Source of the DNA: Parcubacteria group bacterium Gr01-1014_31
GTDB lineage: Bacteria > Patescibacteriota > Patescibacteriia > Buchananbacterales > GWA2-38-13
Direction of reading: 5' to 3'
Assembly: GCA_007376135.1 (NCBI GenBank)
Contig: VMFR01000001.1
Coordinates: forward strand, 270,554 to 334,553
DNA: 64,000 bases
Part shown: one piece after another, positions 1 to 64,000 of the stretch
How the letters are laid out: the number at the start of each line of letters is the position of its first letter
Position numbering within the stretch: position 1 is the stretch's first letter
Notes under the pieces: model-generated
What the model was told of the DNA's origin: nothing
The model's database searches: none
Seen by the model: the letters and a program-made list of their open reading frames with translations, nothing else
Translations under genes and position numbers: made by a program

Positions 1-60
1 TTCTGAGCGAGACGGACGGTAGGATGGTAGGGATGTAGGGTGGGTAGGGAAACAACAAAA

Positions 61-88
61 CGGCCGGGCAGACCGGCTGTTTTTTAAA
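61..88. terminator. GC hairpin (gccgg-gcaga-ccggc) followed by T6 and preceded by an A-rich run; probable bidirectional intrinsic terminator downstream of the minus-strand glycosyltransferase gene
   Basis: inverted repeat 63-76 and T-run 79-86 read in sequence. Confidence 0.4.
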
Positions 89-191
89 TTCTCCAGCCGC
101 CCTCCCAGCTACCACACGACCCGCCTACTTTCCTACCCTACTACTGTCCTACCGGTCTCGACACGACCCGCCTACCTTACCACCCGACTAC

Positions 192-1358
192 TCACCCTAC
201 CCGGCTCGCCCTCGTCTCGATCTGGCGCACGACGTCGGCGGCCAGGTCGTACGCGGCATTGGGTTTGCCCAAACTTCGGCAGGCGGACTTCCGCTCGGCG
301 GCGAGCTTGGCATCGGTCAACAGCGGGGCGACGGCGTCCGCCAGCTGGTCCGGGGCATGGGCGGAAACAGCCACTTTGTGGCGCAATAGAAATGCGAGGT
401 TGTCCTCCTCCTGGCCGGGGATGGCCGAGGGTATGGCCATGACCGCGCCCATCGCCAGGCATTCGGAGACCGTCAGGCCGCCCGCCTTGGTGATGACCAC
501 ATCGCATGCCGCCAGCAGCTCTTCCATATTCTGGACGAATCCATAGACGGAAACCCCGTCGGTGCCGGGCAGCGTTGAACGCTTCAGCTGGCTGCGCAAC
601 CAGTGGTCGCGACCGGTGACCAAGAGGAATTGCGTGCCGGGCGCATGGGCACGGACCAGCGGGACCAGCCGTTCCAGGTAGCCGGCCGACAACAGGCCGC
701 CGATGACCAGCACGATCGGCACTCGCTCGGGCAGCTTGAGACTGCGGCGCGCGGCAGCCGCATCGATGGGACGGGCGAATTTTGGCTGGACGGGAATGCC
801 GGTCACGGCCACCCGCTCCGGGGGAACGCGGAACCCCCCCAGGCAGCGGCGCACGTCCTCGGTCGACACGAAATAGCGGTCGGTCGCCTCATCGACCCAA
901 AAACTATGGCAGCCGTAGTCGGTCACGACCACGGCCGTAGGGATCGCGGCGATATTTTTGTCGCTAACGTGCGCCAACAGGCGGGTTGGCATCGGATGCG
1001 TACCGATGATGAAATCGGGCCGGTACTCTCGCACATACCGGAGCAGCGGCCTCTCCATCGCCCAACGCGTGAGGGAAACCAGCATGCCGTGGCGCGCGGG
1101 CCGGTCGTAGCGACGGTAGAGGAATCCCCAAAATTTGGTCCAGTGCGAACTGATAAAATTGTACCCGTTCTCGTAGAAGAAACGGAACGCGGGCCGCGCG
1201 AACTGCAGCACGTTGACGTTCCGCACCGTAACGTCAGGATGGCGCTCGGCGAACGCAGCCGTAATGGCTTCCGCCGCCTTGACATGGCCCATCCCGCCGG
1301 TCGCATGCAAGATCAAAACACGTCCCGATATTTTCGTAGTTGACCGCCGCTGAGCCAC
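192..1358 (-). CDS. GT28-family glycosyltransferase (MGDG synthase / diglucosyldiacylglycerol synthase UgtP-like; MurG superfamily)
   Basis: N-terminal ILHATGGMGHVKAAEAI motif and C-terminal VITKAGGLTVSECLAMG typical of MGDG-synthase/UgtP enzymes; GTG start; adjacent to cysS stop. Confidence 0.7.
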   Translation of the reverse strand: MAQRRSTTKISGRVLILHATGGMGHVKAAEAITAAFAERHPDVTVRNVNVLQFARPAFRFFYENGYNFISSHWTKFWGFLYRRYDRPARHGMLVSLTRWAMERPLLRYVREYRPDFIIGTHPMPTRLLAHVSDKNIAAIPTAVVVTDYGCHSFWVDEATDRYFVSTEDVRRCLGGFRVPPERVAVTGIPVQPKFARPIDAAAARRSLKLPERVPIVLVIGGLLSAGYLERLVPLVRAHAPGTQFLLVTGRDHWLRSQLKRSTLPGTDGVSVYGFVQNMEELLAACDVVITKAGGLTVSECLAMGAVMAIPSAIPGQEEDNLAFLLRHKVAVSAHAPDQLADAVAPLLTDAKLAAERKSACRSLGKPNAAYDLAADVVRQIETRASRVG

Positions 1359-1361
1359 AGG

Positions 1362-2762
1362 TTACGTTTTTTGCTCCACCCGCGGACCGTCGGTGGTGTC
1401 CTCAATGCGAAAACCGGCGGCGGCCGCCTCATCGCGCAGCCGGTCGGACTCTTTCCAATCTTTCTTTTTTCGTGCCTCCTGGCGGCGGGCGACCAGCGCC
1501 AGAATATTTTCGGGAATCTCTTCCGCGACGGTTTCCCCCAGCCCCAACCCCAGCACGCGGTCGAATTGCGCCACGGATTGCCGCTTGGCGTGGCCCGGCA
1601 ACGAATGGTCAGAAAGCATCTCCCACAGCACCGCCAGCGCCTGCGGCGTGTTCAGATCGTCGCCGATGGCCTGCGCGAAATGCTCTTCGTGCTCGGCGCA
1701 GCCGACCGCCGGTGTTCCCAATTCGGCGAGCGCGCGCCGCAGCCGCTTCAATGCCTGCGCCGCGCCGTCCAATGCTTCCCAGGAAAAATTCAGTTTCTGG
1801 CGGTAGTGGGTATTCAAGCAAAGGTAGCGGTACGCGAGCGGGTCGTAGCCGCGCTCCACGACGTCGGACAATTTCACGAACGTTCCCGAGGATTTGGCCA
1901 TCTTCGCCTTGCCCAGATCGAGGAACGCGCCGTGGAGCCACAGCTGCACCGTCCGCTCGCCATACGCGGCTTCGTTCTGGGCGATCTCATTGGTGTGGTG
2001 CACCGCGATGTGGTCTTCCCCGCCGCAGTGCAGGTCGAACGGGAATCCCAGATGCTGCTCGGACATGGCCGAACATTCAATGTGCCAACCCGGGAACCCG
2101 TCGCCCCACGGCGAGGGCCAGTGCATGACGTGTCCGGCATTCTTCCCCGCCCGTTTGAACCAGAGCGCGAAATCCGCGGGATGTTTTTTGGCGGCGTCCA
2201 CCTCCACTTCGTCGCGCGCGCCGACCGACTTTTCTTTCAACTTTTGGCCCGACAGCGCGGTGTAGCTCGGGAATTTCTCGACGTCGAAATAGACGGCCAG
2301 CGGGGTTTCATAGGCGTAGCCGTTCTGCTGCATCCGTTCGATGAGCTTGATCATCTGCGGCACGTGGTCGGTGGCCTTCGGCAGCACGTGCGGTCGCAGG
2401 ATATTGAGCGCGGTAAGGTCGGCCAAAAACGCCTGGGTGTAGCGGTCGGCAAGCGTGCGCAAGCTCTCCACCGTCGGGGGCAGCTGTTCGCGCGCCAGCG
2501 CCTTTTGCATCTTGTCCTCGCCCGTGTCGGCGTCGGAGACCAGATGGCCGACGTCGGTGATGTTCATCACGTGCCTGACGCGGAAATCGAAATACTCCAT
2601 CGTTCGGCGCAGCACGTCCTCGAACAGGTACGTGCGCAGGTTGCCGATGTGCGCAAAATCGTACACCGTCGGCCCGCAGGCATACAGACGGACGGTTTTG
2701 CCGTCCAGGGGCCGCAGCTCTTCCTTGCGGCGCGAAAGCGTGTTGTAGAGGCGAAATTCCAT
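1362..2762 (-). CDS. cysS: cysteine--tRNA ligase
   Basis: class I aaRS HIGH (HIGN) and KMSKS (KMAKS) motifs, CysRS zinc-binding cysteines; full length 466 aa. Confidence 0.9.
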   Translation of the reverse strand: MEFRLYNTLSRRKEELRPLDGKTVRLYACGPTVYDFAHIGNLRTYLFEDVLRRTMEYFDFRVRHVMNITDVGHLVSDADTGEDKMQKALAREQLPPTVESLRTLADRYTQAFLADLTALNILRPHVLPKATDHVPQMIKLIERMQQNGYAYETPLAVYFDVEKFPSYTALSGQKLKEKSVGARDEVEVDAAKKHPADFALWFKRAGKNAGHVMHWPSPWGDGFPGWHIECSAMSEQHLGFPFDLHCGGEDHIAVHHTNEIAQNEAAYGERTVQLWLHGAFLDLGKAKMAKSSGTFVKLSDVVERGYDPLAYRYLCLNTHYRQKLNFSWEALDGAAQALKRLRRALAELGTPAVGCAEHEEHFAQAIGDDLNTPQALAVLWEMLSDHSLPGHAKRQSVAQFDRVLGLGLGETVAEEIPENILALVARRQEARKKKDWKESDRLRDEAAAAGFRIEDTTDGPRVEQKT

Positions 2763-3074
2763 GTCCGGGTGGACTGCTTCGGGGCCTGCCGTACTGCCAA
2801 CAGGTCAGACGGTGCGAATGCAAAAATACTAGCCGTTTTCGCGGAAAAATGAAAGCCGGCGAGGCTTGACGGGCGAATCGCCAGTGCTACAGTGTACCCA
2901 GAGGGCCGGCCTTATCTCACCCAACTCCAACCCTACCCTTTCGACCCAAACAACCTTGGCCGGCCCCCTCTCTGTCCTTTGGCTGCTCCCCGCAGCCACC
3001 CGTGACCCCCTCGGTGATACTCGACCACCGGGGGGATTTTTTATTCCCGCCGCGGTGGCGTACAATGAACGCAC

Positions 3075-4934
3075 ATGCTCCCCCAGCGAAAATTCCTTTC
3101 CCGCTACTGGAAGAACGAGCGCGGCGCCATCGCGGCGATCTTTGTGTTCATCATGCTGGCGCAGGGCTTCTCGCTGTTGGAGCCCTACCTGTGGACCCGC
3201 CTGCTGGACGGCTTTCTCAAGGAAGTAACGGACCGCTCCAAGTTCCCGACCGAGGAAATATTCTTCGGGCAGGTCACCGGTATCGTGCTGTTCTGGGTTT
3301 CGGCGGCGCTGGCCTCCCGAACGGCAAAAAATATCCACCAATTCTACGCCACCACGCTGGCCGACCGCGTCGGCATCCGCGTTTTTCTGCATGCGTTCTC
3401 GCACGTGCTTTCCCTGCCAATGCGCTTCCACGCCAACGTCAAAGGCGGCGAGCTGTTCCGGAAGCTGACCAAGGCGCGCACCGACGTGACGGCGTTCCTG
3501 ACCACCTACTTTGAAAAGATCTTTCAAAACGCGTTCGCTATCGCTTTGGTCGCCGCCTACACGTTCATCCGCAACTGGCGGATGGGGTTGGCCCTGATCG
3601 TCTTTATCCCGCCGTTCCTGCTGGTGACCGCGTTGCTGACCCGCCGCATCCGGCACATTCAGAACCGCATCAACAAGGCGAACGAAACGCTGTTTGGCAC
3701 CACCGTGGAAGCCATCACCCACATTGAAGTGGTCAAGGCATTCGCCACGGCGTCCCACGAGCACCGGCTGGCCTCGCGCGACCACCGTATCGCCCACGCC
3801 CACGTGCAGGAACGCACCCGCGCCTACCAGATCCTGACGTTCACCCAGGGCACCATCATTAACCTGGCGCGCGTGACCATGATCTGGTACGGCGCGCTGC
3901 TCCTGTTCCGCGGCCAGCTGTCGTTCGGCGATCTGGTCCTCTTCAACATCTTCACCTTCTGGGTCTACCAGCCGCTCTACGAGCTGGGCGAGATCTACGC
4001 CAAGTATCAGGAGGGCGTGAACGCCGTGGAGCGCCTGCAGACGGTGCTGCGCGAACCGACCGATGAGGTCATCAGCGCATCGGCGGTCATTCCCGAAAAG
4101 CTGCGGGGCGACATCGAATTCCGCCACGTCGGCTTCACCTACGGCGACGAGCAGCGCGAGGTCCTGCGCGACGTGTCGTTCCGCGTCAAACCGGGACAAA
4201 AGCTGGCGCTGGTCGGGATGTCGGGTTCCGGCAAGACCACGGTGGTCAAGCTGCTGCTCCGCTTCTTTGCGCCGACCAACGGCCAGGTCCTGGTGGACGG
4301 GCGCGGCCTGCGCGACTACGACCTTGAGGCCCTGCGCAACCGCATCGGCCTGGTGATGCAGGACAACATCCTCTTCAACATGAGCCTGGCGGACAACATC
4401 CGCTACGGCACGTTCGATGCCACCGACGAGCAGGTCATCGCCGCGGCGCGGCGGGCGTACCTCGACGACCTGGTCGCCACGCTGCCCGACGGCTACAAGA
4501 CCCTGATCGGCGAGCGCGGCATCAAGCTGTCGGGCGGCGAGCGCCAGCGGGTCGCCATCGCCCGCGCCATCATCAAGCAGCCCGACATCCTCATCTTTGA
4601 CGAAGCCACCTCGGCCCTGGACTCCCGCTCTGAAGAGCTCATCAAGCGCGCCATCCAGGAGGTTTCGACCGGGGTCACGACCATCACGGTCGCCCACCGC
4701 TTCGCCACCGTCATGAACGCCGACGAGATCCTCCTTTTTGAGCGAGGACGCATCATGGAACGCGGGACCCACGGACAATTGCTAAAACGCCATGGGCGCT
4801 ACCGCGAACTTTTTGAACTGCAGACCCAGTACGGGGTAACCCTGGCTTCTCCCCGCAAACCGGAAGAACCGACGCTGGCGCCGGAACAGCTGAACGGACA
4901 CAACCATCCCCAGGGCGACGAAACCATGACTTGA
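3075..4934 (+). CDS. ABC transporter, fused permease/ATP-binding (type I exporter, MsbA-like)
   Basis: N-terminal 6-TM domain, Walker A GMSGSGKTT, signature LSGGERQRVAIARA, Walker B ILIFDEATSALD. Confidence 0.85.
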   Translation: MLPQRKFLSRYWKNERGAIAAIFVFIMLAQGFSLLEPYLWTRLLDGFLKEVTDRSKFPTEEIFFGQVTGIVLFWVSAALASRTAKNIHQFYATTLADRVGIRVFLHAFSHVLSLPMRFHANVKGGELFRKLTKARTDVTAFLTTYFEKIFQNAFAIALVAAYTFIRNWRMGLALIVFIPPFLLVTALLTRRIRHIQNRINKANETLFGTTVEAITHIEVVKAFATASHEHRLASRDHRIAHAHVQERTRAYQILTFTQGTIINLARVTMIWYGALLLFRGQLSFGDLVLFNIFTFWVYQPLYELGEIYAKYQEGVNAVERLQTVLREPTDEVISASAVIPEKLRGDIEFRHVGFTYGDEQREVLRDVSFRVKPGQKLALVGMSGSGKTTVVKLLLRFFAPTNGQVLVDGRGLRDYDLEALRNRIGLVMQDNILFNMSLADNIRYGTFDATDEQVIAAARRAYLDDLVATLPDGYKTLIGERGIKLSGGERQRVAIARAIIKQPDILIFDEATSALDSRSEELIKRAIQEVSTGVTTITVAHRFATVMNADEILLFERGRIMERGTHGQLLKRHGRYRELFELQTQYGVTLASPRKPEEPTLAPEQLNGHNHPQGDETMT

Positions 4935-5033
4935 CCGCGCTGCCGCCGCTGCATACAATAAAGGCGTCCTTTCCCCTTTTCCAATCCTCTCCATCCCCTA
5001 TCCCGAGGTTCATTTTTTTCTCCTCGTTTGTGC

Positions 5034-5073
5034 CCCGCACGTCACCTCACTGACGTGACGGGGCCTTTTCTTA
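5034..5073 (+). terminator. intrinsic terminator after ABC transporter gene
   Basis: hairpin ccccgcacgtcacc-tca-ctgacgtgacgggg followed by ccttttctt. Confidence 0.45.
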
Positions 5074-5103
5074 AAATGGACGTTTTGGGCTATTCTTACG
5101 GCT

Positions 5104-5979
5104 ATGACGGAACGCAATCGCCAACCTCGCCCGCGATTTCTGGCGAGCCTGCTGCATCGCGGGCTGGGAGTCGTTTCCCGCTGGCGGCTTGGCACTGGCG
5201 TCGCGCTGACTGCTGCCAGCTACCTGCTCGGACGGAAGCCGGGACTGTGGTGGTGGCAATTCACCCAGCGGTTCCACGTCCGGGCCCTGGCTGAACTGGC
5301 TGGCCCCGGCGACGTCGCGGTTGACATCGGCGCGGACGTGGGTTTTTTCACGCTTTTGCTCGCACGCCAGGTAGTACCGAAGGGCCATGTCTATGCCTTC
5401 GAACCCGAACCCAATAACCTTCGCGCGCTGACGGCCAACGTCCGCCGTTCAGGCCTCCGCAACATCACCATCGTTCCCGCGGCGGTTGCCAGCGTTTCGG
5501 GCACGCTGTCCCTCCATCTCTCCCCGGTGAATCCCGGCGACCATCGCATCATGCCGGCGGAAAACAAGCGCCGCACCGTTCCTGTCGCTGCCGTGTCGCT
5601 GGATGCCTACTTCCACGACAAGCCGGGCTCCATCAAAGTCATGAAGATCGATGTGCAGGGAGCTGAACTCTCCGTGCTTGGAGGCATGACAAAACTGCTT
5701 GCCGACCCCGCGCGCACCGTGGACTTGGCCATGATGATCGAATACTGGCCGTACGGCCTCCGCCGCGCTCGGGAAGAGCCCGCTGCGCTTTTGCATAGGC
5801 TCGTCGAAGCCGGTTTTACGCTCTCTCGCATTGATGAGCGCCAGCAAGGGCTCATCTCCCGAACGCCAAGCGAACTGAGCGCCGAGGTGGGCGAAGAATT
5901 CAGCGGCTACGTTGACCTCATCTGCCGCCGGACTACGGCGGCATCAACCGGATCACTTCCTGTTCGACCGGACCGATGA
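5104..5979 (+). CDS. FkbM-family SAM-dependent methyltransferase
   Basis: VDIGADVGFFTLL SAM-binding motif, YAFEPEP, MKIDVQGAEL motifs characteristic of FkbM family (TIGR01444). Confidence 0.75.
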   Translation: MTERNRQPRPRFLASLLHRGLGVVSRWRLGTGVALTAASYLLGRKPGLWWWQFTQRFHVRALAELAGPGDVAVDIGADVGFFTLLLARQVVPKGHVYAFEPEPNNLRALTANVRRSGLRNITIVPAAVASVSGTLSLHLSPVNPGDHRIMPAENKRRTVPVAAVSLDAYFHDKPGSIKVMKIDVQGAELSVLGGMTKLLADPARTVDLAMMIEYWPYGLRRAREEPAALLHRLVEAGFTLSRIDERQQGLISRTPSELSAEVGEEFSGYVDLICRRTTAASTGSLPVRPDR

Positions 5980-7225
5980 CGAACGTTCCCATCTCGTAGA
6001 GGGGGCGGATCTCGCAAGTCGGATTGATCGCGCACCCGATATTGTCCAGCCCTGCGGCCATGAGCATGAGGACCAGCAGGGTGAGCGCGGATTGCTGCAA
6101 GCGGGAAAGATACGGAGGCGGTCGGCTGCCCAACCGCAGCAGGTACACCAACAAGACGGCCTGCCAAGCACCACCGATACGGCTCAGATATTCCCCGGCA
6201 TAGTAATTACCGGATACCACGAACGCGGGAACAATAATGCTCACCGCGTAGAGGACGCCAATATGGAACGCCTGCCGACGCTGGTACCAATACGCTACCG
6301 TGACGAGCGGAATGCCAAGAATAACGACGAGGCGATAGGCCGCCCACTGGTTCCCCAGCCAGACGCTGAAAGGCGTCTGCATGCTGCTGACACCCCGCAG
6401 CCGCGTTACCCCCAGACTGCTTTCCAAATTGAACAACAGGGCTAGCGCGAAACAGGCGATCAGGGCAACGACGGCGACCGCGCCATGGCCCGCCAGCGTC
6501 CTGCGCTGCGCGCGGCGTTCGGACGCGGGGAGCAGCACCATTGCCGCAGCGCCGACGACCGCGAGGTTGATCAATTGCTGGTACGGGTGGGCGACGGCGC
6601 CCAGCACCAGCAGCGCACGGATGGTCAGGCGGTTACCGCCGGCCAGCAGCGCCGCCAGCGCCAAACCCGCGGCGAGCACGGAAAATCCGCGCGGCGCCGG
6701 TAGGAACGGATAGGTATGGAGGTGTAGCCAACCCAAAGCGATTCCAGACCCGATGAACCACGCCGGTGAAAGGGACAACCGCTGCCGGGTTGCCCAGCGG
6801 GCAGCAACGATCAGGACGACGAGCCACTCAATGGTCGGAACCACTAGCGCCCACGACACCAGCGGAACTCCGAAAAATCGCCGCAGGGGTTCGGCGATGC
6901 CGACCCGCAATACTACTAACGGCGAATAGGTCGTTGCCGCCGCCCGCAGCCGCGACCGCTGCACGTCGTCATCGAGCCGATCATAGGCCCGCCGGAGCTC
7001 ATCCGCGAGATCTTGACGATGCCCGCTCAATGTCTGCCATCCAACCCAGCCACCGAAGTAATACCGGAGATAATCATCCTGGTCAGTGAGGAGCGGGGAA
7101 ACGCGCAATAAAAATACGGTCGCAATGATCCAAACTGCGACCATCGCCAGCCGCTGGGAGCCCCCGGTTCCCCAGAGCGGCGTGCGTGCGGAACCCCCAG
7201 ACACCTCTCCCCCGAACTGCGGCAT
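5933..7225 (-). CDS. polytopic integral membrane protein (>=10 predicted TM helices), possibly glycan polymerase/glycosyltransferase-like; function unknown
   Basis: long hydrophobic segments throughout; ATG start; convergent 47-bp overlap with the upstream FkbM gene. Confidence 0.5.
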   Translation of the reverse strand: MPQFGGEVSGGSARTPLWGTGGSQRLAMVAVWIIATVFLLRVSPLLTDQDDYLRYYFGGWVGWQTLSGHRQDLADELRRAYDRLDDDVQRSRLRAAATTYSPLVVLRVGIAEPLRRFFGVPLVSWALVVPTIEWLVVLIVAARWATRQRLSLSPAWFIGSGIALGWLHLHTYPFLPAPRGFSVLAAGLALAALLAGGNRLTIRALLVLGAVAHPYQQLINLAVVGAAAMVLLPASERRAQRRTLAGHGAVAVVALIACFALALLFNLESSLGVTRLRGVSSMQTPFSVWLGNQWAAYRLVVILGIPLVTVAYWYQRRQAFHIGVLYAVSIIVPAFVVSGNYYAGEYLSRIGGAWQAVLLVYLLRLGSRPPPYLSRLQQSALTLLVLMLMAAGLDNIGCAINPTCEIRPLYEMGTFVIGPVEQEVIRLMPP

Positions 7226-7239
7226 GCTGCTGAACGTTT

Positions 7240-8244
7240 ATGCTCCACGGACGAGAGCACATCGCGACACCACCACGGTACCAAATTCTTACGCCGGTCG
7301 CCAGCGCCGCATCCTTTACGCGCTGCCTCTGCGGCGGTACCATGGCCGCTATGCGCACTGCGTGGCTTAGAGTTACAAACGCCATCCCGCGTACCAGGGT
7401 GAAACTCTGGCTGGCGGGACGGCTCTACCAGCTGGCCAAACTCGTGTACCGCAACGACCGCATCATCATCCGCCGCCGGGGAATCACCTATGCTATCGAC
7501 CTGCGGGAAGCCATCGACCTCAGTCTTACCGTTTTTGGCTCGTATCAACCGCACATCGCTCGTAACCGTGCCGTGCGCTTGACGGAGGACGCGGTTATTT
7601 TTGATATCGGCGCCAACACCGGGGTGATGTCCCTCGCCTACGCCGCCCAGGCGCCGCGAGGCAAGGTCTACGCTTTCGAGCCAACGGCGTTCGCGCTCCA
7701 GCGGCTGCGAAAAAATATCGCCGTCAATCCCGAGCTTGAACAGCGTATTCTCGTCACCCAGGCGTTCGTCGCACAATCGTCAGCTGAGGTCGCCCCGAGC
7801 AAAATCTACGCCAGCTGGCGGGTCAACGGTGCGGTGGACACTGCTGCGCACCCCATCCATGGCGGCATCGCCCACTCGACCGACGGTGTTACTACGACCA
7901 CGGTGGACGACTTCTGCGCGCGCCACGGCATTCAAAAAATTGATCTAATGAAGATCGACACGGATGGCCACGAACTCCAGGTACTCCGCGGGGCGCGGCA
8001 AAGCATTGCCCGCTTCCGGCCGGCGGTCATCTTTGAAATGGGGCTGGCGCTCATGGCGGAGAACGGCGCGGCATTCTCGGATTTTTTCAAGTACTTCCAC
8101 GATCTTTCGTACCGGCTGTTCGATAGCCGAAGCAACGCACCGGTCGACCTCAATAATTACCACCAATGGATACCGCGCTGGGGAAGTTTTGACGCGCTTG
8201 CGATCCCGCAGGAACGACTGCCTCGGCACCATGAACCCAGATGA
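7240..8244 (+). CDS. FkbM-family SAM-dependent methyltransferase (second copy); alternative start at 7342
   Basis: IFDIGANTGVMSL, YAFEPT, MKIDTDGHELQVL motifs; paralogous to 5104..5979. Confidence 0.7.
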   Translation: MLHGREHIATPPRYQILTPVASAASFTRCLCGGTMAAMRTAWLRVTNAIPRTRVKLWLAGRLYQLAKLVYRNDRIIIRRRGITYAIDLREAIDLSLTVFGSYQPHIARNRAVRLTEDAVIFDIGANTGVMSLAYAAQAPRGKVYAFEPTAFALQRLRKNIAVNPELEQRILVTQAFVAQSSAEVAPSKIYASWRVNGAVDTAAHPIHGGIAHSTDGVTTTTVDDFCARHGIQKIDLMKIDTDGHELQVLRGARQSIARFRPAVIFEMGLALMAENGAAFSDFFKYFHDLSYRLFDSRSNAPVDLNNYHQWIPRWGSFDALAIPQERLPRHHEPR

Positions 8245-8294
8245 ACTTGACGGGTGCGAGCACGGCGCAGTAGACTAGTAGCACAATTCAATAC

Positions 8295-8458
8295 GTATCA
8301 AGAGCGGCAGGAAAGCCCCGCCCACGGCGGGACCGGCGAACGAGCGCCGTTGACCTGCCCGACAACCTCCTCCCGTAGTACGGGAAAAAGGTGCCGACTC
8401 TCGCCCTGACGGGGAAAGATACTTCAACACTCCTTTCCGCGCGGAAAGGATTTTTTTT
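8295..8458 (+). promoter_or_regulatory. probable SAM-I (S-box) riboswitch with intrinsic terminator expression platform upstream of metK
   Basis: P1 gtatcaagag...gaaagatac, internal GGTGCCGACTC and AACC resembling SAM-I conserved blocks; terminator hairpin tcctttccgc/gcggaaagga + T8 at 8431-8458 that can alternatively pair with the P1 3' strand. Confidence 0.5.
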
Positions 8459-8466
8459 AACCTCCT

Positions 8467-9549
8467 ATGACCGACCAACCCGTACTGGCGAACCACCATT
8501 CCGTCGTCACCGCCGAGAGCGTCACCTCCGGCCACCCGGACAAGGTCTGCGACCAGATCTCCGACGCGGTCCTGGACGCATTCTTGGCCGGCGACCCGAC
8601 CAGCCGCGTGGCGGTGGAATGCATGGGATCGCACGGGTTACTGGTGATCGGCGGCGAGGTCACCTCCAGCCACGAAGTGGCGGTCGGCGAACTGGCGCTC
8701 AGGGTGTACGGCGGCATCGGCTACCATGAGCAGCCCGAGGTCATCGTGCGCATGGCGCAGCAGTCTCCGGATATCGCGGCTGGCGTTGACCCGGGCGGCG
8801 CGGGCGACCAGGGCATTATGTACGGCTACGCCACCGACGAAACGCCCGAGCTTTTGCCGCGGCCCATCGTACTCGCCCATAAACTAACCGCCGGCCTGGA
8901 GCGGCTGCGCCGCAGCGACTCGCGGTTCGCCTGGCTGCGGCCGGACGGCAAGGCCCAGGTCACCATTCAGAACGGCGACGTGAGAACTGCGCTGGTCTCC
9001 TGCCAGCACGACCCGGAAATCGCGCTGACGGACATCCAGCGGCTCATCTCCGACCACCTCATTAAACCCCAGATCGGCGACGGCAACTACCAGATCCTGG
9101 TCAATCCGACCGGCCGATTCACCCTTGGTGGATTCACCGCCGACGCCGGCCTGACCGGCCGGAAGATCATGGTAGACACCTACGGCGGGTCCATCCCTCA
9201 TGGCGGGGGCGCCTTTTCCGGCAAAGACCCGACCAAAGTGGACCGGTCCGCGGCCTACCAGGCGCGACGCGCCGCCGTCAGCGCGGTGCGTTCGGGGCTG
9301 GCCAAGCGCTGCCTGGTGTCGGTGGCCTACGCCATCGGCCGCGCGGAACCGCTGATGCTGTCGGTCATGACGTTTGGCACCGGCGATGATGCCAAGGTCC
9401 TGGAAAAGATACGTCGGGCGGTGGATTTCACCCCGAAAGGCATCATCCAGCAACTCAACCTGCGTCGTCCCATCTTCCAGAAAACGGCCTGCTACGGGCA
9501 CTTCGGACGCCCGGAATTCCCCTGGGAACAGCCACTGGATCTGCGCTAG
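8467..9549 (+). CDS. metK: S-adenosylmethionine synthetase
   Basis: ESVTSGHPDKVCDQISDAVLDA N-terminal signature and GGGAFSGKDPTKVDRSAAY motif. Confidence 0.9.
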   Translation: MTDQPVLANHHSVVTAESVTSGHPDKVCDQISDAVLDAFLAGDPTSRVAVECMGSHGLLVIGGEVTSSHEVAVGELALRVYGGIGYHEQPEVIVRMAQQSPDIAAGVDPGGAGDQGIMYGYATDETPELLPRPIVLAHKLTAGLERLRRSDSRFAWLRPDGKAQVTIQNGDVRTALVSCQHDPEIALTDIQRLISDHLIKPQIGDGNYQILVNPTGRFTLGGFTADAGLTGRKIMVDTYGGSIPHGGGAFSGKDPTKVDRSAAYQARRAAVSAVRSGLAKRCLVSVAYAIGRAEPLMLSVMTFGTGDDAKVLEKIRRAVDFTPKGIIQQLNLRRPIFQKTACYGHFGRPEFPWEQPLDLR

Positions 9550-9652
9550 AAGGCAGGCTGCGGCAGGATACGCCCAAACGCGCTTCGGGCCGTTTGGCAT
9601 GCGCCGACGCCGAGGCAATATAAATAATCCTGCTCGTACGTCTCTATATACG

Positions 9653-10039
9653 ATGAGTCAGGCACCCACCAAAATAACCATCGCGTTGACGGCCGCGGGA
9701 ATAGCCGGCGGTTTGTTGCGCGCCCGGCCGGTTTTCGCGCAACTGGCGCTGACGGTGAACGAAGGATTGTCGTACGGCACGATCGTCGGTTGGGGGACGC
9801 AAGACCTGCGGACCACCATCATGATGATCATTAATACGCTGCTGGGATTCTTGGGCGTCATCGCGGTCCTCATCATCTTGGGCGGAGGATTCAAGTGGAT
9901 GGTGTCAGGCGGGAACGAGGAGAAGGTCGCCGAAGCGCGCCGGATGATCATCTCCGGGATCATCGGGCTGGCCGTCATGTTCATGGCCTTCGCTATCGCC
10001 TCCTTCGTGGTGCAATCACTGGCCAACGCAACCAGCTAA
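9653..10039 (+). CDS. TrbC/VirB2-like small pilin (signal peptide + two hydrophobic helices), paralog 1
   Basis: N-terminal signal peptide ending VFAQ, mature part with two TM-like helices; 60-65% identical to 33822..34187. Confidence 0.55.
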   Translation: MSQAPTKITIALTAAGIAGGLLRARPVFAQLALTVNEGLSYGTIVGWGTQDLRTTIMMIINTLLGFLGVIAVLIILGGGFKWMVSGGNEEKVAEARRMIISGIIGLAVMFMAFAIASFVVQSLANATS

Positions 10040-10055
10040 GAACGGCTGCTTAAAT

Positions 10056-10092
10056 GAATACCGCCCTGCGAGCGGGTGGTATTCTCCTTTCT
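10056..10092 (+). terminator. intrinsic terminator after pilin gene
   Basis: hairpin aataccgccc-tgcgag-cgggtggtatt then T-rich tract. Confidence 0.4.
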
Positions 10093-10098
10093 ACCCCA

Positions 10099-10238
10099 GT
10101 ACCAATGGCGCAGCTGGTGCTATGGTGAACCGCTGCGCCCAAAACGGTGAGGGGCTATTCGCCCCGCGCGGTTCGTGAACGCCGGGAACGGTAGCGGAGG
10201 AACAGCGGCAGATGTGGTAGGGACGGCGCCATTGGTAC
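10099..10238 (+). rRNA. candidate divergent 5S rRNA-like structured RNA (orphan, no 16S/23S nearby)
   Basis: 13-bp terminal helix gtaccaatggcgc/gcgccattggtac; 3' end GGTAGGGACGGCGCC resembles bacterial 5S AGUAGGGAACUGCC; CGTGAACGCCGGGAACGGTAGCGG resembles loop E region GUGAAACGCCG..GAUGGUAGUG; about 20 nt longer than canonical 5S. Confidence 0.3.
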
Positions 10239-10620
10239 GGGGTCATTTCCGTACCCTCTTCTATTCCTCCCGCTCCGATGGCCATCGGAGCGGCTATCCT
10301 GGAGGTCAGAAATGAAAAATCCCCCGCGTTCCCTACGCAGCGGGGGGCGTTGTTTGGGTCTGAGCTCAAAAGGAGCATCCATCGCTACTTCACAGGTATT
10401 GGTGGGACCGGTCCGGCGGTAGGGAGCGCCAAAACCAGTATGGCAGGCACGGCAATTGCAGGAACAGTAGCAGTTCGCGTCAGTCCGTCAAGGTCGCGAC
10501 GACGGAACGGGTGTGCTAGGATGAAGTCACTATGCCCTGCGGGACAACGGGCCCATACATTCCAGTGACACCGCCAGTCTTTCCGAAATAACCAATTTTC
10601 CCAACTTCACTCACTCGACC

Positions 10621-10836
10621 GTGGTACTACTGGGTATGCGGACCGCCGGTATCATCATTCAGGCCCTGGGCGACGTCATCGTGGCCTTCACCGTGCTGCG
10701 AGTGCACCACCGTATGATGATGGAGCACAAGATCGACAACCGCGTCGTGCGCGTCATGCGACGTGAGCAGCAAGTGGGTTTTACCGGCATCGCCCTCATC
10801 ATCATCGGGACCTACCTGCAGGTGGCCGCCCCCTGA
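10621..10836 (+). CDS. small hypothetical membrane protein (2 TM)
   Basis: ORF followed by clean terminator; GTG start (ATG alt at 10636). Confidence 0.35.
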   Translation: MVLLGMRTAGIIIQALGDVIVAFTVLRVHHRMMMEHKIDNRVVRVMRREQQVGFTGIALIIIGTYLQVAAP

Positions 10837-10861
10837 CCTCACCCCCGCGTCAAGCCAAAAC

Positions 10862-10886
10862 CACCCGGCGAGTGCCGGTTTTTTTG
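10862..10886 (+). terminator. intrinsic terminator
   Basis: ccggcgagtgccgg hairpin + T7. Confidence 0.5.
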
Positions 10887-11026
10887 CGCCGTTGCGCGAA
10901 CATCGGCGGATCGCCCCGGGGTCACAAAATGCCCCCCTTGACAGGCCGATACCATGCCGCCACAATTCCGTATTGGCTCCTTTTGTATTAACGTATGTCT
11001 ATACGTCCTTTTTCCAGGAGGCTGCC

Positions 11027-11272
11027 GTGCGAGATGGCATTTTCGACGTCCTGCTCAAGGACACCTGCGATGGCCTGTACGCCACATCCCTTCGCCTGCT
11101 GCGCCACGCGCGCTACATCGTCTTGGGCCTCGCGCTGGGGCTCATCGTGAGCGGGGTGGTGTACGCCCTGCGGACCGCCCCCGTCGGGTGGACCATCATC
11201 TTCGGGGGCTTGGTGGTCCTCGTCCTCAACCTCTACACCTGGCGTCACGTTCATGACGCCACCCGGGAATGA
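11027..11272 (+). CDS. small hypothetical membrane protein
   Basis: GTG start 7 nt after AGGAGG; hydrophobic C-terminal half; followed by terminator. Confidence 0.35.
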   Translation: MRDGIFDVLLKDTCDGLYATSLRLLRHARYIVLGLALGLIVSGVVYALRTAPVGWTIIFGGLVVLVLNLYTWRHVHDATRE

Positions 11273-11302
11273 TCTGACCCCCGTACCGCTCTTTCCCGCC
11301 AA

Positions 11303-11334
11303 CCCTGCTTCCAGCGAGCAGGGCTTCTTTTTTG
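11303..11334 (+). terminator. intrinsic terminator
   Basis: ccctgcttccagcgagcaggg hairpin + T-run. Confidence 0.55.
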
Positions 11335-11365
11335 TCGGACCGCGGGCGCGTGCTACCATGCCGGT

Positions 11366-11998
11366 ATGCGCAGACTTCCGCTTTTCCTCTTTGGCGCCAC
11401 GCTGATCGCCGGCTCCCTGCTGGTAGCGTGGGCCTGGCGGATCACCCGCTACCCCATACGCAATGCCCCCTCCGCCGGACGCGCCATGGTCGCCTTCGGC
11501 GACAGTTTGGTGTCCGGCGCAGGCGTCAAGCCCGGTGAAGAGTGGGTTGCTCTCTTGTCCGCCAGCCTCAAGCGTCCCATCGTGAATGCCGGCGTGCCGG
11601 GCGATACGACCGCCGCGGCGATCACCCGCCTCGACCAGCTGCAGGAACTCCATCCGGACCTGGTGATCGTGCTGCTCGGCGGCAACGATGCGCTCCAACG
11701 GGTCCCACCCGACCAGACCGTCGCCAACCTGCGCCGGATCATGACGCGCCTGCAGGATGGGGGTGCCGTGGTGCTGCTGGTGGGCGTGCGCGGCGGCGTC
11801 ATCGGCGATCCGTACCACCGGAAATTCGCCAAGCTCGCGCGCGAAACGAGCGCCGCGTATGTCCCTAATATTTTGGACAGCGTGCTGGGTAACGACTACC
11901 TGATGGCTGACGAATTACACCCGAACTTCCGCGGGCAGCGGGTGATGGCCGAACGGCTATTGCCCACGGTCCAGTGGCTACTGGGCCAGGACCGCTGA
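11366..11998 (+). CDS. SGNH/GDSL-family hydrolase (arylesterase-like) with signal peptide
   Basis: block I AFGDSLVSG, block III GGNDA, block V DELHPN. Confidence 0.75.
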   Translation: MRRLPLFLFGATLIAGSLLVAWAWRITRYPIRNAPSAGRAMVAFGDSLVSGAGVKPGEEWVALLSASLKRPIVNAGVPGDTTAAAITRLDQLQELHPDLVIVLLGGNDALQRVPPDQTVANLRRIMTRLQDGGAVVLLVGVRGGVIGDPYHRKFAKLARETSAAYVPNILDSVLGNDYLMADELHPNFRGQRVMAERLLPTVQWLLGQDR

Positions 11999-12033
11999 GG
12001 TTCGGGACGGCTTGACGGCGGCGCAGGCGAACG

Positions 12034-12060
12034 GTACCGTGAACGCGGTACTTTTTTTGC
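12034..12060 (+). terminator. intrinsic terminator
   Basis: gtaccgtgaacgcggtac hairpin + T8. Confidence 0.55.
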
Positions 12061-12085
12061 CGTACCACGGCGGAAAGGAGCCGCA

Positions 12086-12295
12086 ATGGACTCCGTGGTC
12101 AGCTGGTTCGCGTTCGCCGCGTTCGTGGCCTACGTCTTTTCCCGCTTCATCCTCCCCTTGGCGGGTGTCTGCGGTCTGCTGGGCCTGGGCCTGCTGTTTG
12201 CCCTCCCGACGTCGGGCTGCGTGCTCATCTGCGCCGGCGTGCTCCTTGGCGGCCTTTGCCAGATCGGCAGGGCCATATTCAAGGACCTCGAGTAA
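12086..12295 (+). CDS. small hypothetical membrane protein (69 aa)
   Basis: AAAGGAG RBS 6 nt upstream of ATG; two hydrophobic helices. Confidence 0.45.
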   Translation: MDSVVSWFAFAAFVAYVFSRFILPLAGVCGLLGLGLLFALPTSGCVLICAGVLLGGLCQIGRAIFKDLE

Positions 12296-12368
12296 GTATG
12301 CCGTCCTCCTCCCTGGGCGGCCTTTTTTTAGGCTGACACGACCGCTGCCTTCTGATACGCTGAAGAAC

Positions 12369-12755
12369 ATGCCCCCAGCAACTCCGCGGCGCATATTCGA
12401 GCAATGGATATCCCAGGCCGTCGCCGCCCTTCCCGACGAGCTGCGCGCGCGCCTGGAGAACGTCGCGTTCGTACTGGAAGATGATGACCGGTCCGGCCGG
12501 TACCTGGGGCTGTATCATGGCGTGCCCAAGCCGCACCGCACGCTCAACGACAGCGGCGTGCTGCCGGATAAGATCACCATCTTCCAGACGCCCATCGAGC
12601 GCGAAGCGGATTCCCCCGAGGCCCTGCCCGACCTGGTGCGGCTGGTCGTCTGGCACGAGATCGGCCACTACTTCGGTTTTTCCGAACGGCGCGTCCGACA
12701 GATGGAACACCACTGGGCCAAACGGCTGAAAACCCGCGACCATGAGCATCATTAA
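12369..12755 (+). CDS. minimal zinc metallopeptidase-like protein (COG3824/DUF1025-type HExxH)
   Basis: VWHEIGHYFGFSE HExxH motif near C-terminus, 128 aa. Confidence 0.55.
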   Translation: MPPATPRRIFEQWISQAVAALPDELRARLENVAFVLEDDDRSGRYLGLYHGVPKPHRTLNDSGVLPDKITIFQTPIEREADSPEALPDLVRLVVWHEIGHYFGFSERRVRQMEHHWAKRLKTRDHEHH

Positions 12756-14277
12756 CGACCTGCGCGATTGGCGCAACCGAACGGCCCGCCAGGAAGGTGT
12801 GGAGCCGTACTTCGTGCTGCACAATAAGACCATCGAGGAAATCGCTCGCGCCAAGCCCGAAACCGCCGACGCCCTGGCGAACATCAAAGGCCTGGGCGAA
12901 AAAAAGATCGCCAAGTACGGGAGCGCCATCCTGACGATCTTGCGCGGCGTTCCCAAGGACGCACCGGCTTCGGACGATACGGTGCTCACCGTCGGGCAGT
13001 ACCTTGCCCGTCTCAACGACGCGCTCGTCGGGCTGCCCGCCCGTCTGCGGGGCGAGGTCGGCCGCATCAACGAACGCGAGAACGTCATCTATTTCGATTT
13101 CCGCGACGGGAGCGGCGATGCCGTGCTCTCTTGCCTGATCTTTTCCAGCCGCTACCGCCTGATGGGCGTGGAGCTGCGCGAAGGCATGGAGATCGTTATT
13201 ACCGGCGTGCCGTCGGTATGGCCGCGCACCGGACGATTGAGCTTCCGCACCGAAACCCTGGAACTGGTGGGCGAAGGAAAGTTGCAGCAAGCGTACCTCG
13301 CCCTGCAGCGCAAACTGCAGGCCGAAGGGTTATTTGCCCCGGAGCGGAAGCGTCCGCTCCCCGCCTACGCCCAGCGGATCGGCCTCATCACGTCGGCACA
13401 CGGCGACGCCCTGTTCGATTTCACCAGCAACCTCACGCGCGCGGGGCTACGCATCGAATTCCTTGATTGCCGGGTGGAGGGTGTGCGCGCCGTTCCCGAA
13501 CTGGTTTCCGCGCTCGCACATTTCAACGCGCGGCCGCCGGATGCGGTGGTGGTCATCCGCGGCGGCGGCAGCTGGGAATCGCTGCAGGCCTTCAACAACG
13601 AAGCGGTGTGCCGCGCGGTCGGTGATAGCCGCGCACCCGTACTGGCCGGCATCGGCCATGAACGCGACGTGCCGCTGGCGGCGATGGTCGCCGACCGCTT
13701 TGTCTCCACGCCGACAGCGACCGCCGTGCTCTTGTCGCAGCCCTGGCAGGACGCTCGGTATTCGGTCGGCAGGTCGGCGCAGATGGTGGAACAACGCCTG
13801 AGCGAACAACTCGCCCGGCAACGCCGGGACATCGCCGTGATCGCGTCCGCCGTGGCGGACGCCGCCCACCAGCCCCTGCTGGACCAGCGGCAGCGCCTTC
13901 GGCTGGCCACCATGCGCATCCAGAACGGATTTGCGGCCGTGCTGCGCCGCTGGCCCACTTTGGTTTCCCGCATCTCGTCGGGACTGGCGGCGCTGCGGCA
14001 ACGACTTGGGACCCATCGACTGCAGCTGCGCTCCTGCGCGCAGACGGTCTCGCGCCGCTTACCGGCCGAACACATCCGCGCCCGCGCCGCCTTGAACCGA
14101 CTCCACCAGATCGCCGACGCCCGCCACCCTCAACGATTGCTCGAACTGGGCTACAGCCTTGTCCGACATAGCGGAAAACTGGTACGCTCCCGTCAGCAGC
14201 TCACCAAGGGCGCCGACGTGTCGCTGCAGTTTCATGACGGCAGCGCATCGGGCACCATCACAAAATTAACCCCCTAA
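12742..14277 (+). CDS. xseA: exodeoxyribonuclease VII large subunit with N-terminal HRDC domain fusion
   Basis: N-terminal HRDC-like segment (ARQEGVEPYFVLHNKTIEEIA...GLGEKKIAKYG), then XseA OB-fold (LTVGQYLARLNDAL) and catalytic core (GLITSAHGDALFDF, VIRGGGSWESL). Confidence 0.75.
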   Translation: MSIINDLRDWRNRTARQEGVEPYFVLHNKTIEEIARAKPETADALANIKGLGEKKIAKYGSAILTILRGVPKDAPASDDTVLTVGQYLARLNDALVGLPARLRGEVGRINERENVIYFDFRDGSGDAVLSCLIFSSRYRLMGVELREGMEIVITGVPSVWPRTGRLSFRTETLELVGEGKLQQAYLALQRKLQAEGLFAPERKRPLPAYAQRIGLITSAHGDALFDFTSNLTRAGLRIEFLDCRVEGVRAVPELVSALAHFNARPPDAVVVIRGGGSWESLQAFNNEAVCRAVGDSRAPVLAGIGHERDVPLAAMVADRFVSTPTATAVLLSQPWQDARYSVGRSAQMVEQRLSEQLARQRRDIAVIASAVADAAHQPLLDQRQRLRLATMRIQNGFAAVLRRWPTLVSRISSGLAALRQRLGTHRLQLRSCAQTVSRRLPAEHIRARAALNRLHQIADARHPQRLLELGYSLVRHSGKLVRSRQQLTKGADVSLQFHDGSASGTITKLTP

Positions 14278-14281
14278 CGGT

Positions 14282-14521
14282 ATGACCACCCCAGAACAAA
14301 ACTTCGGGAAGCTGATGCAACAGCTGCAGGAGATCGTGGACTGGTACGAGCAGCAAGAAGAACTGGACCTAGAAGAAGGGCTGAAAAAAGCGAAGCACGC
14401 GGCGGAGCTCATCCGCCAGTGTGCGCAGCGCCTTTCGCAGCTGGAGAACGAATTCGTCAAGATCAAGGCGGACCTGGAAGCCGCTTCCGGACCAGCGCCA
14501 GACCCCAATAGCGCGGAGTGA
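14282..14521 (+). CDS. xseB: exodeoxyribonuclease VII small subunit
   Basis: 79-aa helical protein FGKLMQQLQEIVDWYEQ...LEEGL typical of XseB, immediately downstream of xseA. Confidence 0.8.
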   Translation: MTTPEQNFGKLMQQLQEIVDWYEQQEELDLEEGLKKAKHAAELIRQCAQRLSQLENEFVKIKADLEAASGPAPDPNSAE

Positions 14522-14982
14522 TGCGACGGCTTCGGGACGACAACTACGAGCGGAGCAACGCCGTCACGACGGTGGAAGTCGCCATCACCGCCGCCGCCCG
14601 CGACCTGACCGATCGGCTCCTTCGCTCCTCCGGCACCGCGGAGCGCCAGGGACTGGGCGAAGCGCTCTTGGATGAACTGGCGGATGGCGCCCGCGTGGAT
14701 ATCTGCACGCTCAAGGTGTCCGACACCCAACAATATCACCGGCGGGTCGCCGGACGAACCGTGTTCAAGCAATACGGCTACTACCGGCCGCAATCGCACT
14801 ACATTTATATCCAGAACAAAACGGCCGTACGCGGCCAGATCCTGGCCCCCCGATCGTTCGTGGAGACTTTGCTGCACGAGTGGACCCACCACTACGATTT
14901 CCTTGTGCTCAAACTTCGCTCCATCCATACGGCCGGATTCTACGCGCGGTTGCGCGACTTAAAAGAAAAGCTCGGCATTTGA
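14521..14982 (+). CDS. hypothetical protein with HExxH motif (LLHEWTHH), possible metallopeptidase-like
   Basis: start overlaps xseB stop (GTGATG); no other recognisable domain. Confidence 0.45.
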   Translation: MRRLRDDNYERSNAVTTVEVAITAAARDLTDRLLRSSGTAERQGLGEALLDELADGARVDICTLKVSDTQQYHRRVAGRTVFKQYGYYRPQSHYIYIQNKTAVRGQILAPRSFVETLLHEWTHHYDFLVLKLRSIHTAGFYARLRDLKEKLGI

Positions 14983-15171
14983 TACCACGGAATGAGGCGG
15001 GATGAATGCACTTTACGCAGCAGCGGACCGAAGCACGGTGTGCAGATCAGCGACGCGGATCACGCACAGATACATTTTTTTTGTGAATAGCGTCGCAAAA
15101 CTGTTTTTTATGGGTCGACGCTTCCGCTCACCACCGCACGGTGCTACAATGTCCTTATTAATGTTAACCAC

Positions 15172-15435
15172 ATGACTATGGCGACCGCAAAAAAACGCGT
15201 TGCAAAACCCGCCATTCGCCGTCAGCCGCCGCTGCCGGAGCAGTTGAAAACCGCCCTGCACGAGATGACTCAGGAAGTGGTGACCTTGGCGAAGGAAGCG
15301 AAGCGAAAATTCGACGGTCTGGATGATGCGACCAAACGCAAGGTGCTCACCGGGTTAAGCGGCGCGGCGGCGCTGTTGGCGCTGCGGGCGCACCACCGGC
15401 ACAAGAAACGCTGGAAAGCCAAACATCAGAAGTAA
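15172..15435 (+). CDS. small basic hypothetical protein (87 aa)
   Basis: ATG ORF followed by strong terminator; Lys/Arg-rich termini. Confidence 0.4.
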   Translation: MTMATAKKRVAKPAIRRQPPLPEQLKTALHEMTQEVVTLAKEAKRKFDGLDDATKRKVLTGLSGAAALLALRAHHRHKKRWKAKHQK

Positions 15436-15445
15436 ATACGAAAAA

Positions 15446-15472
15446 CTGCCCGCTCGCGGGCAGTTTTTTTTA
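15446..15472 (+). terminator. intrinsic terminator
   Basis: ctgcccgctcgcgggcag hairpin + T8. Confidence 0.6.
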
Positions 15473-15485
15473 CGCGCGCGTTAAC

Positions 15486-16787
15486 CTAGCGCGGCCACTC
15501 CGGACCCTGGCGCACGAGCAGCTCTTGCGCGCGTTGCGGCTCGGCCATCAGTTCCTTGACGACACGCTCCATCCGCACCCCCTGCGACCCCTTGACCAAC
15601 AGCACGTCGCCCGGCTCCAGCCGGTCCTGCAGGAAACGCCCGGCGGTCGCCGCATCCGGGAACGTGAACACGCGCTCCTCCGGCATGCCGGCCTCACGCG
15701 CCCCACGCGCGATATCGCGGCTCAACTCGCCGACGGCGACCAGGATATCCGTGCGCGAGGTGGCGACCAGCGCCCCCAGCTCGCGGTGCGCTCGGCCGGC
15801 GATCCTCCCCAGCTCGAGCATGTCGCCCAAGACCGCGAACTTTTGTCCATCGCGGCTCGGAACGGAGTCCAGCAGCCGTACGGCGGCGGCGGCGGCCGAC
15901 GGAGAACTATTATAGCTGTCGTCAATGATGGCGCTGCGCTTGATACCGGGGACCAGGCGCGATCGGCCCGGCGGCGGTTGATAGGGGCTGGCCGCGGCAA
16001 CCGCGTCACGCAACCGCATTCCTTCCGCCACGCCAACGGCAATTCCCGCCAACGGCGCGTAGAGTATCGCCTCCCCCAGGACATTGGGCAGCGAGAGCGG
16101 CGCGATCTCCTCCTTGTACTGCACGGTGCAGGCGATGCCGCCGTGCAACCGTCCTTCCGCATCCGTCCCGTAGGTCGTGCGCACGCCGACGGCCCGCAAG
16201 AGGGCGCCTTCGCTCATTCCGTAGGTGATGACGCGCGCTTTGGTTTTCTTCGCCATGGCCGCGGCCAGGGGTTCGTCGGCGTTGAGCACCGCCGTACCGT
16301 CGGCGGGCAACGCGGCAACCAGCCTCCCCTTCTCGGCGGCGACTGCGGCCACGGTCTTCATCGTCGCCAGGTGCACCGCGGACACCGCGGTCACGACGGC
16401 AATCTTGGGCTGCAGAAATTCCACCAGGTAGGCCATATCCTGAGGCTTATCGACGCCCAACTCCAGCACCAGCCGCGCCGGATAGCGCCGGCGCGCGCCC
16501 CAGCCCTGCCGGATACCGTCCCACAGCACGGTCAGCCACCGCAACGGCGAGCGCAGACCGCTTTCCTGATCCAGCACCGCCAGCGGCACCCCCAATTCGT
16601 TGTTGTAGTTCTTGGGGCTGACCCGCAGCGAATCCAGGCTGCCCAGCACGAGCGCGATGGCTTGCACCGACGAAGTCTTGCCGACGCTCCCGGTAACGCC
16701 GATGACCGTCGGATGGTAACGGAACACAACCCGGCGCGCGAGCATGCGCAGGGCACGTTGGAGTGTGTGACGAATAACGGGGATCAT
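15486..16787 (-). CDS. murF: UDP-N-acetylmuramoyl-tripeptide--D-alanyl-D-alanine ligase
   Basis: Mur ligase P-loop GVTGSVGKTS, MurF-specific DDSYNSSP and LLVKGSQGVRMERVV motifs; last gene of dcw block. Confidence 0.75.
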   Translation of the reverse strand: MIPVIRHTLQRALRMLARRVVFRYHPTVIGVTGSVGKTSSVQAIALVLGSLDSLRVSPKNYNNELGVPLAVLDQESGLRSPLRWLTVLWDGIRQGWGARRRYPARLVLELGVDKPQDMAYLVEFLQPKIAVVTAVSAVHLATMKTVAAVAAEKGRLVAALPADGTAVLNADEPLAAAMAKKTKARVITYGMSEGALLRAVGVRTTYGTDAEGRLHGGIACTVQYKEEIAPLSLPNVLGEAILYAPLAGIAVGVAEGMRLRDAVAAASPYQPPPGRSRLVPGIKRSAIIDDSYNSSPSAAAAAVRLLDSVPSRDGQKFAVLGDMLELGRIAGRAHRELGALVATSRTDILVAVGELSRDIARGAREAGMPEERVFTFPDAATAGRFLQDRLEPGDVLLVKGSQGVRMERVVKELMAEPQRAQELLVRQGPEWPR

Positions 16788-16791
16788 ACCA

Positions 16792-18567
16792 CTACCGCTG
16801 CGGCGGCAATTGGAAGTAGTCTACCAAAAACTCGCCGAGCTGACGAAAGATGACGGTCGTGGAATCGGCGGCATGCTTGACCTTGGTCGGCCGATCCAAT
16901 TTCACCAGAATGACGAAGGCCGGCTTGTAGGCGGGGAAATACCCGATGAACGTGTGGTTGACCTCCTCGCCATAGCCGCCGGCGGGGTCGGCGATCTGGG
17001 CCGTGCCGGTCTTGCCGGCGACGTAGTACCCGTTCAGTTTGGCCTTGTGGTCGTAGGCACCCTCCAGGGCCTGCACCAACATCCCGGTCACCGTGCTGGC
17101 GGTACGGGACGTGATCACCTGGCGAATGGCCTGCGGCGCGGTTTTCACCACCGTGCCATCGGCATGCCGTCGTTCCGCAACGATGTAGGGTCGCATCAGC
17201 GTGCCATTGTTGGCCAGCACCTCGTAGGCGAGGGCAAGCTGCAACGGCGTGACGGTGATCCCCTGCCCGAAGGAAGCGGTCATGGCATAGATCTCGCCTC
17301 GCCGGTCCAGGCTGCTGATGTTGCCGGCCACCTCGGCGTCCAGCGTGATACCCGTCGGCTTGCCAAATCCGAAATCCTGCACGTAGCGGCGGAAGGCCTC
17401 CTTCCCCACCTTGGTGACCACATAGACGGCTCCGGTATTGAGGGATTTCTCCAGCACCTGCACCATGGTCTGTAGACCGTGCGCCTGCAGGTCGGAATTA
17501 CGGATGCGCTTGCCGTCCGCCAGCTTGATCTCGCCGGAATCTTCATACACGTCCTGGGGTTTCACCGCGCCGCGGTCGATCGCCGCCGCCATGGTGATGG
17601 GCTTGAAGACCGATCCGGGCTCGTAGGCTTCAAAAATAGCGGGATTGTTATAGACCGAGGGGTCCTTTGCTTCGGAGTACAGCACGGGGTCGAAATTCGG
17701 CACGCTGCACATCGCCAGCACCGCGCCGGTGGACGGCTGCAGCACGATGACCGTGCCGCCCTGCGCCGAGAATGTTTCCACACCCTGCCGCAGACGATCG
17801 CACGCGGCGATCTGCACCGCGCGGTCGACGGTCAGCACCAGGTCGTCGCCGTCCCGCGCCTCTTGCACGCTCCGTTTGCCAATCGCCAGCGGCCGCCCGT
17901 AGGCGTCCGCCACCCCGCGCTCGCTGCCGGCTGCTCCGGCCAGCTCACGCTCGAAGTACCCCTCCAAACCATACCGGCCGACCCGCCGGTCGTCGGAATA
18001 ACCGATAAACCCCAGCAGCTGGCCGCTGAATCCCGGTTCCGGGTAATACCGGTAGCTCTCGCGCACGTCCGTGATACCGGGCAGCGCCGCGGCACGGATC
18101 TTCTCGACCTGTTCCTTGGTCACCTTGCGCCACAAGGGTTCATACGGATCGGAACGGCGCGAAAGTTTCGCCGCGATCGACGGCCATTCCTCGGGCGTGA
18201 GGTCCAGTACGGTTGAGAGCGTATCCACGACCCGGCCGGGGTTGGTCACCTTGCTCGGATTGGCGACGACCAGATAGTAGGTGCGGTTGGTGACGATCGG
18301 GTACTCTCGGCCGCGCTCCCGCACGAAGATCGAGCCGCGATCCGGCTCCAGTTCGCGGTACGCGTCCTGCGCCTTGGCCGCCAAGCTCATAAAGTAGTCA
18401 TGCCGCACCACCTGCAGATAGAATAAACGCACGATGATGACCAGCGCGCACAAAAAAAAGACGGCGCCCAGCATCCAAGCGCGCCGTATGGTCGGATCGG
18501 TGACCAACCGTGCGTGCCGCGGCAGCATCGGCTGCGCTATCCCACGGCGGGGAGCGGCGTCCAGCAT
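16792..18567 (-). CDS. ftsI: peptidoglycan D,D-transpeptidase (class B PBP, FtsI/PBP2-like)
   Basis: N-terminal TM, dimerisation domain, transpeptidase SxxK (SVFKP), SxN and KTG (KTGTA) motifs. Confidence 0.9.
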   Translation of the reverse strand: MLDAAPRRGIAQPMLPRHARLVTDPTIRRAWMLGAVFFLCALVIIVRLFYLQVVRHDYFMSLAAKAQDAYRELEPDRGSIFVRERGREYPIVTNRTYYLVVANPSKVTNPGRVVDTLSTVLDLTPEEWPSIAAKLSRRSDPYEPLWRKVTKEQVEKIRAAALPGITDVRESYRYYPEPGFSGQLLGFIGYSDDRRVGRYGLEGYFERELAGAAGSERGVADAYGRPLAIGKRSVQEARDGDDLVLTVDRAVQIAACDRLRQGVETFSAQGGTVIVLQPSTGAVLAMCSVPNFDPVLYSEAKDPSVYNNPAIFEAYEPGSVFKPITMAAAIDRGAVKPQDVYEDSGEIKLADGKRIRNSDLQAHGLQTMVQVLEKSLNTGAVYVVTKVGKEAFRRYVQDFGFGKPTGITLDAEVAGNISSLDRRGEIYAMTASFGQGITVTPLQLALAYEVLANNGTLMRPYIVAERRHADGTVVKTAPQAIRQVITSRTASTVTGMLVQALEGAYDHKAKLNGYYVAGKTGTAQIADPAGGYGEEVNHTFIGYFPAYKPAFVILVKLDRPTKVKHAADSTTVIFRQLGEFLVDYFQLPPQR

Positions 18568-18579
18568 CGGGTCGGTGCG

Positions 18580-18951
18580 TTAGTTCCCGGCGCTCCCGGA
18601 CGGCGCGTAGCCGACCGGACCGGCGGCCGCGTTGACGTAGCGAACGTCATTGGCCGGCACCAGCTGCAGCGAGGAGACGCGCCGCTCGAGATTCTGGAAT
18701 GACTGCAGCTCCAGGGCCCGGCTCTCCAGGTCACGGGTTTCCAATCGCAGCTGATCGAGCTGGTCGCGCAGGGACTGCATCTGGTACCCCTTCGCCGCCA
18801 AGCTGTTGGCCTGCACCAGGTACGAAGCGAGCGCGAACAGCAACCCGCCAACGGCGACCGTACACCAGACCCGCGGGTTGAATGAGGGCAACGCCGCCGC
18901 CGTCGCTCCGGTCCCGCCGGTACGATGGTGCATCGCGTAGAAACGTCCCAT
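18580..18951 (-). CDS. ftsL: cell division protein FtsL/DivIC-like (septum formation initiator)
   Basis: single TM followed by coiled-coil LRDQLDQLRLETRDLESRALELQ; position between rsmH and ftsI. Confidence 0.55.
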   Translation of the reverse strand: MGRFYAMHHRTGGTGATAAALPSFNPRVWCTVAVGGLLFALASYLVQANSLAAKGYQMQSLRDQLDQLRLETRDLESRALELQSFQNLERRVSSLQLVPANDVRYVNAAAGPVGYAPSGSAGN

Positions 18952-18963
18952 AGGTTTTTGTGA

Positions 18964-19941
18964 TTATGTTTGTTTGATTAAAGGGGTTTGATTGAAAAGT
19001 CGTTGGGCGATCCGGAGCTTGGCGCTGCGGCTGCGGAAATTAGCAGCCACTTCGGCGTCACCCGGGACCACGGGCTTGCGGGTCACGACCGCGAGGTACG
19101 GCCCGCCGCAGGTACAGCGCGGCGCGTCACTGGGGCACCGGCAGGGCCGGGCATACTCGCGGAAGAACTGCTTGACGATACGGTCTTCCAGAGAGTGGTA
19201 GCTGATGACCGCGATCCGCGCCCCCGGCGGCAGGAGCGTCAGGGAGGAGTGCAGGGCGGCCTGGATATTCTCCAGTTCCTGGTTGACCGCGATACGCAGG
19301 GCTTGGAAGGTGCGGGTCGCCGGATGCCGGCGCGATGGTTTACCGTAGTGGTGGCGGTACACGCCCGCAACCACCGCGGCCAGCTGCGCCCCTTGGCGGA
19401 ACGGTTCGCGCTCGCGCAACCGGACGATGGCCGATGCGATCGGGCGCGCCAATGGCTCCTCGCCGTAGGTTCTCAAGACGTCGGCCAATTTGCCCACCGG
19501 CATGCGGTTCACCAGGTCCGCCGCGGTCGGTATCTCGGCCGTCGCATCGAAACGGAAGTCAAGACGCTCGGCGTCAAAGCCGAATCCCGCGTCCGGGGCG
19601 TCCAGCTGTAGCGACGATAGCCCCAAGTCCAACAGGCACCCGCCGCTCGGAGTGAATCCGAGCGTTCGGGCGACTTCCTCCATGGTTGTGAAATTGCCGT
19701 GCGCAACGAGCATCCGTTCCTTCATTGCGGGATCCTGAGAGATCACCTTGAGCCGCGCGACCGCGCTCGGGTCCCAGTCGATGGCCAGGACCTGTCCATC
19801 CGGCGCGGTGGCGGAAAGCAATGCCCGCGTATGCCCCCCGTTGCCGGCCGTGCCATCAATGAAATGCTTCCCGGGAGCGGCGGCCAGCCCGCTCACCACT
19901 TCCGCGACCAGCACCGGTTGATGGCCTTCAGGACGGGGCAT
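18964..19941 (-). CDS. rsmH: 16S rRNA (cytosine1402-N4)-methyltransferase
   Basis: HQPVLVAEVV..FIDGTAGNGGH..LDLGLSSLQLD motifs; internal ATG at 19939-19941 chosen (upstream 134 aa of the ORF is Arg/Gly-rich junk). Confidence 0.85.
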   Translation of the reverse strand: MPRPEGHQPVLVAEVVSGLAAAPGKHFIDGTAGNGGHTRALLSATAPDGQVLAIDWDPSAVARLKVISQDPAMKERMLVAHGNFTTMEEVARTLGFTPSGGCLLDLGLSSLQLDAPDAGFGFDAERLDFRFDATAEIPTAADLVNRMPVGKLADVLRTYGEEPLARPIASAIVRLREREPFRQGAQLAAVVAGVYRHHYGKPSRRHPATRTFQALRIAVNQELENIQAALHSSLTLLPPGARIAVISYHSLEDRIVKQFFREYARPCRCPSDAPRCTCGGPYLAVVTRKPVVPGDAEVAANFRSRSAKLRIAQRLFNQTPLIKQT

Positions 19942-20051
19942 ACCCCGTTCGACAATGGTCAAACATCGGTTTACTACCCGCCAAGAAATGAGGAGGCCAT
20001 TCGCAACTTGGGCACACTCCCCAACCGTCCATGGCCAAACGGGGCATAGCC

Positions 20052-20483
20052 CTACACTCCCAGCTCGCCCAGCGCTTCCGAAATTTCCACGCTCTTCCCT
20101 TCGGTCTGCTTCTTGTATTCGTTCCACTTGGCGGCGTCCCAGATCTCCAATCGGTTGTAGAGGCCGGCAATGACCACCTGCTTGCCCAATCCGGCGAACT
20201 GGCGCAAGTATTCGGGTACGCTGATGCGGCCCTGCCCGTCCGGGGAAACGTCCATCGCACCGGCCAGCATCAGCCGGGCGAATGCCCGCGTATTGGCCTT
20301 CGCCAAGGGCAACGCGGCCAGTTTCGCGACCAGCTTCCCCCACTCGGCCTGGGTGTAGACGAACAAACAGCTGTCCAGCCCCCGGGTAACGACCACGCCG
20401 CGCCGCAATACCGCGCGAAACTTCGCCGGCACGGCGATTCGTCCTTTTTCGTCAACGGAATGCTGGTATTCGCCGATGAACAT
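20052..20483 (-). CDS. mraZ: transcriptional regulator MraZ
   Basis: MFIGEYQHSVDEKGRIAVPAKFR duplicated MraZ domain signature; ATG at 20481-20483. Confidence 0.9.
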   Translation of the reverse strand: MFIGEYQHSVDEKGRIAVPAKFRAVLRRGVVVTRGLDSCLFVYTQAEWGKLVAKLAALPLAKANTRAFARLMLAGAMDVSPDGQGRISVPEYLRQFAGLGKQVVIAGLYNRLEIWDAAKWNEYKKQTEGKSVEISEALGELGV

Positions 20484-20524
20484 ACGCCGCTGCAATGTTG
20501 CTGAGATATCCACAAATTCGAGTC

Positions 20525-20600
20525 CTTCTCCCCACTTTTATCCACTTTTCACCACTATACCTACATTTTATACCACCACAACACCACTGTCAACCACTTT
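20525..20600 (-). promoter_or_regulatory. mraZ promoter (TTGACA/TATAAAAT on minus strand) with three 10-bp-phased GTGG[T/A/G] direct repeats (MraZ boxes) in the leader
   Basis: minus-strand reading ttgacagtggtgttgtggtggtataaaat then gtggtgaaaa gtggataaaa gtggggagaa. Confidence 0.45.
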
Positions 20601-20664
20601 CAAATAGCCAATTTTCCTCAAAATTAAGTCAAAAAAACACCATATCAGTCAAGATATGGTCCAA

Positions 20665-21655
20665 CCTGTGGATATGTGCACAGGTATCCCTTGACAACAT
20701 AATACACAGGAGTATGCTGCCAATATATGGCCAAGAGCGACAAGTACGGTATCTACGACCTGCGCAACGAGTTCCCCACGGATGACGCCTGTTTGGAATA
20801 CATTTTCCGGGTGTTACACAGCGAACGCTGCTCGTGTGGGGGCCGTTACAAACGGCTACCCGAACGGCGGCAGTGGCAATGTTCCAAATGCCGCTACCAG
20901 ATCGCCCCGACAGCGGGTACCCTCTTTGAAAAATCTGCAACACCCTTGACCAAGTGGTTTCACGCCTTATTCGTCTTTTCCAGTGCGAAAAGCGGCCTGT
21001 CGGGCAAGCAACTGGAACGGGAACTGAACGTTACCTACAAGACCGCTTGGCGAATGTTAAAACTTATCCGGGCGTCCCTCCCCAACAAAAAACACCGCCT
21101 GCTGGGCGATGTGGAGATGGACGAAACCTACTTTGGTGGGAAAGGTAACGCCGGGAAGAACAACCAGGACCTAGGCAAAGTGATGGACGATAAATCCGTT
21201 ATCCTTGGCGCGGTGGAGCGCGACGGGGAAATCCGGGCAGAAGTGGCCCCGAACGCCAAGGCGGCGACCATCGGACAATTCCTCCATACCAACGTGGAGA
21301 GGGTCAAAACGCGCCTGCTGACCGATGAGAGCAACCGCTACGACTTGGTAGCCAAGCGGTACCACCGCCAGAGCGTCAACCACTCACAACAGGAGTACGT
21401 GCGGGACGACGTACATACCAACACCATTGAGGGGTTCTGGTCGCACGTGAAGCGCAGCATCTCCGGCACCCACAAGGCCGTATCTAGGCGGTATCTCCAG
21501 TCTTACCTGGATGGCTTCGTCTGGCACTATAACAACCGGCACAGCGACAGGGACCGTTTTTCCGCCTTGCTTTACGGCCTGTTGCGATGACGTGGCGCAG
21601 GGCCTCGTGGAACTTGATTTTTTTACCCGATTGTTCCATACTGTGTAACAATACC
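20665..21655 (+). mobile_element. IS1595-family insertion sequence (boundaries approximate)
   Basis: single transposase ORF; imperfect terminal inverted repeats cctgtggatatgtgcacaggtatccc (20665-20690) vs ccatactgtgtaacaatacc (21636-21655); AT-rich relative to surroundings. Confidence 0.45.
20727..21590 (+). CDS. IS1595-family transposase (ISXO2-like DDE domain with N-terminal zinc ribbon)
   Basis: N-terminal CxxC...CxxC zinc ribbon (CSCGG...CSKC), conserved TDESNRY and NTIEGFWSHVKR motifs. Confidence 0.85.
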   Translation: MAKSDKYGIYDLRNEFPTDDACLEYIFRVLHSERCSCGGRYKRLPERRQWQCSKCRYQIAPTAGTLFEKSATPLTKWFHALFVFSSAKSGLSGKQLERELNVTYKTAWRMLKLIRASLPNKKHRLLGDVEMDETYFGGKGNAGKNNQDLGKVMDDKSVILGAVERDGEIRAEVAPNAKAATIGQFLHTNVERVKTRLLTDESNRYDLVAKRYHRQSVNHSQQEYVRDDVHTNTIEGFWSHVKRSISGTHKAVSRRYLQSYLDGFVWHYNNRHSDRDRFSALLYGLLR

Positions 21656-21659
21656 TCTC

Positions 21660-21689
21660 TTGACAGCAACCTTCAAGGTCTGGTACGAT
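21660..21689 (+). promoter_or_regulatory. sigma70-like promoter (TTGACA-18-TACGAT) abutting the IS right end, driving the downstream non-coding unit
   Basis: ttgaca at 21660-21665, tacgat at 21684-21689. Confidence 0.45.
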
Positions 21690-21695
21690 GATCGT

Positions 21696-22312
21696 GCTAC
21701 AAAATTGAATAAAAATCTCCGTAAACTTGCAACGGAGGGCCAGCAGCGCTGCTTGCGCACGAACAACCGCAAAGGTCAGTGCTCGAAGGGGAAGACCGCA
21801 AGGTCAACCCAACGAGCCGCAAGTCCGTTGGGTATCTACGAAAATAGTACCCGACGAGCGCTGGCCCTTGAGGTTGTTTTTTATAACGCAGCTTTACGGT
21901 CTAAGTCTGCACGCCAGCAGCTGGTGGTGCGCAGATCGGACCGTTAAGTCCGAGGGTCGCTTCGCCCGTCGCTCAAAGGTCGTTCTGGCAGTACATCCAG
22001 AGAGTGAAAAGAAGCAGAAATTAATGTACGGCCTGTGCCATACATTATTTACCAAGTCGGACGCGACGCTGAAACCGGTGAATTCCTCACCGTGGAAGAG
22101 GCGCGACGCCGACCAAGCACTGCGGTAGTGGAGACTATCCGCCGAAAGGTGTGATAGCATACCACTTCCCGCAAGTACCGTATCGGAGACCTACGTTTCC
22201 GGTAATCACAAAAGCCGCTGATTAAAGCGGCTCGGTGATCCAACTACTAACGATAGTTGGCGGTTTGTACAGCGATTTCCCCGTTCTCACGAACGGGGAT
22301 TTCGTTTTATTT
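21696..22312 (+). ncRNA. candidate ~600-nt non-coding RNA of unknown class (promoter to intrinsic terminator, no credible ORF)
   Basis: bounded by promoter 21660-21689 and terminator 22277-22312; contains four CCGCAAG(G)T repeats and multiple hairpins; moderate GC unlike flanking low-GC genes. Confidence 0.3.
22277..22312 (+). terminator. intrinsic terminator
   Basis: tccccgttc-tcac-gaacgggga hairpin + tttcgttttatttgg. Confidence 0.6.
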
Positions 22313-22357
22313 GGAATGTTGAGGGTAGCACCGCCTTAAATCCTTGTCAAGTGATTA

Positions 22358-22774
22358 CTAACCACCTAAATTCTCAATAATTCTTCTAAGTTTTGGCAAA
22401 ATTGCACCGGGGGGAGCACTCAATATTTCGCGCTTAATATTCTGCAGATCAGCATCGCATAAAGATCGGAGCATTTCGTAACCTTGTAAGGATGTCTCAT
22501 CATGATCTGTGTGGTGCAACATCGCTATACGTTCACGAAATTGTTCTGTGGTCAATCTGGTATATAGATAGACTGGAGAGTTCACATTTCTTGACGTACT
22601 TTGGGTTGGGGGCTGTGTCGAACGCCATTCATCTAGTCTTATGACTTGCCGTGAGGTTGCAACGTCCGGAATACATGCCAAAAAAATTATCCTTTCTTCC
22701 GGAACTGACCCTAAAAAAACATAGTCATTCTCTCCTTCGGTATCAGTTAGCCTAATTACGTTCCCGAATACCAT
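22358..22774 (-). CDS. hypothetical 138-aa protein, candidate toxin partner of the Panacea-domain antitoxin (possible HEPN-like Rx4H: RIAMLHH)
   Basis: ATG 2 nt downstream of the Panacea gene stop (translational coupling); low GC; no recognisable domain. Confidence 0.5.
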   Translation of the reverse strand: MVFGNVIRLTDTEGENDYVFLGSVPEERIIFLACIPDVATSRQVIRLDEWRSTQPPTQSTSRNVNSPVYLYTRLTTEQFRERIAMLHHTDHDETSLQGYEMLRSLCDADLQNIKREILSAPPGAILPKLRRIIENLGG

Positions 22775-22776
22775 AT

Positions 22777-23316
22777 CTACTTTAGGCTGACCAAAATTTT
22801 TATTTCTTCCTCAGTTATTTTACTATCATTATCAAGGGCGGCTAGAGAATAGGGTATTTCAGTTGGTTCTTTAGTATTAATCCATGCACTTTCACCATGA
22901 GATGCCTCGACGATATATTTTGTGTTTTTGTCGCTGAATCTCTGGCATACGTCCTTGAGAGTTTGCAATTCCCTCTCGGTGAAATATTCGTTATCACTTG
23001 CAGTGAACGGTTTCAGGCAGATAATTTTCTGAAAATTTCTACCATCAACAAACCTCACCGAAATCGTATCGGAGAGTAACGCTGTTTCCGGCTCATCTAT
23101 TACGCTATTAACAAGATTGAGAATATTTGATGGAACGGGGCCGCGCTCCAAATGAACATATCTATCGTAGGTAATTGGGACACCAAATTTTTTAACGTGT
23201 GTAAAATCAGCAAAATAAAAAAGTTTCATCAACTTCGTTTTTCCTAACAGATTAGGATCTGTATTGCTACAGAAAAACCTAATCATCGCCTTCAATTTTG
23301 TCCTTGGAATTCTCAT
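22777..23316 (-). CDS. Panacea-domain (DUF4065, SocA/GepA-like) putative antitoxin
   Basis: KLMKLFYFADFTHVKKFGVPITYDRYVHLERGPV matches the Panacea/DUF4065 core (KLxKLLYFAD...G.P....Y....GPV); GGGGG SD before ATG at 23314-23316; low GC. Confidence 0.7.
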   Translation of the reverse strand: MRIPRTKLKAMIRFFCSNTDPNLLGKTKLMKLFYFADFTHVKKFGVPITYDRYVHLERGPVPSNILNLVNSVIDEPETALLSDTISVRFVDGRNFQKIICLKPFTASDNEYFTERELQTLKDVCQRFSDKNTKYIVEASHGESAWINTKEPTEIPYSLAALDNDSKITEEEIKILVSLK

Positions 23317-23489
23317 TGGCACCCCCAACCACTAACAGGATAACACGATAATATTCTTTCTCCTAATAATACGACGACTTTAAGGCATTAATTCTATCAT
23401 AAATCCAATACAGTGTCAATATCTATGCATCTTAGTCATTTATTTCACTATTCTCCGCTCAACCCAGCAAAACAAAGTATGTTCGGGGG

Positions 23490-23518
23490 GGATATGGGCG
23501 GATATGTGCGGATATGTG
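23490..23518. repeat. tandem direct repeat, 3 copies of GGATATG[G/T]GC
   Basis: ggatatgggc ggatatgtgc ggatatgtg; same 10-mer as in the IS left inverted repeat (20669-20678). Confidence 0.6.
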
Positions 23519-23542
23519 AAAAAAAGTGGCGGCAGCCACTTT
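23518..23542 (-). terminator. intrinsic terminator for tsaB operon (minus strand)
   Basis: agtggc-ggca-gccact hairpin with A-run on plus strand (T-run on minus). Confidence 0.5.
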
Positions 23543-23569
23543 CTCGTCATCCGTTCTCGGGCGTGGCTC

Positions 23570-23947
23570 TCAGCGCTTTACGGTCACCTGCGGCTCGGAA
23601 AGATAGCGCGGATGGACCCAGGTAATGGCACGAGCGCGTTTTCCGGCCTGCGCGACAACCTCTCGGAGTGTTACCGACCGCACCGGCACCCCCCAAGCGT
23701 AGCTCAGGGCGTTACCGGCAACCGCGCCGGCGCGCAGTTGGGTGAACCCGGCGTGGCCGAGCGGGTCCTCAACCACGGTCACCACTTCGGGAACAGCGCG
23801 GCCGCGCAGCAAAGCGGCGACCAGTGGCAGTATGCGCTCCGTCCCGTGGAATGGCGTTGCCGCCGTCGCCCGAGCGATGACCCGACGGCCATCGAGCAGC
23901 AATGCGGTGACGCGCTGCGGAACGGTCGTATCAAGACGCAGTTCCAT
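23570..23947 (-). CDS. tsaB: tRNA threonylcarbamoyladenosine biosynthesis protein TsaB (short form)
   Basis: N-terminal ELRLDTT..LALLLDGRRV and FTQLRAGAVAGNALSYAWGVPV match YeaZ/TsaB N-domain; 125 aa truncated form. Confidence 0.65.
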   Translation of the reverse strand: MELRLDTTVPQRVTALLLDGRRVIARATAATPFHGTERILPLVAALLRGRAVPEVVTVVEDPLGHAGFTQLRAGAVAGNALSYAWGVPVRSVTLREVVAQAGKRARAITWVHPRYLSEPQVTVKR

Positions 23948-23958
23948 GCGTACCTCAG

Positions 23959-24591
23959 CTAGCGGATGCCATGGCGCAACCGGTCGATGACCACGATCTT
24001 TTTGTTCTCCAGGATGGTGTAGAGGAACTTGTCGGTGATGTTGTGGCGGTAGCGGAACTCAGCGACGGTCATCACTGTGTAGTTGATGGGGTGATCAAGC
24101 TCGCGCTCGAACTGCCCCATCAGGCGCGCCAAACGCTTGCGGTTGACGGTCCCGACCAGCAGCAGATCGGTACTAAAACCTTCCAGGCCGACGAACATCC
24201 CGGTCAGCACCAACAGCTGGACGGACGCGATGTTCTTGATCCGCTCAATGAGCTTCTGCTCCACGAGCAACTGCGCCTTGACCAGCAACGCCTTGAGCTC
24301 CGGATACAGAAGGAAGCTGGAATTGGCGAGGTAGAATTTCTTCAACTGCTTGCGCACCCGGACCTTGCGCGCCGGCTTGGCTGCCTCCTTGCTGCCGGGA
24401 AGCACGCTGGGCGACAGCATCGGACTGATAATGCCGATGCTTTCAAGGTTGGCGACCTCCCGCCGAACCGAATTCAGCTGGACGTGGATCGCCCGCGCCA
24501 GTTCGCGCAGGTAGTAGGGCTGCTCCGGGTTATTCAAAAACCGCTGCAACAGTTTAACACGGGTGGTTGAACCAAATAAGTGTTCAAGCAT
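23959..24591 (-). CDS. winged-helix DNA-binding protein with uncharacterised C-terminal domain
   Basis: N-terminal wHTH (STTRVKLLQRFLNNPEQPYYLRELARAIHVQLNSVRREVANLESIGII); internal ATG at 24589-24591 chosen, upstream part of ORF is antisense junk. Confidence 0.5.
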   Translation of the reverse strand: MLEHLFGSTTRVKLLQRFLNNPEQPYYLRELARAIHVQLNSVRREVANLESIGIISPMLSPSVLPGSKEAAKPARKVRVRKQLKKFYLANSSFLLYPELKALLVKAQLLVEQKLIERIKNIASVQLLVLTGMFVGLEGFSTDLLLVGTVNRKRLARLMGQFERELDHPINYTVMTVAEFRYRHNITDKFLYTILENKKIVVIDRLRHGIR

Positions 24592-24663
24592 AAGGATTGG
24601 CCTGACCGCGAACGGCGAATATAGTATACTATAGCCATTCCCCAACCGACAAACCCCCCATCC

Positions 24664-26898
24664 ATGGACCGCTACCTCGCCAAGATCACCACCCTGCAGG
24701 TGGACCCCGCCCACGGGGGTTCCGCCGGCAAAGTATTCGTCGGCAAACCAACGCTCGAGAAAGAAATTGCTGCGGGCAAGCTTTTCGGTTTTGCCGAGCT
24801 GACCGGAGCGCAACCCGAAGGCACGAGCCTCGTGGACCAATTGCTGGATGAAGCGAAGGACGAGCTCTACCAGACCGGAGCGATACGCCGCGCCGGCGGA
24901 CTCACCCCTGCCGCTGACCTGGAGGAACGCTTTGGACAGGTGCTCCAACACGTCAACGGCGCGGTGGCGACCTTTCTGGAAACCCACCGCACCGGCACGG
25001 ATTTCCAACAAAGTTCCATACTGTTGGGCAACATCCGCCAGCAGCAACTGGTCATTTCCACGGTCGGCCGCGTGACCGGTTACCTGTTCCATTACCGGCC
25101 GACGCACGACTACCAGACGGTGACCATCACCGAACCGACGCCCGGGGTTTCGGTCAACCCGTTGCGGCTGTTCACGCAGACCATCGCGGGCAGCCTGGGC
25201 CCGCTGGACACCGCCATGTTCTGCTCCGACGGACTGCTCGACTACCTGTCGCTCCATACGCTGAAAACCACCGTGACTGGCAACGCCGGCCCGGATGCCG
25301 TGCGCCAGCTCAAGACCGCGCTTTTGCGCGCGCGGCCCAAAACTCCGGCGGTGGCCATCATTATCAGCCTGGTATTGCATCGGCCCGCGCCGCTCCCGCT
25401 GAGTCTGAAAAATTTTGACTACCTGGGCGCCGCATCGCGCGATTCCATGCGGACGCTCGCCCACACCCAGCGGCAAACCAGCCGCGTGCTGACCCCCCGT
25501 CTGCTGCCGGACGTGCAGAAATTCTGGCACTGGCTGCAGGAAACCGGCCAGCGCTACCGCCAGCGCGTCCACGACCGCCGTCCATCGCGCCCTGCTCCCA
25601 ACGCGCCGGTGCTCCCCGTTCCCCCGCCGACCCCGCCGCCGCGCCCATCCCATTCGGCACTACGGAAGGTTTCCGCCTTCACGGCAACCACCACGCGGCG
25701 CGCATTCACTCATCCGGTGGTCAAAACCGCCGGGGCGATGGTCGCGACGCTGGCGGCAAACATTTGGCGCCGCTACCGGTCGTGGTCATGGAAGCGGCAG
25801 CTGGCCGTAGCCGGCAGCCTGGTGTTGGCCGTCCTGCTGGTCTGGAACCTGGCAACGCTCTCCGGCCGGCGGGCCGTAACCGCCCGCGAGAAGGCGTTCG
25901 CGACCGTGCTGGCGCAAGCGGAGCGCCTGCGCGACGCCGCGCAGGCTTCCCTGATCTACCAGGACGAAACGGGTGCGCGCGAACGGCTCAACGAAGGCCT
26001 GCGCATCCTGGACCAGCTGCCGGAAACATATGCGGCGCACCCGACGGTCGTGCGAACGCGGCGCGAGCTGAACACCAAGCTCAATGAGCTGCGCCATGAA
26101 GTGGTCATTGCCGACCCGCTGCAGCTGGCAAATTTCAACAACCTGGATGACGACGCGCGCGCTGCGCCGACCATGGTGCGCCTGGGAGAGCGTCTCTATG
26201 CCCAAAATGCGCGGTCAAAGGTCTTTTTTACCCTTAACTTGGGCAACCGCTCCATCGCCGAGATCCAACCGTCCACCGCCCTTGAGGGCACGCTGAATTC
26301 GGCGACGGCCCTGTCGCGGACCGCAGCGGTGCTTCTGGACGATGACGGCCGCGTCCTGCGCCTCGACGGCACCGACCAGATCCGGCCGCTCCCGCTCACG
26401 CTCCCGGGCGGTAACGCCGTCGCGGTCGCCAGTTTCCGCGAGCGGCTGTACCTGCTATCCGCGGTGTCGGGCACCATCTTCCGGGCCGATCCGGCGGGCG
26501 GAGGATTCGGCGCCCCGCGCAACTGGATCGCCGACCCGAGCGTCGACCTGCGCACCGCCACCGACCTGACGCTGGACGGCGACCTGTATGTGCTGCTGCG
26601 CGACGGCGGCATCGTCAAGCTCAACCAGGGCCGCCCCGTAACGTTTGACCTGCAGCCCATCGATCCGCCGCTCTCCGGACCGACCAAGATAAAAACGTCT
26701 GAAGCGTCGGCCTACCTATACCTGCTGGACCCGCCGACGAAGCGCATCGTGGTCGTCGGCAAGGACGGCAAGCTCGCGCGGCAGTACCGTTCGGCAGCGT
26801 TCGACGAGCTGCGCGACATCGTTGTGGACGAAGCGGCAAAAACCATCTACGTGCTGAATGGTGCCCGCCTCTACGGCGTGCCGATGGAACACCTGTAG
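24664..26898 (+). CDS. large hypothetical protein (744 aa): N-terminal domain, Pro-rich linker, single TM, C-terminal beta-rich repeat domain
   Basis: Pro-rich PVLPVPPPTPPPRP linker, TM LAVAGSLVLAVLLVWNLATL, C-terminal repeated LDGDLYVLL/TIYVLNG segments. Confidence 0.55.
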   Translation: MDRYLAKITTLQVDPAHGGSAGKVFVGKPTLEKEIAAGKLFGFAELTGAQPEGTSLVDQLLDEAKDELYQTGAIRRAGGLTPAADLEERFGQVLQHVNGAVATFLETHRTGTDFQQSSILLGNIRQQQLVISTVGRVTGYLFHYRPTHDYQTVTITEPTPGVSVNPLRLFTQTIAGSLGPLDTAMFCSDGLLDYLSLHTLKTTVTGNAGPDAVRQLKTALLRARPKTPAVAIIISLVLHRPAPLPLSLKNFDYLGAASRDSMRTLAHTQRQTSRVLTPRLLPDVQKFWHWLQETGQRYRQRVHDRRPSRPAPNAPVLPVPPPTPPPRPSHSALRKVSAFTATTTRRAFTHPVVKTAGAMVATLAANIWRRYRSWSWKRQLAVAGSLVLAVLLVWNLATLSGRRAVTAREKAFATVLAQAERLRDAAQASLIYQDETGARERLNEGLRILDQLPETYAAHPTVVRTRRELNTKLNELRHEVVIADPLQLANFNNLDDDARAAPTMVRLGERLYAQNARSKVFFTLNLGNRSIAEIQPSTALEGTLNSATALSRTAAVLLDDDGRVLRLDGTDQIRPLPLTLPGGNAVAVASFRERLYLLSAVSGTIFRADPAGGGFGAPRNWIADPSVDLRTATDLTLDGDLYVLLRDGGIVKLNQGRPVTFDLQPIDPPLSGPTKIKTSEASAYLYLLDPPTKRIVVVGKDGKLARQYRSAAFDELRDIVVDEAAKTIYVLNGARLYGVPMEHL

Positions 26899-26918
26899 CC
26901 ATCCTCGACCGCACCGCA

Positions 26919-26948
26919 GCGGGCCGCATGGTCAGCCCGCTTTTTTTG
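26919..26948 (+). terminator. intrinsic terminator
   Basis: gcgggc-cgcatggtca-gcccgc + T8. Confidence 0.6.
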
Positions 26949-26966
26949 GCGCAGAGAATCACTGAC

Positions 26967-26995
26967 TTGACATTTTCCGTTATTTCCAGTAGAGT
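26967..26995 (+). promoter_or_regulatory. sigma70-like promoter TTGACA-17-TAGAGT
   Basis: ttgaca 26967-26972, tagagt 26990-26995. Confidence 0.4.
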
Positions 26996-27045
26996 CAAGC
27001 CTACGTTTTTAGTTGTTTCGAAGGCCCTTTTCCAAGGAGGACAAC

Positions 27046-27510
27046 GTGTCCAAACCCAACGACCGCGGCCTGTTCGCGGAACTCACCGCCAGGATGGCGG
27101 ACGTCAACCTCGGCGACCTGGACGAGCCCACCGACGAGGTGCAGGACGACGACGAGGTCGTCGGCGTGCTCACGGACGAGCTCAAGCGCCTGTACGCGCT
27201 GAGGTCGCAGGAGATCGACCGATACGGTAACCTCAGCGTCAAGAACATGCGCAAGACTGCCGACCTGATGGAGAGCAAACCATCACCCGATGAGATGAGG
27301 GCTGCACTCGAAGGCCTCGCCCAGGAGAAGCTGGCCCACAAAATCCGCTACAATATCGTGGACGCGCTCTTCAAGGCAGCATTGCGGCTTGAATTCCCTG
27401 CACTGGCCGACAAGAAAGCCGCCCTACGCGAAGGATGGCAGGTGGCCGCACACCACGACCGTTCCGGCGAACTGCCTTTGACACTACTCGTGGGACTCCT
27501 CTCCTGCTGA
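27046..27510 (+). CDS. hypothetical protein
   Basis: GTG start 6 nt after AAGGAGG; acidic N-terminus; terminator follows. Confidence 0.5.
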   Translation: MSKPNDRGLFAELTARMADVNLGDLDEPTDEVQDDDEVVGVLTDELKRLYALRSQEIDRYGNLSVKNMRKTADLMESKPSPDEMRAALEGLAQEKLAHKIRYNIVDALFKAALRLEFPALADKKAALREGWQVAAHHDRSGELPLTLLVGLLSC

Positions 27511-27554
27511 ACGCTCGTCGCGTTCTCCCACCTCATTGTTCTCTCTACCGACGG

Positions 27555-27587
27555 GCGGGTCCCCTCAACCGGACCCGCTTTTTTTTC
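27555..27587 (+). terminator. intrinsic terminator
   Basis: gcgggtcccctcaaccggacccgc + T9. Confidence 0.65.
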
Positions 27588-27718
27588 CGTAGGCCACAAA
27601 ATCGGTCCTTAGCCGTCCGATGTAGCCACGCCATCCATATTGACACGCACAAACCCATCCCGTACCGTAGAACTACCGCGTTGGAACAGATACGTAGCCC
27701 TTTCACAAGGAGTACCTC

Positions 27719-28108
27719 ATGGAAGACTGGTTTAGCAACCTCGTACAGGAGTTCATTGGCCCATTCGATTTCGCCAGGTTCGGGGAGCCACCCAAACCGG
27801 TCGGCGAGCACGAAACGATCGTCGGCGAGCTCGACGAAACCGGCAAGAAACTGTGGTGTCTGCGAGAACAGGCCAAGGGCAAAGAGTTCGATGTGGACTT
27901 CCAACTCCATTTCGACCAACAGGGTGGACCCGAAGTTATCGAAAGTGAGCCAATCGAGCTTACCCTTTCAAAACTGCAGAGTCGGGCGGTGAGCACCCTC
28001 TTCTGGATCAACATCCACAGCCGGTTCCCGTGTACGATTGACACCCGGGTTCTGACCGGCATCCGCGCTGGATGGAAAGTGGTTACCTACCCGGCGCCTT
28101 CATCCTGA
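27719..28108 (+). CDS. hypothetical protein
   Basis: AAGGAG RBS, ATG; promoter TTGACA-17-TACCGT at 27641-27670. Confidence 0.5.
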   Translation: MEDWFSNLVQEFIGPFDFARFGEPPKPVGEHETIVGELDETGKKLWCLREQAKGKEFDVDFQLHFDQQGGPEVIESEPIELTLSKLQSRAVSTLFWINIHSRFPCTIDTRVLTGIRAGWKVVTYPAPSS

Positions 28109-28149
28109 CAAACCTCGACCTCCTGACTCCGACCCAATTACCGTGCTCC

Positions 28150-28179
28150 GCGGGCCCCTCGGGACCCGCTCTTTTTTTA
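28150..28179 (+). terminator. intrinsic terminator
   Basis: gcgggcccctcgggacccgc + T7. Confidence 0.65.
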
Positions 28180-28205
28180 TCAAAAAAAATGCTGGGCAAA
28201 TGACA

Positions 28206-28237
28206 GAAAATCCCCCTGCATGTGCAGGGGGATTTTC
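28206..28237. terminator. bidirectional intrinsic terminator (serves rplL on minus strand)
   Basis: perfect palindrome gaaaatccccctgca-tg-tgcagggggattttc flanked by A/T runs. Confidence 0.6.
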
Positions 28238-28286
28238 TGTTCAAACGGACTGAGTACAGGGCACGGGGTACTGAGTACCCGACGTG

Positions 28287-28688
28287 TTACTTCAACGTCA
28301 CCTTGGCGCCGGCCGTTTCCAGGTCCTTTTTCATCTTCTCGGCCTCTTCCTTCTTAACGGCCTCCTTCACGACCTTCGGCGCGGCGTCCACCAGGTCCTT
28401 GGCTTCCTTCAGGCCCAGCTGGGTAAGGGCGCGCACCGCCTTGATGACGGCGATCTTGTTGTCGCCCGAGGAGGTCAATTCCACCGTGAACTCCGACTTC
28501 TCTTCGACCGGCGCAGCACCCGCGGCGGCCGGACCCGCCATCATCGCCATCGGCGCAGCGGCGGAAACGCCGAACTTCTCCTCTAGCACCTTGACGAGTT
28601 CCGCCAGGTCCAGCACGGAGAGCTTTTCGATCTGCTCCACCAGGCCCTTGAACTTCGCCGGCACTTCCACTTTCTTTTCATCGGACAT
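28287..28688 (-). CDS. rplL: 50S ribosomal protein L7/L12
   Basis: [19 protein letters not shown]-domain, Ala/Pro hinge, C-terminal [24 protein letters not shown]. Confidence 0.95.
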
Positions 28689-28740
28689 AGAGTTTGGGTT
28701 AGCTTGTAGGAATTAGGTTATCGCTTATAGGACGACCCGG

Positions 28741-29265
28741 CTAGGCCGGCTTTTTTTCGCTCAACGCTTTCAGTACCTGGACCAGGCCGCGCAGGTTGCC
28801 GGCCAGCACGTTGACCATGCCCGACAGCGGCGCGCGCACGGAACCGACCACTTTGGCGATGAGCTCGAGCTTGGACGGCAGCGCGGACAGCTCCCGCACC
28901 TTCGCACCGTCCACGTAACGGCGCTCCAGGAGCCCGCCGAACGGCTTGACCGCCGGATGGTCCTTGGAGAACTGCACCACGACCCGCGACGGAGCCACCT
29001 CATCCTCGTACCCGAAGATGGTCGCCACCTCAGACGGAAATTTTTCGGGGTCAACGTCCAGCTTAGCGTCGGTGAAGGCCTTCCGCATCAGCGTCTTTTT
29101 GGCAACGAGGTACTCGCCGCCCGCCTCCCGGCACAGCTTGCGCAGCTGCGTCACGTCCTTGACCGTCAGCCCGGCGAAGTTCGCGAAAACCACGGCCTTC
29201 GAGCGCTCGACCTTCTCCTTGATGCTGGCGACCTCCTGCGCCTTCTGCTGCTTGGATTTTGGCAT
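28741..29265 (-). CDS. rplJ: 50S ribosomal protein L10
   Basis: KQQKAQEVASIKEKVERSKAVVFANFAGLTVKDVTQLR typical L10; ATG at 29263-29265; upstream of rplL. Confidence 0.9.
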   Translation of the reverse strand: MPKSKQQKAQEVASIKEKVERSKAVVFANFAGLTVKDVTQLRKLCREAGGEYLVAKKTLMRKAFTDAKLDVDPEKFPSEVATIFGYEDEVAPSRVVVQFSKDHPAVKPFGGLLERRYVDGAKVRELSALPSKLELIAKVVGSVRAPLSGMVNVLAGNLRGLVQVLKALSEKKPA

Positions 29266-29278
29266 ATTCCTTTGTTTC

Positions 29279-29325
29279 CCTCTCCCCTTGTGGGAGAGGG
29301 TTAGGGTGAGGGGGATCACCCAACA
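29279..29325. repeat. 45-bp hairpin repeat (copy A) in rplJ 5' UTR; second copy at 41336-41384
   Basis: ccctctcccc-ttgt-gggagaggg + ttagggtgagggggat; >90% identical (reverse-complement sense) to 41336-41384. Confidence 0.55.
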
Positions 29326-29367
29326 CCGATATACCGACCTCTGGGACCCCTAACTACAGGGGTGCGT

Positions 29368-29400
29368 AAATAAAAAATCTGCGGCGTTCCCGCAGACCAA
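29368..29400 (-). terminator. hairpin + U-run in rplJ leader on minus strand (attenuator-like)
   Basis: minus-strand ggtctgcgggaacgccgcagatttttta. Confidence 0.35.
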
Positions 29401-29609
29401 AACCACGAATGGTTCCCTCGGCCGGCCCGGGTTGCCCCGATTTACGCCTTGCGGCACCGACGGTCTTTGGAAACTGATTACCCGTATCCTACCATACCGG
29501 CGGCCGCTGTCAACTGCTTGACCACGCCGAAACGGGGGTGTAGCGTGGCTCATATTCGGTATTCACCGCCATCGAATTATCGCCCTTTCCCAGGAGGAGG
29601 TACAAACCC

Positions 29610-29909
29610 ATGGCTCACGAAGCCGACGCCGCTACCATTGCGGCAGTCCTTGGCGTCACCAACGCGCTGATCGAACTCCAGGAGTTCCCCATCCGGGTGC
29701 AGGGTGACCCGGATGCGTTCCTTGTGCGCCGGTTAGTTGACCGGCGCCAGATCCTCTACCTGATGCGCTGGAACCCGCACACGGACCAGTGGACCGCCCG
29801 CGAGGTCATGCGCGGCGAAGTGGGCCAGCACCTGGTCATCAACAATGCCGCCGTCGACGGCGGCACCATCCGCCTCAACTTCGTGACGCACACGAAGGAC
29901 GAAGTATAA
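29610..29909 (+). CDS. hypothetical protein (99 aa)
   Basis: strong RBS AGGAGGAGG before ATG. Confidence 0.5.
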   Translation: MAHEADAATIAAVLGVTNALIELQEFPIRVQGDPDAFLVRRLVDRRQILYLMRWNPHTDQWTAREVMRGEVGQHLVINNAAVDGGTIRLNFVTHTKDEV

Positions 29910-30111
29910 CGGCCAACCGGCCCGCACCTTCCTGCCGCGAGCGCTCCGCACCCCGGAGCGCTTTCTCTTGCCCGCAGAGCGCCAATATGCTACCTTCGCT
30001 GCGTCGTTCTTCTGCCCTTGCGCTGCTTCACGTGCAGTCCAACGGCAGGAGCGCGCGTTCCTGCGCCACGTCCGGGCGTGCCGGACCTGCTCTTTGCCAT
30101 GGAGGCTCTCC

Positions 30112-30555
30112 ATGCCAGACGAGATCGCCATGCTCGATGACCGCAGCCTTGCGGCGCTTGTGCAGGGCGGACACGTGGACCGGTTCAACGCGTACCGCGA
30201 AGCTTGGCCGGATCAGTTCATCAATTTCCGCGGCGAGATGTTTTCCCATGTGGCGCTGTCGGGCATCAACCTGCGCGAGGTCGGACTGCGGGAAACCACG
30301 TTCCTGGACTGCAGCCTGATCCAGGCCCAATTCCAGCGGGCATTCGCCGTGGGCGCCACGTTCAGCACCTGCGTGCTGTACAGCGCGAACTTCTGCGGCT
30401 GTGACCTCCAAGGCGCGGTCTTCAACATCGCTAGCCTCCACAATGCCTACACCTACGGCGCGCACCATCTGGACTGGCGCTACCGAGCGCGCCTCCTCTG
30501 CAACCGCCGCCGCAGGCGACCCGCACCCCCCGAAACGACCAAAACCTCCGTCTAG
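30112..30555 (+). CDS. pentapeptide-repeat protein
   Basis: tandem A(D/N)LxX-type pentapeptides (HVALSGINLREVGLRETTFLDCSLIQAQFQRAFAVGATFSTCVLYSANFCGCDLQGAVF); GGAGG RBS. Confidence 0.6.
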   Translation: MPDEIAMLDDRSLAALVQGGHVDRFNAYREAWPDQFINFRGEMFSHVALSGINLREVGLRETTFLDCSLIQAQFQRAFAVGATFSTCVLYSANFCGCDLQGAVFNIASLHNAYTYGAHHLDWRYRARLLCNRRRRRPAPPETTKTSV

Positions 30556-30737
30556 CCGCCCATTCCGCACCCTCTGCGCCCCATACCCTGGGGCGCTCCT
30601 TTTTGTCTTGAAAAAAACGGGTAGTTCTGGTACGATACGCAATCGGTCGCACCTTGGACAATTCCGCATCCATGGATGGATGCAAAAAGGGCGAACGCAC
30701 ATCTGCAACCCCCTCTTCCGAGGGAAAGGAGTTTCGC

Positions 30738-31907
30738 ATGGCATTCCTCAATGCCGGGCAGCGGTTGTGGGAAACGCAGCTGGCCCAGGGCACGGGTTTG
30801 TGCCTGGGCCTGGACCCGCACGGTCCGGACGCCGAGCACGAACGGCTCTACGCCGAGTTCGCGCTCGATGGCGGCCGGGAGCGGTTCCAGAACCTGGTGC
30901 TAGAGGCCCGCAAGCAGGGCTTCGTCGCCAGCGACGACCCGTCGCAGGTCGGACGCACCTACACGTACCTGGCCGGGGTGACCGGCTACCTGACGGCCGT
31001 CATCGAGGCGGCCTGGGCGAACGGTATTCGCGTCTTCAAGCCGAACATCGCGTTCTTCGAGCGCTTCGCACCGTTCGGCGACTTCGTGCTGGCGCGGATC
31101 TGCCGCCGCATCGACGGGCTGGCGGCCGGCCAGAAGTCCAGGAGCTTCGTCATCCTCGACGCCAAGCGCGGCGATATCAGCTCCACCCAGGAGCCCTACT
31201 ACGCCGCCTACCTCTCCGACGGCAACGACGCGGTTCTCCCGGGATTGCCCGCACAGTTCGGTTTCGACGCGATGACCGTCACCACCTGGATGGGCGAAGA
31301 CGTGCTGACACCGGCCCTCCCCTACCTGCAGCGCGGTAAAGGCGTTGTCGCGGTCACCCGCTCCTCCAATCCCTCCGGCACGACGCTGCAAGACCTGCGC
31401 GTCGGCGCCAACCCCGACGCGGCGCTGTCGGACAAGCAGCGGCCGTTCGCGGTCAGCGACAGCATCCTCGAGGAGATGGAGTCTGCCATCGGCTACCCGC
31501 CGACCGCCCAGGAGGTGATGCTCTTCCAGACCACGGCGTTCTGCAGCAAGCACAACCTCGTCCAGGACGGGGTCAGCTCCGTGTTCTCGGTCGTCGGCGC
31601 CACGCGCCCGATGAACCGCGCCTTCCGCATCCTGCGGCCCGACGGCATCGCCTTGGTGCCGGGATTCGGCGCCCAGGGCGGCGCTTTCGACAACATCATG
31701 GCGCTGGCCATGACCGATGGCCCGAGGCGCGGGCATCTGGGGATCTTGTCCTCCTCGCGCGCGCACCTCTACCCCTGGCGGAAGGAGTTCGGCGGTTCGG
31801 GCGATCCCAAGACCCTGACCGCGGACGTCGAACGCGCGATCGTCAAGTTCCGCGCGGACGAGAAGGCCGCCTACCAGCGCGCCGACATCGAGTTCCCCTT
31901 CGAGTAG
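30738..31907 (+). CDS. pyrF: orotidine 5'-phosphate decarboxylase, type 2 (long form with C-terminal extension)
   Basis: LCLGLDPH, ILDAKRGDI, VTTWMG motifs; AGGAG RBS. Confidence 0.75.
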   Translation: MAFLNAGQRLWETQLAQGTGLCLGLDPHGPDAEHERLYAEFALDGGRERFQNLVLEARKQGFVASDDPSQVGRTYTYLAGVTGYLTAVIEAAWANGIRVFKPNIAFFERFAPFGDFVLARICRRIDGLAAGQKSRSFVILDAKRGDISSTQEPYYAAYLSDGNDAVLPGLPAQFGFDAMTVTTWMGEDVLTPALPYLQRGKGVVAVTRSSNPSGTTLQDLRVGANPDAALSDKQRPFAVSDSILEEMESAIGYPPTAQEVMLFQTTAFCSKHNLVQDGVSSVFSVVGATRPMNRAFRILRPDGIALVPGFGAQGGAFDNIMALAMTDGPRRGHLGILSSSRAHLYPWRKEFGGSGDPKTLTADVERAIVKFRADEKAAYQRADIEFPFE

Positions 31908-31949
31908 TCCGAACATTCCCACCCGGCCGCCAACGGCCGACCTCCCCCA

Positions 31950-31982
31950 CGAGGTGGCGCACCTGCGCCGCCTTTTTTTATC
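31950..31982 (+). terminator. intrinsic terminator after pyrF
   Basis: ggcgcacctgcgcc stem + T7. Confidence 0.4.
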
Positions 31983-32039
31983 GCCCCTTTTCTGCTATAC
32001 TGGGTACAGGAAAAAACGGCAAAACAAAAATAAAAAACT

Positions 32040-32804
32040 ATGGTTATCCGTGTTCAACGGCGTGTTCCCTGCAGCCTTTGGCTGGCAGGATTTTTTATTG
32101 CCCTGCTGCCGGGCGCGGTGTTGGGCCAAACGGCGGCGGATGCCGACAACGACGGCCTGACCGACACGGAGGAGCTGGAACGCTACCATACGGACCCCAA
32201 TGCTGCCGACACCGACGGCGACGGCTTCAACGACGGACAAGAAGCGGCGGGCGGCTACTCGCCGCGCCATGGCGGCAAAGCAATGCTTCTCACTGTCGAT
32301 TCGGACAATGACCGCTTGAACGACGGCTGGGAATTGCTGCTGCAGACCGACCTGAACGATGCGGACACCGACGGTGACGGTTTCCTTGATGGCACCGAAG
32401 TGGCGGCCGGTTACGACCCGGCGGTGCCGGGCCGCGTCAAACGGGACAAGCGCATCGACGTCAGCCTGGAGCAGCAGGAATTGACCTACTCCTTCGGCGG
32501 CATGGTTCTGGAAACTTTTCCCATCTCCGGCGGGCTGCCGAATACGCCCACGCCTCACGGTGATTTCACGGTGCAGGCGAAAGTGCCGGTCAAGCACTAC
32601 GGCGGCGCCGGCTTCGACTACCCGAATACCAAGTGGAATTTGCAATTCACGACGGTGCGTGGCCTGCGCTACTACATCCACGGCGCGTACTGGCACAATG
32701 ACTTCGGGCGGCCGAAATCCCACGGGTGTGTCAATGTCAGCTACGACCGGATGGAACGGCTGTACTGGTTTGCGCAGCTTGGCACCCGCGTCGCCATCCA
32801 ATAA
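32040..32804 (+). CDS. L,D-transpeptidase (YkuD domain) with signal peptide and N-terminal thrombospondin type-3-like calcium-binding repeats
   Basis: four DxDxDGxxDxxE repeats (DADNDGLTDTEE, DTDGDGFNDGQE, DSDNDRLNDGWE, DTDGDGFLDGTE); YkuD catalytic HGC (SHGCVNVS). Confidence 0.8.
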   Translation: MVIRVQRRVPCSLWLAGFFIALLPGAVLGQTAADADNDGLTDTEELERYHTDPNAADTDGDGFNDGQEAAGGYSPRHGGKAMLLTVDSDNDRLNDGWELLLQTDLNDADTDGDGFLDGTEVAAGYDPAVPGRVKRDKRIDVSLEQQELTYSFGGMVLETFPISGGLPNTPTPHGDFTVQAKVPVKHYGGAGFDYPNTKWNLQFTTVRGLRYYIHGAYWHNDFGRPKSHGCVNVSYDRMERLYWFAQLGTRVAIQ

Positions 32805-33085
32805 AAAGAGCCCCGCGATATACCGCAGGGCAGGCGACAAAAAAGGACGGCAGCAAGGAATTTCACGGCTTTCGCCGCAGAACGAAACGGATGCTGCGCA
32901 CGAACAGCTCGGCGCCGATGGCGGCGACCACGAGCACGATAATGAGCGCGAGTTCCAGACGGCTGGCATTGTGCCGCTCATCAACACTCCGGAGAATGGA
33001 CACGATACCCTCCTGCTGAAAATAAAGACCGAACAAAAAAACTGCTGCCCCCACCTTAGACAGCAGTTCTTTGTTTGTCAAAACC

Positions 33086-33817
33086 CTACCGCAGTCCGAT
33101 GACGGCGACCATCGCTTCCACCACCGCCGGATGGTCGCGCCGGTAGGAAAAATACCATTCCGGCAGACAGGCCGTGCAGTCGGTACTCGCCTCAATGTGT
33201 TCGTGCCGCACCCCACACTCGCGCAGCTGCATTCCCGCCACCGCCTTGAGGTCCAGCGCCAGGGTGCCGTCCGCCCGCCGGGTGAACGCGGCGGGGTACG
33301 CGGCAAAGCGTTCGGCCACGTCCTCGCTGACGGTGAAGTGGCACGGCCCGATACCCGGCCCGATGCCGACGACGATATCCGACGGACTGCTGCCGTACCG
33401 GTTCTGCAGCTGACGGACCGTCGCCGCGGGAATGCCCTGGTGCAACGACCGCCAGCCCGCATGCGCCAATCCGACGGCCTGGCGCTTGGGGTCATAGAAG
33501 TAGAGTGGCAGGCAGTCGCCCACGGTCACCGCCAAGAACGTCTGCGGCGTGACGGTGACCAGTCCATCGGTATCGCGGACCGCCGTTCCCCGATCGGCCG
33601 CCGTGACCACCGCAACCGCTGCCCCATGAGCCTGCTTGCAGCGCACGGCGTTTGCCGCCGTCAGGCCGAGGGCCGCAAAGTAGCGCCGGAAATTCTCGAT
33701 CACCTGCGTCTTCCGCGACGGGTCGGCCGCCGCCGTCATCGTGCCGTCCTGCCGCGCGGACAGAGTTGCCACCAGCCGCGGGTAGGCGGCGAAACTTGCG
33801 AACAGCGGATTGGCCAT
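33086..33817 (-). CDS. pgeF: peptidoglycan editing factor PgeF (YfiH/DUF152 purine nucleoside phosphorylase/laccase-domain protein)
   Basis: KQAHGAAVAVV, GDCLP, GWRS motifs. Confidence 0.75.
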   Translation of the reverse strand: MANPLFASFAAYPRLVATLSARQDGTMTAAADPSRKTQVIENFRRYFAALGLTAANAVRCKQAHGAAVAVVTAADRGTAVRDTDGLVTVTPQTFLAVTVGDCLPLYFYDPKRQAVGLAHAGWRSLHQGIPAATVRQLQNRYGSSPSDIVVGIGPGIGPCHFTVSEDVAERFAAYPAAFTRRADGTLALDLKAVAGMQLRECGVRHEHIEASTDCTACLPEWYFSYRRDHPAVVEAMVAVIGLR

Positions 33818-33821
33818 GGGA

Positions 33822-34187
33822 CTAACTGGTCGCGTTCACCAGCGAGCTGATGACGAACGCGGCAATGGCATAGGCCGCAAAGACGATGGCCAACCCGACG
33901 ACGCCCGCCGTGATGACCTTCTTGCCACCCGCCGCCTGGTCCTCATTACCGCCCGCCGTCATGTACTTAAACCCACCGTAGAAGATGCCGACGACCGCGA
34001 TCAGGCCCAGGAACCCGAACAGGATATTGATAATGAGCATGATGGTCGTCCGCAGGTCCTGGGTGCCCCACCCGACGATGGTGGAATACGACAATCCCTG
34101 GTTGACCGTCGTGCTCAATTGAGCGAGCGCCGGCTTGGCGAACGGCAGGGCGGCAACGATTGCCGCCGCACGGGTACGGATGCGCAT
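33822..34187 (-). CDS. TrbC/VirB2-like small pilin, paralog 2
   Basis: signal peptide ...ALAQ then LSTTVNQGLSYSTIVGWGTQDLRTTIM...; 60-65% identical to 9653..10039. Confidence 0.55.
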   Translation of the reverse strand: MRIRTRAAAIVAALPFAKPALAQLSTTVNQGLSYSTIVGWGTQDLRTTIMLIINILFGFLGLIAVVGIFYGGFKYMTAGGNEDQAAGGKKVITAGVVGLAIVFAAYAIAAFVISSLVNATS

Positions 34188-34195
34188 AGTGCGAA

Positions 34196-35068
34196 TTAGG
34201 TTACGCCCGGGACGTTAGTAGTGGTGCCCCGGGGAAAATCATTGTCCAACGTAGCCGCATCCTCCTCCGACAGCTGCCAGCCCAGCGCGCCCAGGTCTTC
34301 CGCCAGGTGCGCAGGATTGGACGTCTTCACCAGCGCGACGACGTTTCGCTTGCTGATGACCCAGTTCACGGCCACCTGCGCGGGCGTCTTGCCGTACCGG
34401 GCGGCCAGGTCGTCCAGCAGCCGCTGGCCCCCGCGGGACAGCTCGCCGTACTTGCCGATGGGCCGGTAGGCCGTCACCAGGACCCCCTGCGCGCGGCAGT
34501 ATTCCAAAGTTCCGTTGTCCTCGTACGCCCGCGCCACCAGGCTGTAGTGGATCTGGTTGGTCGCCACGCCGGAGCGGGAATGGCGATTCGCTTCCTGCAG
34601 CAAGGGGACGTCAAAATTGCTAACGCCAATAAAGCGGATCAGCCCCTGCTGCACCAATTCATCCAGCGCGCCCATGGTTTCAGCCAGTGGGACATTCGGA
34701 TTTGGGCCATGAATGAGGTACAGGTCCAGGTAATCCACCCCCAGCCGGCGCAGACTGCCGCGGCAGGCGGCATGCACGTCATCAGGCCGCAAATGGTTCG
34801 GATAGACCTTGGAGGCGAGAAAGATTTGGTCGCGCGGCATATCGGCGATGGCCTCGGCGACCAATTCCTCGCAATGGCCCTCGGCGTACGCCTCGGCCGT
34901 ATCAACGTGGCGCAAACCCGCCGCCAGCGCCGCCCGGATGCCGGCAATGTCGCGCGCATCGTCGTTGCCGGGGTTGCGCTGCAGTTGGCCGCCCATCTGA
35001 TAGGTGCCAAACCCCAGGGCGGGCAGGGCAAGCAATTTCCCCTGCTTGAGGGGAATATCGTACTCCAT
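34196..35068 (-). CDS. aldo/keto reductase
   Basis: ALGFGTY, AEAYAEG, IHGPNP, LIRFIGVSNF motifs; GGAGGG RBS before ATG at 35066-35068. Confidence 0.8.
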   Translation of the reverse strand: MEYDIPLKQGKLLALPALGFGTYQMGGQLQRNPGNDDARDIAGIRAALAAGLRHVDTAEAYAEGHCEELVAEAIADMPRDQIFLASKVYPNHLRPDDVHAACRGSLRRLGVDYLDLYLIHGPNPNVPLAETMGALDELVQQGLIRFIGVSNFDVPLLQEANRHSRSGVATNQIHYSLVARAYEDNGTLEYCRAQGVLVTAYRPIGKYGELSRGGQRLLDDLAARYGKTPAQVAVNWVISKRNVVALVKTSNPAHLAEDLGALGWQLSEEDAATLDNDFPRGTTTNVPGVT

Positions 35069-35070
35069 AG

Positions 35071-35865
35071 CTAACCCTCCTCGCCCAGCCAATGCACCAA
35101 ACGGCGCACCATGCGGCGCGGCAGCACTCGCGTCAAAAATACGCCAAGCTTGTTCCGGAATAGCGGCACGACGACCGCTTTCCCCGCCAGCATCCCGGCA
35201 ACTCCGACCCGCGCCACGACCGCCGGGTCGGCCAGATGTCCGCGCATCAGCCGCAGGTGGTGAAGGTTGGCTCGCTCCTGGAATTTCGTGCGGGTCGGAC
35301 CCGGGCACAAGACAGTTACGGTCACCCCCGAACCGCGCAGCTCCTCGTGCAAGGCTTCGGAAAATGACAAAATGTACGCCTTGGTCGCGTAATAAACGGC
35401 CATCAACGGGCCGGGCTCGAACGCGGCCGTTGACGCGACGTTAAGGATGCGGCCGGACCCGCGCGACAGCATCGGCCCAAGCAGCAGCTTGGTCAAGCGC
35501 GTCAGGCCGAGCATGTTGAGCGACATCATTTCCAGCTCCCGCTGCCAATCGGTCGCCGCAAAATAGCCGTGCACCCCGAACCCGGCATTATTGACCAGGG
35601 CATCCACCCGGACGCCGTGGTACTCCAATTCGCGGCACACCTCGATGGGGCCGGTCGGCAGCGACAGGTCGGCCGGAATGACCATCGCCTCTACCCCCGT
35701 ACTGGTGGTCAATTCCGCCGCCCGCAGCAGCAAGACGTCCTCATGGCGGGCGACCAGCACAAGATTGAACCCGTCATGGGCCAGCTCGCGCGCCAAAGCA
35801 AACCCTATCCCGCTGGATGCGCCGGTCACCAGCGCCGTTTTCCGTTCCGCCGCATCGAAGAACAT
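35071..35865 (-). CDS. short-chain dehydrogenase/reductase (SDR)
   Basis: TGASSGIG cofactor motif, NNAG, YxxxK (YYATKAY); stop 2 nt before downstream AKR start. Confidence 0.8.
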   Translation of the reverse strand: MFFDAAERKTALVTGASSGIGFALARELAHDGFNLVLVARHEDVLLLRAAELTTSTGVEAMVIPADLSLPTGPIEVCRELEYHGVRVDALVNNAGFGVHGYFAATDWQRELEMMSLNMLGLTRLTKLLLGPMLSRGSGRILNVASTAAFEPGPLMAVYYATKAYILSFSEALHEELRGSGVTVTVLCPGPTRTKFQERANLHHLRLMRGHLADPAVVARVGVAGMLAGKAVVVPLFRNKLGVFLTRVLPRRMVRRLVHWLGEEG

Positions 35866-36037
35866 AGGAATGTTCGCATTGTACCACACCGGCGGCAGCA
35901 CGCGTTGACAAATCGCTTATTTTAGGGTACCGTACGTCTTCCGCTGGTTGGGGGCAGCGGCGTTCTTTTCCACAAAAAAGTACGCAGTTTGCCCAGGTTA
36001 CCGTTGTTGTTCGGCCCAATTCCACAAGGAGGCGCTC

Positions 36038-37369
36038 ATGCCCAAGTTCCGACGTTCCCAGAACCGCACCAAGGTCATTCCCCTGCCGCTGTCCATCGGC
36101 GGCTGGTGCCTGGTCAACCCCGGCGGCGACCCGTTCGGCGACGCCGTGCGCGCGCCCACCCTGACCGACGGTCTGCGCGCCTGCCGCGATGCGGGCATCA
36201 CCCACGTGTCGTTCCACGACCGCGACCTGTACCCCGACGACGCCCCGCAGGAGATTATCGACGAAAAGGTCGACCAGGTCCTGCGGCTGCTGGAGGACAG
36301 CGGGTTGAAGGTGCTCTGCTTCACCACCAACCTGTTCTCCAACCCGTGCTTCCGCTCCGGCGCGTTCTCGTCGCCCATTCCCGCGGTGCGCCAGGCAGCC
36401 ATCGTCAAGGGCTGCCGGTCGGTCCATGCCGCGAAGCGGCTGGGTGCCCTCAACATCATCTTCTGGGGCGGCCGCGAAGGCACTGAGGTCTTCGAGCAGG
36501 ACAGCGGCGAAGGCGTGCGCAACTACCTGCTGGGCGCGCGCGCCGTCATCGTCTACGCCATCGCCCAGGGCTACCAGGGCACCTTCACCTTCGAGCCGAA
36601 GGTCTACGAGCCGCGCTTCCATTCGTTTGCGGCCACCGGGGCTGCGATGGGCTCCGGGATCCGCGAGTTCTTCCCCGAAACGGAGCTGGCGGCCCGGGTC
36701 AAGATCAACCCGGAGTACCCGCAGCACGTGGCGATGCTGGGGCTGAACCCCGCCATCGAGCTGGGTCAGCTCCTCGAGGAGGACCTGCTCGGTCCGTGCA
36801 TCCACTTCGGCGGGCAACCGCCGTGCCGCATGGACGCGGACTTCGCGCCGGGCCTGGGCGGTTCTCCGACCGACGACTTCCACGTCTGCAAGCTGCTCCA
36901 CGATGCGACGTACCGCGGGTTCGTGGAGTTCGACTGCCGTCCGCTGCGCACCTCGGCGTCCGAGCACGCCATCCGCCTGTTCGCGCGCCAATGCGTCGCC
37001 TACTGGCGGCAGCTGGAGCAAAAGGTCGTAACCTTCCGCCGCGACCCCATCATCCGCGCGCTGCAGGCCGAGATCTTCGGCGAACCCATCGCGCAACTGG
37101 AGGACGTGCTGACGGTGACGATGCCCAACGCTGCGGCCGACAGCAACGTCGTCATCGACGCGGTCAACCGGCTGCCCATCCGCACCTTCGCGGAGACGGC
37201 GGCCATCGACACGGACGCCATCGAGGCGTTCGGCTACCGCGTGCAGCAGATCGTCTGCGGCACCCACCGTGAAGGCGCAACGATGTTCTGCGGCACCAGG
37301 TGGGCCGCAGCCCAGGCCAAGACGGCTGATGCGCCCGTCGAGTCCGAGGCCGAAGAGGCCAGCAACTGA
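36038..37369 (+). CDS. xylose isomerase family protein (XylA-like TIM barrel)
   Basis: IIFWGGREG and FTFEPKVYEP match XylA FWGGREGY / EPKPxEP signatures; AAGGAGG RBS. Confidence 0.7.
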   Translation: MPKFRRSQNRTKVIPLPLSIGGWCLVNPGGDPFGDAVRAPTLTDGLRACRDAGITHVSFHDRDLYPDDAPQEIIDEKVDQVLRLLEDSGLKVLCFTTNLFSNPCFRSGAFSSPIPAVRQAAIVKGCRSVHAAKRLGALNIIFWGGREGTEVFEQDSGEGVRNYLLGARAVIVYAIAQGYQGTFTFEPKVYEPRFHSFAATGAAMGSGIREFFPETELAARVKINPEYPQHVAMLGLNPAIELGQLLEEDLLGPCIHFGGQPPCRMDADFAPGLGGSPTDDFHVCKLLHDATYRGFVEFDCRPLRTSASEHAIRLFARQCVAYWRQLEQKVVTFRRDPIIRALQAEIFGEPIAQLEDVLTVTMPNAAADSNVVIDAVNRLPIRTFAETAAIDTDAIEAFGYRVQQIVCGTHREGATMFCGTRWAAAQAKTADAPVESEAEEASN

Positions 37370-37404
37370 CGGCTCGCGCTCTCCGCTCCGTTCTTCAACC
37401 GATA

Positions 37405-37445
37405 CGCCGGAGGAGTCACCTGACTCCCCCGGCGTTTTTTTTATT
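37405..37445 (+). terminator. strong intrinsic terminator
   Basis: cgccggaggagtcacc-tgactcccccggcg 14-bp stem + T10. Confidence 0.7.
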
Positions 37446-37689
37446 TCCACGCCCCCGCAGCAAGGGAGCATGCGACCGACGGCGAGGAGGGCGCGGGAAT
37501 AACCCCGCCAAAATCTTGCCGTTTTCAGCCGTTTGGCCGCTGATCTAGGGGGGCGGCAGAGAACCCAAGCGGAGCGCGCGGCCGAATAGGCCTCCCCGCT
37601 GTGGGCGCAGCGCTCCGCCGTTGAACAACCCCGCAAGATTGGGCGGGATTTTCAAGCTCGTACAAATTTTCCCCATGCGTAAGGTGAGA

Positions 37690-39201
37690 CTAAAAACTAC
37701 TCAAGCCCGTGAACTCCATCACGCGATACCGCAGCATCTGCCACACCGAATCCTGGCGGTACGTCGCGTACCCCGTGCTGAAACGGTCCTGTCGGGCGTT
37801 CCCCCACACCAGATCAAAAAGATCTTGGGCTTGCCGCAGCGGCTGCGCGTCCTGGCTGCCGCCGACCACGACGCTGGTTTCCAGATTCAGGTCGCGCAGG
37901 TTCCGTTTGGTCCAGTTGGCTGAGCCGACCACCATGCTGGCCGAGCCGTCGGTTTTTCTGATGAGTAGCAGCTTGTCGTGCGCCTGCTCCCCGTGAGTGT
38001 CATACCACTGCACGAACAACCGCGCCGTACTGTGCAGCATCAGCTCCGACGCCACCGGTCGGTTGGGAATGCCGTTCTTGATGCGACCAAAGGCGTCCTT
38101 GTTGGGGTCGAGCAGCAGCCGCACGATGGCGCCGCGCTTGGACGCGGCCACCAGCGCCTTGATGATCGAACGGTCGGAAAAATAGAAAATGAACGCATCC
38201 ACCTGGTCGCCGGGACCGGCGGTGCCCAGCTGCCGCTCCAGAGCGTCGGCGATCTTTCCCTCGGTCACGACCTGCAGGCTGACCATGGAACTGGTCGCCG
38301 CCGTTGCCTGCCCGTCGGCTAAGCTGGCCTGCGCGAGTCCGGCGACGTCCACGCCGAACGGGGTGCCGGAAAACCTCCCAACGGCCGCCTCGCTGGCCAA
38401 AAGCTCCTTCCAGGGCCCGCCGGTGAATTGCAGCGCGATGTTGCTGTGGCCGGAGCTGGCCGAATGCGGATTCCATGAGGTTACCAGCGACACTGCGTCG
38501 CTGCCGCGGTCGGCAATGAGCACCTTGCGGTGATTGGCTTTGAAATTCAGCATCGCGAGCCACGCGCGCAGGTTGACTTTGCCCCCGCGGTCGAAGGGAT
38601 TGGGCAGCCACGACCACCCCGGCTGGTTGCCCAGGAATCGGACGCTTGGCCGCCAAAACCCGGCGTACAGCGGATTGGGGTCGCGCAGCTTATTCAGGTC
38701 GGTGGTCACGACCGTGACCCCGGCTTGCTGCAGCCGGGCAAGCTCGGGCGAGACTGTGCCGCCATAGACCGTGTTGATAGGGTCGGTGAGAAACACCAGC
38801 AGCACGCCGGGGTCGGCGCGGCGCTTCTCCAGCAGCGCGGCGGTCAACTCGGCCGTCAGGTCGCGGTGGATTTCCCCTCCCGTGCCCCGGAATTGGTTGA
38901 ACAGGAAAAAATCCATCACCACGAAACGCTTGGCTTCGCGGATCGCGGCAAGCACCTGGTCAAATATCTCCTGGCGCGAGAAGCGCTGCCCGCCGGCATC
39001 AACGCCGGTCACATCGGCGAGCAGGGACACATTGCGGGCCGGCACCTGGTAGGCGCGACTTTCCATGCTGACGCCCGACGGCAACGGCTTGTAGCGGGCG
39101 TACACGGCACTTCCAGCCCAAATGGCAAGCAAGAGCAAGAGTATGCGCCGGCGGCGCTGGCGGTTTGTCCCCTCGTCAAACCAACTCATAGTACTGCTCA
39201 T
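37690..39201 (-). CDS. phospholipase D-family protein (cardiolipin synthase-like, two HKD motifs) with N-terminal TM
   Basis: HKD motifs NHRKVLIADRG and HDKLLLIRKTDGSASMVVGSANWTKRN; start uncertain (ATG 39201 or 39189). Confidence 0.7.
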   Translation of the reverse strand: MSSTMSWFDEGTNRQRRRRILLLLLAIWAGSAVYARYKPLPSGVSMESRAYQVPARNVSLLADVTGVDAGGQRFSRQEIFDQVLAAIREAKRFVVMDFFLFNQFRGTGGEIHRDLTAELTAALLEKRRADPGVLLVFLTDPINTVYGGTVSPELARLQQAGVTVVTTDLNKLRDPNPLYAGFWRPSVRFLGNQPGWSWLPNPFDRGGKVNLRAWLAMLNFKANHRKVLIADRGSDAVSLVTSWNPHSASSGHSNIALQFTGGPWKELLASEAAVGRFSGTPFGVDVAGLAQASLADGQATAATSSMVSLQVVTEGKIADALERQLGTAGPGDQVDAFIFYFSDRSIIKALVAASKRGAIVRLLLDPNKDAFGRIKNGIPNRPVASELMLHSTARLFVQWYDTHGEQAHDKLLLIRKTDGSASMVVGSANWTKRNLRDLNLETSVVVGGSQDAQPLRQAQDLFDLVWGNARQDRFSTGYATYRQDSVWQMLRYRVMEFTGLSSF

Positions 39202-39339
39202 TGTAGCAGGCATCTGCGACGGCGCGAACTGTTCTGAATATTGGCTCAATATATTGACAAATGAACAATAATATGTTATTATTAATAATTGGCTGTTTTT
39301 TCCGAAATCGAACCTTTCCAACCTCTCGGAGGAAAAACC

Positions 39340-39957
39340 GTGAACTGGACCGCCTGTTTCCTGACGGCAGTGTTTGGCGCCTACCTGCCGATGCTCATTT
39401 CCTGGCGCGAAAATACGCTCCTGAAAAGGAGCGACCTACCCGAGCTGCGGCTCACCTTCTTCCACCACTGGGGTGTGTGTGTTGCCGATGCGCTGCTCTT
39501 GCCGCTCATCAACGGCGTCATCTGGGACCATCTGCAGTGGCTTGCGTGGCCAACGCTTCCAGTCGCCATCGCGCTCGCCGCCACCCTGACGTGGCTGTGC
39601 CACCGGAGCTGGTGGCCTAACCCGCACGCCCCGGTCTACGGCCTGCATTTTCCCGGCCACCACGGCTCGGGGGGAAACCAGCACCGCTGGTGGCGCGATC
39701 TGAGCATCGCGGGATGGCTCCATATCTTCTTTATGGGCGCCCAGCTGCTGCTGTTCGGGATCTACGTCCGCTCCGCGGTCCCCGCCTACGCGGTCTGGAC
39801 AACGGCAGCGCTGATGGCCGTGTTCCCGTTCGCGGCGGTATTCCAGCCCAGCTGGGCCGTGCATCGCCGCATCGACGGCGGCGCGTGGCTCGCAGCCTAC
39901 GGGATATGGGGCTTCACCGCCCTGGTCACCGCGGACAAACTCGGGTTCCTCTCCTAG
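39340..39957 (+). CDS. hypothetical integral membrane protein (Trp/His-rich, ~6 TM)
   Basis: GTG start after GGAGG; hydrophobic helices. Confidence 0.45.
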   Translation: MNWTACFLTAVFGAYLPMLISWRENTLLKRSDLPELRLTFFHHWGVCVADALLLPLINGVIWDHLQWLAWPTLPVAIALAATLTWLCHRSWWPNPHAPVYGLHFPGHHGSGGNQHRWWRDLSIAGWLHIFFMGAQLLLFGIYVRSAVPAYAVWTTAALMAVFPFAAVFQPSWAVHRRIDGGAWLAAYGIWGFTALVTADKLGFLS

Positions 39958-40020
39958 CACCTTGCGCAACGCCCTCGGCATCTCTGCTGAGGGCGTCTCT
40001 TTTTGCCTCGGGGGACCGGC

Positions 40021-40701
40021 TCAGGAAACAAGGGTGCCGCTGAATTTTTTTCCCGCCAAGAATGATCGCAAATTTGCCAAGTTGCTACCCCGCATGATGA
40101 CCAAACGGATGCCGCGCGACCTAGCCAGCTTGGACGCGACCGGGTCGAACGGCACGTGCGCACCCGGCTTCCAGACACCGCCGACAATGCGCTTGAACGC
40201 AGGCCAGGAGAGCGACGGCAAGGGTTTCGCGCCCTTGAACCGCTTGGGGTCGCGGTCGTAGACGTAGTCGATATTCGAAAGATTCACCACCGTGTCCACA
40301 CTGAACGTCATTGCCGCCAGGACCGCATCTTTGTCGGAACTGCAGCCGGGTTTCCAGCCTGAGCCGATGATGATCTTCTTGCCCGTGCGGATCTTTTTCG
40401 TGGGATTGTAGAGCAGCTGGTGCTCGGCGTCCTTGCCGAACACGTCGCGCACCAGCCACGCGTTGAGTTTGGTCGCCTCAATGCCCAGCCAGTCCAGCTC
40501 GGTGGAGGTCACTTTCGGATTGAGCCGACGCACGGCATTGACGTACTCGCGCGCGGTGTTGCCCCCGCCGCAGACGATGATGGCGCGGTTCCCGCCCCGC
40601 ACATAGCGCAACACGACCCGCCGGAACCCCGCGAGGAACTTCGCATCAACGCCGTCAGGGGTGATGAGCGACCCGCCCAGGGAAAAGACGATGGTCTTCA
40701 T
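40021..40701 (-). CDS. pyrH: uridylate (UMP) kinase, archaeal-type
   Basis: IVFSLGGSLI, IIVCGGGNTAR amino-acid-kinase fold motifs; 226 aa. Confidence 0.8.
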   Translation of the reverse strand: MKTIVFSLGGSLITPDGVDAKFLAGFRRVVLRYVRGGNRAIIVCGGGNTAREYVNAVRRLNPKVTSTELDWLGIEATKLNAWLVRDVFGKDAEHQLLYNPTKKIRTGKKIIIGSGWKPGCSSDKDAVLAAMTFSVDTVVNLSNIDYVYDRDPKRFKGAKPLPSLSWPAFKRIVGGVWKPGAHVPFDPVASKLARSRGIRLVIMRGSNLANLRSFLAGKKFSGTLVS

Positions 40702-40784
40702 GGAACTTGGAACATGAAACTTGGAACAAGCGGAACAACTAAAATTGTTCCCTGTTCCATGCTATGGGTTTCAAGATATCACCA

Positions 40785-40860
40785 GCCAAACAGTTTCCCC
40801 ACCTCCTCGGCCGTTTCGCGCTTGCGCGCGACGATGAAACGGTAATTCCACTTTTCGGGC
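40785..40860 (-). pseudogene. relic copy of the 3' end of the arginine-decarboxylase-like gene (last ~24 codons)
   Basis: ~88% nt identity to 41958-42035. Confidence 0.45.
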
Positions 40861-40861
40861 G

Positions 40862-41263
40862 TTATGGAGTTGCACAACCATAACCTAATACCCCTCCACC
40901 ACCTACCACAGCTACTCCGTAGCTCTCGTTACCCATTGGATAGTTCGTAAATGGTTCATAACTACTGCAAACACCACGCAGCTTACCTAGACCGGTTTCT
41001 AACTGATTTGCTTTAAGCAACTCTAGCTGATCAGCCGATAACGTACACGTCCCTTGACACTCAGAGCTTGAACCACATGCCTTACCACCATCGGTTGTTG
41101 GCATACCACAAAATCCACTGCTATTCACTAAACACCAAGACCAGCGCCCTCCACGCAGCTGGCATGATATCTCTGGGGTTCTTTCGGGTAAAACCGCTGC
41201 TACGATGCCGAGCGAAACTATGACTACGCCAATGATCCCGAAAATTATGATAAATCGTTTCAT
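40862..41263 (-). CDS. Cys-rich small secreted/membrane-anchored protein, paralog 1
   Basis: N-terminal TM anchor, 8 Cys; shares CxxxGGRW, CxxxxECxxxC, GxCSxYxP motifs with 41483..41896; AT-rich promoter with cattttg repeats. Confidence 0.5.
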   Translation of the reverse strand: MKRFIIIFGIIGVVIVSLGIVAAVLPERTPEISCQLRGGRWSWCLVNSSGFCGMPTTDGGKACGSSSECQGTCTLSADQLELLKANQLETGLGKLRGVCSSYEPFTNYPMGNESYGVAVVGGGGVLGYGCATP

Positions 41264-41335
41264 AAAGCGACAGCTTGATAAATCATTTTGAATTTTGCCC
41301 TGTCATTTTGCACTTTGACTTTTGCATTATGATTT

Positions 41336-41384
41336 TCCAATCCCCCTCACCCCAACCCTCTCCCGCAAGGGGAGAGGGAAAATA
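41336..41384. repeat. 45-bp hairpin repeat (copy B)
   Basis: aatccccctcaccccaaccctctcccgcaaggggagaggg; reverse complement ~93% identical to 29279-29325. Confidence 0.55.
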
Positions 41385-41394
41385 TTTTTAAAGC

Positions 41395-41483
41395 CGGAAC
41401 CCGGCAAGGAAAGCTCGGTCGATGCCGTCAGGGGCAATCAGCGACCCGCCGAGGGAAAAGATGATGGTACTATGGTTCATTAT
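41395..41483 (-). pseudogene. relic 5' fragment of pyrH (first ~29 codons, MNHSTIIFSLGGSLIAPDGID...)
   Basis: ~80% nt identity to pyrH 5' end 40615-40701; no downstream continuation. Confidence 0.5.
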
Positions 41484-41896
41484 TATGGAATCTGACAGCT
41501 ATATCTTAATGGCTGATCTCGTGTCGAAATAATTCTACAAAAAATTCTTTCGGGCTCAATATAATTATACTTACTGCAAAGACCATGAATATTTTCACTT
41601 TGTTGCGGGGTCACCTTACTACCGTCATTGTATAAATCGATCTGATCTGGTGAAAGTATACAGAAAGCTTCGCATTCATCTTCCCCACGACATATCTTTC
41701 CCGCATCAAAAGTTGGGAAAATGCACCGTTTTTCACCGTCGCTTGTGTATGTGACCCACCTCCCGCCTAGCCAAAAACATTGCCGCCCTTCCCGACCTAA
41801 GGATATCGCCAGCAGAAGCGAAAAAACTGCTACCAATAAAACCGTAGTGGTGATAAAAGCAACGACTACAATCAAAATAAACTTTCGTCGTTTCAT
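41483..41896 (-). CDS. Cys-rich small secreted/membrane-anchored protein, paralog 2
   Basis: N-terminal TM anchor, 8 Cys, same motif skeleton and same cattttg-repeat promoter as paralog 1. Confidence 0.5.
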   Translation of the reverse strand: MKRRKFILIVVVAFITTTVLLVAVFSLLLAISLGREGRQCFWLGGRWVTYTSDGEKRCIFPTFDAGKICRGEDECEAFCILSPDQIDLYNDGSKVTPQQSENIHGLCSKYNYIEPERIFCRIISTRDQPLRYSCQIP

Positions 41897-41966
41897 AGAG
41901 CTTTGTACAAAATCATCATTTTCTCATTTTGTCTGTCATTTTGCATTTTGACTTTTGCATTTTCAT

Positions 41967-43334
41967 TCACCAGCCAAACAACTTCCCGACCTCCTCGGCC
42001 GTTTCGCGCTTGCGGGCGACGATAATGTGGCCGTTCTCGGCGATGATCTTGGCCGGCGACGACAGCAGGCAGTGGTGGGACGCTAGCGGGTCCTGGTAGG
42101 CACCAGAGTCCAGGAAGGTGACATACAACGGCTCGGCCGTGCTGGATGGATCAAAATCCGGCAGCAGCACGTAGCTGTTCTGGCCGGTGTACTTGTCGTC
42201 GGAATCGCAGGAGCTGCCCGCCAGCCACGTTTTGACCAATTTCTTGGATTCCAGGTGCGCGGTCGGCAGCACGTGCCACTTCTGGTGGATGGCCCAGGTG
42301 TCCAGCAGGTCGTTCATGAAACTGCCATCGATGACGTACCACTTCTTGGCCGTACCCTTGGCGATGGCCTTGGAATCAATAACCTTGTAGATGGTGACTT
42401 GTGCCGGCGCCACAATGTAGCGCCCCCACTCCACCGTCAGGTTGGGGTGCGGGATGCCGTTGCGGTCGGCGAATTTCTTCATCATCCGCAACATCTGGCC
42501 GGCGAGGTTGGCGACCGAATAGCCGACCTTGCGGTCGTACGGGATGGGCATGCCGCCGCCGATATCGATGGTATCCAGGGTCGGGTTGATCTTCTTGAGT
42601 TTGGTGAACACCTTGAGCGCGTAGCGCAACGGCTGCAGGATGTCGGCCTGCTTTTCGATCTGCGAGCCGACGTGGTAGTGCAGGATCTTCAGATTGCGCA
42701 TGCGGCCCAGGTGCAGCAGCTCCGATTCCGAGAAACCGAAGCGGTCCACCTGCTTGTCCCACCGCGAGTCCACCGTTACCTGCGGCGGAATGTCCAGGCG
42801 TACGCCGATGTCGTACCGGCTCTGCCCGAACACGCCCACTTCGTTCGGACCCTCGATGATCGGCATGACGGACAGGCCGCGATGCTGCAGCTCGTCGATG
42901 AGCCGGATGTACTTGTCCGTCTTTGGTCCGTTGCACAGGATCTTGATCTTGGGGTTGAACGTTGCCTGCTCCCACAACCGCTTGACCAGCCAGAGCTCAT
43001 TGGCCGACCCCGTTTCCAAATTGGCGCCCTCCGACACCAGCGGCATAACCACTTCCTTGTTCTGGTTGACCTTCATCGGGTAGTGGTAGGAAAACCGCCC
43101 GCGGTACTTGAGCGCCTTGATCTGGGCATTGAACAGGTCCAGCAGGTCCTCCAGCCGTTCTTCCAGGATGAAAGGAAAAACAACCTCCAGCGGCGTGCCG
43201 AATTTCTCGGCCAGGTAGCGGAGATTGTACTGGTTGTTGCCCTCGCGCACCAGCAGGTCACCCTTCTTGTCTACGTCGAAGTACTGGGTGTTGAACTCCC
43301 GCATGCCCAGTTTCCAAAAACGTTTTCTGTTCAT
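41967..43334 (-). CDS. PLP-dependent decarboxylase, fold III (arginine/ornithine/diaminopimelate decarboxylase family; SpeA-like)
   Basis: HYPMKVN PLP-lysine motif, DIGGGMPIPY, SSCDSDDKY substrate-loop motif. Confidence 0.7.
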   Translation of the reverse strand: MNRKRFWKLGMREFNTQYFDVDKKGDLLVREGNNQYNLRYLAEKFGTPLEVVFPFILEERLEDLLDLFNAQIKALKYRGRFSYHYPMKVNQNKEVVMPLVSEGANLETGSANELWLVKRLWEQATFNPKIKILCNGPKTDKYIRLIDELQHRGLSVMPIIEGPNEVGVFGQSRYDIGVRLDIPPQVTVDSRWDKQVDRFGFSESELLHLGRMRNLKILHYHVGSQIEKQADILQPLRYALKVFTKLKKINPTLDTIDIGGGMPIPYDRKVGYSVANLAGQMLRMMKKFADRNGIPHPNLTVEWGRYIVAPAQVTIYKVIDSKAIAKGTAKKWYVIDGSFMNDLLDTWAIHQKWHVLPTAHLESKKLVKTWLAGSSCDSDDKYTGQNSYVLLPDFDPSSTAEPLYVTFLDSGAYQDPLASHHCLLSSPAKIIAENGHIIVARKRETAEEVGKLFGW

Positions 43335-43338
43335 ACCG

Positions 43339-44376
43339 TCAGCGCAGGTATTTCGCCTTGGCGGCGACGTGCTCGTCGTGCGTGCGCGAGTAAATCACGG
43401 TGCCGTCGGGCGTGGTTAAATAATAGAGGTAAGGGGATGGCTCGGGATCGAGCGCGGCGCGGATGGCCGAAAGCCCCGGGTTGTTGATCGGCCCGGGCGG
43501 CAGTCCGCGATGAATGTAGGTATTGTACAAGCTTTCGGTGCGCACGTCATCCAGGGTCGGGCTGGCGCGCTTCTTGCCAGTGACGTAGTTGACGGTGGCG
43601 TCGGACTGCAGCGCCATGCCGATCTGGAGCCGTCGCGCGAAGATGCCGGCCACCTTGCGGCGGTCGGGGCCATCGGGCACTTCGCGCTCGATGATGCTGG
43701 CAAACGTCAGCACCTCATGCAGCGTTTTACCCCGGCGGGAAATTTCCGCCCGCAGGTCGGGGGTCAGCTTGCGGCCGAAATTGTCCAGCATCTTGCGGAC
43801 GATGTCCTCGGGGGTCGCATCGGCGTAGACCCGGTAGGTATCCGGGAACAAATAGCCCTCCAGGTCGCGGTCGGACGGCCGGCTGGAAAGGAAATCATAC
43901 TCGCCCCACCAAACGGCCTTGCGGGAAACGACGGCAGAAAACTCCTCAGGGACCGCGGCGCGCTGGGTCTCCAGGTATTCGCCAAGCTCCTGATTGCTCC
44001 AGCCCTCCACGATGGTCAGGGTGCGCTCCTCGCGCGAAACCCGCGCGGTTAACCGGGACAGCACTTGTCGCAGGGTCAAATTCCTGGGCAGCCGGTACTC
44101 CCCCGCCTGCAGCCGGTCATCCTGGCCGGTAAGGTAGGCGTAGGCTTCGAACATCCAGCGGTCGCGGATGAGCCCGGCCTGTTGCAGCTGGGCGGCGATA
44201 GCCGAGGAGCTTTGCCCGGATTCGATCGTAACGCCGGCCAGCGTTGCATCGCGGGATGCCGCCTGGTTGAAACGCAGCCACACAAAGCCCGCGCTTCCCG
44301 CCACTAGCAGAAGGACCGCCAGGAGGACAAATCGCAACCAGGGCCGGCGTCGGGGCACAGCGAAGGGATCAGTCAT
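43339..44376 (-). CDS. mltG: endolytic murein transglycosylase MltG (YceG-like)
   Basis: N-terminal TM, LysM-like segment, conserved EGYLFPDTY and TFASIIEREV motifs; ATG overlaps upstream stop (ATGA). Confidence 0.85.
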   Translation of the reverse strand: MTDPFAVPRRRPWLRFVLLAVLLLVAGSAGFVWLRFNQAASRDATLAGVTIESGQSSSAIAAQLQQAGLIRDRWMFEAYAYLTGQDDRLQAGEYRLPRNLTLRQVLSRLTARVSREERTLTIVEGWSNQELGEYLETQRAAVPEEFSAVVSRKAVWWGEYDFLSSRPSDRDLEGYLFPDTYRVYADATPEDIVRKMLDNFGRKLTPDLRAEISRRGKTLHEVLTFASIIEREVPDGPDRRKVAGIFARRLQIGMALQSDATVNYVTGKKRASPTLDDVRTESLYNTYIHRGLPPGPINNPGLSAIRAALDPEPSPYLYYLTTPDGTVIYSRTHDEHVAAKAKYLR

Positions 44377-45086
44377 TGCTTGCGGGGTTTGCGCCACTCG
44401 CGCTGCACCTGCAGGTAGCGTTCCGCCGTGCCGGTATCGAACCACTGGCCCTCCCCGCGATGACCATAGAGCAGCCCCGCCTTCGCCAAGGCCGGGTACA
44501 CGTCATACTCGTTCATCACCACCGACTTGGAGGGAACGTACGCGAACGCGGCCGGGCTGAGGATGGCGTAGCCGGAGTTGATCAATGTGCTGGGGGCCTG
44601 CCCGCGCGCCGGTTTCTCGACGAATTCAACGATCCGATCGCCCTCGAGCCGCACCACACCGTACGCGGACGGATCATCAACCTGGTGTAACCCGATCGTC
44701 GCGGCTCCGCCATGTGCGCGGTGGCACGCCATCATCGCCCGCAGGTCAGTGGAAAAAAGATTGTCGCCGTTGATAAGGTAAAAGTCATCGGCGGGGATGC
44801 GGCCGGCTTCGCGGAGCATCAACAGCGGCCCGGCCGTCCCGCGGGGCGTCGTTTCGTGCAAAAAACTCAGCTTGACGCCCACGTCGCGGTTGGCAAAATG
44901 TTCGCGCACTTTGTCGCCCATATGGCCGGTGGAAAGCACGACCTCATCCACGCCAGCCGCTTTCAGGAGCTCAATGACGTGTTCCAGCAGCGCCTTACCC
45001 TGGACGGGGATGAGCACTTTGGGCATGTGGTCGGTCAGCGGTCGCAGGCGCTCGCCTTTGCCGCCAGCCAAAATGATCCCGAGCAT
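44373..45086 (-). CDS. sugar-phosphate nucleotidyltransferase (glucose-1-P thymidylyl/mannose-1-P guanylyl-transferase family)
   Basis: LGIILAGGKGERLRPLTDHMPKVLIPV N-terminal NTP-transferase signature. Confidence 0.8.
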   Translation of the reverse strand: MLGIILAGGKGERLRPLTDHMPKVLIPVQGKALLEHVIELLKAAGVDEVVLSTGHMGDKVREHFANRDVGVKLSFLHETTPRGTAGPLLMLREAGRIPADDFYLINGDNLFSTDLRAMMACHRAHGGAATIGLHQVDDPSAYGVVRLEGDRIVEFVEKPARGQAPSTLINSGYAILSPAAFAYVPSKSVVMNEYDVYPALAKAGLLYGHRGEGQWFDTGTAERYLQVQREWRKPRKQ

Positions 45087-45180
45087 ATACGGAGTATTGA
45101 GTATTCAGTATCTGGTATTAAGGCTACACCGACCGCAACCGAAACGCCGCTCAATATACTAGATACTCAATACTAAATAC

Positions 45181-45810
45181 TTACTTCCCCTCAATCAACG
45201 GCACAAACAGAAATCCAGGGTAAATCGTGGTGTTGTACTCATCCTTCGCTCTGCGCACGATGAGCCGCAGGTCCTCGTCCTGCGTCGGGATGACCATGCG
45301 GCCGCCAACCTTGAGCTGGGAACGCAGCGCCGACGGGACCTCGGCGGCAGCGGCGGCAACCTGAATTCTATCAAACGGAGCGTGCTCGGCAAGCCCCAGC
45401 GTCCCGTCGCCGCATACCATCGTCACGTTGGCATACCCGTACTTGGCGACGTTGCCCTGCCCGAACCGCTGCAGGTCCGGGATGCGCTCCACCGCGTACA
45501 CCTGCCCCGCCGGACCGACCAAGTGCGCTAGCAACGCCGTGGACCAGCCCGAGCCCGAACCGACATCCAGCACGCGGTCGCCCGACCGCACCGCCAGTAA
45601 TTGCAGCATGAACGCGACGGTCATCGGCTGCGAAATGGTCTGGCCGCCGCCGATGGGCAGCGGCGCGTTGACGGCCGACTCCATCTCCATGCCGGGAGGC
45701 AAAAAATCCTCCCGCCGAACGCGGCGGAAGGCCTGCTGCAGCGCCGGGTCGGAAAGGTACCCTTCGGCGACCAGCGCATCCACGAGACGGTCGTAGGCTG
45801 ATTTACCCAT
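45181..45810 (-). CDS. pcm: protein-L-isoaspartate O-methyltransferase
   Basis: GGGQTISQPMTVAFML and LDVGSGSGW SAM motifs; ATG at 45808-45810 lies inside the palindromic repeat. Confidence 0.85.
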   Translation of the reverse strand: MGKSAYDRLVDALVAEGYLSDPALQQAFRRVRREDFLPPGMEMESAVNAPLPIGGGQTISQPMTVAFMLQLLAVRSGDRVLDVGSGSGWSTALLAHLVGPAGQVYAVERIPDLQRFGQGNVAKYGYANVTMVCGDGTLGLAEHAPFDRIQVAAAAAEVPSALRSQLKVGGRMVIPTQDEDLRLIVRRAKDEYNTTIYPGFLFVPLIEGK

Positions 45811-45916
45811 ACCCCGTAGGACAACGGTCAAATACGTATCCTCGCGTAACCAACGATAATAGTTTTTTGTCCATGCTTCCGCCCTCCCTGGCAGTCCGTT
45901 GCACTACGGGGCATAC
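45808..45916. repeat. 109-bp palindromic MITE-like element (copy 1): 22-bp terminal inverted repeats CATACCCCGTAGGACAACGGTC flanking a ~65-bp core; proximal repeat supplies pcm start codon, distal repeat overlaps uppP stop
   Basis: terminal repeats 45808-45829 and 45892-45916; same architecture at 49287-49392. Confidence 0.65.
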
Positions 45917-46725
45917 GGAGCAAGCCAAGGCAGCAAGAGCAGCAGGACGCCCGCGACTGCCAAACGATAGTAGGCAAAAATATTGAGCGGCGCATGCTTC
46001 ACAAAGCGGAGCAGAAACCCTATCGCCCACCAGCCCGACACCAGAGCGACGACGAACCCTACCGCCAGCGGGAACAGCTCCTCCAGCGGCAGCGCCCCGG
46101 CAGTCGAAAGCTTCTTCACCCCAGCCCCAAGCACGACGGGCACCGACAGGAGGAAGGAGAATCGGGCCGCGGCCTCGCGCTGCAACCCCTGGCGCAACCC
46201 TGCTATAATAGTGATACCCGAACGGGAAACGCCGGGGATGAGGGCAAGCGCCTGGGCGCAACCGATGACAAGCGCGTCCTTCATCTTGACGGAATCCATC
46301 GTACGGGTGGGCCGTAGGTAGCGCTCGGCGGCGATCATCAGCAAAGCGACGACGGCCAGCGCGACGGCAACGCTCCCGACGCTGCGGAAGGTGGCGGCCA
46401 GCCAGTCCTCGGCCAAGGCGCCAACCAGCGCGGCGGGAACGGAGCCTGCAAGCAGCAGCCCGCCGAACCGCGCTTCGGGAGACCACGGACCGCGCCGCAG
46501 GACGGCGAGCGCCATCGCCCGAACAAGGGAAAGCAGCTCCTGCCGGAAGAAGCCGACGACCGCAATGGCCGTTGCCAAATGCAGGGCGACATCAAAGGTG
46601 ACGTCATCCTCCACGGAGAATTTGGTCAGCGCGTGCAGCACCACCAAGTGCCCGGAGCTGGAGACCGGCAGAAATTCGGTCAGCCCCTGTACCAGCCCGG
46701 CCAATGCGGCAATAAGAATATTCAT
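45904..46725 (-). CDS. uppP: undecaprenyl-diphosphate phosphatase
   Basis: GLTEFLPVSSSGHL and SRSGITI BacA/UppP motifs, 8 TM. Confidence 0.9.
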   Translation of the reverse strand: MNILIAALAGLVQGLTEFLPVSSSGHLVVLHALTKFSVEDDVTFDVALHLATAIAVVGFFRQELLSLVRAMALAVLRRGPWSPEARFGGLLLAGSVPAALVGALAEDWLAATFRSVGSVAVALAVVALLMIAAERYLRPTRTMDSVKMKDALVIGCAQALALIPGVSRSGITIIAGLRQGLQREAAARFSFLLSVPVVLGAGVKKLSTAGALPLEELFPLAVGFVVALVSGWWAIGFLLRFVKHAPLNIFAYYRLAVAGVLLLLLPWLAPYAP

Positions 46726-46745
46726 TCGCGTAGCGTAGCAACTCT

Positions 46746-47180
46746 ATGGGGTACACCCCGCTCATCATTCCGCTCGTCGTCGCGGTTTTGGCGCAGATCG
46801 TCAAACTTTCGGTGGACAAGATCAAGGGCAACTTGAACCTGAAAAATATCTGGCTGTCGTACGGCGGCATGCCCTCGGCGCATACGGCGTTCGCGGTATC
46901 GGCGGCAACGGTCGCCGGACTGTGGGAAGGCTGGGACTCACCGCTCTTTGCGGCTTGCGTCGTCTTCACGCTCATCATTATGCGCGACGCCGTCACCTTC
47001 CGCAACTACATGGGACAGCAGGGCCGCCTCTTCAACGCCTTGGTGGAAAAACTCCCGCCCGCGCAGCGTCCCGGGCTTCCCCGCTTCATGGAACGCGTCG
47101 GCCATACCGTCGGCGAAGTGGCGACCGGTGCGGCGTTCGGGGTCGCGCTGACGCTGCTACTGGACTGGCTCTGGCGCTGA
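46746..47180 (+). CDS. divergent PAP2-family membrane protein (DUF212)
   Basis: YGGMPSAHTA motif matching divergent PAP2 GGMPSSHSA. Confidence 0.65.
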   Translation: MGYTPLIIPLVVAVLAQIVKLSVDKIKGNLNLKNIWLSYGGMPSAHTAFAVSAATVAGLWEGWDSPLFAACVVFTLIIMRDAVTFRNYMGQQGRLFNALVEKLPPAQRPGLPRFMERVGHTVGEVATGAAFGVALTLLLDWLWR

Positions 47181-47301
47181 CGAGCAAAGAACGAAAAAGA
47201 ATTATGGCGCCCTCGCGGCGCCATTGTTTTTTTGCCGTCCCCATGCTAGCGTGGCGAACGGTTGCTCCGTTCTTTCCTCAACCCCGTTGCCGAGGTACAT
47301 C

Positions 47302-47493
47302 ATGTCTGACTCCCGATATGAAGACTCTCCCGACGAGCCCGAGAACGACGTGGAATACGAAGAAAGATGGGATGACGGCGGTGACGAGGATCCAGTTCTC
47401 GACCCCATCCCCTGGGCGCTCTTGCTCGGAATTCTCTGCATCTTGCTCGGGATCATTATCGGCGGCCTCTATATGCTCAGGTACGCCAAGTAG
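47302..47493 (+). CDS. small acidic protein with C-terminal TM (64 aa)
   Basis: ATG ORF; no RBS; weak. Confidence 0.25.
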   Translation: MSDSRYEDSPDEPENDVEYEERWDDGGDEDPVLDPIPWALLLGILCILLGIIIGGLYMLRYAK

Positions 47494-47570
47494 TGCGCCC
47501 ATGCTCCCCGATATTTCCCTCGTCACCCGACGAGGGCTTTTTTATTTCTTACACTCGGTACCTGGTAAAT

Positions 47571-47605
47571 CTTGACATTTTTTAAAAAAAATGATATTAT
47601 ACTTT
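47571..47605 (+). promoter_or_regulatory. sigma70-like promoter TTGACA-17-TATTAT
   Basis: cttgacattttttaaaaaaaatgatattatac. Confidence 0.5.
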
Positions 47606-47659
47606 TTCGTTCAGAACCTTGAAAACACGTTACTCCGCATTGCGGAAGAAAGGACTGCC

Positions 47660-48364
47660 ATGTTCAGTACGTTCATTCGCGCGCCCCTGTGGTTCGTGCT
47701 CGCGATGCGTTTCGCCGTCATCCCCCTGACCATGGGGACGCTGGTGCTGGCCGGTTACGCCGATACGGCAGCGCTCACGGCTGTTGGCCTGACCCTCCTC
47801 TACGGCATTCTGGCGCTGCTCAGCCACATCTACCACCTGGACATCCCGGCCTACCCCGACTGGCACCACAAGGCCGAGACGATCTCGGCCGGCGCGACGG
47901 CGGTGTTCGCCATCTGGCTGGTGCCGCGCTACCTCAGGATGGACCTGCTGGCCGCGGTAATGACCCTGGGTTGCGGCATCATCTGCGGCATTGCCGCAGT
48001 CAGTCTTCGGCGGTCGATGAAAAGCACCCCCCTTCTGCACTGGAACACCTTGGTGTTCCTGACGCCCGGAGCGCGCAACAGCCGGTTTTCGTCCGTGCGC
48101 GCCGCCATCATGCTGCTGGACCCCGTACGGCGGGCGTTTGTCGTACTCACGGTGGCGGCGACCTGCAACGTGCTGCAACGGCTCACGTACAGCCTCCAGG
48201 GCGTCAGCGGCTTCCGCAGCCAGGATGCGCGATGGGCGATGTTTATGCTCACCATCGCCTACGGCATGCTCGTACTGCTGTGGTGCGTCCAGTTCCACTG
48301 GCTCAGCTCCGTCGACCGGATACTCGCCCGCATCACCGCCCCATGGCGGCGCATTGCGCCCTGA
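47660..48364 (+). CDS. hypothetical integral membrane protein (6-7 TM)
   Basis: GGAAGAAAGGA RBS before ATG; hydrophobic helices. Confidence 0.5.
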   Translation: MFSTFIRAPLWFVLAMRFAVIPLTMGTLVLAGYADTAALTAVGLTLLYGILALLSHIYHLDIPAYPDWHHKAETISAGATAVFAIWLVPRYLRMDLLAAVMTLGCGIICGIAAVSLRRSMKSTPLLHWNTLVFLTPGARNSRFSSVRAAIMLLDPVRRAFVVLTVAATCNVLQRLTYSLQGVSGFRSQDARWAMFMLTIAYGMLVLLWCVQFHWLSSVDRILARITAPWRRIAP

Positions 48365-48389
48365 CCGGCATCGCCGGACCGTCCGACCA

Positions 48390-48431
48390 CCCGCCTCGAA
48401 TTCTGGAGCAATTCGGGGCGGTCTTTTTTTA
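48390..48431 (+). terminator. intrinsic terminator (overlaps 3' end of convergent fpg)
   Basis: ccgcc-tcgaattctggagcaattcg-gggcgg + T8. Confidence 0.5.
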
Positions 48432-49289
48432 TTTCTGGCAACACGGGCAGTAGTGCGTGCCGCGCTGGCCAACGACCGTTTTGACGATGGGGGTTTTACA
48501 GCGCCGGCACGGCTTCCCTTTTCGGCCATAGACGTTGAGGAACGGCGCCATGTACCCGGATTGCCCATTGACCCGCCGATACGTATCCCGGGTCGTTCCC
48601 TTGTGGCGCAGGGCCAGCTGCAGCACGCGCGGAATGCAACGGTACAATATCCGCAGATCGTTCTCGCGAATCGTGCGCACGCGGCGGGTCGGGCGCAGGC
48701 GGGCGCAAAAACAGCTCTCATCGGCGTAGATGTTGCCTACGCCCGCGATGCGTTCGGCATCCATCAGCACCTGTTTAATGGTCCGGTTGGGATAGCGGTG
48801 AGCCGCGCGGGCGAACGCCTCCCAGGTATAGGCCCCCGATAGCGGCTCCATGCCGAGGTGGGCGGTCAGCTCATGTAAACCGTCGGCATCCACCAGCTTC
48901 ACCCAGCCGAACTTGCGCTGGTCGTTGAAGTACAGCGTGCCGCCGCTGCGGAAACGGAAGATGACGTGCGTGAAAATGTTCGGCAGCACGCCGAGGTTGG
49001 GAATGGGATGCCCGCCGGACACCGTGCGGCCCGAGCGCGGGACGAATACCAGTTGCCCGGTCATTTTCAAATGGAACACCAAGTACCGCTGTCCGGGCAG
49101 CTCGCATACCAGCATCTTGGCCCGGCGCTTGACTGCCAGAATTTTTTTCCCGGCAAGTTCGCGCCGGAGCGCGGCTGCCGACGGGTGTGCCATCTTGGGC
49201 ACACGCACCTCCACCGCGCGCAGGGTTTGCACGAGCAGGCGGCGTTGCAGCTCGCGACGGATGGTTTCCACCTCCGGCAGTTCCGGCAT
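48429..49289 (-). CDS. mutM: formamidopyrimidine-DNA glycosylase
   Basis: N-terminal MPELPEVETIRR catalytic Pro2/Glu3, H2TH, C-terminal CxxC...CxxC zinc finger. Confidence 0.9.
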   Translation of the reverse strand: MPELPEVETIRRELQRRLLVQTLRAVEVRVPKMAHPSAAALRRELAGKKILAVKRRAKMLVCELPGQRYLVFHLKMTGQLVFVPRSGRTVSGGHPIPNLGVLPNIFTHVIFRFRSGGTLYFNDQRKFGWVKLVDADGLHELTAHLGMEPLSGAYTWEAFARAAHRYPNRTIKQVLMDAERIAGVGNIYADESCFCARLRPTRRVRTIRENDLRILYRCIPRVLQLALRHKGTTRDTYRRVNGQSGYMAPFLNVYGRKGKPCRRCKTPIVKTVVGQRGTHYCPCCQK

Positions 49290-49392
49290 ACCCCGTAGGA
49301 CAACGGTCGAACAAAAGGTGTTCGTGCATGACGTTATGATACCACTCGCTGCATTCGTCTTCCCAGTGAGTCCGTTGTCCTACGGGGCATAC
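49287..49392. repeat. 106-bp palindromic MITE-like element (copy 2); proximal inverted repeat supplies the fpg start codon
   Basis: terminal repeats 49287-49308 and 49369-49392 identical to copy 1 repeats; core differs but has the same length. Confidence 0.65.
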
Positions 49393-49464
49393 CCGGGAGT
49401 ACAATGGTCAACAGCAACTGGGCGCTCAAGTACGAAGTACCGAAAAAACGAAGCAAGGGTATCG

Positions 49465-49718
49465 CGAATATACTAGGACCATTGTACTACCGGGCATACT
49501 TCTTGGCACCACGCGGTTCCTCATGCTACGGTGCGTATACCCGTTCCCCTTGCCAGTTTGAAATGCCTGGGGGTCCTTGAGGGGCACTTGACCGGACGTT
49601 TGTTCGGATACCCCCAGGGCCTGGAAGTTGGCAACGTCAATATCCGCGGAGGTGATTTGGCGCCGGGGAACAATGGGTGGGGTGTGACGCATGCTGCGAA
49701 ACACCCCTTTTTTTGTTT
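49465..49718 (+). ncRNA. candidate sRNA/structured RNA ending at intrinsic terminator (ggggtgt..acacccc + T9 at 49683-49718)
   Basis: no credible ORF; long-range stem gcctgggggt...acccccagggc; terminator read directly; promoter not confidently placed. Confidence 0.25.
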
Positions 49719-50008
49719 CCTCGCGTCTTCCACAGGTTCTCCACCGTCCATGCACCGACAAGCCGTTGACCCCGCCGGCGGCGCGGGCTACCCTGCGTGC
49801 AGATGATGTTCCGGCGACCCGGGTACTAGTGTGGAGGCGACGAACGTTTTTCGCGGCGATGGCAGCCTTCGGGCTCCCACCAAAATCCGCGGACTCTGTT
49901 CGCACATCGGTCGCTCGCCATGAGCGTATCGCGCCTGCTCTGCAGGGATACCCATCGCGAAGCCTACTTCGCCCCACGCATGGCGCCGCCCGCGCCGACC
50001 ATTATCGA

Positions 50009-50043
50009 GGGCCCGAGCTCCGCTCGCGGCCCTTTTTCTTTTT
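50009..50043 (+). terminator. intrinsic terminator
   Basis: gggcc-cgagctccgctcgc-ggccc + T-run. Confidence 0.45.
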
Positions 50044-50082
50044 GTCTTGACAACGAGGGACCCGCAGGCCTAAGGTGTCGGG

Positions 50083-50367
50083 CAGATGGTGTTCTTTCCG
50101 CGAATGTCGCCGTCGGTAACTTGTGGGTCGGCTGGCAGAGGCAGTGACGCTGCGTCTCCTGGACGCATGAGAGGGCGTTGCCGCCCATCCGTACTGCCTT
50201 GGAGAATCCTAGGTTTCTCCAGCTGATCCGCCCGCTCTCTGGCGGGCCACACGGCGCCGGGGCTACTTCGCCCCCGGTATCAGCAACCGACCGAGTTGCT
50301 CTCTGCGGTATTCAACGTATCGAACATTGTCGGAGGGGCTGTCGTCCGCGGCCCCTCCTTTTTCTTT
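50083..50367 (+). ncRNA. candidate ~285-nt sRNA: promoter TTGACA-18-TAAGGT (50047-50076) to terminator ggaggggctgtcgtccgcggcccctcc + T-run (50332-50367)
   Basis: clean promoter and terminator pair in a 1-kb ORF-free GC-rich intergenic region. Confidence 0.35.
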
Positions 50368-50438
50368 ACAAAAAAACGGCGCGGTGCGCAGCCGAGCGCC
50401 AGCTACTTACCTACCGCCCTACCGACTACCTACTGGTC

Positions 50439-51359
50439 TTACAGCCACTTGCGCCAGACGAAAACGCCGAAGGTGCCGAGCGACGAAATGACCATCAGCG
50501 CAGCGATGAGATTGAAGGCGTTGGGGTCCTCGGCGTACGGCAGCCGCACGTTCATCCCGTAAATGCTGGACACGAGCAGCGGCACCGTCAGGATGACGGT
50601 CATGGAGGTCAGGAATTTCAGGGTCTTGTTCAGGTTGTTGGAAAGGATGGTAGAGTACGCCTCGCGGATGTTGGTGATGGAATGGATGCTCTCCTGGCAG
50701 AATTTCAGGACTTGGTTGGCGTCCACCAGCAGGTCCTGGATGAGGTCCTGGTCGTGCTCCACCAGGGGCACCACTTTGCCGGAGGCGATGCGCTCGTAGA
50801 CGGCGACGTTGGACAGCAACGACGCGTTGAAATCGTTGAGCACCTCCTCGTGCTCCACCAGATTGACGATGTCGCGGTTCCGCAGCTGGCGCAATTGGAC
50901 CCGCTGGCGCGACACGCTTTTGGCGATGGCCTTGATATGCAGGTAGAACGCCCGCACGATCTCGTTGAAGACGTAGATGAGAAATTTTGACTTTTCGGTC
51001 GTGAATACGTCCAGACGCTTGGCGACGAACCGGTTGAGGATGGGCGTGTCGTGGAGCGAAATGGTCACCAGGTACGACCCGGTGGTGATGATGGTCAGCG
51101 GCCGGGTGTCGATCTTGCCGTGGCGCTCCACTGGCACGCGGATGTAGACATACAGGGTGCCATTCTCCTGCTCGACGCGGGGCAGCTCGTGCGGGTCCGC
51201 GCTGTCCTCGAGCAGGTCCCGCGACAGCTCGCAGCGTTCCGCCAGGGCGTCCAGCTCGTGCGCGGTCGGCGCGACGGCGTTGACCCAGCTGCCCACCTCA
51301 AGGTGGTCCAGCGTCCGCAGCTCGGTCTCCTTCTCCGTTTTTTTGAAGATCTGGATCAT
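50439..51359 (-). CDS. corA: magnesium/cobalt transporter CorA
   Basis: C-terminal two TM with YGMN motif (IYGMNVRLPYAE); internal ATG at 51357-51359 chosen. Confidence 0.85.
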   Translation of the reverse strand: MIQIFKKTEKETELRTLDHLEVGSWVNAVAPTAHELDALAERCELSRDLLEDSADPHELPRVEQENGTLYVYIRVPVERHGKIDTRPLTIITTGSYLVTISLHDTPILNRFVAKRLDVFTTEKSKFLIYVFNEIVRAFYLHIKAIAKSVSRQRVQLRQLRNRDIVNLVEHEEVLNDFNASLLSNVAVYERIASGKVVPLVEHDQDLIQDLLVDANQVLKFCQESIHSITNIREAYSTILSNNLNKTLKFLTSMTVILTVPLLVSSIYGMNVRLPYAEDPNAFNLIAALMVISSLGTFGVFVWRKWL

Positions 51360-51477
51360 AAGGTTGGGCTCATGGGCCGTTGGTATGCAAAATGGGAGCG
51401 GCAATATGCCGGTTCCCTGCCTACAGTGTAATCGTTCACCCCGCAAGCGTCAAAACCTCCCCAAAACAAGGTCACCC

Positions 51478-51738
51478 TTGACAGGATCAAAAAATTTTGC
51501 CAGCATTTGGGTACTCAACTCAGTTCTGCTCTTCAAATCCCAGATCTCTACTTCATCCCCACAAACCTATAAAGGTTAAGCTTTGGCGCCCGGCTGTTTC
51601 GCGCGTACCTCTGACACCGGGAGAATTCCCCCGGCACGCGCTTGGCCGCGGAGGCCATGGTACCACATAAAGCGGGATGCTTGATTTCGAGGTTTGGGTG
51701 GGGACGGTATGGCAACAGCCTCGTCCCCCTTTTTTATG
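51478..51738 (+). ncRNA. candidate sRNA ending at terminator ggggacg..cgtcccc + T7 (51701-51738)
   Basis: TTGACA at 51478; ORF-free; terminator read directly. Confidence 0.3.
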
Positions 51739-51810
51739 AAAATAAGCCGATTTTTCGAAATCCACTGACGTAGGGGTTGACATCTGGTGCGGAAGGCCTA
51801 TGCTGTTAGG

Positions 51811-52024
51811 CAATACATGCCCTTTTGAAATCCCCACCTGAACTGGTAGCTTTGAGCTACACACCGCGGCGCGCTGCTGCACCTATCTCAACTCCCGGGG
51901 TTTTACCTCGGAACCTCCTTGGGCGACAGCCCAGACGTGCACGCAGCCATGCTGCGGATTACCATCCGGTCCAGGTGACACAGGGTAGGGACGACTGGCT
52001 ATGCCTCTCGTCCCTTTTTCTTTT
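51811..52024 (+). ncRNA. candidate ~210-nt sRNA: promoter TTGACA-16-TATGCT (51777-51804) to terminator gggacga..tcgtccc + T-run (51988-52024)
   Basis: promoter and terminator pair; terminator stem nearly identical to the one at 51701-51729. Confidence 0.35.
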
Positions 52025-52129
52025 CCCGCGACCGCAGCAAGGGAGTCCCGCCAACGGCGGGGAGAATCCAGTAACCCAAGACTGTTTTTCTGGATCCCGG
52101 GTCTGGGCCCGGGATGACGCGCTGCAAAA

Positions 52130-52552
52130 TCACGCGTCAAAGAATATCCGTCCCCCGCGATAGGCCTCCACGTACGTCGGGATGGTAAAGAATTGCGGCG
52201 TTGGCAAATGGTCCAGGTCGTACCACGCCCAGCCGTCTATTTTATCCGGCTCCATCACGCGGGGTTCGCCCGACGCCCAGTCAGCGAGGACACCAATGTC
52301 TATATAGTGCTTGGGCGCGTAGGCCTTCAGATTCTGCAACCGCAAGAAGCGGACGTTCTCAATCTCCATGCCGGTCTCCTCGCGGACTTCCCTGCGCGCG
52401 CAGTCTTCGATGGATTCCATATACTCCAGGTGCCCGCCCGGCCACGCATACTCCCCTCGCCCGTGCGCGCCCAACCGGCGGCCCATCAGGGCTTTGCCGT
52501 CTTTCAGTATCATCACGCCGATGCCGATCTTGATGATGTGGTCGGTATCCAT
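52130..52552 (-). CDS. NUDIX hydrolase
   Basis: Nudix box GGHLEYMESIEDCARREVREETG. Confidence 0.8.
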   Translation of the reverse strand: MDTDHIIKIGIGVMILKDGKALMGRRLGAHGRGEYAWPGGHLEYMESIEDCARREVREETGMEIENVRFLRLQNLKAYAPKHYIDIGVLADWASGEPRVMEPDKIDGWAWYDLDHLPTPQFFTIPTYVEAYRGGRIFFDA

Positions 52553-52706
52553 AGTGTATCGTTTTTAACTGTCATCCCCGCGCCCCAGCGGGGATCCAGT
52601 AGCCCGATAATGGCTTTTCTGGATCCTCCCGCCGCTGGCGGGATAGGCCACGGGAGTTTACCCTCATGAAAATGGGGGCGGGAATGACGGGTGATTGCTG
52701 GCTCGG

Positions 52707-53498
52707 CTACCTGTTTTTTAATATCTCCAGCAACCGGTCGTGGACCTGCGTACCGTTCGAGGCAATAAACTGGCGGTGTTCGTCGGAGTGATTGACGTCG
52801 CCCTGGAACGTCGTCATCTTTGCACCCGCTTCCTTGGCGATGAGGCGTCCGGCGGCGTAATCATAGAATTCGCTGCCACTGTGCAGGATCGCTTCAATTT
52901 TTCCCTCCGCCAGCATGCAGAAATCCAGAGCCGGGGTCCACAGCGTCAGCATCCGCTTGATGCCGGCGGCAAAGAACGGGCGCACGAAATCGCACTCCAC
53001 TTCCGGCGTATTGCCGTACGGCGCAATGTAGGCCAGCGTCGCGTGCCGCAGGTCGGCTTGCTGGTTGACGCGTATTTTTTTGCCGTTGCAATATGCCCCG
53101 CCCCCGCGCACGGCGGTAAAGAGGCGCTTGCGCATCGGGTCGTAGACCACCGCCGCCCGGATGACGTGGTCGGAAATCAGACACATGCTGACCGAAAAGA
53201 ACGGGATACCGAGCACGAAATTGTTGGTGCCGTCCAACGGGTCAAGAACGAACGTGAACTCCGACCCCTTGCCGCGCTCCCCCATTTCTTCCGAGACGAT
53301 ATTGTACTTCGGAAATGCCTTTTCCAGGATGCGAATGACGGCTTTCTCCGACCCCAGGTCCGCGTCGGTCCGGAAATCCGCAGTGGTGGACTTTGTTTCC
53401 ACGGCAATGGCTTTCCCGAAGTAGCGGCGCAGTACGCGGCCGCCGGCTAAAGCCGCTTTCATCATCACCGAAAGCGTTTTGTCGCTGCGTTTCTTCAT
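52707..53498 (-). CDS. inositol monophosphatase family protein (SuhB/IMPase)
   Basis: DPLDGT metal-binding motif and WTPALDFC...AAG C-terminal motif. Confidence 0.85.
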   Translation of the reverse strand: MKKRSDKTLSVMMKAALAGGRVLRRYFGKAIAVETKSTTADFRTDADLGSEKAVIRILEKAFPKYNIVSEEMGERGKGSEFTFVLDPLDGTNNFVLGIPFFSVSMCLISDHVIRAAVVYDPMRKRLFTAVRGGGAYCNGKKIRVNQQADLRHATLAYIAPYGNTPEVECDFVRPFFAAGIKRMLTLWTPALDFCMLAEGKIEAILHSGSEFYDYAAGRLIAKEAGAKMTTFQGDVNHSDEHRQFIASNGTQVHDRLLEILKNR

Positions 53499-53965
53499 GG
53501 CAGGGTTTTCACTTCGCGCAGGTCCATGCGCTGGACCACGTTGCCGTCAGCGTCAAAGTGAAAGGTACCACGAAATCTTTTGCCCGCCAAAAACAGCGGC
53601 AGCCAGTGGCGGTCGTCCGGCCACATCCGGTCATAAGGGATGGCATGAGTCGCAAACCATTGCGGCCGCATTTCCGCGGTTTCCGCCGGAATACCGTTCC
53701 AATTGCCCACGCGGAAAATATGGACTTCCAGAGAGTCCTTCTTCCCTTCGAATAAGAACGCGAGTATCCCGCGCAAGTCGAGTTTCGCGACCCGCAGACC
53801 GACTTCCTCGTTCACCTCGCGGACTGCTGCAGCATCTACCGTCTCCTCTTCCTCAACTTTACCGCCAAAGCCGTTCCACCGCCCTTGGCCAAACCCGCGT
53901 TTCTTAAAACCGAGCAAGATGTCGTCGCCCTGCTGAATGAGGCACAAGGTGTACAGTTTTTTCAC
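53495..53965 (-). CDS. NUDIX hydrolase (MutT-like)
   Basis: Nudix box GGKVEEEETVDAAAVREVNEEVG; 4-nt overlap with downstream IMPase. Confidence 0.8.
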   Translation of the reverse strand: MKKLYTLCLIQQGDDILLGFKKRGFGQGRWNGFGGKVEEEETVDAAAVREVNEEVGLRVAKLDLRGILAFLFEGKKDSLEVHIFRVGNWNGIPAETAEMRPQWFATHAIPYDRMWPDDRHWLPLFLAGKRFRGTFHFDADGNVVQRMDLREVKTLP

Positions 53966-53976
53966 AGTGGATAGAA

Positions 53977-54447
53977 TTACTTCGCGTCCGGATGCAGGCG
54001 GCGATAGACATCGGGTGCGTGCTGTTTGAGCAGGTCATCCAGCGGGTTGACCCGTTTCACTTGTTTGAATTGCATGCCACGATGCGCACCGCCCTTGACC
54101 TTCTCGGCAAAACTTTGGATCAGCCGCGAACATTCGTCGGTTAACCCGAGGCCCTCACGTAATTTCGACATTTCGATATAGCGACGGTCGCGGGCGATGT
54201 ACAGTTGCGACCGCACTTCGCCCGCTTCCCCCTTGGCGATGTACAGCGCATCAATGAATTCCGCCTGCGTACCGCGGTCAAATCCCTCGGCGATGTTGGA
54301 CATCGTGGACACGGCCGCGCGGCGCATCTGGCGCTTGAGGTCTACGTCGCGGAATACTGGCGCGTCGGTAAGGTCGAAAATAAAATTCACCAAGGCCCGG
54401 CATTTCTGCCAGCACAATAAGTCTTCGAATTTCTGAACCGTGGCCAT
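53977..54447 (-). CDS. four-helix-bundle protein (23S rRNA intervening-sequence protein family, TIGR02436)
   Basis: FEDLLCWQKCRAL...MSNIAEGFDR...AKGEAGEVRSQLYIA signature. Confidence 0.75.
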   Translation of the reverse strand: MATVQKFEDLLCWQKCRALVNFIFDLTDAPVFRDVDLKRQMRRAAVSTMSNIAEGFDRGTQAEFIDALYIAKGEAGEVRSQLYIARDRRYIEMSKLREGLGLTDECSRLIQSFAEKVKGGAHRGMQFKQVKRVNPLDDLLKQHAPDVYRRLHPDAK

Positions 54448-54584
54448 ACTATTGATATTTCGAAATTACGATATCTCGATATTTCGAAATCTCCATTCTT
54501 GTGATCTCATGAGGTCGGTATATCGAAATTTTGCTATCTCAATATACTTAGGACAAACTACCAGATGCTCGAAATTTCGAGATA
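54448..54584. repeat. AT-rich cluster of palindromic TTTCGAAA-containing repeats (putative operator array)
   Basis: atatttcgaaat (x2), tatatcgaaatttt, ctcgaaatttcgag palindromes within 137 bp; ~30% GC. Confidence 0.55.
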
Positions 54585-55051
54585 TCACCGCGACTCAATA
54601 AGGTGCCGCACGAACGCAAAATGTTTTTCGAGCATGGAGTGCATCGGTTCAGGCAGCTGGTCCGGCGCAAACCAACCAAGGTCATCAATTTTTTCCGGGT
54701 CGCCGTTCTTCACCAGTTCAGGATTCACGCGCACGGCATGGATGAGTGCCACCCAGTGCGTCGGCGTGCCGTTGTTGTCGCGCAGCACATTGGTGGTCGC
54801 GGCCAGTACCACTTCTTCGGGTTCGGTGCCGTACTCCTCGCGAATTTCCCGCCGGACGGCAGCCTCAATGTCTTCGCCAAACTCTAGAGCCCCAGCTCCG
54901 CAGTCCATCTTCCCTGCTCATCCCGGCAGAATTGGCTCCTGCGATGCAAAAGTATTTTGCCATTTCCATCATGGCAAAAAAACACACAGGCAATGCCGAT
55001 GTGGTCAACGCCGCGGCGGGAGTCTATGGCGTTGTACTGGTCGCTTGTCAT
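54585..55051 (-). pseudogene. NUDIX hydrolase disrupted by a frameshift near 54884-54908
   Basis: N-terminal part (DQYNAIDSRRGVDHIGIACVFFCHDGNGKILLHRRS...GRW) in one frame (ORF 54884..55114), Nudix box GAGALEFGEDIEAAVRREIREEYGT and C-terminus in another frame (ORF 54585..54908). Confidence 0.5.
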
Positions 55052-55053
55052 AT

Positions 55054-55560
55054 TCATTTTGCCCCCACCTGCCCCTGAAGTCCTTGGACTACGGGCCAAA
55101 ATAAGGGCAAGCAATTATCTTCCTTGACTTCAGCGATGTTCAACCACGCGACATCGGCAATCTCGTCCTCGACGATGGTATTGATGACCTGCTTGTCTTG
55201 CTTCTCGCTCGTCAATTTGGCGCGGTACATCAAGGCGATAGCGCGGAAATATTTCTGGTCGCGGGTGCCGAAAAAATTCTTCTCACCGATGTAGAACGGC
55301 TGTTCCTCGGCCTGGACGCGGTACCCGGTCTCCTCGTAGACCTCGCGCAGCAGGCCCTCGTGCAGCGACTCGGAAATTTCTACTCCCCCGCCGGGCAGCT
55401 CCCACCGATTGTTGTGCATCTGCTTGATGAACAGATGCTTGCCCCCGCGCTCAACCAGCGCATAAACCGAAATGCGCCATACCGGCGCAACGTCCCCCGG
55501 TTTCTTGTGGACTATGCCAAGGTAATCTTTGTAGATCTCCTTGCTTTCTGGGGCCGTCAT
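55054..55560 (-). CDS. NUDIX hydrolase
   Basis: Nudix box GGGVEISESLHEGLLREVYEETG. Confidence 0.8.
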   Translation of the reverse strand: MTAPESKEIYKDYLGIVHKKPGDVAPVWRISVYALVERGGKHLFIKQMHNNRWELPGGGVEISESLHEGLLREVYEETGYRVQAEEQPFYIGEKNFFGTRDQKYFRAIALMYRAKLTSEKQDKQVINTIVEDEIADVAWLNIAEVKEDNCLPLFWPVVQGLQGQVGAK

Positions 55561-55600
55561 ACCACGTCAGTATACCGTATTTCGTCGCCCCACAAACAGT

Positions 55601-56266
55601 TCAACTCCATATTTCATATTTCTTACCAAACACTATCCTTATCCCGCCATAAACATTATAGAAAAATGAAAATAGGTCGTAGAGAAACGGAACCTTAACA
55701 CCAAATATATATATCTCAATATTCCCGAATATTTTTGGCTTCACCATTTTATATTCCTTTTCCAAAACGTTTTTGTCAATTTTTCTTTTGGGATTCAGAA
55801 ACGATTGATAAATGCCGGCCAGCACCGATGACAGCGGGATACCAACAAATTCAAGGTTCTCAAAATGATACGGGGTTCGCCTCAAATAATCGGACGTGAT
55901 CCGAATTTCACCTACTTTCATAAAACGCCGGGAAAAATAGTCTTTGGTGAATTTACCCACCAACAGAAAGGTCAACCCAAGGTACTCATCCTTTGCTGCT
56001 TCAGTCCAACGAAATCCCATTTTCATTTTATTTTCCAGCGTAAAGCCCGCTTTCCTCAGGTGTTCAAAAACACATTCCTTGTTTTCCTCATCGAGCACGA
56101 CGTCAAGGTCGCCGATATGACGGAATACTCGACCAACATGGGCAGCGATCAGCGTCGAACCGACTATCCTGTATTCGGCGTTACATAATCGAAAAATATC
56201 AGTCGCGATTTGCAGCGTGTTGATAATTTTTTGCTTTTCATGTTGCCTCTCTCCGTCGGCGTGCAT
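55601..56266 (-). CDS. minimal nucleotidyltransferase (Pol-beta superfamily; aminoglycoside/lincosamide NTase-like), low GC
   Basis: hG[GS]...DhD signature IVGSTLIAAHVGRVFRHIGDLDVVLDEE; ~40% GC versus ~65% background. Confidence 0.55.
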   Translation of the reverse strand: MHADGERQHEKQKIINTLQIATDIFRLCNAEYRIVGSTLIAAHVGRVFRHIGDLDVVLDEENKECVFEHLRKAGFTLENKMKMGFRWTEAAKDEYLGLTFLLVGKFTKDYFSRRFMKVGEIRITSDYLRRTPYHFENLEFVGIPLSSVLAGIYQSFLNPKRKIDKNVLEKEYKMVKPKIFGNIEIYIFGVKVPFLYDLFSFFYNVYGGIRIVFGKKYEIWS

Positions 56267-56344
56267 ATTCAATTTTCATCCCCATTGATTCGATGGCTTA
56301 AATGTCGCTACTCAGTACTGATAACCATACTATCCCATAGTAAC

Positions 56345-56365
56345 AGTAATGGCACCTTTTTAGAA
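56345..56365. repeat. GGCACC hairpin repeat family, copy A
   Basis: ggcacctttttagaaaaggtg. Confidence 0.45.
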
Positions 56366-56564
56366 AAGGTGTGGTTTAATCCGATACTATTTTCGAATTC
56401 TTCAAAGGGCGAGAATAAAAATCATGCGTTCGTTAACATTGACGAAATCACGACTTTATGGTACTCTTCGCTGCCACTCATCTTGTCGATAAGTGGAAGT
56501 GCTTTCGGCACATTTACATTTCAAGTGTTCGGTAACTGGCCCTTTGACGAAAGGAGGTGGCCAG

Positions 56565-56888
56565 GTGTTCGATTTCTTACGTTCAACGCACAGCACGGTG
56601 GCAGTGTTCGTGGGCGTCGTTCTGTTCGTGCTCGTCTTTGCCTGGGTGCTCATCAGGTGGGTTTCCACCTGGGAGGAGGTCGCGGACAAGGTGTCCATGC
56701 AGCGGCAGATCAGGTTCTGGCGAAACACCGCACTCGCCGTCGCCGCCGTGGTTTTCGTGATCGCGCTGGCGAACATTGCCGTGGTGAATGAGACGCCACG
56801 GTCGACCATCGACCGATCGTCGGTAAACCAGCAGGCCGACGACTACGAACAGCACGTCAAGGAGAAGGCCGGTGAAGCAAAGAAGTAG
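56565..56888 (+). CDS. small hypothetical membrane protein
   Basis: GTG after AAGGAGG; two hydrophobic helices. Confidence 0.35.
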   Translation: MFDFLRSTHSTVAVFVGVVLFVLVFAWVLIRWVSTWEEVADKVSMQRQIRFWRNTALAVAAVVFVIALANIAVVNETPRSTIDRSSVNQQADDYEQHVKEKAGEAKK

Positions 56889-56943
56889 CCGGCGTCGGGT
56901 TCGGTCTCTGGATCATCAATCCAAATCAGGAAGGAGAATCACC

Positions 56944-57903
56944 ATGCGTTGGATGAAGTTCCTCATCGCGTTCGTGTGCGGCAGCCTCGCTGCGACGGCT
57001 GCGGTTCTGCTCGGCGGGTGCGACAACATGAAGCAGGTGCCGCCCGGCTTCATCGCCAAGAAGCTCACCCCCACGGGGTGGGAGAAGAAGCTCTACGAGA
57101 GCGGCATGGTGAACGTCGGCACCAAGTCCAACGACGGCACCATGAACATCCTCGTCATCTGCGAGGCAACCACCGCCACCATCAAGGAGCAATTCGGCAA
57201 GGAAGCGGCCGGGAATACCGATGCCGAAGACCACCGGATGCTCACCAAGGACGGCGTCCCGCTGACCGTGGACGTGTACGTGCGCGTTCTCCTGCCCGAC
57301 GACGAAGAGAACCGCAACAGCATCTTCGTGATGGTGACGCCGAAAGCCACCCCCGACATCCAGGTCCAGCGCATCCTGCTGGAAGACGTCTACGAGCGAT
57401 TCGCCCGGCCCAACATCCGGAGCGGCGCGCGAGCGATCTTCGCCGAGCAGGACAGCTACACGGCCGTCTACCAGAACTTCAAGACCATCAGCGACAAGGT
57501 CGGCGCGCTGGTGGCCGAGACGTTCAAGAACGCTAAGGTACCGTTGCGGCTGCAGGCCGTGGAGCTCTCCAATGTCAAGCCGGATGACATCATCTGGCAA
57601 GCGAATGCCGCCAAGGCCTCGGCCGATGCCGAGGTCAATCGCATCAAGGCCATCGGCGATTCGCTGAAGGCCAGCCCCGAGTACCGGGAATACATGATGT
57701 GGAAACAGCTGGAAAAGATCGCCGAGGTCGGCAGTAAGACCGGCCTCAACACCATCATCATCGTTCCCGTCGGCGGTGAAACTCTGGGCAAGCAGATCGC
57801 TGCCGCCGAATACTTGCGTCAGCAAGTCGCTCCCAAGGGCACCAAGATCGTGCCCACGCCCCCGCCGCCCCAGCCCGAACCTGTCAAGGCCGAAAAGCCG
57901 TAG
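56944..57903 (+). CDS. SPFH/band-7 (prohibitin/stomatin-like) domain lipoprotein with Pro-rich C-terminus
   Basis: lipobox LLGGC, band-7 core, AAGGAG RBS. Confidence 0.7.
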   Translation: MRWMKFLIAFVCGSLAATAAVLLGGCDNMKQVPPGFIAKKLTPTGWEKKLYESGMVNVGTKSNDGTMNILVICEATTATIKEQFGKEAAGNTDAEDHRMLTKDGVPLTVDVYVRVLLPDDEENRNSIFVMVTPKATPDIQVQRILLEDVYERFARPNIRSGARAIFAEQDSYTAVYQNFKTISDKVGALVAETFKNAKVPLRLQAVELSNVKPDDIIWQANAAKASADAEVNRIKAIGDSLKASPEYREYMMWKQLEKIAEVGSKTGLNTIIIVPVGGETLGKQIAAAEYLRQQVAPKGTKIVPTPPPPQPEPVKAEKP

Positions 57904-57945
57904 CGCCTTTCCGCCTCTGGACTTCGTCCGTTCCCCGTTCCTTTC

Positions 57946-57974
57946 GCCGGCTCTCCCCGAGGGCCGGTTTTTTA
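57946..57974 (+). terminator. intrinsic terminator
   Basis: ccggc-tctccccgagg-gccgg + T7. Confidence 0.5.
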
Positions 57975-57986
57975 TTACAAAAACTG

Positions 57987-58008
57987 GCGCCTTTCTGGGA
58001 AAGGTGCC
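57987..58008. repeat. GGCACC hairpin repeat family, copy B
   Basis: ggcgcctttctgggaaaggtgcc. Confidence 0.45.
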
Positions 58009-58133
58009 ATTGATAATCCGGCACTTGTCACCTCTTAGGAAGACATGTTCACGAGGATGGTCAGACGTGGATCATGCCTTTGTAGGATTCCGTGGCTCGG
58101 TGCATAACCCTGCCTAGACCGATCAACCGTTCA

Positions 58134-58616
58134 TCAAAATACCAATTTATCAACCCAGGATGGGACTCTAGGATTTTCAACTTTATCGTACTGGGGCCAA
58201 TAGGGTTTGATATCAACAACCGGCGTGTCGTTGAGAATATCCAATCCTTTTACTTTCAAAATATTGCCAACTCTACCCACCAGTTCAACCGTCGATAGCG
58301 CGATGGGATTTGGCCGCTGGGGACATCGGCACGCGAAAATCCCGCCGAACGGCACATCCGCCCTTCCCTGCGGGTGATGCCGCAGATGGCAGTGCTTCTC
58401 CTTATCCAGCCAGTAGACGACCATGATATGCGAATACTCCTCAATACCATCCAGACCCTTCGCGTATTCCTCGTTGATGACGATGTCAGTGACCACGTCC
58501 TTCCACCCCGGCAACGTCGGTTTATCTACCGAGTTTTTCGCGTACCCCAAGGGTCGCATGGTGATGGAACCATCCGCATTGGCGCTGCCTAAAAATTTAC
58601 AGAATTCGGTTTCCAT
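58134..58616 (-). CDS. tsaA: tRNA (adenine37-N6)-methyltransferase TsaA (YaeB/UPF0066 family)
   Basis: IMVVYWLDK, VPFGGIFACRCPQRPNPIALSTVELV, DGTPVVDIKPY motifs; GGGGG SD before ATG at 58614-58616. Confidence 0.75.
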   Translation of the reverse strand: METEFCKFLGSANADGSITMRPLGYAKNSVDKPTLPGWKDVVTDIVINEEYAKGLDGIEEYSHIMVVYWLDKEKHCHLRHHPQGRADVPFGGIFACRCPQRPNPIALSTVELVGRVGNILKVKGLDILNDTPVVDIKPYWPQYDKVENPRVPSWVDKLVF

Positions 58617-58638
58617 ACTGCCCCCATTATACGCTTTT

Positions 58639-58661
58639 GGCACCTTTTCAGAAAAGGTGCC
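58639..58661. repeat. GGCACC hairpin repeat family, copy C (perfect palindrome)
   Basis: ggcaccttttcagaaaaggtgcc. Confidence 0.5.
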
Positions 58662-58738
58662 ACTGAAAATCGGCTTTCTTGGTACCTCTCTAAGAAAGGT
58701 GGCAATACTACTGCCCGTGGCATTTTTTCTGTGTATTA

Positions 58739-59170
58739 CTAACCCGCAGGGAAGTTTATTTCGAGAACTTCCCACGGTTGCCTAGAAACATCTGTATAGC
58801 GTATCCATTTCGGGATTATTTTAAAAAATTTAATCCCCAGCTTCTCAAACTTCACCGCCTCGGGGAACTTCGCGAAGTGTACCTGTTTATATTCCTCAAG
58901 TTCACTATCACTTAATTCGACTGTAATCCCTTCATATTGTACTGTTGCAGGTTCCCACCCAACCACCACAGAGACATTCTGGTTACTTTTCAGATTCTCA
59001 TACTTTCGGAAAGTCGACAGTGTGTCGAATATCAGCTCAAGATTCTCGCGAGCTGAAAGCTCCACCACGGCTGATTCCGATGTATTTTCTGAAGTTACAG
59101 TGGACAATACAGCCAGTTTGTTCTGGTTTATCAACGTCTTTATCTTTCTAATTTTGACATTATCTTCCAT
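58739..59170 (-). CDS. pyridoxamine 5'-phosphate oxidase-like FMN-binding split-barrel protein, low GC
   Basis: KLAVLSTV...VVGWEP pattern of PNPOx-like/general stress protein 26 family. Confidence 0.55.
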   Translation of the reverse strand: MEDNVKIRKIKTLINQNKLAVLSTVTSENTSESAVVELSARENLELIFDTLSTFRKYENLKSNQNVSVVVGWEPATVQYEGITVELSDSELEEYKQVHFAKFPEAVKFEKLGIKFFKIIPKWIRYTDVSRQPWEVLEINFPAG

Positions 59171-59182
59171 AAACTTGTGTTT

Positions 59183-59320
59183 CTATTTCCCGTGACACTT
59201 CTTGAACCCTTCGACAAACTCAGGGTAGGCTTCTTCCCTCACCGTCCCGCCGTTGGCGGGACTCCGCTCGTTCCTACCAATTTCAAGCTTACTTTCCATG
59301 GCAATGCTAATACTAATTGC
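59183..59320 (+). repeat. ~135-bp dispersed repeat, copy 1 (translates spuriously to ...PFDKLR...TPLVPTNFK.TF.GNA)
   Basis: ~80% nt identity to 60068-60200. Confidence 0.55.
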
Positions 59321-59546
59321 CACGCGGATCGCCCAAATACTGAAATCGTGGCATCTTCTTACCATCAACTTCTACTTCCTCCAAAAACATCTTCAGCGGC
59401 CGCGCCCATAGATCAAAATCGCCATATAATGCTCGGTAAATTACCAATTCTTCCAGTGTCTCGCTGTGTCGCGCAGTACCGATAACTTCGTATTCTTTGC
59501 CCTTATAGTGTTGGTATTTTCCTAATTTAAGCATGCTATTTTCCAT
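59313..59546 (-). CDS. DUF1653 domain protein
   Basis: [15 protein letters not shown]...[10 protein letters not shown] signature; low GC. Confidence 0.7.
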
Positions 59547-59581
59547 GACATTTTTGTTGCTTATTATCCATACCGCAGGAA

Positions 59582-60025
59582 TTATACTTCTTTAAGTTCA
59601 AATCTTAGAATCGTTTTCCCCTCCGTCCAGACTTTTTCACCAAGTTTTTTCAGGTTCTGTAAATCTTCCTTATAAACATACCCGAATACATTGACGCAGT
59701 CGGAAAGTTTTGCTTCTCCATATACGATTGCGATGCTTCGGCTTACTTCGTTCCCTGGAATCGGAGAAGCATAACCCAATTCACCAACTTTCAAATTTAT
59801 AGAGGCATTTTCCTGTGGAATATTCAGTGATGGACCCTCTTTAATCCATATTTCTTCCCCAGCAAATCTTGCTTGTAACGCATTTGCTTCCAGCGGCAAC
59901 GCTTTGATAAATTCATCGCAAGTAACCGGAGCCTCTTTTTCGTAAAGATTAAATCTTATCGCTGGCAGGCCTTTGGTTTTAAGTTCAATGTAGAGCATAC
60001 ATTTGACTTCTACTTCCCGCGACAT
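59582..60025 (-). CDS. hypothetical protein (147 aa), low GC
   Basis: ATG ORF, no recognised domain. Confidence 0.45.
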
Positions 60026-60067
60026 CTTTTATCCTCCTTCGCCAAGGCTACGGAAGTATTGCGAGAT

Positions 60068-60200
60068 ATCACTTACCGTGACATCTCTTGAACCCCGTAC
60101 CAGTCCGCCAGCGGCGGTCAACTACGGGGCAAGCTTCTTCCCTCACCCATCCTTCGACAAGCTCAGGACTCCGCTCGTTCCTACTAATTTCAAGCCTACT
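60068..60200 (+). repeat. ~135-bp dispersed repeat, copy 2
   Basis: shares cgtgaca.ctcttgaaccc, cttcttccctcacc, actccgctcgttcctac.aatttcaag.ctactttcc.tggcaatgct with copy 1. Confidence 0.55.
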
Positions 60201-63012
60201 TTCCGTGGCAATGCTTGAATTTCACTGGCGTACCATCCGCCTTCTTCGCTCCACAAGGACAGGGGTCGTTGCGACCGACACGCGTGCCCTCGTAGTGGGT
60301 TTGCGCGTCGTCCACGTTAGACACCGTTTCGCGCTTGGCGACTTCGCGCGCCTGCGGCGTGTCGTCGTTTGAGGACGCGGCTGCCGCCACAGCCGATGGG
60401 CCGCGCTGCATTTCTTTTGAGGGTGCGGTGAACTGCATCGCGCCCAACCGCGGCTGTTGCATCAGCATCTGGCCGGCGACGCCGACCTTGTAGATGCTGT
60501 AGACGATCTGCTTGTTGACGATGTTGGTCAGCTCCGTGAACATGCGATAGGACTCGCGCTTGTACTCCACCAGCGGGTCCAGCTGGCCGTACCCGCGCAG
60601 CCCGATACCCGTACGCAAGTGGTCCATGGAATCCAGGTGGTCCATCCAGAGGGTGTCCATAGAGCGCAGCATCACGGCTTTTTCAATTTTGCGCATCGCC
60701 AGCTTGTCGCCGGTTGCAGCTTCGGCCGCCCGTTCCAGCTGGTCGTAGTGGGCAACCGCCAATTCTTTCAGGTAATCGATGACGCGGGTACGCGCCTCGG
60801 CGTCGGCCATCTTGTCGCCGGCCTTGCCGCGCCGAAGTTCCAATTGCTGCACGGCATCAGACGGCAGCGGGAAAATGGTCTTTGCGACCTCCGCCACCTC
60901 TTTCAAATCCCAGTCCTGCTGGTTTTCGCCTGCCGTGTGAAACCCGACGAACTGCGCGATTTCCTCGGCAACCAGTGAAAGCACGTCGTCGCGGAGGTTG
61001 TCGCCGTGCAAAATTTTCTTGCGGCGGCCGTACATGAGCTCGCGATGCTTGTTGACCACGTCGTCGTACTCCACCAAATGTTTGCGCAGGTCGAAGTTGT
61101 GCCCTTCCACTTTCTTCTGCGCGGCTTCCAGCGAGCGCGACACCATCCGGTTCTCAATGGGCATGTCTTCGGGGATCTTCAAGGTCTCCATGATGCCGCG
61201 GATACGGTCGGAGCCGAATATCTTCATCAGGTCGTCCTCGGTGCTCAAGAAGAATTGCGAAGAGCCCGGATCGCCCTGGCGGCCTGCGCGACCGCGCAGC
61301 TGGTTGTCGATTCTCCGCGACTCATGCCGCTCGGTGCCGATGATGTGCAGGCCCCCCAGCTCGCACACGACCTTGCCTTCCTCGGCGTCCGGCGGGTTAC
61401 CGCCCAGGATGATGTCCACGCCGCGGCCGGCCATGTTCGTGGCAATGGTCACCGCGCCCCGGCGGCCAGCCTGCGCGATGATCTGGCCTTCCTTTTCGTG
61501 CTGTTTGGCGTTCAGGAGCTGCGCCTCAATTCCCGATTGCGCCAGCAGCTGGCCCAGCAGTTCGTTCTTTTCAATGGAAATGGTACCCACCAGCACGGGC
61601 TGGCCCTTGGCATGGCGCGCTTTTATCTCGGCGACCACGGCCTGATATTTTCCGCCTTCGGTTTTATAGATGCGGTCGGGCAAGTCGCCGCGCACCATCG
61701 GCTTGTTGGTGGGCACCGTAACGACTTCCAAGTCGTAAATTTTTGAGAATTCCTCGGCTTCGGTGGCGGCGGTCCCGGTCATGCCGGCCAGTTTGTTGTA
61801 CAAGCGAAAAAGATTTTGGAACGTAACGGTGGCAAGTGTGCGGCTTTCCTGCTGGACCTTGACCCCTTCCTTGGCTTCGATGGCTTGGTGCAGCCCTTCG
61901 GAGTAGCGGCGGCCGTGCATCATGCGGCCGGTGAACTCGTCCACGATGATGATCTCGCCGTCCTTGACCACGTACTCCTTGTCCAGATGGTAGAGGGATT
62001 GCGCGCGCACCGCCTGTTCGATGTGGTGGACCAGGTCCATCCCGCCCTCGGCGTAGAGGTTGGATACCCCCAGCGCTTTCTCCACCTTGGTAATGCCTAC
62101 CTCGGTCAAGGTGGCCGCGCGCATCTTCAAGTCCACGTTGTAGTCGGTGTTCTCCACCAGAGTGCCGGCGATCTGGGCGAACTGCCGGTAACGATCCGAC
62201 GACTCGGCATCGGGGGCGGAAATGATGAGCGGAGTTCGCGCCTCATCAATGAGGATGGAGTCCACCTCGTCCACGATGGCGTAGTGCAGGCCGCGTTGGA
62301 CCTCCTGGACGGGAGCGCCGGCCATGTTGTCGCGCAGGTAGTCAAAGCCGAATTCGTTGTTCGTGCCGTAGGTGATGTCGCAGCCGTACGCTTCGCGCCG
62401 CGGCACGGGCCGCAGGTAGCTGTACTCCACGCGGAACGCGCCGGTCGTGTCGCGGACTTTGTCGCGCTCCTCCTCGGTGGGTTTTTGCTCCTCCACCTTG
62501 GTCTGCGTCTGGTAGGTCGGATCGTAGCGGAACGACGTTTCGTGCTGGATACAGCCGACCGTCATCCCGAGCGCGTGGTAGATCTGCCCCATCCAGACCG
62601 CATCGCGCCGCGCCAGGTAGTCGTTGACCGTTACCAGGTGACAACCCTTGCCCTCCAGCGCGTTGAGGTACATCGGCAAGGTTGCGGTCAACGTCTTTCC
62701 TTCACCCGTGCGCATCTCGGCGATCTGCCCGCGGTGCAGGACCATGCCGCCGAGCAGCTGCACGTCAAAATGGCGCTGGCCCAGCGTCCGAGAAGCTGCT
62801 TCCCGCACGGCCGCAAACGCTTGGGGCAGCAGCGCGTCCAACGCTTCGCCTTTCACGAGACGCTCGCGCAGGACCGCGGTTGCGCCCGACAATTCCGCGT
62901 CGGAAAACGCGCGGTATTTTTGCTCCAACGCGTTGACCTGGGCAACGATGGGCTCCAGAGTCTTCACGACGCGGGCGTTGGCATCACCGAAAATTTTGGT
63001 CAAAAGCGACAT
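60196..63012 (-). CDS. secA: preprotein translocase ATPase SecA
   Basis: full-length 938 aa with Walker A/B, preprotein cross-linking and helical scaffold domains, C-terminal zinc finger CPCGAKK..HCHG. Confidence 0.95.
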
Positions 63013-63110
63013 AGAATGTTTGCCAATTTTACCCTAAACTCTGCCAAATTGCAAACGTCGGGAATCTGACTGGTTTTGACATTTAAAACACCCCATGTTA
63101 ACGTTTCGCT

Positions 63111-63326
63111 TCGCGCAGCCCTTTGGAAATTGCCCCGTGGGTTGGTGCTCCACTGATGTGCACCTTTGCCGTTTACGGCGTATTTCTTCCCCCGCCATTA
63201 CGGCGGGCTTCTCTCTTCACGCGCTGTGAACCCAACCCCCGGGGTTTGACCTCCGCCTACCGGGCTCGTCACCCTCTACCACCATCACCGCTAACGGTGT
63301 CGGTGAGTCCGGTAGGCTCTTTTTTA
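63111..63326 (+). ncRNA. candidate ~215-nt sRNA: promoter TTGACA-17-TAACGT (63076-63104) to long terminator hairpin gcctaccgg...ccggtaggc + T-run (63255-63326)
   Basis: promoter and terminator pair, ORF-free, divergent from secA. Confidence 0.35.
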
Positions 63327-63347
63327 TTCCCCACGGATTGACAAAAA

Positions 63348-63376
63348 ACACCGGAGAACCTACAGTGGCAACGCCC
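63348..63376 (+). promoter_or_regulatory. sigma70-like promoter TTGACA-17-TACAGT; 350-nt structured leader (or separate sRNA) upstream of pilB
   Basis: ttgaca 63348-63353, tacagt 63371-63376. Confidence 0.4.
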
Positions 63377-63730
63377 TTTCCCATACCAACTATCCGGGAA
63401 AACCATCGTGACGGTGACCTACCCCTACAACAGCTCACCGCCCCTGGTTCTCCCGGACCAATATTCGCTCGCCGGATCGCAGGCTGCTTCTCCCTCCAAA
63501 CTCCCTTTTCCCCAAAGGGATCAACTCGCAGCTCGCATTTCCGGCGGGCTTTTCTTTTTCCCGCGGCCGAAAATAATGCACCCCGATCAGGCCATTTGTG
63601 CCGCTTTGGAGGGACAATCATTCTATTTACCAGATACTCTGAAAACTATTGGATCTCATATTGACATCCTCGGAAAAGTGTGATGAAATCAGCACGCTAA
63701 CAACCACCTTCGGTATTGGATAGATTGATT

Positions 63731-64000
63731 ATGATAAATCTGATTTCCTTCGGCAGTGATGAGAATCGTCTCTGGAAGGCGCTGGAGAACGGGCAGTGCA
63801 TCACTCGGGAACAATTTCGCGAAGCAACGCGGCAGGCGCGCAGCACCGGGCGCTTCCTAACCGATGTGCTATTGCAGAACTATGCCCTGGAGCCGGAAAA
63901 AATGCTGCTGGTCATTTCGGCAACGCTGCATTTCCCGCCGGTACGACTGGCCGACCGGGTCATCTCGCCCGCCGTGCTCAACCTCATCCCGAAAGAGGTC
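63731..64000 (+). CDS. type II secretion/type IV pilus assembly ATPase (GspE/PilB), N-terminal domain; partial, continues beyond window
   Basis: N-terminal GSPII_E_N-like segment (LLVISATLHFPPVRLADRVISPAVLNLIPKEV). Confidence 0.55.
   Translation, partial: MINLISFGSDENRLWKALENGQCITREQFREATRQARSTGRFLTDVLLQNYALEPEKMLLVISATLHFPPVRLADRVISPAVLNLIPKEV

Follow-up and report, generated by a model that had tools for sequence, protein, structure and literature searches.

A probable cargo-carrying IS1595-family transposon with a candidate structured RNA between mraZ and tsaB of a Parcubacteria bacterium

Results

Features between mraZ and tsaB

The window analysed here is a stretch of 64,000 nucleotides from Parcubacteria group bacterium Gr01-1014_31 (GCA_007376135.1, VMFR01000001.1:270554-334553), and positions are counted from its first letter. 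The following features were found between mraZ and tsaB.

20484..20670, minus strand: native mraZ upstream region, outside the element (same sequence in L086, L088, L092 and L002)
20506-20514 and 20538-20546: DnaA-box-like 9-mers in the mraZ upstream region
20532-20555: three CCAC/GTGG boxes with 10-bp spacing, MraZ-operator-like
TTGACA 20593..TAAAAT 20565, minus strand: mraZ-side promoter (promoter scan)
20639-20660, minus strand: terminator hairpin in the mraZ upstream region
20671..20678, unstranded: left copy of the target-site duplication GATATGTG, 8 bp, perfect
20679..20703, plus strand: left terminal inverted repeat, cacagg followed by TATCCCTTGACAACATAAT, a 19-mer common to relatives
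−35 TTGACA 20691-20696 and −10 TATGCT ending at 20718, plus strand: transposase promoter (promoter scan)
20727..21590, plus strand: IS1595-family DDE transposase, 287 aa (PF12762, NF033547)
21591..21659, plus strand: backbone 3' of the transposase, common to the L002 element until about 21640 (TTGATTTTTT...TTGTTCCATA)
21660..21689, plus strand: sigma70-like promoter of the RNA unit, TTGACA-18-TACGAT with a TG 5' of the −10 (extended −10; promoter scan)
21696..22312, plus strand: ORF-free structured unit of about 617 nt, candidate large ncRNA (5' end placed from the promoter)
21761-21878, plus strand: domain A, a long stem with a three-way junction cap and two GCAA loops, then U6
22119-22270, plus strand: multi-hairpin 3' domain
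22278-22299, then a T-run (to 22312), plus strand: intrinsic terminator of the RNA unit
22358..22774, minus strand: 138-aa partner, putative toxin, without known family
22777..23328, minus strand: Panacea (SocA-like, PF13274) protein, putative antitoxin (E 5.7e-19, 69.6 bits, cut-off 25.7)
23419..23391, minus strand: promoter of the Panacea operon, TTGACA-17-TAGAAT (promoter scan)
23477..23500, minus strand: right terminal inverted repeat, ...GTATGTTCGGGGGGGATA followed by tgggcg, homologous to the L002 right end
23501..23508, unstranded: right copy of the target-site duplication GATATGTG, 8 bp, perfect
23509..23542, minus strand: host flank outside the element, with CG, a third GATATGTG (23511-23518) and the tsaB-proximal terminator hairpin AAAAAAAGTGGCGGCAGCCACTTT

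An initial annotation had described this region as a horizontally acquired island of 35-50% GC, with an IS1595 element of about 1 kb, an ORF-free unit having a promoter at 21660-21689 and a terminator, and a Panacea pair lying side by side. The transposase (PF12762, NCBIfam transpos_IS1595), the ORF-free unit (terminator at 22278-22312) and the pair (a PF13274 ORF and a 138-aa ORF) were all recovered. The GC range proved too low for the region as a whole: values that low are confined to the native intergenic DNA (about 45%) and the segment with the toxin-antitoxin (TA) genes (36-44%). The transposase and RNA parts have 50-59%, and the host has about 60-70%.

The insertion site in IS-free relatives

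Comparison with related genomes confirmed that the locus has received an insertion, as mraZ adjoins tsaB in IS-free relatives. The closest relative found (L086/L087), with a neighbouring protein 97% identical and flanks of 87-90% nucleotide identity, has the order tsaB, 256 nt, mraZ, and CCTGTGGATAGATG is present there once. Its empty site in L086 reads CCTGTG GATAGATG, a single, unduplicated copy; L088/L089 and L092 likewise possess empty sites.

The left stretch 20484-20678 (195 bp) is conserved base for base in L086. It is native mraZ promoter and operator DNA, and the island does not begin at the mraZ start (20483) as had been supposed. The flank at 23509..23542 also has a homologous counterpart in L086. 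The motif atatccacaaattc, initially placed at 20496-20510 and read as an inverted, IS-derived partial copy of the element end, lies at 20506-20519 and is a conserved DnaA-box-like motif of the host, found in IS-free L086, L088 and L092 as well. By their resemblance to published consensus sequences, the CCAC/GTGG boxes and the 9-mers are putative MraZ or DnaA sites. An origin of replication at this locus was considered and rejected because cumulative GC skew passes straight through it and target boxes elsewhere are mostly solitary.

Ends and extent of the element

The 2,822 bp from 20679 to 23500 hold the transposase, the RNA unit and the Panacea pair together, and are flanked by perfect copies of GATATGTG. 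CTGTG just before the left copy and GATATGTG itself make up the DnaA-box-like target TGTGGATAT. Both ends are built as 6 nt followed by TATCCC(TTGAC...), forming imperfect inverted repeats in which the right repeat matches the left at 14/24 positions. The 19-mer of the left repeat occurs identically 5' of the transposase in L002-L006 and with 1-3 differences in L012 and L007. The right end shows the geometry GGGATA, 6 nt, duplication, as in 16 sister elements.

These sisters (12 distinct elements together with the one described here, after merging of duplicate contigs) share the architecture [8-bp direct repeat][6 nt]TATCCC...GGGATA[6 nt][same 8 bp]. They range from 1.5 to 3.2 kb, and all 16 are flanked by perfect 8-bp duplications. 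Their inverted repeats are far better than the poor ones of the element in the window: in L008 the first 26 aligned end positions match (32/38 overall), and the L007 repeat spans about 45 nt. One copy of the element is present in the window, and an exactly identical transposase protein is carried by two contigs.

The 10-mer GGATATGTGC at 20670-20679, together with three tandem 10-mers at 23490-23519, had been taken for transposase-binding relics or the ends of a composite island. It does mark borders, namely those of one element that contains all modules, and the '3-copy tandem' breaks down into the tip of the transposon's right end, the target duplication and a single copy belonging to the host. 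By itself the 10-mer shows no enrichment: the window contains 5 matches at ≤1 mismatch where 3.5 are expected. Its meaning lies in its position as a target-site duplication. The initial annotation was right that the terminal repeats are imperfect; the right end, which it had put at about 21655, is at 23500. Of the two places where it advised looking for duplications, 20665 and 21655, the second shows neither a duplication nor an IS end. Because GATATGTG is present twice in the host flank, the right boundary could also be 10 bp further out, at 23510. A right end at 22344-22368, just 3' of the RNA (inverted repeat I4, 72%), was rejected because no duplication is found there and the true right end is homologous to that of L002.

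Taken together, positions 20679-23500 are best read as a single, recently inserted, cargo-carrying IS1595-family transposon ('transporter IS'), to which we assign a probability of about 0.8. The empty sites, and differing duplications at the same box in two genomes, suggest that the element is mobile.

Transposase and target preference

The transposase matches Pfam PF12762 (DDE_Tnp_IS1595, ISXO2-like; E 2.4e-36, 125.5 bits, cut-off 27) and NCBIfam transpos_IS1595 (NF033547; 182 bits, cut-off 75), and its N-terminal region is Cys-rich and zinc-ribbon-like. D132, D200, E235 and K242, arranged as DDE(6)K, are invariant over six transposases of 42-84% identity and, by motif position, are the putative catalytic residues. 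The enzyme would bind the subterminal TATCCC motifs. It probably also autoregulates its own promoter, because the −35 hexamer of that promoter sits within the left terminal inverted repeat.

Among 12 independent insertions of this CPR clade, 11 are at CTGTG^GATAA (≤1 mismatch, fixed register). With a background frequency of the box of 3.6e-4 per position, the binomial P is 1.4e-37. The two target cuts are staggered, and one of them separates CTGTG from GATAA within the DnaA-box-like 9-mer (TTATCCACA in reverse complement); the element may lie in either orientation relative to the 9-mer. A relative, L002, carries an element at the same box with a different perfect duplication, GACAAAAT, which suggests that the two elements are independent insertions. 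The preference may merely reflect the transposase's own affinity for TATCC-like DNA; a role of DnaA is putative.

Cargo of sister elements and the Panacea pair

Cargo varies among the sisters and includes tRNA genes, other structured RNAs and TA-like pairs. tRNA genes lie within the L002, L005, L007, L023, L025 and L041 elements, and L035 has one beside its transposase (the right end of the L035 element is unmapped). The class-II tRNAs share one common Leu-like body and carry the anticodons UAA, AUC, CCU and UAU. The L026 cargo contains a 57-aa ORF with a strong Shine-Dalgarno site within a structured stretch of ~690 nt.

The Panacea ORF is the first of a two-gene operon and is followed by the partner ORF after a gap of about 2-3 nt. 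A Panacea pair is also cargo in L022, where it lies directly 3' of the transposase without the RNA, and in L004. The same bicistronic arrangement was found in L022 and L093, where homologs of the partner adjoin Panacea genes (E 6e-7 in L022; P0121, 61% identical, in L093). Of the 5.8 billion non-redundant protein sequences searched, just one is homologous to the partner, which had no family match in profile searches and an AlphaFold model too unreliable (pLDDT about 51) for a structure-based identity, which we dropped. Both proteins were also looked up by exact sequence, and no existing entry was returned. Together, the Panacea protein and its partner, a putative toxin, would form an addiction module that stabilises the element.

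A candidate large structured RNA

Between the transposase and the pair lies the unit of about 617 nt, which combines the general hallmarks of a structured ncRNA gene: its own promoter, an intrinsic terminator, no ORF, and a folding stability well past that of shuffled controls. Its z-scores were −12.2/−12.8 on the plus strand and −9.5/−7.3 on the minus strand, and the predicted fold has 202 pairs. Local z-scores of −2.2 to −7.3 were confined to 21700-22399, with the flanks mostly within ±2 (extremes −3.8 and +2.4). L002 has a promoter-like TTGACA at the position equivalent to the RNA-unit promoter. Domain A with its U6 could act as an internal terminator.

Searches for relatives of the unit were negative over a wide range. 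Rfam 15, a comparison that took in OLE, ROOL, GOLLD, HEARO, raiA, RNase P, tmRNA, group I/II introns and tRNA, gave no match at gathering thresholds in the whole 64 kb, nor did 20300-23700 match anything at E≤1, and ARAGORN found nothing. No homolog emerged from plasmid and phage collections by blastn, or from 82 loci with related transposases by nhmmer and blastn. The concatenated six-frame translation, intended to catch miscalled ORFs lying over RNA homologs, had no protein homolog among 5.8 billion proteins. Four pattern scans of viral contigs returned two 18-mer matches (L084, L085), which were chance by nhmmer, and a model of the L023/L034 cargo RNA did not match the window. Single-sequence covariance models of domain A and the 3' domain gave one lead, and a weak one: the basal stem of domain A matches (25 bits, E about 5e-4) the leader hairpin found before the tRNA cargo of L007, L036 and L035. 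The two assemblies that contain the unit are 100% identical, so its fold draws on one sequence without covariation support, and we regard it as a single-sequence candidate for a new large ncRNA.

The unit would be transcribed from its own sigma70-type promoter to the intrinsic terminator as a stable, trans-acting structured ncRNA, and it appears to fill the cargo slot that in sister elements holds tRNA genes and other structured RNAs. Our best guess, held with low confidence, is a translation- or defence-related accessory role comparable to that of the tRNA cargo. A role as antisense regulator or antitoxin of the TA pair was rejected because homologous pairs lack the RNA (L022, L093) and no meaningful complementarity was seen.

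Discussion

Alternative explanations

The doubt that carries most weight concerns the RNA. Its promoter and terminator might be incidental, and the unit might be decaying cargo (a structured leader, tRNA operon or gene remnant), a hairpin buffer against convergent transcription from the transposase and the TA operon, or a DNA-level cis element. Such a reading draws on the lack of a homolog in the collections searched, the good folding of both strands, the frequency of promoter-like matches in this AT-richer DNA (9 against 3.5 expected), and the likeness of the domain A stem and U-run to the leader hairpin of the tRNA cargo, pointing to a rearranged derivative. However, the perfect duplication and the absence of the element from the relative whose neighbouring protein is 97% identical indicate that the insertion is recent, leaving little time for decay. 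The structure (several domains with GNRA loops) far exceeds what a terminator buffer needs, its excess stops exactly at the promoter and the terminator, and folding is clearly better on the plus strand (−12.8 against −7.3). We thus consider a non-functional unit unlikely, though by no means far-fetched.

With regard to target preference, the elements of the window and L002 might descend from one ancestral, vertically inherited insertion that was lost in L086, L088 and L092, and the shared site would then be silent on targeting. Locus and orientation are the same, both end regions are homologous, and the transposases are 84% identical, near the values for host MraZ (80%) and an HTH protein (82%). 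But the 8-bp duplications differ at 5/8 positions between the genomes and are perfect within each, which independent divergence of the two copies would not be expected to produce; the three relatives in between are empty, and nine other loci back the preference independently. A common ancestral insertion is hence improbable, and independent insertion at the same box is preferred.

It is more improbable still that the RNA unit, as an mRNA with long structured UTRs, encodes a very small protein, for instance through a 39-aa GTG ORF (22035-22154) or a 34-aa ATG ORF (22024-22128). Small ORFs do occur in the unit and the L026 cargo offers a precedent, but every ORF of the unit lacks a preceding Shine-Dalgarno-like site, candidate starts are buried in predicted helices, Pfam and PHROG gave no match, and none of the six frames has a protein homolog.

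Finally, the view that an IS1595 of ~1 kb (about 20665-21655) sits beside an independent RNA unit and TA pair, with the GGATATGTGC copies and the mraZ motif as transposase-binding relics or traces of a decayed composite transposon from mraZ to tsaB, can appeal to the 10-mer at both edges, to three modules so unlike in GC as to suggest separate origins, and to the RNA-less arrangement in L022, but is scarcely credible given that neither inverted repeat nor duplication exists near 21655, that every sister has its right end past the cargo with a perfect 8-bp duplication, that 20484-20678 and the mraZ-side motif are host DNA found in IS-free relatives, and that the GC differences fit cargo swapping inside a constant IS frame.

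Relation to known systems

A cargo-carrying IS1595 transposon belongs to an already known kind; what is new here is the DnaA-box-like target preference and the RNA candidate. IS1595 insertion sequences with passenger genes ('transporter IS'; the ISNwi1, ISSod11 and ISPna2 '+' groups of ISfinder) were reportedly described by Siguier and colleagues in 2009. The CPR elements resemble them in a DDE_Tnp_IS1595 transposase with an N-terminal zinc-ribbon/HTH, terminal repeats, an 8-bp duplication and passengers between transposase and right end. In place of resistance or metabolic passengers, however, the CPR clade often carries TA-like pairs or genes for RNAs, both class-II tRNAs and structured RNAs, and it strictly prefers CTGTG^GATAA. 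A literature search on IS1595 target specificity, DnaA-box targeting and large CPR ncRNAs found nothing relevant, and we know of no earlier report of this preference in IS1595 elements.

The outside end of IS50/Tn5 contains a DnaA box, which there is part of the transposon end, whereas here the DnaA-box-like motif is the target. Elements of the IS1202/ISAjo2 group target dif/pdif sites (PMC10132070), and REP-targeting insertion sequences are known (PMC1525189). Like these, the present DDE element keeps a constant distance between its insertion point and a short conserved motif of the host, which in those systems is protein-binding; unlike them, it uses a DnaA-box-like motif, cuts within it and inserts in either orientation.

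Two further comparisons concern the cargo. PanA/PanT toxin-antitoxin systems, with a Panacea/DUF4065 antitoxin domain, are said to have been described by Kurata and colleagues (PNAS, 2022). The present pair shares with them a Panacea protein whose gene forms a tight operon with that of one small, unrelated partner, and it is mobile and recurring (L022, L004, L093), but its putative toxin is outside all known toxin families. GOLLD and ROOL are large structured ncRNAs on mobile elements, often by tRNA genes, and OLE and raiA are comparators in size and complexity. As in GOLLD and ROOL, the unit has about 600 nt, many helices with GNRA loops, its own promoter and terminator, and a location on a mobile element, in a slot that related elements fill with tRNA genes. 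It differs from all four: Rfam 15 shows no match to them, in sequence or in structure, at E≤1, and as a single sequence it offers no conserved core.

Implications

For annotation, four seemingly separate oddities resolve into a single transposon whose borders are exact, and the operator region of mraZ turns out to be native. A DDE element that cuts inside a DnaA-box-like 9-mer in 11/12 cases would be a compact, protein-only example of sequence-specific insertion; the basis of its target choice is directly testable and raises the question of DnaA involvement.

We propose, as a tentative and quite possibly mistaken extension, that a new class of large ornate ncRNAs is passed among CPR bacteria as cargo of IS elements, the ~617-nt unit being its first member to be seen, and that the carrier represents an IS1595 clade not recognised before, which homes to DnaA-box-like sites and is specialised in RNA genes, including class-II tRNAs (UAA, AUC, CCU, UAU). 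If this is true, class-II tRNA cargo with varied anticodons could recode or rescue translation. Should the RNA be real, the large ncRNAs of bacteria would gain a new member whose promoter, terminator and mobile context are defined. CPR bacteria have tiny genomes and few known mobile elements, and a clade of elements moving tRNA genes, structured RNAs and TA modules is a plausible route by which they may exchange accessories of translation and defence.

An IS1595-family transposon between mraZ and tsaB

The source is a CPR bacterium with host DNA of ~60-70% GC; a 210-aa protein encoded nearby shares 100% identity with one from Parcubacteria group bacterium Gr01-1014_31. We annotated the interval between its mraZ and tsaB genes as follows (window positions).

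mraZ ATG at 20483, minus strand: dcw cluster ftsI-ftsL-rsmH-mraZ
20670-20679 and 23490-23519: copies of GGATATGTGC
20727-21590: IS1595 transposase (PF12762, E 2.4e-36; NF033547, 182 bits)
21660-21689 and 22278-22299: sigma70-like promoter and intrinsic terminator (with T-run) of an ORF-free stretch
~21696-22312, plus strand: RNA unit, ~617 nt, promoter to terminator
22358-22774, minus strand: 138-aa partner of the Panacea protein, without known family
22777-23328, minus strand: Panacea-domain protein (PF13274, E 5.7e-19), in a two-gene operon with the 138-aa partner
23570-23947, right of the element: short TsaB-like gene, 125 aa (TIGR03725, 34.7 bits, below the cut-off of 69.3)

The gene labelled 'tsaB' (23570-23947) aligns with the TsaB model over its N-terminal half alone, and its counterparts in relatives encode 125-188 aa. 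The entire island recurs, 100% identical over 3,087 nt, in an independent assembly (L001, Logan SRR8863434), whose gene calls place nothing between transposase and tsaB, leaving the toxin-antitoxin (TA) genes and the RNA unit unannotated. The GC content of 35-50% initially ascribed to the island fits the TA part (36-44%) but not the transposase and RNA parts (50-59%).

Relatives of the transposase were collected from 16 genome loci and 66 metagenome loci. All close relatives carry an identical or almost identical 19-mer, TATCCCTTGACAACATAAT, upstream of the transposase, and many have an inverted copy 1.5-3.2 kb downstream, past other genes. A systematic scan revealed that the window and 16 sister elements share one geometry: an 8-bp direct repeat, 6 nt and TATCCC at the left end, and GGGATA, 6 nt and the same 8 bp at the right. 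Eight bp is the duplication length expected of IS1595-family elements. The window element thus spans 20679-23500 (2,822 bp), between copies of GATATGTG at 20671-20678 and 23501-23508. Its inverted repeats are poor (14/24 match); both ends are homologous to those of a related element in Patescibacteria STB_141 (L002). In what had been described as a three-copy tandem array, 23490-23499 is the element's right tip, 23500-23509 includes the target duplication and 23510-23519 is a further copy belonging to the host. On the right flank (23501-23518), GATATGTG occurs twice running with CG between, besides the left copy, and the empty-site relative has one; the second could have been left by an earlier insertion that was then excised, or have arisen by slippage. 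Because of this doubling, the right boundary could lie at either of two positions 10 bp apart.

The empty site and the native mraZ upstream DNA

The initial annotation had proposed comparing the locus with relatives for mraZ-tsaB adjacency, and this comparison proved decisive. In the closest relatives found, L086 and L087, 256 nt lie between tsaB and mraZ; the neighbouring protein is 97% identical and the flanks share 87-90% nucleotide identity with the window. The L086 site reads ...CCTGTG GATAGATG TGTTTTT...AAAAAAGTGGCGGCTGCCACTT, with one unduplicated copy. L088 and L089 (78%) and L092 (83%) are also empty, with TGTGGATAA or CTGGGGATAA at the equivalent spot. The 195 bp adjoining mraZ (20484-20678) recur nearly unchanged in these genomes, which lack the IS, and are therefore native DNA. 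This stretch contains the mraZ promoter, and it also holds the motif ATATCCACA, formerly taken for an IS relic and found here in IS-free genomes. The best explanation for the island is a single transposon of the IS1595 family that carries cargo and was inserted recently; elements of this kind are known. That the element ends delimit the island was correctly anticipated, whereas the borders had to be corrected, and the repeats and the motif near mraZ reinterpreted.

Between the mraZ promoter and start codon lie three CCAC boxes (GTGG on the mraZ strand) with exact 10-bp spacing (20532-20555). They are kept in five related genomes (those of the window, L002 at 5806-5830, L086, L088 and L092) and, judged by published MraZ sites, look like an operator through which MraZ would regulate its own gene. 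Two 9-mers resembling DnaA boxes (20506-20514 and 20538-20546) overlap the region as well. The mraZ leaders of L002 (5593-5780) and L088 (9400-9600) hold ~190 nt extra, missing in the window and L086, with an inverted repeat cctggtgctacaac ... gttgtagcaccggg at its bounds; a MITE-like insertion and a structured leader are both candidate readings.

Insertion into a DnaA-box-like target

The L002 element, whose transposase is 84% identical, sits at the same box as the window element. Because its duplication, GACAAAAT, is different yet perfect, and three intervening relatives are empty, the comparison points to two independent insertions. Before comparison, every empty site reconstructed for the CPR clade (the window transposase's own group of IS1595 elements) was put in a common orientation. 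In 11/12 independent insertions the target was (c)tGTG followed by GATAA..., in a fixed register (cut point TGTG^GATAA) with the element in either orientation. This 9-mer has at most one mismatch from the DnaA-box consensus TTATCCACA. Boxes of this kind have a background frequency of 3.6e-4 per position across the loci, from which the binomial probability of 11/12 is ~1e-37. GATAA or TTATC was also present at left junctions of further, incomplete copies. In more distant clades, with transposases ~40% identical, the targets differ and are partly palindromic, GTGA-N8-TCAC being one example.

The target boxes are mostly solitary and GC skew places no origin at the window locus, which speaks against origin targeting. 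We thus read the preference as probable direct sequence recognition, with DnaA as a candidate host factor. A literature search found no published report of a DnaA-box-like insertion preference; near-strict insertion into such a 9-mer goes beyond what is known. In L034 (at 4519-4910) and L039 (at 6456-6807), sister elements lie a few tens to a few hundred bp from tmRNA genes, in targets that are not DnaA-box-like (CAATGGTC, and CCAAATAG within GTGA-N8-TCAC).

A candidate structured RNA in the window element

The plus strand of the RNA unit is predicted to fold at -272 kcal/mol, compared with -201 +/- 6 for dinucleotide shuffles (z of -12.2 and -12.8 in two runs; minus strand -7.3 in the second). 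In 200-nt windows, excess stability was limited to 21700-22399 (z -2.2 to -7.3); z in the coding flanks was mostly within ~+/-2 and at the extremes reached -3.8 and +2.4. The predicted fold, 202 pairs in all, divides into several domains and includes GCAA and GAAA tetraloops. We regard the unit as a candidate functional large non-coding RNA of a new class with one known sequence, at a probability of roughly 0.5-0.6. Searching Rfam 15 retrieved no family even at E<=1, and no homolog was detected in plasmid and phage collections, viral contigs or the 82 transposase loci. That the stretch is instead decayed or merely structural DNA is the less probable explanation, though one to be taken seriously. 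A small-protein mRNA is very improbable: none of the unit's ORFs has a ribosome-binding site, the frames tested match nothing in Pfam or PHROG, and its six frames have no protein homolog when compared with 5.8 billion protein sequences.

Domain A is the 5' stem domain of the candidate RNA (21761-21878); its basal stem together with the U-run weakly resembles a hairpin directly 5' of class-II tRNA cargo in the sister loci L007, L036 and L035 (25 bits, E ~5e-4). The match is a hint that cargo RNA cassettes have a common origin, or that the unit has an internal terminator.

The Panacea pair

From its family, the Panacea pair is a putative toxin-antitoxin addiction module. Searching 5.8 billion protein sequences gave a single homolog of the 138-aa partner, and the structure that AlphaFold predicts for the partner, at pLDDT 51, is not reliable. 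The pair stands alone at another locus of the STB_141 genome (L093), with a partner 61% identical. Copies of a palindrome, TTTTTTGCCACCTTTG..CAAAGGTGGC, occur on both of its flanks (2150-2200 and 3450-3500), which suggests that the TA cassette moves on its own between these hairpins, without the IS.

Variable cargo and recurrent RNA genes in sister elements

Sister elements keep one frame but differ in their load. The elements of L002, L005, L007, L023, L025 and L041 contain tRNA genes, and such genes also adjoin the L035 transposase. L006 carries an ImmA-like peptidase, L023 a HicA/HicB-like pair, and L022 and L004 a Panacea pair homologous to that of the window. In L022 the pair directly follows the transposase, indicating that the RNA unit is an extra module of the window element.

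By alignment, a class-II body (Leu-like, with a long variable arm) is common to cargo tRNAs of four sister elements: L007 2426-2513(-), L035 4258-4345(-), L005 7100-7192(+) and L023 1399-1497(+). Their anticodons differ (UAA, AUC, CCU, UAU). Since the anticodon usually plays no part in class-II tRNA identity, these tRNAs could be anticodon-switched.

In L026, ~690 nt of cargo (5535-6225; z -9.4 and -10.0 on the two strands against shuffles) is bracketed by a minus-strand promoter and terminator and holds a 57-aa ORF (MTQPIIVHTGEKAPESGIYRY...) with a strong AAGGAGG ribosome-binding site.

ORF-poor cargo of sister elements also folds far better than shuffles (z of -9.6 in L025, -9.4 in L026, -9.0 in L005 and -7.0 in L023), part of this signal stemming from tRNA genes within those stretches. 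A ~150-nt non-coding element with a long stem and 7 compensatory pairs is common to the cargo of L023 (1196-1352) and L034 (6512-6672); it has a promoter-like site upstream, matches no Rfam family and has no further copy in 44 loci. Given this folding beyond shuffles and the compensated element shared by L023 and L034, RNA cargo is a recurrent habit of the CPR clade, and RNA genes as cargo go beyond what is known.

Follow-up and report, generated by a model that had tools for sequence, protein, structure and literature searches.

A Panacea-domain gene and its 138-codon neighbour, found side by side in a 64,000-nt stretch of contig VMFR01000001.1 of Parcubacteria group bacterium Gr01-1014_31 (the whole stretch is referred to here as the window), probably constitute a type II toxin-antitoxin (TA) module of the PanA-PanT kind, in which a toxin of the MazF/CcdB superfamily is neutralised by PanA. 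We infer that ORF138, as the 138-aa partner is called hereafter, is toxic, forms a complex with PanA and is neutralised by it. A previous examination of the letters alone (the sequence-only reading) had nominated the pair as a candidate novel TA system. The nomination stands insofar as ORF138 represents a conserved, PanA-linked candidate toxin family that databases leave unannotated, whereas the novelty is reduced by a predicted fold that is already known and by a kind of pairing that has been described before.

Both ORFs lie on the minus strand and are read from 23316 down to 22358, panA first and ORF138 second (Table 1). As read from the sequence, the panA stop codon TAG (22779-22777) is followed by 2 nt (AT) and then by the ATG of ORF138 (22774-22772), which is the spacing and placement that the sequence-only reading had given. 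Translation of panA from the ATG at 23316 yields 179 aa and from an alternative TTG at 23328 yields 183 aa; the ATG is favoured because homologues begin with M(K/R)IP (alignment A4). The motif KLMKLFYFADF...LERGPVP is present in the panA product, and the Pfam family PF13274 (SocA_Panacea) matches its residues 29-145 over positions 1-112 of the 113-position model (E=5.2e-19; 69.7 bits at a cut-off of 25.7), so the Panacea/DUF4065 domain claimed for the 179-aa protein is confirmed by HMM search. The claim that the 138-aa ORF has no recognisable domain likewise agrees with zero matches for ORF138 in Pfam, NCBIfam, PADLOC and PHROGs. Together with the promoter-like and terminator-like sites on either side, the two genes look like a transcription unit of their own. 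Their GC content (37.6% for panA and 42.2% for ORF138, in a window of 60.1%) departs in the direction described earlier, although the earlier figures of about 35% in about 65% exaggerated the difference. The window is also 100% identical to a Logan assembly contig from SRR8863434, in which neither panA nor ORF138 had been called as a gene.

Table 1. Features of the panA-ORF138 cassette and of the insertion that carries it (window coordinates)
Feature	Position	Strand	Description
panA	22777..23316	-	179-aa Panacea-domain (DUF4065/SocA-like) protein, presumed antitoxin; TAG stop included
ORF138	22358..22774	-	138-aa partner, presumed toxin; predicted MazF/CcdB-like barrel with one extra C-terminal helix; stop included
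Sigma-70-like promoter of the two-gene operon	23391..23419	-	TTGACA-17-TAGAAT with TG extension; 11/12 consensus positions; consensus match only
Terminator-like hairpin with T-run	22212..22233	-	about 125 nt downstream of ORF138; pattern match only
2.85-kb insertion	20675..23519		between mraZ and a 125-aa gene; IS1595 transposase, ~750-nt spacer and panA-ORF138 operon
IS1595-family DDE transposase	20727..21590	+	287 aa; PF12762 E=2.4e-36, NF033547 E=1.3e-53; tail-to-tail with ORF138
Left junction direct repeat	20669..20678		TGGATATGTG; empty site in L089 reads TGTGGATAGATGTG
Right junction	23486..23518		three tandem GGATATG(T/G)G(C) copies; the last, CGGATATGTG at 23509-23518, matches the left repeat
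Promoter-like site of the spacer	21660-21689	+	10/12 with TG
Terminator-like hairpin of the spacer	22278-22299	+	hairpin bracketing the spacer opposite the promoter-like site

Evidence for a functional pair comes from the company that the two genes keep in other genomes. A word-indexed search returned a single close homologue of ORF138 (P0001; 61% identical), encoded by a Patescibacteria MAG. There too a Panacea gene, 81% identical to panA, precedes it by 2 nt, and the two genes occupy a low-GC island within a high-GC contig, at a chromosomal location unrelated to that in the window. BLASTP identities to ORF138 ranged from 25 to 61% for this protein and five others (P0034, P0042, P0043, P0046 and P0025), and a Panacea gene lies immediately upstream in all six of the contexts seeded from ORF138 homologues, the remaining neighbours differing from one context to another (among them glycosyltransferases, an integrase, a GHMP kinase, IF-2/SWIB and a methylase-Mrr fusion). 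Between the window and locus L001, DNA similarity is limited to panA and ORF138. For the reciprocal test, a scan with a PanA alignment, taking one genome per GTDB species, gave 80 loci, all of which were translated and searched with HMMs of both families. PanA is at least 38% identical in 62 of the 80, nearly all of them Patescibacteria/CPR MAGs, with a few labelled Bacteroidota, 'Gammaproteobacteria' or Nanoarchaeia; the PanA of the window is 81% identical to that of L001 and 44-60% identical to those in other Patescibacteria loci. Since four of the 62 stop at a contig edge just past PanA, 58 loci are informative, and in every one of these the ORF138 family, or recognisable remains of it, is encoded directly downstream on the same strand. 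The start of the intact copies falls between -17 and +17 nt from the PanA stop. Different partners accompany the 18 PanAs of no more than 36% identity (Chloroflexota, Nitrospirota, Planctomycetota, archaea and others). The tight two-gene operon proposed from the sequence is thus borne out from both directions, and the conservation of the 138-aa family beside Panacea genes in other genomes, which the sequence-only reading had put forward as a check, is also upheld. As the pair recurs in dozens of genomes, it is not a chance juxtaposition of ORFs. [quoted passage not shown]

An exhaustive phmmer search of ORF138 against 1.8 billion cluster representatives yielded 41 proteins at E<1e-3, mostly of 124-141 aa, which align over their full length and share the recurring motifs FGD, YVFLA, LTTExFxxRxAH and LNxxDxxxIKxEIL; a scan of genome contigs with the single ORF138 protein as query found nothing. 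When 37 members of the family were scanned against Pfam, no meaningful match to any family was obtained, and PF02452 was absent at E<=0.1. Near-invariant positions among 87 full-length members are G4, L21, A33, I35, L74, T76, I117 and L129, and D109 is kept in all 87, T76 and D109 being the sole near-invariant polar residues. Comparison of the window with L001 gave pN/pS values of 0.25/0.82 for ORF138 and 0.11/0.75 for panA; both genes are under purifying selection, and their synonymous sites are saturated. With these 41 cluster representatives and the 58 informative genome loci, a sizeable unannotated partner family is added to the Panacea antitoxin network.

The metagenomic homologues also turned an 'orphan' ORF into a confident prediction of a MazF/CcdB fold. 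AF2 with two sequences produced a poor model (pLDDT 51.7), and AlphaFold with the 41-sequence alignment produced five models of pLDDT 88-90, the best with a pTM of 0.81. In this model three strands are followed by a long helix, three short strands, a helix at 107-119 and an extra helix at 127-136. The SH3-like barrel with a C-terminal helix that is expected of MazF/PemK/Kid is thus present in the predicted structure. Among the best 36 matches listed by Foldseek against the PDB, 35 are MazF chains and one, at rank 22, is CptN (probability up to 1.0, with E of only about 0.02); in the search of viral models, the leading named matches include PemK-like proteins and endoribonucleases. On the basis of the predicted structure, ORF138 can be assigned with good confidence to the MazF/Kid/CcdB/ToxN toxin superfamily as a diverged member. 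To call it a previously undescribed toxin domain was therefore an overstatement, given that the high-confidence model has this fold and that the pairing of PanA with MazF/PemK-like proteins had already been published.

The divergence is evident at the level of sequence. PF02452 is absent from ORF138 itself at E<=1, and a profile search of all PDB sequences with the ORF138 family found neither MazF nor CcdB. An hhalign comparison of the family with a joint alignment of MazF (E. coli), Kid and EndoA (B. subtilis), all three confirmed as PF02452 at E 1e-24 to 1e-38, returned a probability of 0.5%, and one with CcdB returned 0.2%, both of these comparison profiles being thin; with the partners of about 138 aa found beside distant PanAs (L072, L075, L082 and L087) the probability was 5%. 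It was the C-terminal helix alone that aligned in the hhalign comparisons.

What ORF138 might act upon is the point on which the MazF and CcdB branches of the superfamily part. The catalytic arginine of MazF is carried by a long beta1-beta2 loop (GxExxGxRP), and R29 and T52 of E. coli MazF are invariant in the MazF/Kid/EndoA alignment (A5); in the ORF138 family the corresponding connection is a hairpin of 2-7 residues, in which arginine is not conserved. ORF138 thus appears to lack a MazF-type catalytic loop, and it would then either use a chemistry unlike that of canonical MazF or act by binding in the manner of CcdB. We consider RNase activity possible, at somewhat less than an even chance. 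Tentatively, and with lower probability, the same operon may instead encode a CcdB-type stoichiometric poison of a protein target such as DNA gyrase, a reading to which the short loop lends itself and for which the sequence comparison with CcdB offers nothing. The remainder of the probability falls to some other target or to a non-toxic protein.

That last case amounts to the absence of any TA system: ORF138 would then do no harm and would work alongside PanA, perhaps as an SH3-like barrel protein that binds nucleic acid or has a regulatory function. We regard such a role as unlikely. Indirect evidence that ORF138 is the harmful one of the two comes from the pattern of decay at the loci. Among the 58 copies of the ORF138 family, 51 are intact, one is cut by a contig end and six are disrupted, in each case beside a full-length PanA: by nonsense codons in L014 and L039 (TAA) and in L056 (TGA), by a frameshift in L043 (an isolate genome, Parasediminibacterium sp.), by an internal deletion in L026, and in L053 by replacement with tRNA-like sequence after residue 17. 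Disruption thus affects 6 of 58 ORF138 copies versus none of 62 PanAs (Fisher p=0.011, on loci that were ascertained via PanA and are hence biased). Such asymmetric decay is the pattern expected if a toxin can be safely lost and an antitoxin cannot; because the loci were found through PanA, it counts only as support.

Under the preferred reading of a PanA-neutralised toxin, a single promoter would drive panA first and ORF138 second. Because ORF138 starts 2 nt past the panA stop, the two genes are probably coupled in translation, so that the antitoxin would be made at least as fast as the toxin. By analogy with other PanA-PanT pairs, PanA would hold ORF138 inactive through direct binding, and loss or displacement of PanA (through proteolysis, through loss of the element or possibly on phage infection) would free ORF138 to arrest growth, either by cleaving RNA, as do MazF, Kid and ToxN, or by stoichiometric poisoning, for example of gyrase, as does CcdB. 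The cassette would have been acquired horizontally, carried by an IS1595 element or next to one, and might provide either addiction to that element or defence.

A different mode of neutralisation is suggested by the SocAB system of Caulobacter, where SocA is a ClpXP adaptor, a role reportedly established by Aakre et al. in 2013, and the toxin SocB, unrelated in fold, binds DnaN. PanA might in the same way hand ORF138 to ClpXP as a proteolytic adaptor and not sequester it stably. The Pfam family of PanA (PF13274) does carry SocA's name, and SocA itself has that function; we consider the proposal distinctly unlikely, however, as the PanAs tested by Kurata et al. are reported to form complexes with their toxins, which points to direct neutralisation (PMC8832971).

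The sequence-only reading had also suggested a HEPN-like Rx4H motif (RERIAMLHH) and a search for a HEPN fold. That ORF138 is a HEPN-type RNase is hardly credible: R82-x4-H87 does occur in the window protein, but the histidines are not conserved across the family (R82 in 61/87, H87 a histidine in 19/87, position 88 without histidine among its top three residues, N16, K15 and R12), and where HEPN would be all-alpha the structure prediction gave a beta-rich MazF/CcdB-like barrel. At the nearby position 85, histidine is found in 50/87 members and the window ORF138 itself has Met. A type III system with an RNA antitoxin, as in ToxIN, CptIN and AbiQ, was likewise rejected because a repeat array is absent: TRF shows zero arrays in 22775-23330, a space that is filled by panA.

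The history of the cassette can be read from a closely related genome. L089 (GCA_030648715.1, 'MAG: bacterium') encodes an RsmH 92% identical to that of the window, the next named relative, a Patescibacteria bacterium, standing at 58%; the host is therefore probably of a high-GC CPR lineage. By blastn, L089 is collinear with the window on both sides at 87-89% DNA identity and lacks window positions 20675-23519, window 23520 joining L089 position 7682 and window 20674 joining 7700. GC drops to 33-57% within the insertion, and the flanks have 60-69%. The horizontal acquisition beside an IS1595 element that had been read from the sequence is thus supported, as the site is empty in this close relative and the GC content of the inserted DNA is low. 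The 9-nt GGATATGTG occurs at both junctions, triplicated at the right one, and the empty site of L089 reads TGTGGATAGATGTG, a pattern compatible with duplication of the target site; the duplications that IS1595 elements make are typically 8 bp long. Taken together, the locus offers a clean example of a probable TA cassette that arrived with an IS element, on a mobile segment of recent insertion, and whose empty site is preserved in a sister genome.

The cassette may be cargo of the IS1595 element or simply a frequent neighbour of it. The tail-to-tail arrangement of transposase and ORF138 is found also in L095, L056 and L061, whose sequences have diverged; the L095 locus has a transposase 63% identical to that of the window and a spacer of 63 nt. 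Local alignment of the ends around the transposase and cassette of the window gave only weak matches of 10-18 nt as terminal inverted repeats, and none is common to L095, L056 and L061. Homologues of ORF138 were absent from phage collections, plasmid collections and IMG/VR, which contain distant PanAs only (28-36% identity), plus one fragment match of 57 residues at 51%.

Adjoining the cassette, the spacer at 21690-22315 (about 600 nt) is extraordinarily structured. On the plus strand its minimum free energy is -272 kcal/mol versus -201 +/- 5.9 for dinucleotide shuffles (z=-12.2), and on the minus strand z is -9.5, adjacent 300-nt windows being near 0. Rfam gave no match at E<=1, and the spacer has no credible ORF, the ORFs it does contain being without a Pfam match. 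Searches of 156 loci, of phages and of plasmids found no homologue, nor did two exact-pattern scans of viral contigs. Since the other panA-ORF138 loci lack it, the spacer is not part of the TA module.

TA and defence functions have, to our knowledge, hardly been examined in Patescibacteria/CPR, with their tiny genomes and episymbiotic lifestyle, and it is in this little-studied group that the ORF138 family is placed. One may speculate, with considerable doubt, that the family branched off the MazF/CcdB scaffold, is centred on Patescibacteria, has lost the catalytic loop of MazF, differs from both MazF and CcdB in target or chemistry, and is carried by IS1595-type elements for addiction or defence. 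If so, a PanT toxin of new function would be present in a phylum where TA biology has essentially yet to be tested.

Among known systems, MazEF, Kis-Kid and PemIK resemble the present pair in predicted fold and in the order of elements (three strands, helix, three strands, C-terminal helix) and, by eye, in an N-terminal G-D motif and a C-terminal 'IKxxI' helix of ORF138. They differ in that ORF138 has no PF02452 match and apparently no catalytic-Arg loop, has a longer first helix and the extra helix 127-136, and is paired with PanA in place of MazE or Kis. CcdAB has no sequence similarity to ORF138, a different antitoxin and a different C-terminus. The type III systems of ToxN, CptN and AbiQ need a tandem-repeat RNA antitoxin upstream, whereas a protein gene occupies that place here. 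SocAB of Caulobacter is similar in its antitoxin, as SocA shares its Pfam domain with PanA, and dissimilar in its toxin, the fold of SocB being unrelated to the MazF/CcdB-like fold predicted for ORF138.

The nearest relatives are the PanA-PanT systems themselves. Panacea has been described as a hyperpromiscuous antitoxin domain (Kurata et al. 2022, PNAS, PMC8832971), and in Dataset S1 of that work the PanT clusters T5, T6 and T8 comprise 'hypothetical proteins' with HHpred matches of about 99% probability to PemK, MazF, EndoA or CcdB, encoded after PanA at gaps of -8 to +5 nt, two of the clusters being experimentally validated (PMC8832971). The MazF/PemK-like PanTs of P. moraviensis and B. ruminantium were validated and inhibited translation, and the MazF-like T8 representative of F. 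xanthum was non-toxic in E. coli (PMC8832971). As in these clusters, the Panacea antitoxin comes first here, the small MazF/PemK/CcdB-like partner follows within a few nucleotides and is anonymous in databases, and the module is mobile with changing neighbours. In contrast to T5, T6 and T8, for which HHpred finds MazF, ORF138 is linked to it neither by Pfam nor by PDB profile search or hhalign. The published data set is derived from RefSeq, the available part of its text containing no Patescibacteria entries (PMC8832971), whereas the ORF138 family is centred on Patescibacteria MAGs. The family may nevertheless belong to cluster T8, because it reaches Bacteroidota (L025, L043 and L065) and T8 is rich in Bacteroidota and has similar gaps. 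A literature search found no paper joining Patescibacteria, toxin-antitoxin and DUF4065. The picture of how PanA systems function is left unchanged by panA-ORF138, and PanA with a toxin of the MazF/CcdB fold is already known; what is new is a divergent, database-unannotated and CPR-centred partner family, together with its association with IS1595.

The 2.85-kb segment at 20675-23519, comprising the IS1595-family transposase, a structured spacer and the toxin-antitoxin (TA) operon of panA (for the Panacea-domain protein PanA, presumed antitoxin) and ORF138 (for its 138-aa partner, presumed toxin), is wholly absent from the close relative GCA_030648715.1. The empty site is kept in that genome (L089 7682-7700) between mraZ and a gene for a 125-aa protein, and reads TGTGGATAGATGTG. 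The repeat GGATATGTG occurs at each end of the insertion and resembles a target-site duplication, which possibly arose by more than one insertion event at this position.

The tail-to-tail arrangement of an IS1595-family transposase and an ORF138 homologue was identified in three more, diverged loci, with spacers of about 60-130 nt between the two genes. No terminal inverted repeats common to these three pairs were found. Because the pairing with a transposase recurs in diverged loci, our results suggest that the TA cassette is a cargo or a preferred neighbour of IS1595-family elements.

Features of the insertion and of related loci (window coordinates unless a locus is named)
Feature	Position	Strand	Remark
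Left junction repeat	within 20667-20678		GGATATGTG, one copy
Right junction repeat	23486-23518		GGATATGTG, three tandem 10-nt copies
Promoter-like site	21660-21689	+	one bracket of the structured spacer
Structured segment, ~600 nt	21690-22315	+	between IS1595 transposase and ORF138; extreme predicted secondary structure
Terminator-like hairpin	22278-22299	+	other bracket of the structured spacer
Transposase/ORF138-homologue pair	L095 1848-3755		
Transposase/ORF138-homologue pair	L056 2989-4940		
Transposase/ORF138-homologue pair	L061 57-2018		

The spacer had minimum free energy (MFE) z-scores of -12.2 (plus strand) and -9.5 (minus strand), against values near 0 in the flanking 300-nt windows, and several GNRA-type hairpins lie within it. 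An Rfam search returned nothing at E<=1, the ORFs of the spacer had no match in Pfam, and homologues were found neither in the 156 fetched loci, phages and plasmids nor by two exact-pattern scans of viral contigs. Possible readings of the spacer are a large, new non-coding RNA and a mobile remnant rich in hairpins.

Further copies of the panA-ORF138 module were observed elsewhere. One (L157 827-3414) directly follows a gene for a fused N6/N4 methylase-Mrr_cat protein, which is a restriction-like or defence-island context. The Parcubacteria MAG JAZDPK01 carries two diverged modules (L010 and L030), whose PanAs are 60% and 50% identical to that of the window. In six loci (L014, L026, L039, L043, L053 and L056), of which L043 belongs to the isolate Parasediminibacterium sp. 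JCM 36343, the PanA gene is intact but its toxin-side neighbour is broken by nonsense codons, a frameshift, a deletion or a truncation. Both genes are missing from one public annotation: the Logan contig of SRR8863434 (L090) is 100% identical to window 16727-25590, and its public gene calls are blank at 4864-6844, leaving panA and ORF138 uncalled, probably because they are low-GC genes in a high-GC genome.

Three long proteins, P0009 (1486 aa), P0012 (781 aa) and P0026 (585 aa), each matched ORF138 in 6-8 separate stretches, the best being the C-terminal helix (residues ~110-137) for the first two and residues 36-74 for P0026; these matches are probably repeat or coiled-coil noise.

The distant PanAs of other phyla (L071-L088, <=36% identity) have downstream partners outside the ORF138 family, including a Fic-motif protein (HPFxxGNGR) in L083 and two additional unrecognised families of about 115-139 aa. 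Another family, of ~138 aa, was found at L072, L075, L082 and L087, which come from Nitrospirota, Desulfurellales and Sulfurimonas. This family had no match in Pfam; it looks MazF-like when its sequences are inspected by eye, and it may be Kurata's T8, one of the PanT clusters of MazF/PemK/CcdB-like partners (Kurata et al. 2022, PMC8832971).

Follow-up and report, generated by a model that had tools for sequence, protein, structure and literature searches.

A candidate insertion hot spot for small gene cassettes between a decarboxylase gene and pyrH in an uncultured Patescibacteria bacterium

The junction between a decarboxylase gene and a pyrH-like gene in an uncultured Patescibacteria (CPR) bacterium appears, on balance, to be a hot spot where small gene cassettes insert, rather than the site of a simple local duplication. 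According to the full model, which we favor with modest confidence, the junction holds two independent low-GC single-gene cassettes. Each would comprise the heptamer-repeat left arm of a 23S-rRNA-IVS-type inverted-repeat element, a short leader ORF, probably the N-terminal remnant of the usual S23p/IVP cargo, with its stop codon overlapping the start codon that follows (ATGA), and a gene for a putatively membrane-anchored or secreted 8-Cys-domain protein. The right arms would have been lost here; a related lineage (L110) retains both arms around its Cys-rich gene at the same junction. The gene-end relics found at the locus may mark older recombination joints.

Organization of the junction

The locus lies on the minus strand at positions ~40,021-43,334 of the window, i.e. 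the whole stretch of 64,000 nucleotides that was analyzed, which belongs to a metagenome-type genome (Table 1). Read along the minus strand, the pieces follow one another as decarboxylase, repeat, cys2, relic of the pyrH 5' end, G-rich hairpin, repeat, cys1, relic of the decarboxylase 3' end and pyrH. Every piece of the locus listed in the original prediction is present, with small coordinate corrections, and the similarities among all pieces in a self-comparison of the region (self-BLAST) are far above chance. The decarboxylase relic is real, but it spans ~57-63 nt and not ~75, and lies lower than proposed, at 40841-40779 and not at 40860-40785.

Table 1. Features of the decarboxylase-pyrH junction (positions in the window)
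Feature	Position	Strand	Characteristics
Gene A, PLP-dependent Orn/Arg/DAP-type decarboxylase, 455 aa, intact	41967..43334	-	Pfam PF02784 E 1e-24, and PF00278
Left arm copy 2, IVS-type inverted-repeat element	41912..41967	-	sequence model R1: 49.2 bits, E 3e-14
cys2, 137 aa, N-terminal hydrophobic anchor or signal and canonical 8-Cys domain	41483..41896	-	GC 0.41
pyrH 5' relic (B'), first ~28 codons, stop at hairpin	ORF 41388..41480, homology 41393-41468	-	
G-rich hairpin (CCCTCTCCCC..GGGAGAGGG..GGGGTGAGGGG)	~41342..41380	.	-23.1 kcal/mol
Left arm copy 1, same IVS-type element	41279..41337	-	R1: 57.8 bits, E 7e-17
cys1, 133 aa, N-terminal anchor or signal and 8 Cys in variant pattern	40862..41263	-	GC 0.47
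Decarboxylase 3' relic (A'), last ~20 codons and stop	40779..40841	-	93% over 57 nt
Spacer ig2, 77 nt, empty heptamer-periodic palindrome, GTTCCAA type	40702..40778	-	inverted repeat I4
Gene B, pyrH-like, amino-acid-kinase family, 226 aa, intact	40021..40701	-	Pfam PF00696 E 1e-22

The decarboxylase shares 96% amino-acid identity with its counterpart in the sister species (L001) and 84% with that of L110. The pyrH-like gene is syntenic in L001, L003 and L004; in L110, its start comes after the cassette. The insert has a GC content of 0.36-0.49 vs 0.60-0.68 in the flanks. The Cys genes are low-GC additions and, as predicted, cassette-like; they are 10-15 GC points lower than their neighbors in both the window and the L110 lineages. 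The ig2 spacer, which separates the pyrH-like gene from the decarboxylase relic, folds as RNA at -23.7 kcal/mol (z -4.55).

The repeat arm and its cargo

The sequence shared upstream of the two Cys genes had been read as one and the same cattttg promoter; it proves to be the left arm of a dispersed 23S-rRNA-IVS-type inverted repeat. The two window copies are 85% identical over 54 nt (self-BLAST, E 8e-11), with a longest exact match of ~15 nt. Both contain a direct heptamer rhythm (CAAAATG/TCAAAAT/GCAAAAG) in the 5' arm, immediately before the ORF, and copy 2 begins at the decarboxylase stop codon. A 25-mer core of the arm is identical in 27 unrelated metagenome contigs (GC 0.34-0.61) and was found in no viral contig. 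Its copies in these contigs lie mostly just 3' of stop codons, some of them between genes for ribosomal proteins. The arm is often directly followed by its own reverse complement, and the resulting palindrome folds (z -4.6). The palindrome is located inside LSU rRNA in L083 and L084 (Rfam RF02541), and arms bracket PF05635 23S_rRNA_IVP (S23p) genes in L085 and L093.

Only the two left arms were detected in the window by model R1. No right arm was found on either strand, hence stem-forming terminal inverted repeats are missing there, and the arms alone do not fold (z +0.2 for copy 2). The window arms lie between protein-coding genes and not inside 23S rRNA, and cys1 and cys2, which have no Pfam match, are not PF05635 cargo. 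All that remains in the IVP frame is a leader of 17-25 codons. The leader uORFs of copy 2 (41970-41893) and copy 1 (41340-41260) terminate in a TGA overlapping the ATG of cys2 and cys1, respectively; the leader is in frame with the IVP N-terminus and ends in ATGA in three of the four cassettes. The arm may serve to start translation of the cargo, with termination on the leader ORF coupled to reinitiation, and it possibly supplies transcription signals. In a sigma-70 scan (-35/-10 hexamers, 16-18 nt spacing), the region contained five sites vs 2.0 expected, with one weak 9/12 match (ATGACA-16-GATGAT) preceding cys2 and no match preceding cys1, the promoters of Patescibacteria being uncharacterised.

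The L110 lineage carries YceG, the decarboxylase, a left arm, the Cys-rich homologue P0002, a right arm and pyrH, in this order, and the same gene and arm order is found in L109, L111 and L112 from other samples. Both arms surround P0002 at the same decarboxylase-pyrH junction (44 nt, 77% complementary; model R1, E 7e-13 and 2e-8): the Cys-rich gene replaces the usual cargo in the element loop. The arm-to-ATG distance is equal in all four subfamily genes. Arms are absent at three typical members of the wider family (P0015, P0016 and P0034) and at a tandem pair in L113, so that the association with arms covers only a small subfamily formed by cys1, cys2, P0002 and, weakly, P0001. In L003, the decarboxylase and pyrH-like genes are 6 nt apart, which represents the empty state. 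The decarboxylase stop and the ATG of the Cys gene are separated by 70 nt in the window and in L110 alike; this identical site and spacing could mean an old resident gene rather than repeated insertion.

Such a resident gene, evolving fast under diversifying selection, with arms and hairpins as ordinary intergenic stem-loops of fast turnover, terminators or processing sites, is an unlikely explanation of the locus as a whole. It would accommodate the equal position and spacing of cys2 and the L110 gene beside decarboxylases that are 84% identical, the other members of the wider family, which are ordinary chromosomal genes without arms, and the presence of some heptamer-periodic palindrome at the junction in every relative. 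Nevertheless, L003 and L001 have no Cys gene at the junction, the Cys genes fall under their neighbors in GC in both lineages, and cys1 sits at a joint other than the native junction. Local hairpin turnover is also insufficient to account for an arm core that is identical in unrelated contigs and occurs inside 23S rRNA and around IVP genes.

The proposed insertion of cassettes borne by IVS-type elements can be compared with several known systems. For the IVS of Coxiella, excision by RNase III, inverted repeats at the termini and heptamer direct repeats preceding the S23p ORF have been described (PMC4990558). The elements described here resemble the 23S rRNA IVS of Coxiella burnetii and Leptospira by their terminal inverted repeats forming a long stem around one small ORF, by heptamer repeats just upstream of the ORF, the window rhythm being comparable to the GACAGAT repeats of Coxiella (PMC4990558), by the copies of the arm inside LSU rRNA and around PF05635 genes, and by the leader ORF of the window, which is in the IVP frame. 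They differ in that the window copies stand between protein-coding genes with the left arm only, and carry the gene of a Cys-rich extracytoplasmic protein instead of S23p. Like MITE and REP palindromes, they are short non-autonomous inverted repeats, intergenic in many genomes and often following stop codons; unlike them, they carry protein-coding cargo, have no transposase partner or clear target-site duplication that could be found, and keep their arm conserved across genomes of GC 0.34 to 0.61. As in integron cassette arrays, small single genes without evident promoters of their own occupy one site in one orientation, and occupancy varies among close relatives. However, the arms are placed 5' of the gene, pair with a 3' arm and have no resemblance to attC, and no integrase gene was found among the ORFs of 38.5-44.5 kb.

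More tentatively, IVS-type elements could serve Patescibacteria in general as mobile vehicles for single-gene cassettes, passing between 23S rRNA helices and intergenic sites of protein-coding operons, with exchange of the S23p cargo for other genes, here that of a hypervariable disulfide-rich surface protein, and a translation start coupled to the leader. With neither a transposase nor a target-site duplication found for the element, and no integrase among the ORFs of 38.5-44.5 kb, its mobility is deduced from its distribution only; the comparison of the filled L110 site with the empty L003 site displayed no clear target-site duplication either. To our knowledge, the origin and mobility of rRNA intervening sequences have been open questions since their discovery. 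A single arm sequence is encountered inside 23S rRNA, on either side of S23p genes, in empty palindromes between genes for ribosomal proteins and on either side of an unrelated gene for a secreted protein. Settings this varied make the idea of the IVS as a mobile cassette directly testable, through a survey of cargo and the comparison of filled and empty sites. If true, rRNA intervening sequences would gain the identity of a mobile element, and minimal symbionts a new route of surface-protein diversification.

Gene-end relics and the history of the junction

The interleaved fragments are, as originally proposed, real relics of both flanking genes. In the self-BLAST, the decarboxylase end matches its relic at 93% over 57 nt (E 4e-20) and the pyrH start matches its own at 82% over 77 nt (E 3e-15). 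The sister species L001 possesses an orthologous pyrH relic (91.5% identity) that is truncated at the same point, has derived bases in common with that of the window and is followed by the same G-rich hairpin. The junction between relic and hairpin is common to the window and L001 base for base; in L001, the hairpin flanks a DUF559 gene, which comes next, and the decarboxylase relic is absent. These alignments show the pyrH relic and its hairpin to be older than the split from the sister species. A single junction duplication, as had been suggested, does not fit this arrangement: since L001 has no decarboxylase relic, two or more distinct events lie behind the relics, and the earlier one has no connection with the Cys genes. 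The hairpin beside the pyrH relic corresponds to the hairpin flanking DUF559 (PF04480), an endonuclease-like gene, in L001; unlike L001, the window has lost or never had DUF559, and the cys1 cassette stands in that place. A second copy of the G-rich hairpin is present at 29285-29320 of the window. The identity of the pyrH relic between the two species exceeds that of the flanking genes (85-86.5%), which is unexpected for a neutral relic.

The decarboxylase relic is most readily explained by an import. A block containing the decarboxylase end, the cys2 cassette, the pyrH relic, the hairpin and the cys1 cassette would have entered an uninterrupted junction through a homologous crossover inside the decarboxylase gene and an illegitimate joint located 60 nt upstream of the stop codon of that gene, either by homology-facilitated illegitimate recombination or by a Campbell-type single crossover. 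In the alignment with relatives, the relic has bases typical of L002 and L003, and the end of the intact gene matches L001; the model relies on a stretch of 57 nt with few informative bases. Identity to L001 along the decarboxylase gene displayed no step. Homology-facilitated illegitimate recombination occurs in the natural transformation of Acinetobacter and Streptococcus pneumoniae. Foreign DNA is joined there by homology on one side, where a conserved gene is the anchor, and illegitimately on the other, and a short diverged duplicate of the anchor gene is left beside the insert, as are both relics here. In contrast, the process is deduced here from the layout only, and no microhomology is visible at the joint between cys1 and the decarboxylase relic.

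That the segment from the end of the decarboxylase gene to the start of pyrH was duplicated in tandem (A, B', A', B), and that a Cys gene with its promoter then duplicated locally and diverged, is improbable. Such a history predicts exactly the observed order of intact A, B relic, A relic and intact B; moreover, the relic and the window's own decarboxylase both end in GGCTGGTGA, which four relatives lack, and tandem paralogues of the Cys family do exist in L113. However, the identical joint of pyrH relic and hairpin in L001 means that the two relics did not arise in one event, and three positions at which the decarboxylase relic agrees with L002 and L003 have the L001 base in the intact gene. 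The upstream repeat is a community-wide element, hence its identity between the two copies is uninformative on local duplication. As for the Cys genes, local duplication is not supported, cys1 being nearer to the outside homologue P0001 (41% over 130 aa, 98 bits) than to cys2 (30-35%, 47-49 bits): the copies are not mutual closest relatives, unlike the products of a recent tandem duplication. The arm is also much better conserved than the coding sequence, which makes two separate cassettes more likely than a recent duplication. It is thus more likely, from these comparisons, that cys1 and cys2 are not recent duplicates.

An assembly chimera joining two strain alleles in series (decarboxylase-cys2-pyrH, then cys1 or an empty junction) is very unlikely: the layout can be read as two alleles end to end, the genome is of metagenome type, its proteins are absent from the public gene index, as is the genome itself, and the joint between cys1 and the decarboxylase relic is known from one assembly, but the joint of pyrH relic and hairpin also emerged in an independent assembly of a different sample, that of L001. 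Moreover, the pyrH relic, truncated as it is and diverged (82%), is not a second full allele, the relics differ by 7-18% from their parent genes, no repeat of false-join length exists at the joint between cys1 and the decarboxylase relic, and the exact matches between arms are short.

The Cys-rich protein family

Insertion of cassettes at this junction would bring in proteins of an undescribed domain. cys1 and cys2 are, as predicted, paralogues of one Cys-rich extracytoplasmic family (30% over 103 aa, E 2e-13, in one alignment). A search for homologues confirmed that this family is real, with about 280 representative clusters at E<=1e-3 (profile search) reaching into Proteobacteria; it is uncharacterised, with no Pfam entry, no solved structure in the PDB and no fold match. 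A bacteriocin, adhesin or signalling role had been considered; nothing in the family, fold or gene context speaks for one of them. The proteins may rather be disulfide-stabilised binding modules, surface-exposed or secreted and evolving very fast. Patescibacteria are host-attached bacteria with tiny genomes. A junction at which close relatives exchange disulfide-rich, fast-evolving proteins of the cell surface would be a candidate determinant of host or phage interaction.

The predicted N-terminal membrane anchor, or else a signal, is supported by a strongly hydrophobic N-terminal segment in both proteins, with a maximal 15-residue Kyte-Doolittle hydropathy of 3.2 for cys1 and 3.0 for cys2. 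Such a segment is found in 110 of the 130 small family members, and 30 of the 130 have a lipobox-like motif. The AF2 model of cys1 (pLDDT 79) contains a helix at residues 2-24. The conserved columns of the family correspond to Cys/GGxW/PTxDxGK/ECxGxC, and C34, G39, C52, D58, C63, C69 and C73 are invariant in 45 family sequences. The shared 8-Cys skeleton stands as far as the number is concerned, since both proteins have eight Cys, but the skeletons differ: cys2 has all eight canonical residues, whereas in cys1, as in P0001, the seventh family Cys is replaced by an additional one at position 44 (C44 in cys1).

The junction between the decarboxylase and pyrH-like genes

The interval between a PLP-dependent decarboxylase gene and a pyrH-like gene is a genuine feature of the window, a junction of variable content where small cassettes have accumulated. 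The interleaved order of two Cys-rich genes (cys1 and cys2), repeats and gene-end relics that had been proposed for it was borne out by an ORF listing and by comparison of the region with itself (see table). The self-comparison matched the decarboxylase relic to the end of its gene at 93% over 57 nt (E 4e-20), the pyrH relic to the start of its gene at 82% over 77 nt (E 3e-15) and the two AT-rich repeats to each other at 85% over 54 nt (E 8e-11), and the GC content of the insert is 0.36-0.49 versus a background of 0.60-0.68. These values and the GC contrast confirm the original prediction, the sole corrections concerning the extent of the decarboxylase relic, which is present but not as delimited before, and the identity figures: a resemblance of 80-88% to the parent genes holds for the pyrH relic but not for the decarboxylase relic. 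The Rfam scan of the region returned a single miRNA match on the hairpin, at chance level.

Features of the decarboxylase-to-pyrH region of the window, in minus-strand order
Feature	Position	Strand	Basis
PLP-dependent decarboxylase gene, 455 aa, intact	43334-41967	minus	Pfam PF02784 + PF00278
AT-rich repeat, first on the minus strand	begins at the decarboxylase stop codon	minus	sequence
cys2 ORF, 137 aa	41896-41483	minus	ORF
pyrH-like 5' end (relic), 30-codon ORF, two bases after cys2	41480-41388	minus	similarity to pyrH start
G-rich hairpin	about 41380-41342, between pyrH relic and second AT-rich repeat		
AT-rich repeat, second copy	between G-rich hairpin and cys1	minus	
cys1 ORF, 133 aa	41263-40862	minus	ORF
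Decarboxylase relic, last ~20 codons, 20 nt beyond cys1	40841-40779	minus	similarity to decarboxylase end
Palindromic spacer, 77 nt, between decarboxylase relic and pyrH-like gene	40702-40778		
pyrH-like gene, 226 aa, intact	40701-40021	minus	Pfam PF00696

Searches with the decarboxylase place the window among uncultured Patescibacteria. The amino acid identity of this protein to its counterparts is 96% in L001, 88% in L002, 84% in L110, 83.5% in L003 and 69.5% in L004. Over 13 kb the DNA identity of the window to L001 is about 85-86%, so the two represent different species. Among 80 decarboxylase-encoding loci, synteny is kept only in L001, L003 and L004, and tblastn of cys1 and cys2 against the same 80 loci gave no match. 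The two genes are 6 nt apart in L003, which is the empty state of the junction, and about 155 nt apart in L004. In the sister species L001 the decarboxylase is followed by a 72-nt palindrome, a pyrH 5' relic, the same G-rich hairpin as in the window, a DUF559 gene (134 aa, PF04480, E 7e-37), a second G-rich hairpin and pyrH. The public gene index does not contain the window's genome: exact-protein look-ups of cys1, cys2 and pyrH were unmatched there.

The heptamer-periodic palindrome at the junction differs from one relative to another, being built on GTTCCAA in the palindromic spacer of the window (fold z -4.55), on AGCTTGT in L001 (7369-7440) and on AGCTTAT in L002 (3788-3866). This suggests a whole class of hairpin elements whose sequence is interchangeable. 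Foreign-looking insertions are numerous in the window's genome beyond the decarboxylase/pyrH insert: other low-GC islands, with GC down to 0.33, lie at 20727-21590, 22358-23328, 55054-56272 and 58134-60025, and among the contents of these islands are several small accessory genes and an ORF for an IS1595/ISXO2-like transposase.

The AT-rich repeat and its cargo

The most informative aspect of the junction is that its cassettes ride on the arm of an element of the type of the intervening sequences (IVS) of 23S rRNA. The AT-rich repeat had been read as a shared 'cattttg promoter'; it is one arm of a dispersed inverted repeat. A sigma-70 scan detected a single weak site (9/12), which belongs to the cys2 copy; the cys1 copy has none. 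The 25-mer core of the arm, TGCAAAAGTCAAANTGCAAAATGAC, was found in 27 metagenome contigs with GC contents from 0.34 to 0.61; the arm pattern was not found in viral contigs. Most of the copies inspected in these contigs begin a few bases past a stop codon, for instance between rpsD and rpoA, rpmJ and rpsM or rpsC and rplP. Many adjoin their own reverse complement and thereby form a long AT-rich palindrome, whose predicted RNA fold in L082 reaches -26 kcal/mol (z -4.6). On six contigs the palindrome lies within a 23S rRNA gene (confirmed by Rfam RF02541 for L083 and L084), which makes such a copy an rRNA intervening sequence. A PF05635 23S_rRNA_IVP (S23p) gene stands between the arms in L085 and L093, where about 360-380 nt separate them. 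This anatomy agrees with that of the Coxiella IVS, which has terminal inverted repeats and tandem heptamer repeats just upstream of its S23p ORF and undergoes RNase III excision (PMC4990558). Literature searches found no description of the arm itself.

Across the 64-kb window the arm model detected two copies and no more, at 57.8 and 49.2 bits; both are oriented as left arms, and a right arm is absent. Taken alone, these two arms do not fold (z +0.2 and +0.3). A complete arrangement is provided by P0002, the second-closest homologue, which occurs on four contigs from different samples (L109-L112). Its gene lies downstream of YceG and a decarboxylase on L109 and L110, and in L110 and L111 a pyrH-like gene begins after it; the junction is that of the window. 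In L110 the left arm starts just past the decarboxylase stop codon, and the Cys gene is separated from pyrH by the right arm; both arms measure 44 nt, are 77% complementary and were detected by the arm model on opposite strands (E 7e-13 and 2e-8).

The Cys-rich genes are cargo of this IVS-type element, the arm being tied to the gene by spacing, by the position of the start codon and by a leader frame. In L110 as in the window, 70 nt separate the stop of the decarboxylase from the ATG of the Cys gene, and the ATGs of cys1, cys2, P0002 and P0001 (the closest homologue of cys1) fall in one column of an arm-anchored alignment. The frame that encodes the IVP N-terminus (MQNAKVKMQNDK... in L085) is open for 17-25 codons in the arms upstream of cys1, cys2 and P0002 and closes in an ATGA, where its TGA stop overlaps the start codon of the Cys gene; these three ATGs are preceded by no Shine-Dalgarno-like sequence. 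The Cys gene may thus have replaced the S23p ORF just past its first codons, and would be translated by termination-reinitiation. Non-S23p cargo, a site between protein-coding genes and an undescribed Cys-rich domain family are new here; rRNA intervening sequences with S23p, dispersed palindromes and recombination scars are kinds already known. The mobility, expression and function of the cassettes we only infer.

P0001 lies in a different context on L108, behind a degenerate left arm (E 1e-3) and a broken leader. Three typical CPR members of the wider Cys family (P0015, P0016 and P0034) have no flanking arms. On L108 the 3' end of a 109-aa gene is present twice, at 3-116 and 950-1064, with P0001 in between; here too, in unrelated surroundings, a gene-end duplication accompanies a Cys-rich cassette. 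The window itself contains a second IVS-type element, with other arms and outside rRNA: a 156-aa 23S_rRNA_IVP gene (53977-54530, minus strand, PF05635 E 4.5e-29) lies in a low-GC island, with a different heptamer-periodic arm (ATTTCGAAAT/ATCGAGAT...) upstream and the complement of that arm within the IVP ORF (54158-54185). In L091, L100, L102 and L092 the common arm has further simple repeats of heptamer type (runs of AGTCAGT and of ATGCGAA) and GTCATTGCGAG-type repeats as neighbours, and several families of such sequences appear to abound in these genomes.

The Cys-rich proteins

An identity of about 30% had been given for the two proteins, and 30-35% was measured. A recent local duplication of the Cys genes is not upheld, since cys1 is closer to P0001 (41% over 130 residues) than to cys2 and the noncoding arm is conserved far better than the coding sequences, with 85% identity between the window copies and a core identical across the community. 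Judged by these comparisons, two separate cassettes of one subfamily are a better fit than duplication in place followed by divergence. Tandem paralogy does occur in the family independently of the element: L113, a contig of GC 0.30, carries two members 17 nt apart (381-761 and 779-1156), and this pair has no arms.

Exhaustive profile searches with both Cys domains collected 280 representative clusters (E<=1e-3). Typical members have about 130 aa and most often eight Cys, with an N-terminal hydrophobic segment in 110 of 130 small members and a lipobox-like motif in 30 of the 130. Their pattern is C-x3-GGxW ... C-x-(L)PT-x-D-x-GK-x-C-x5-EC-x-G-x-C ... G-x-C ... GC ... C-x-D. The eight-Cys skeleton ascribed to both proteins is complete in cys2; cys1, like P0001, lacks the seventh Cys and has an additional one at position 44, a swap that would imply a re-paired disulfide.

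Neither protein matched Pfam, which has no model for the family, and a sequence profile search of the PDB retrieved nothing relevant. Colipase and Dickkopf-type Cys-rich models were discarded, as they gave only stray weak Pfam matches (E>=0.004) among 45 family members. The AF2 model of cys1, built from 45 sequences, is fairly confident (pLDDT 79, exceeding 90 in much of the stretch 31-80) and has an N-terminal helix followed by a small alpha/beta domain; for this model Foldseek found no match in the PDB or among viral structures (best E 2.9 and 0.7). A word-indexed protein search was negative with cys1 and cys2 and returned only 13 proteins, all 'hypothetical', with the 45-sequence profile. 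Descriptions of the family were not found in literature searches, and the gene neighbourhoods of proteobacterial members lack conserved partner genes. In some longer proteins the Cys domain is C-terminal, once behind a staphylococcal nuclease (SNase) and once behind an Ig-like domain, fusions that hint at a binding or anchoring module. The Cys-rich proteins are most likely disulfide-stabilised, surface-exposed or secreted binding modules that diversify rapidly.

Origin of the gene-end relics

The succession of decarboxylase relic, palindromic spacer and pyrH looks like an uninterrupted junction in which the decarboxylase is cut 60 nt short of its stop. One block that runs from a decarboxylase end through the cys2 cassette, the pyrH relic and the hairpin to the cys1 cassette may have been imported, a homologous crossover in the decarboxylase gene and one illegitimate joint then producing the order seen; a circular copy of the block, recombining by a single crossover, would lead to the same order. 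Such an import is a tentative explanation, less likely than not. It is favoured by three positions at which the relic has the bases of L002 and L003 and the intact gene end those of L001. The agreement of relic and intact gene end in GGCTGGTGA, which is absent from all relatives compared, counts against the import or is neutral. The same goes for the lack of a visible step in window-L001 identity along the decarboxylase gene, which would mark the crossover, and for the shortness of the evidence, 57 nt. The alternatives to import are a tandem duplication of the junction and an assembly chimera, which is conceivable at the joint of cys1 and the decarboxylase relic; a chimera is unlikely at the pyrH-relic joint, which was independently assembled in L001.

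The pyrH relics of the window and L001 have common derived bases and both end at one nucleotide, where the hairpin starts; this joint therefore either arose before the two species diverged or passed from one to the other. It is unrelated to the Cys-rich genes, which are missing from L001. The relic and hairpin are 91.5% identical over 141 nt (window 41329-41468, L001 7446-7586), whereas DNA identity in the flanking genes is no higher than 85-86.5%. Under neutrality a relic would be expected to diverge more than the genes around it, so this excess in a non-functional sequence points to recent exchange or some constraint. The G-rich hairpin was rejected as a terminator on the gene strand because its T-run sits on the opposite strand. 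A second copy at 29285-29320 of the window, which differs at 1 position in 21, is found shortly ahead of the start of a minus-strand gene, and beyond this copy extend about 280 nt of non-coding, structured-looking sequence (29320-29600).
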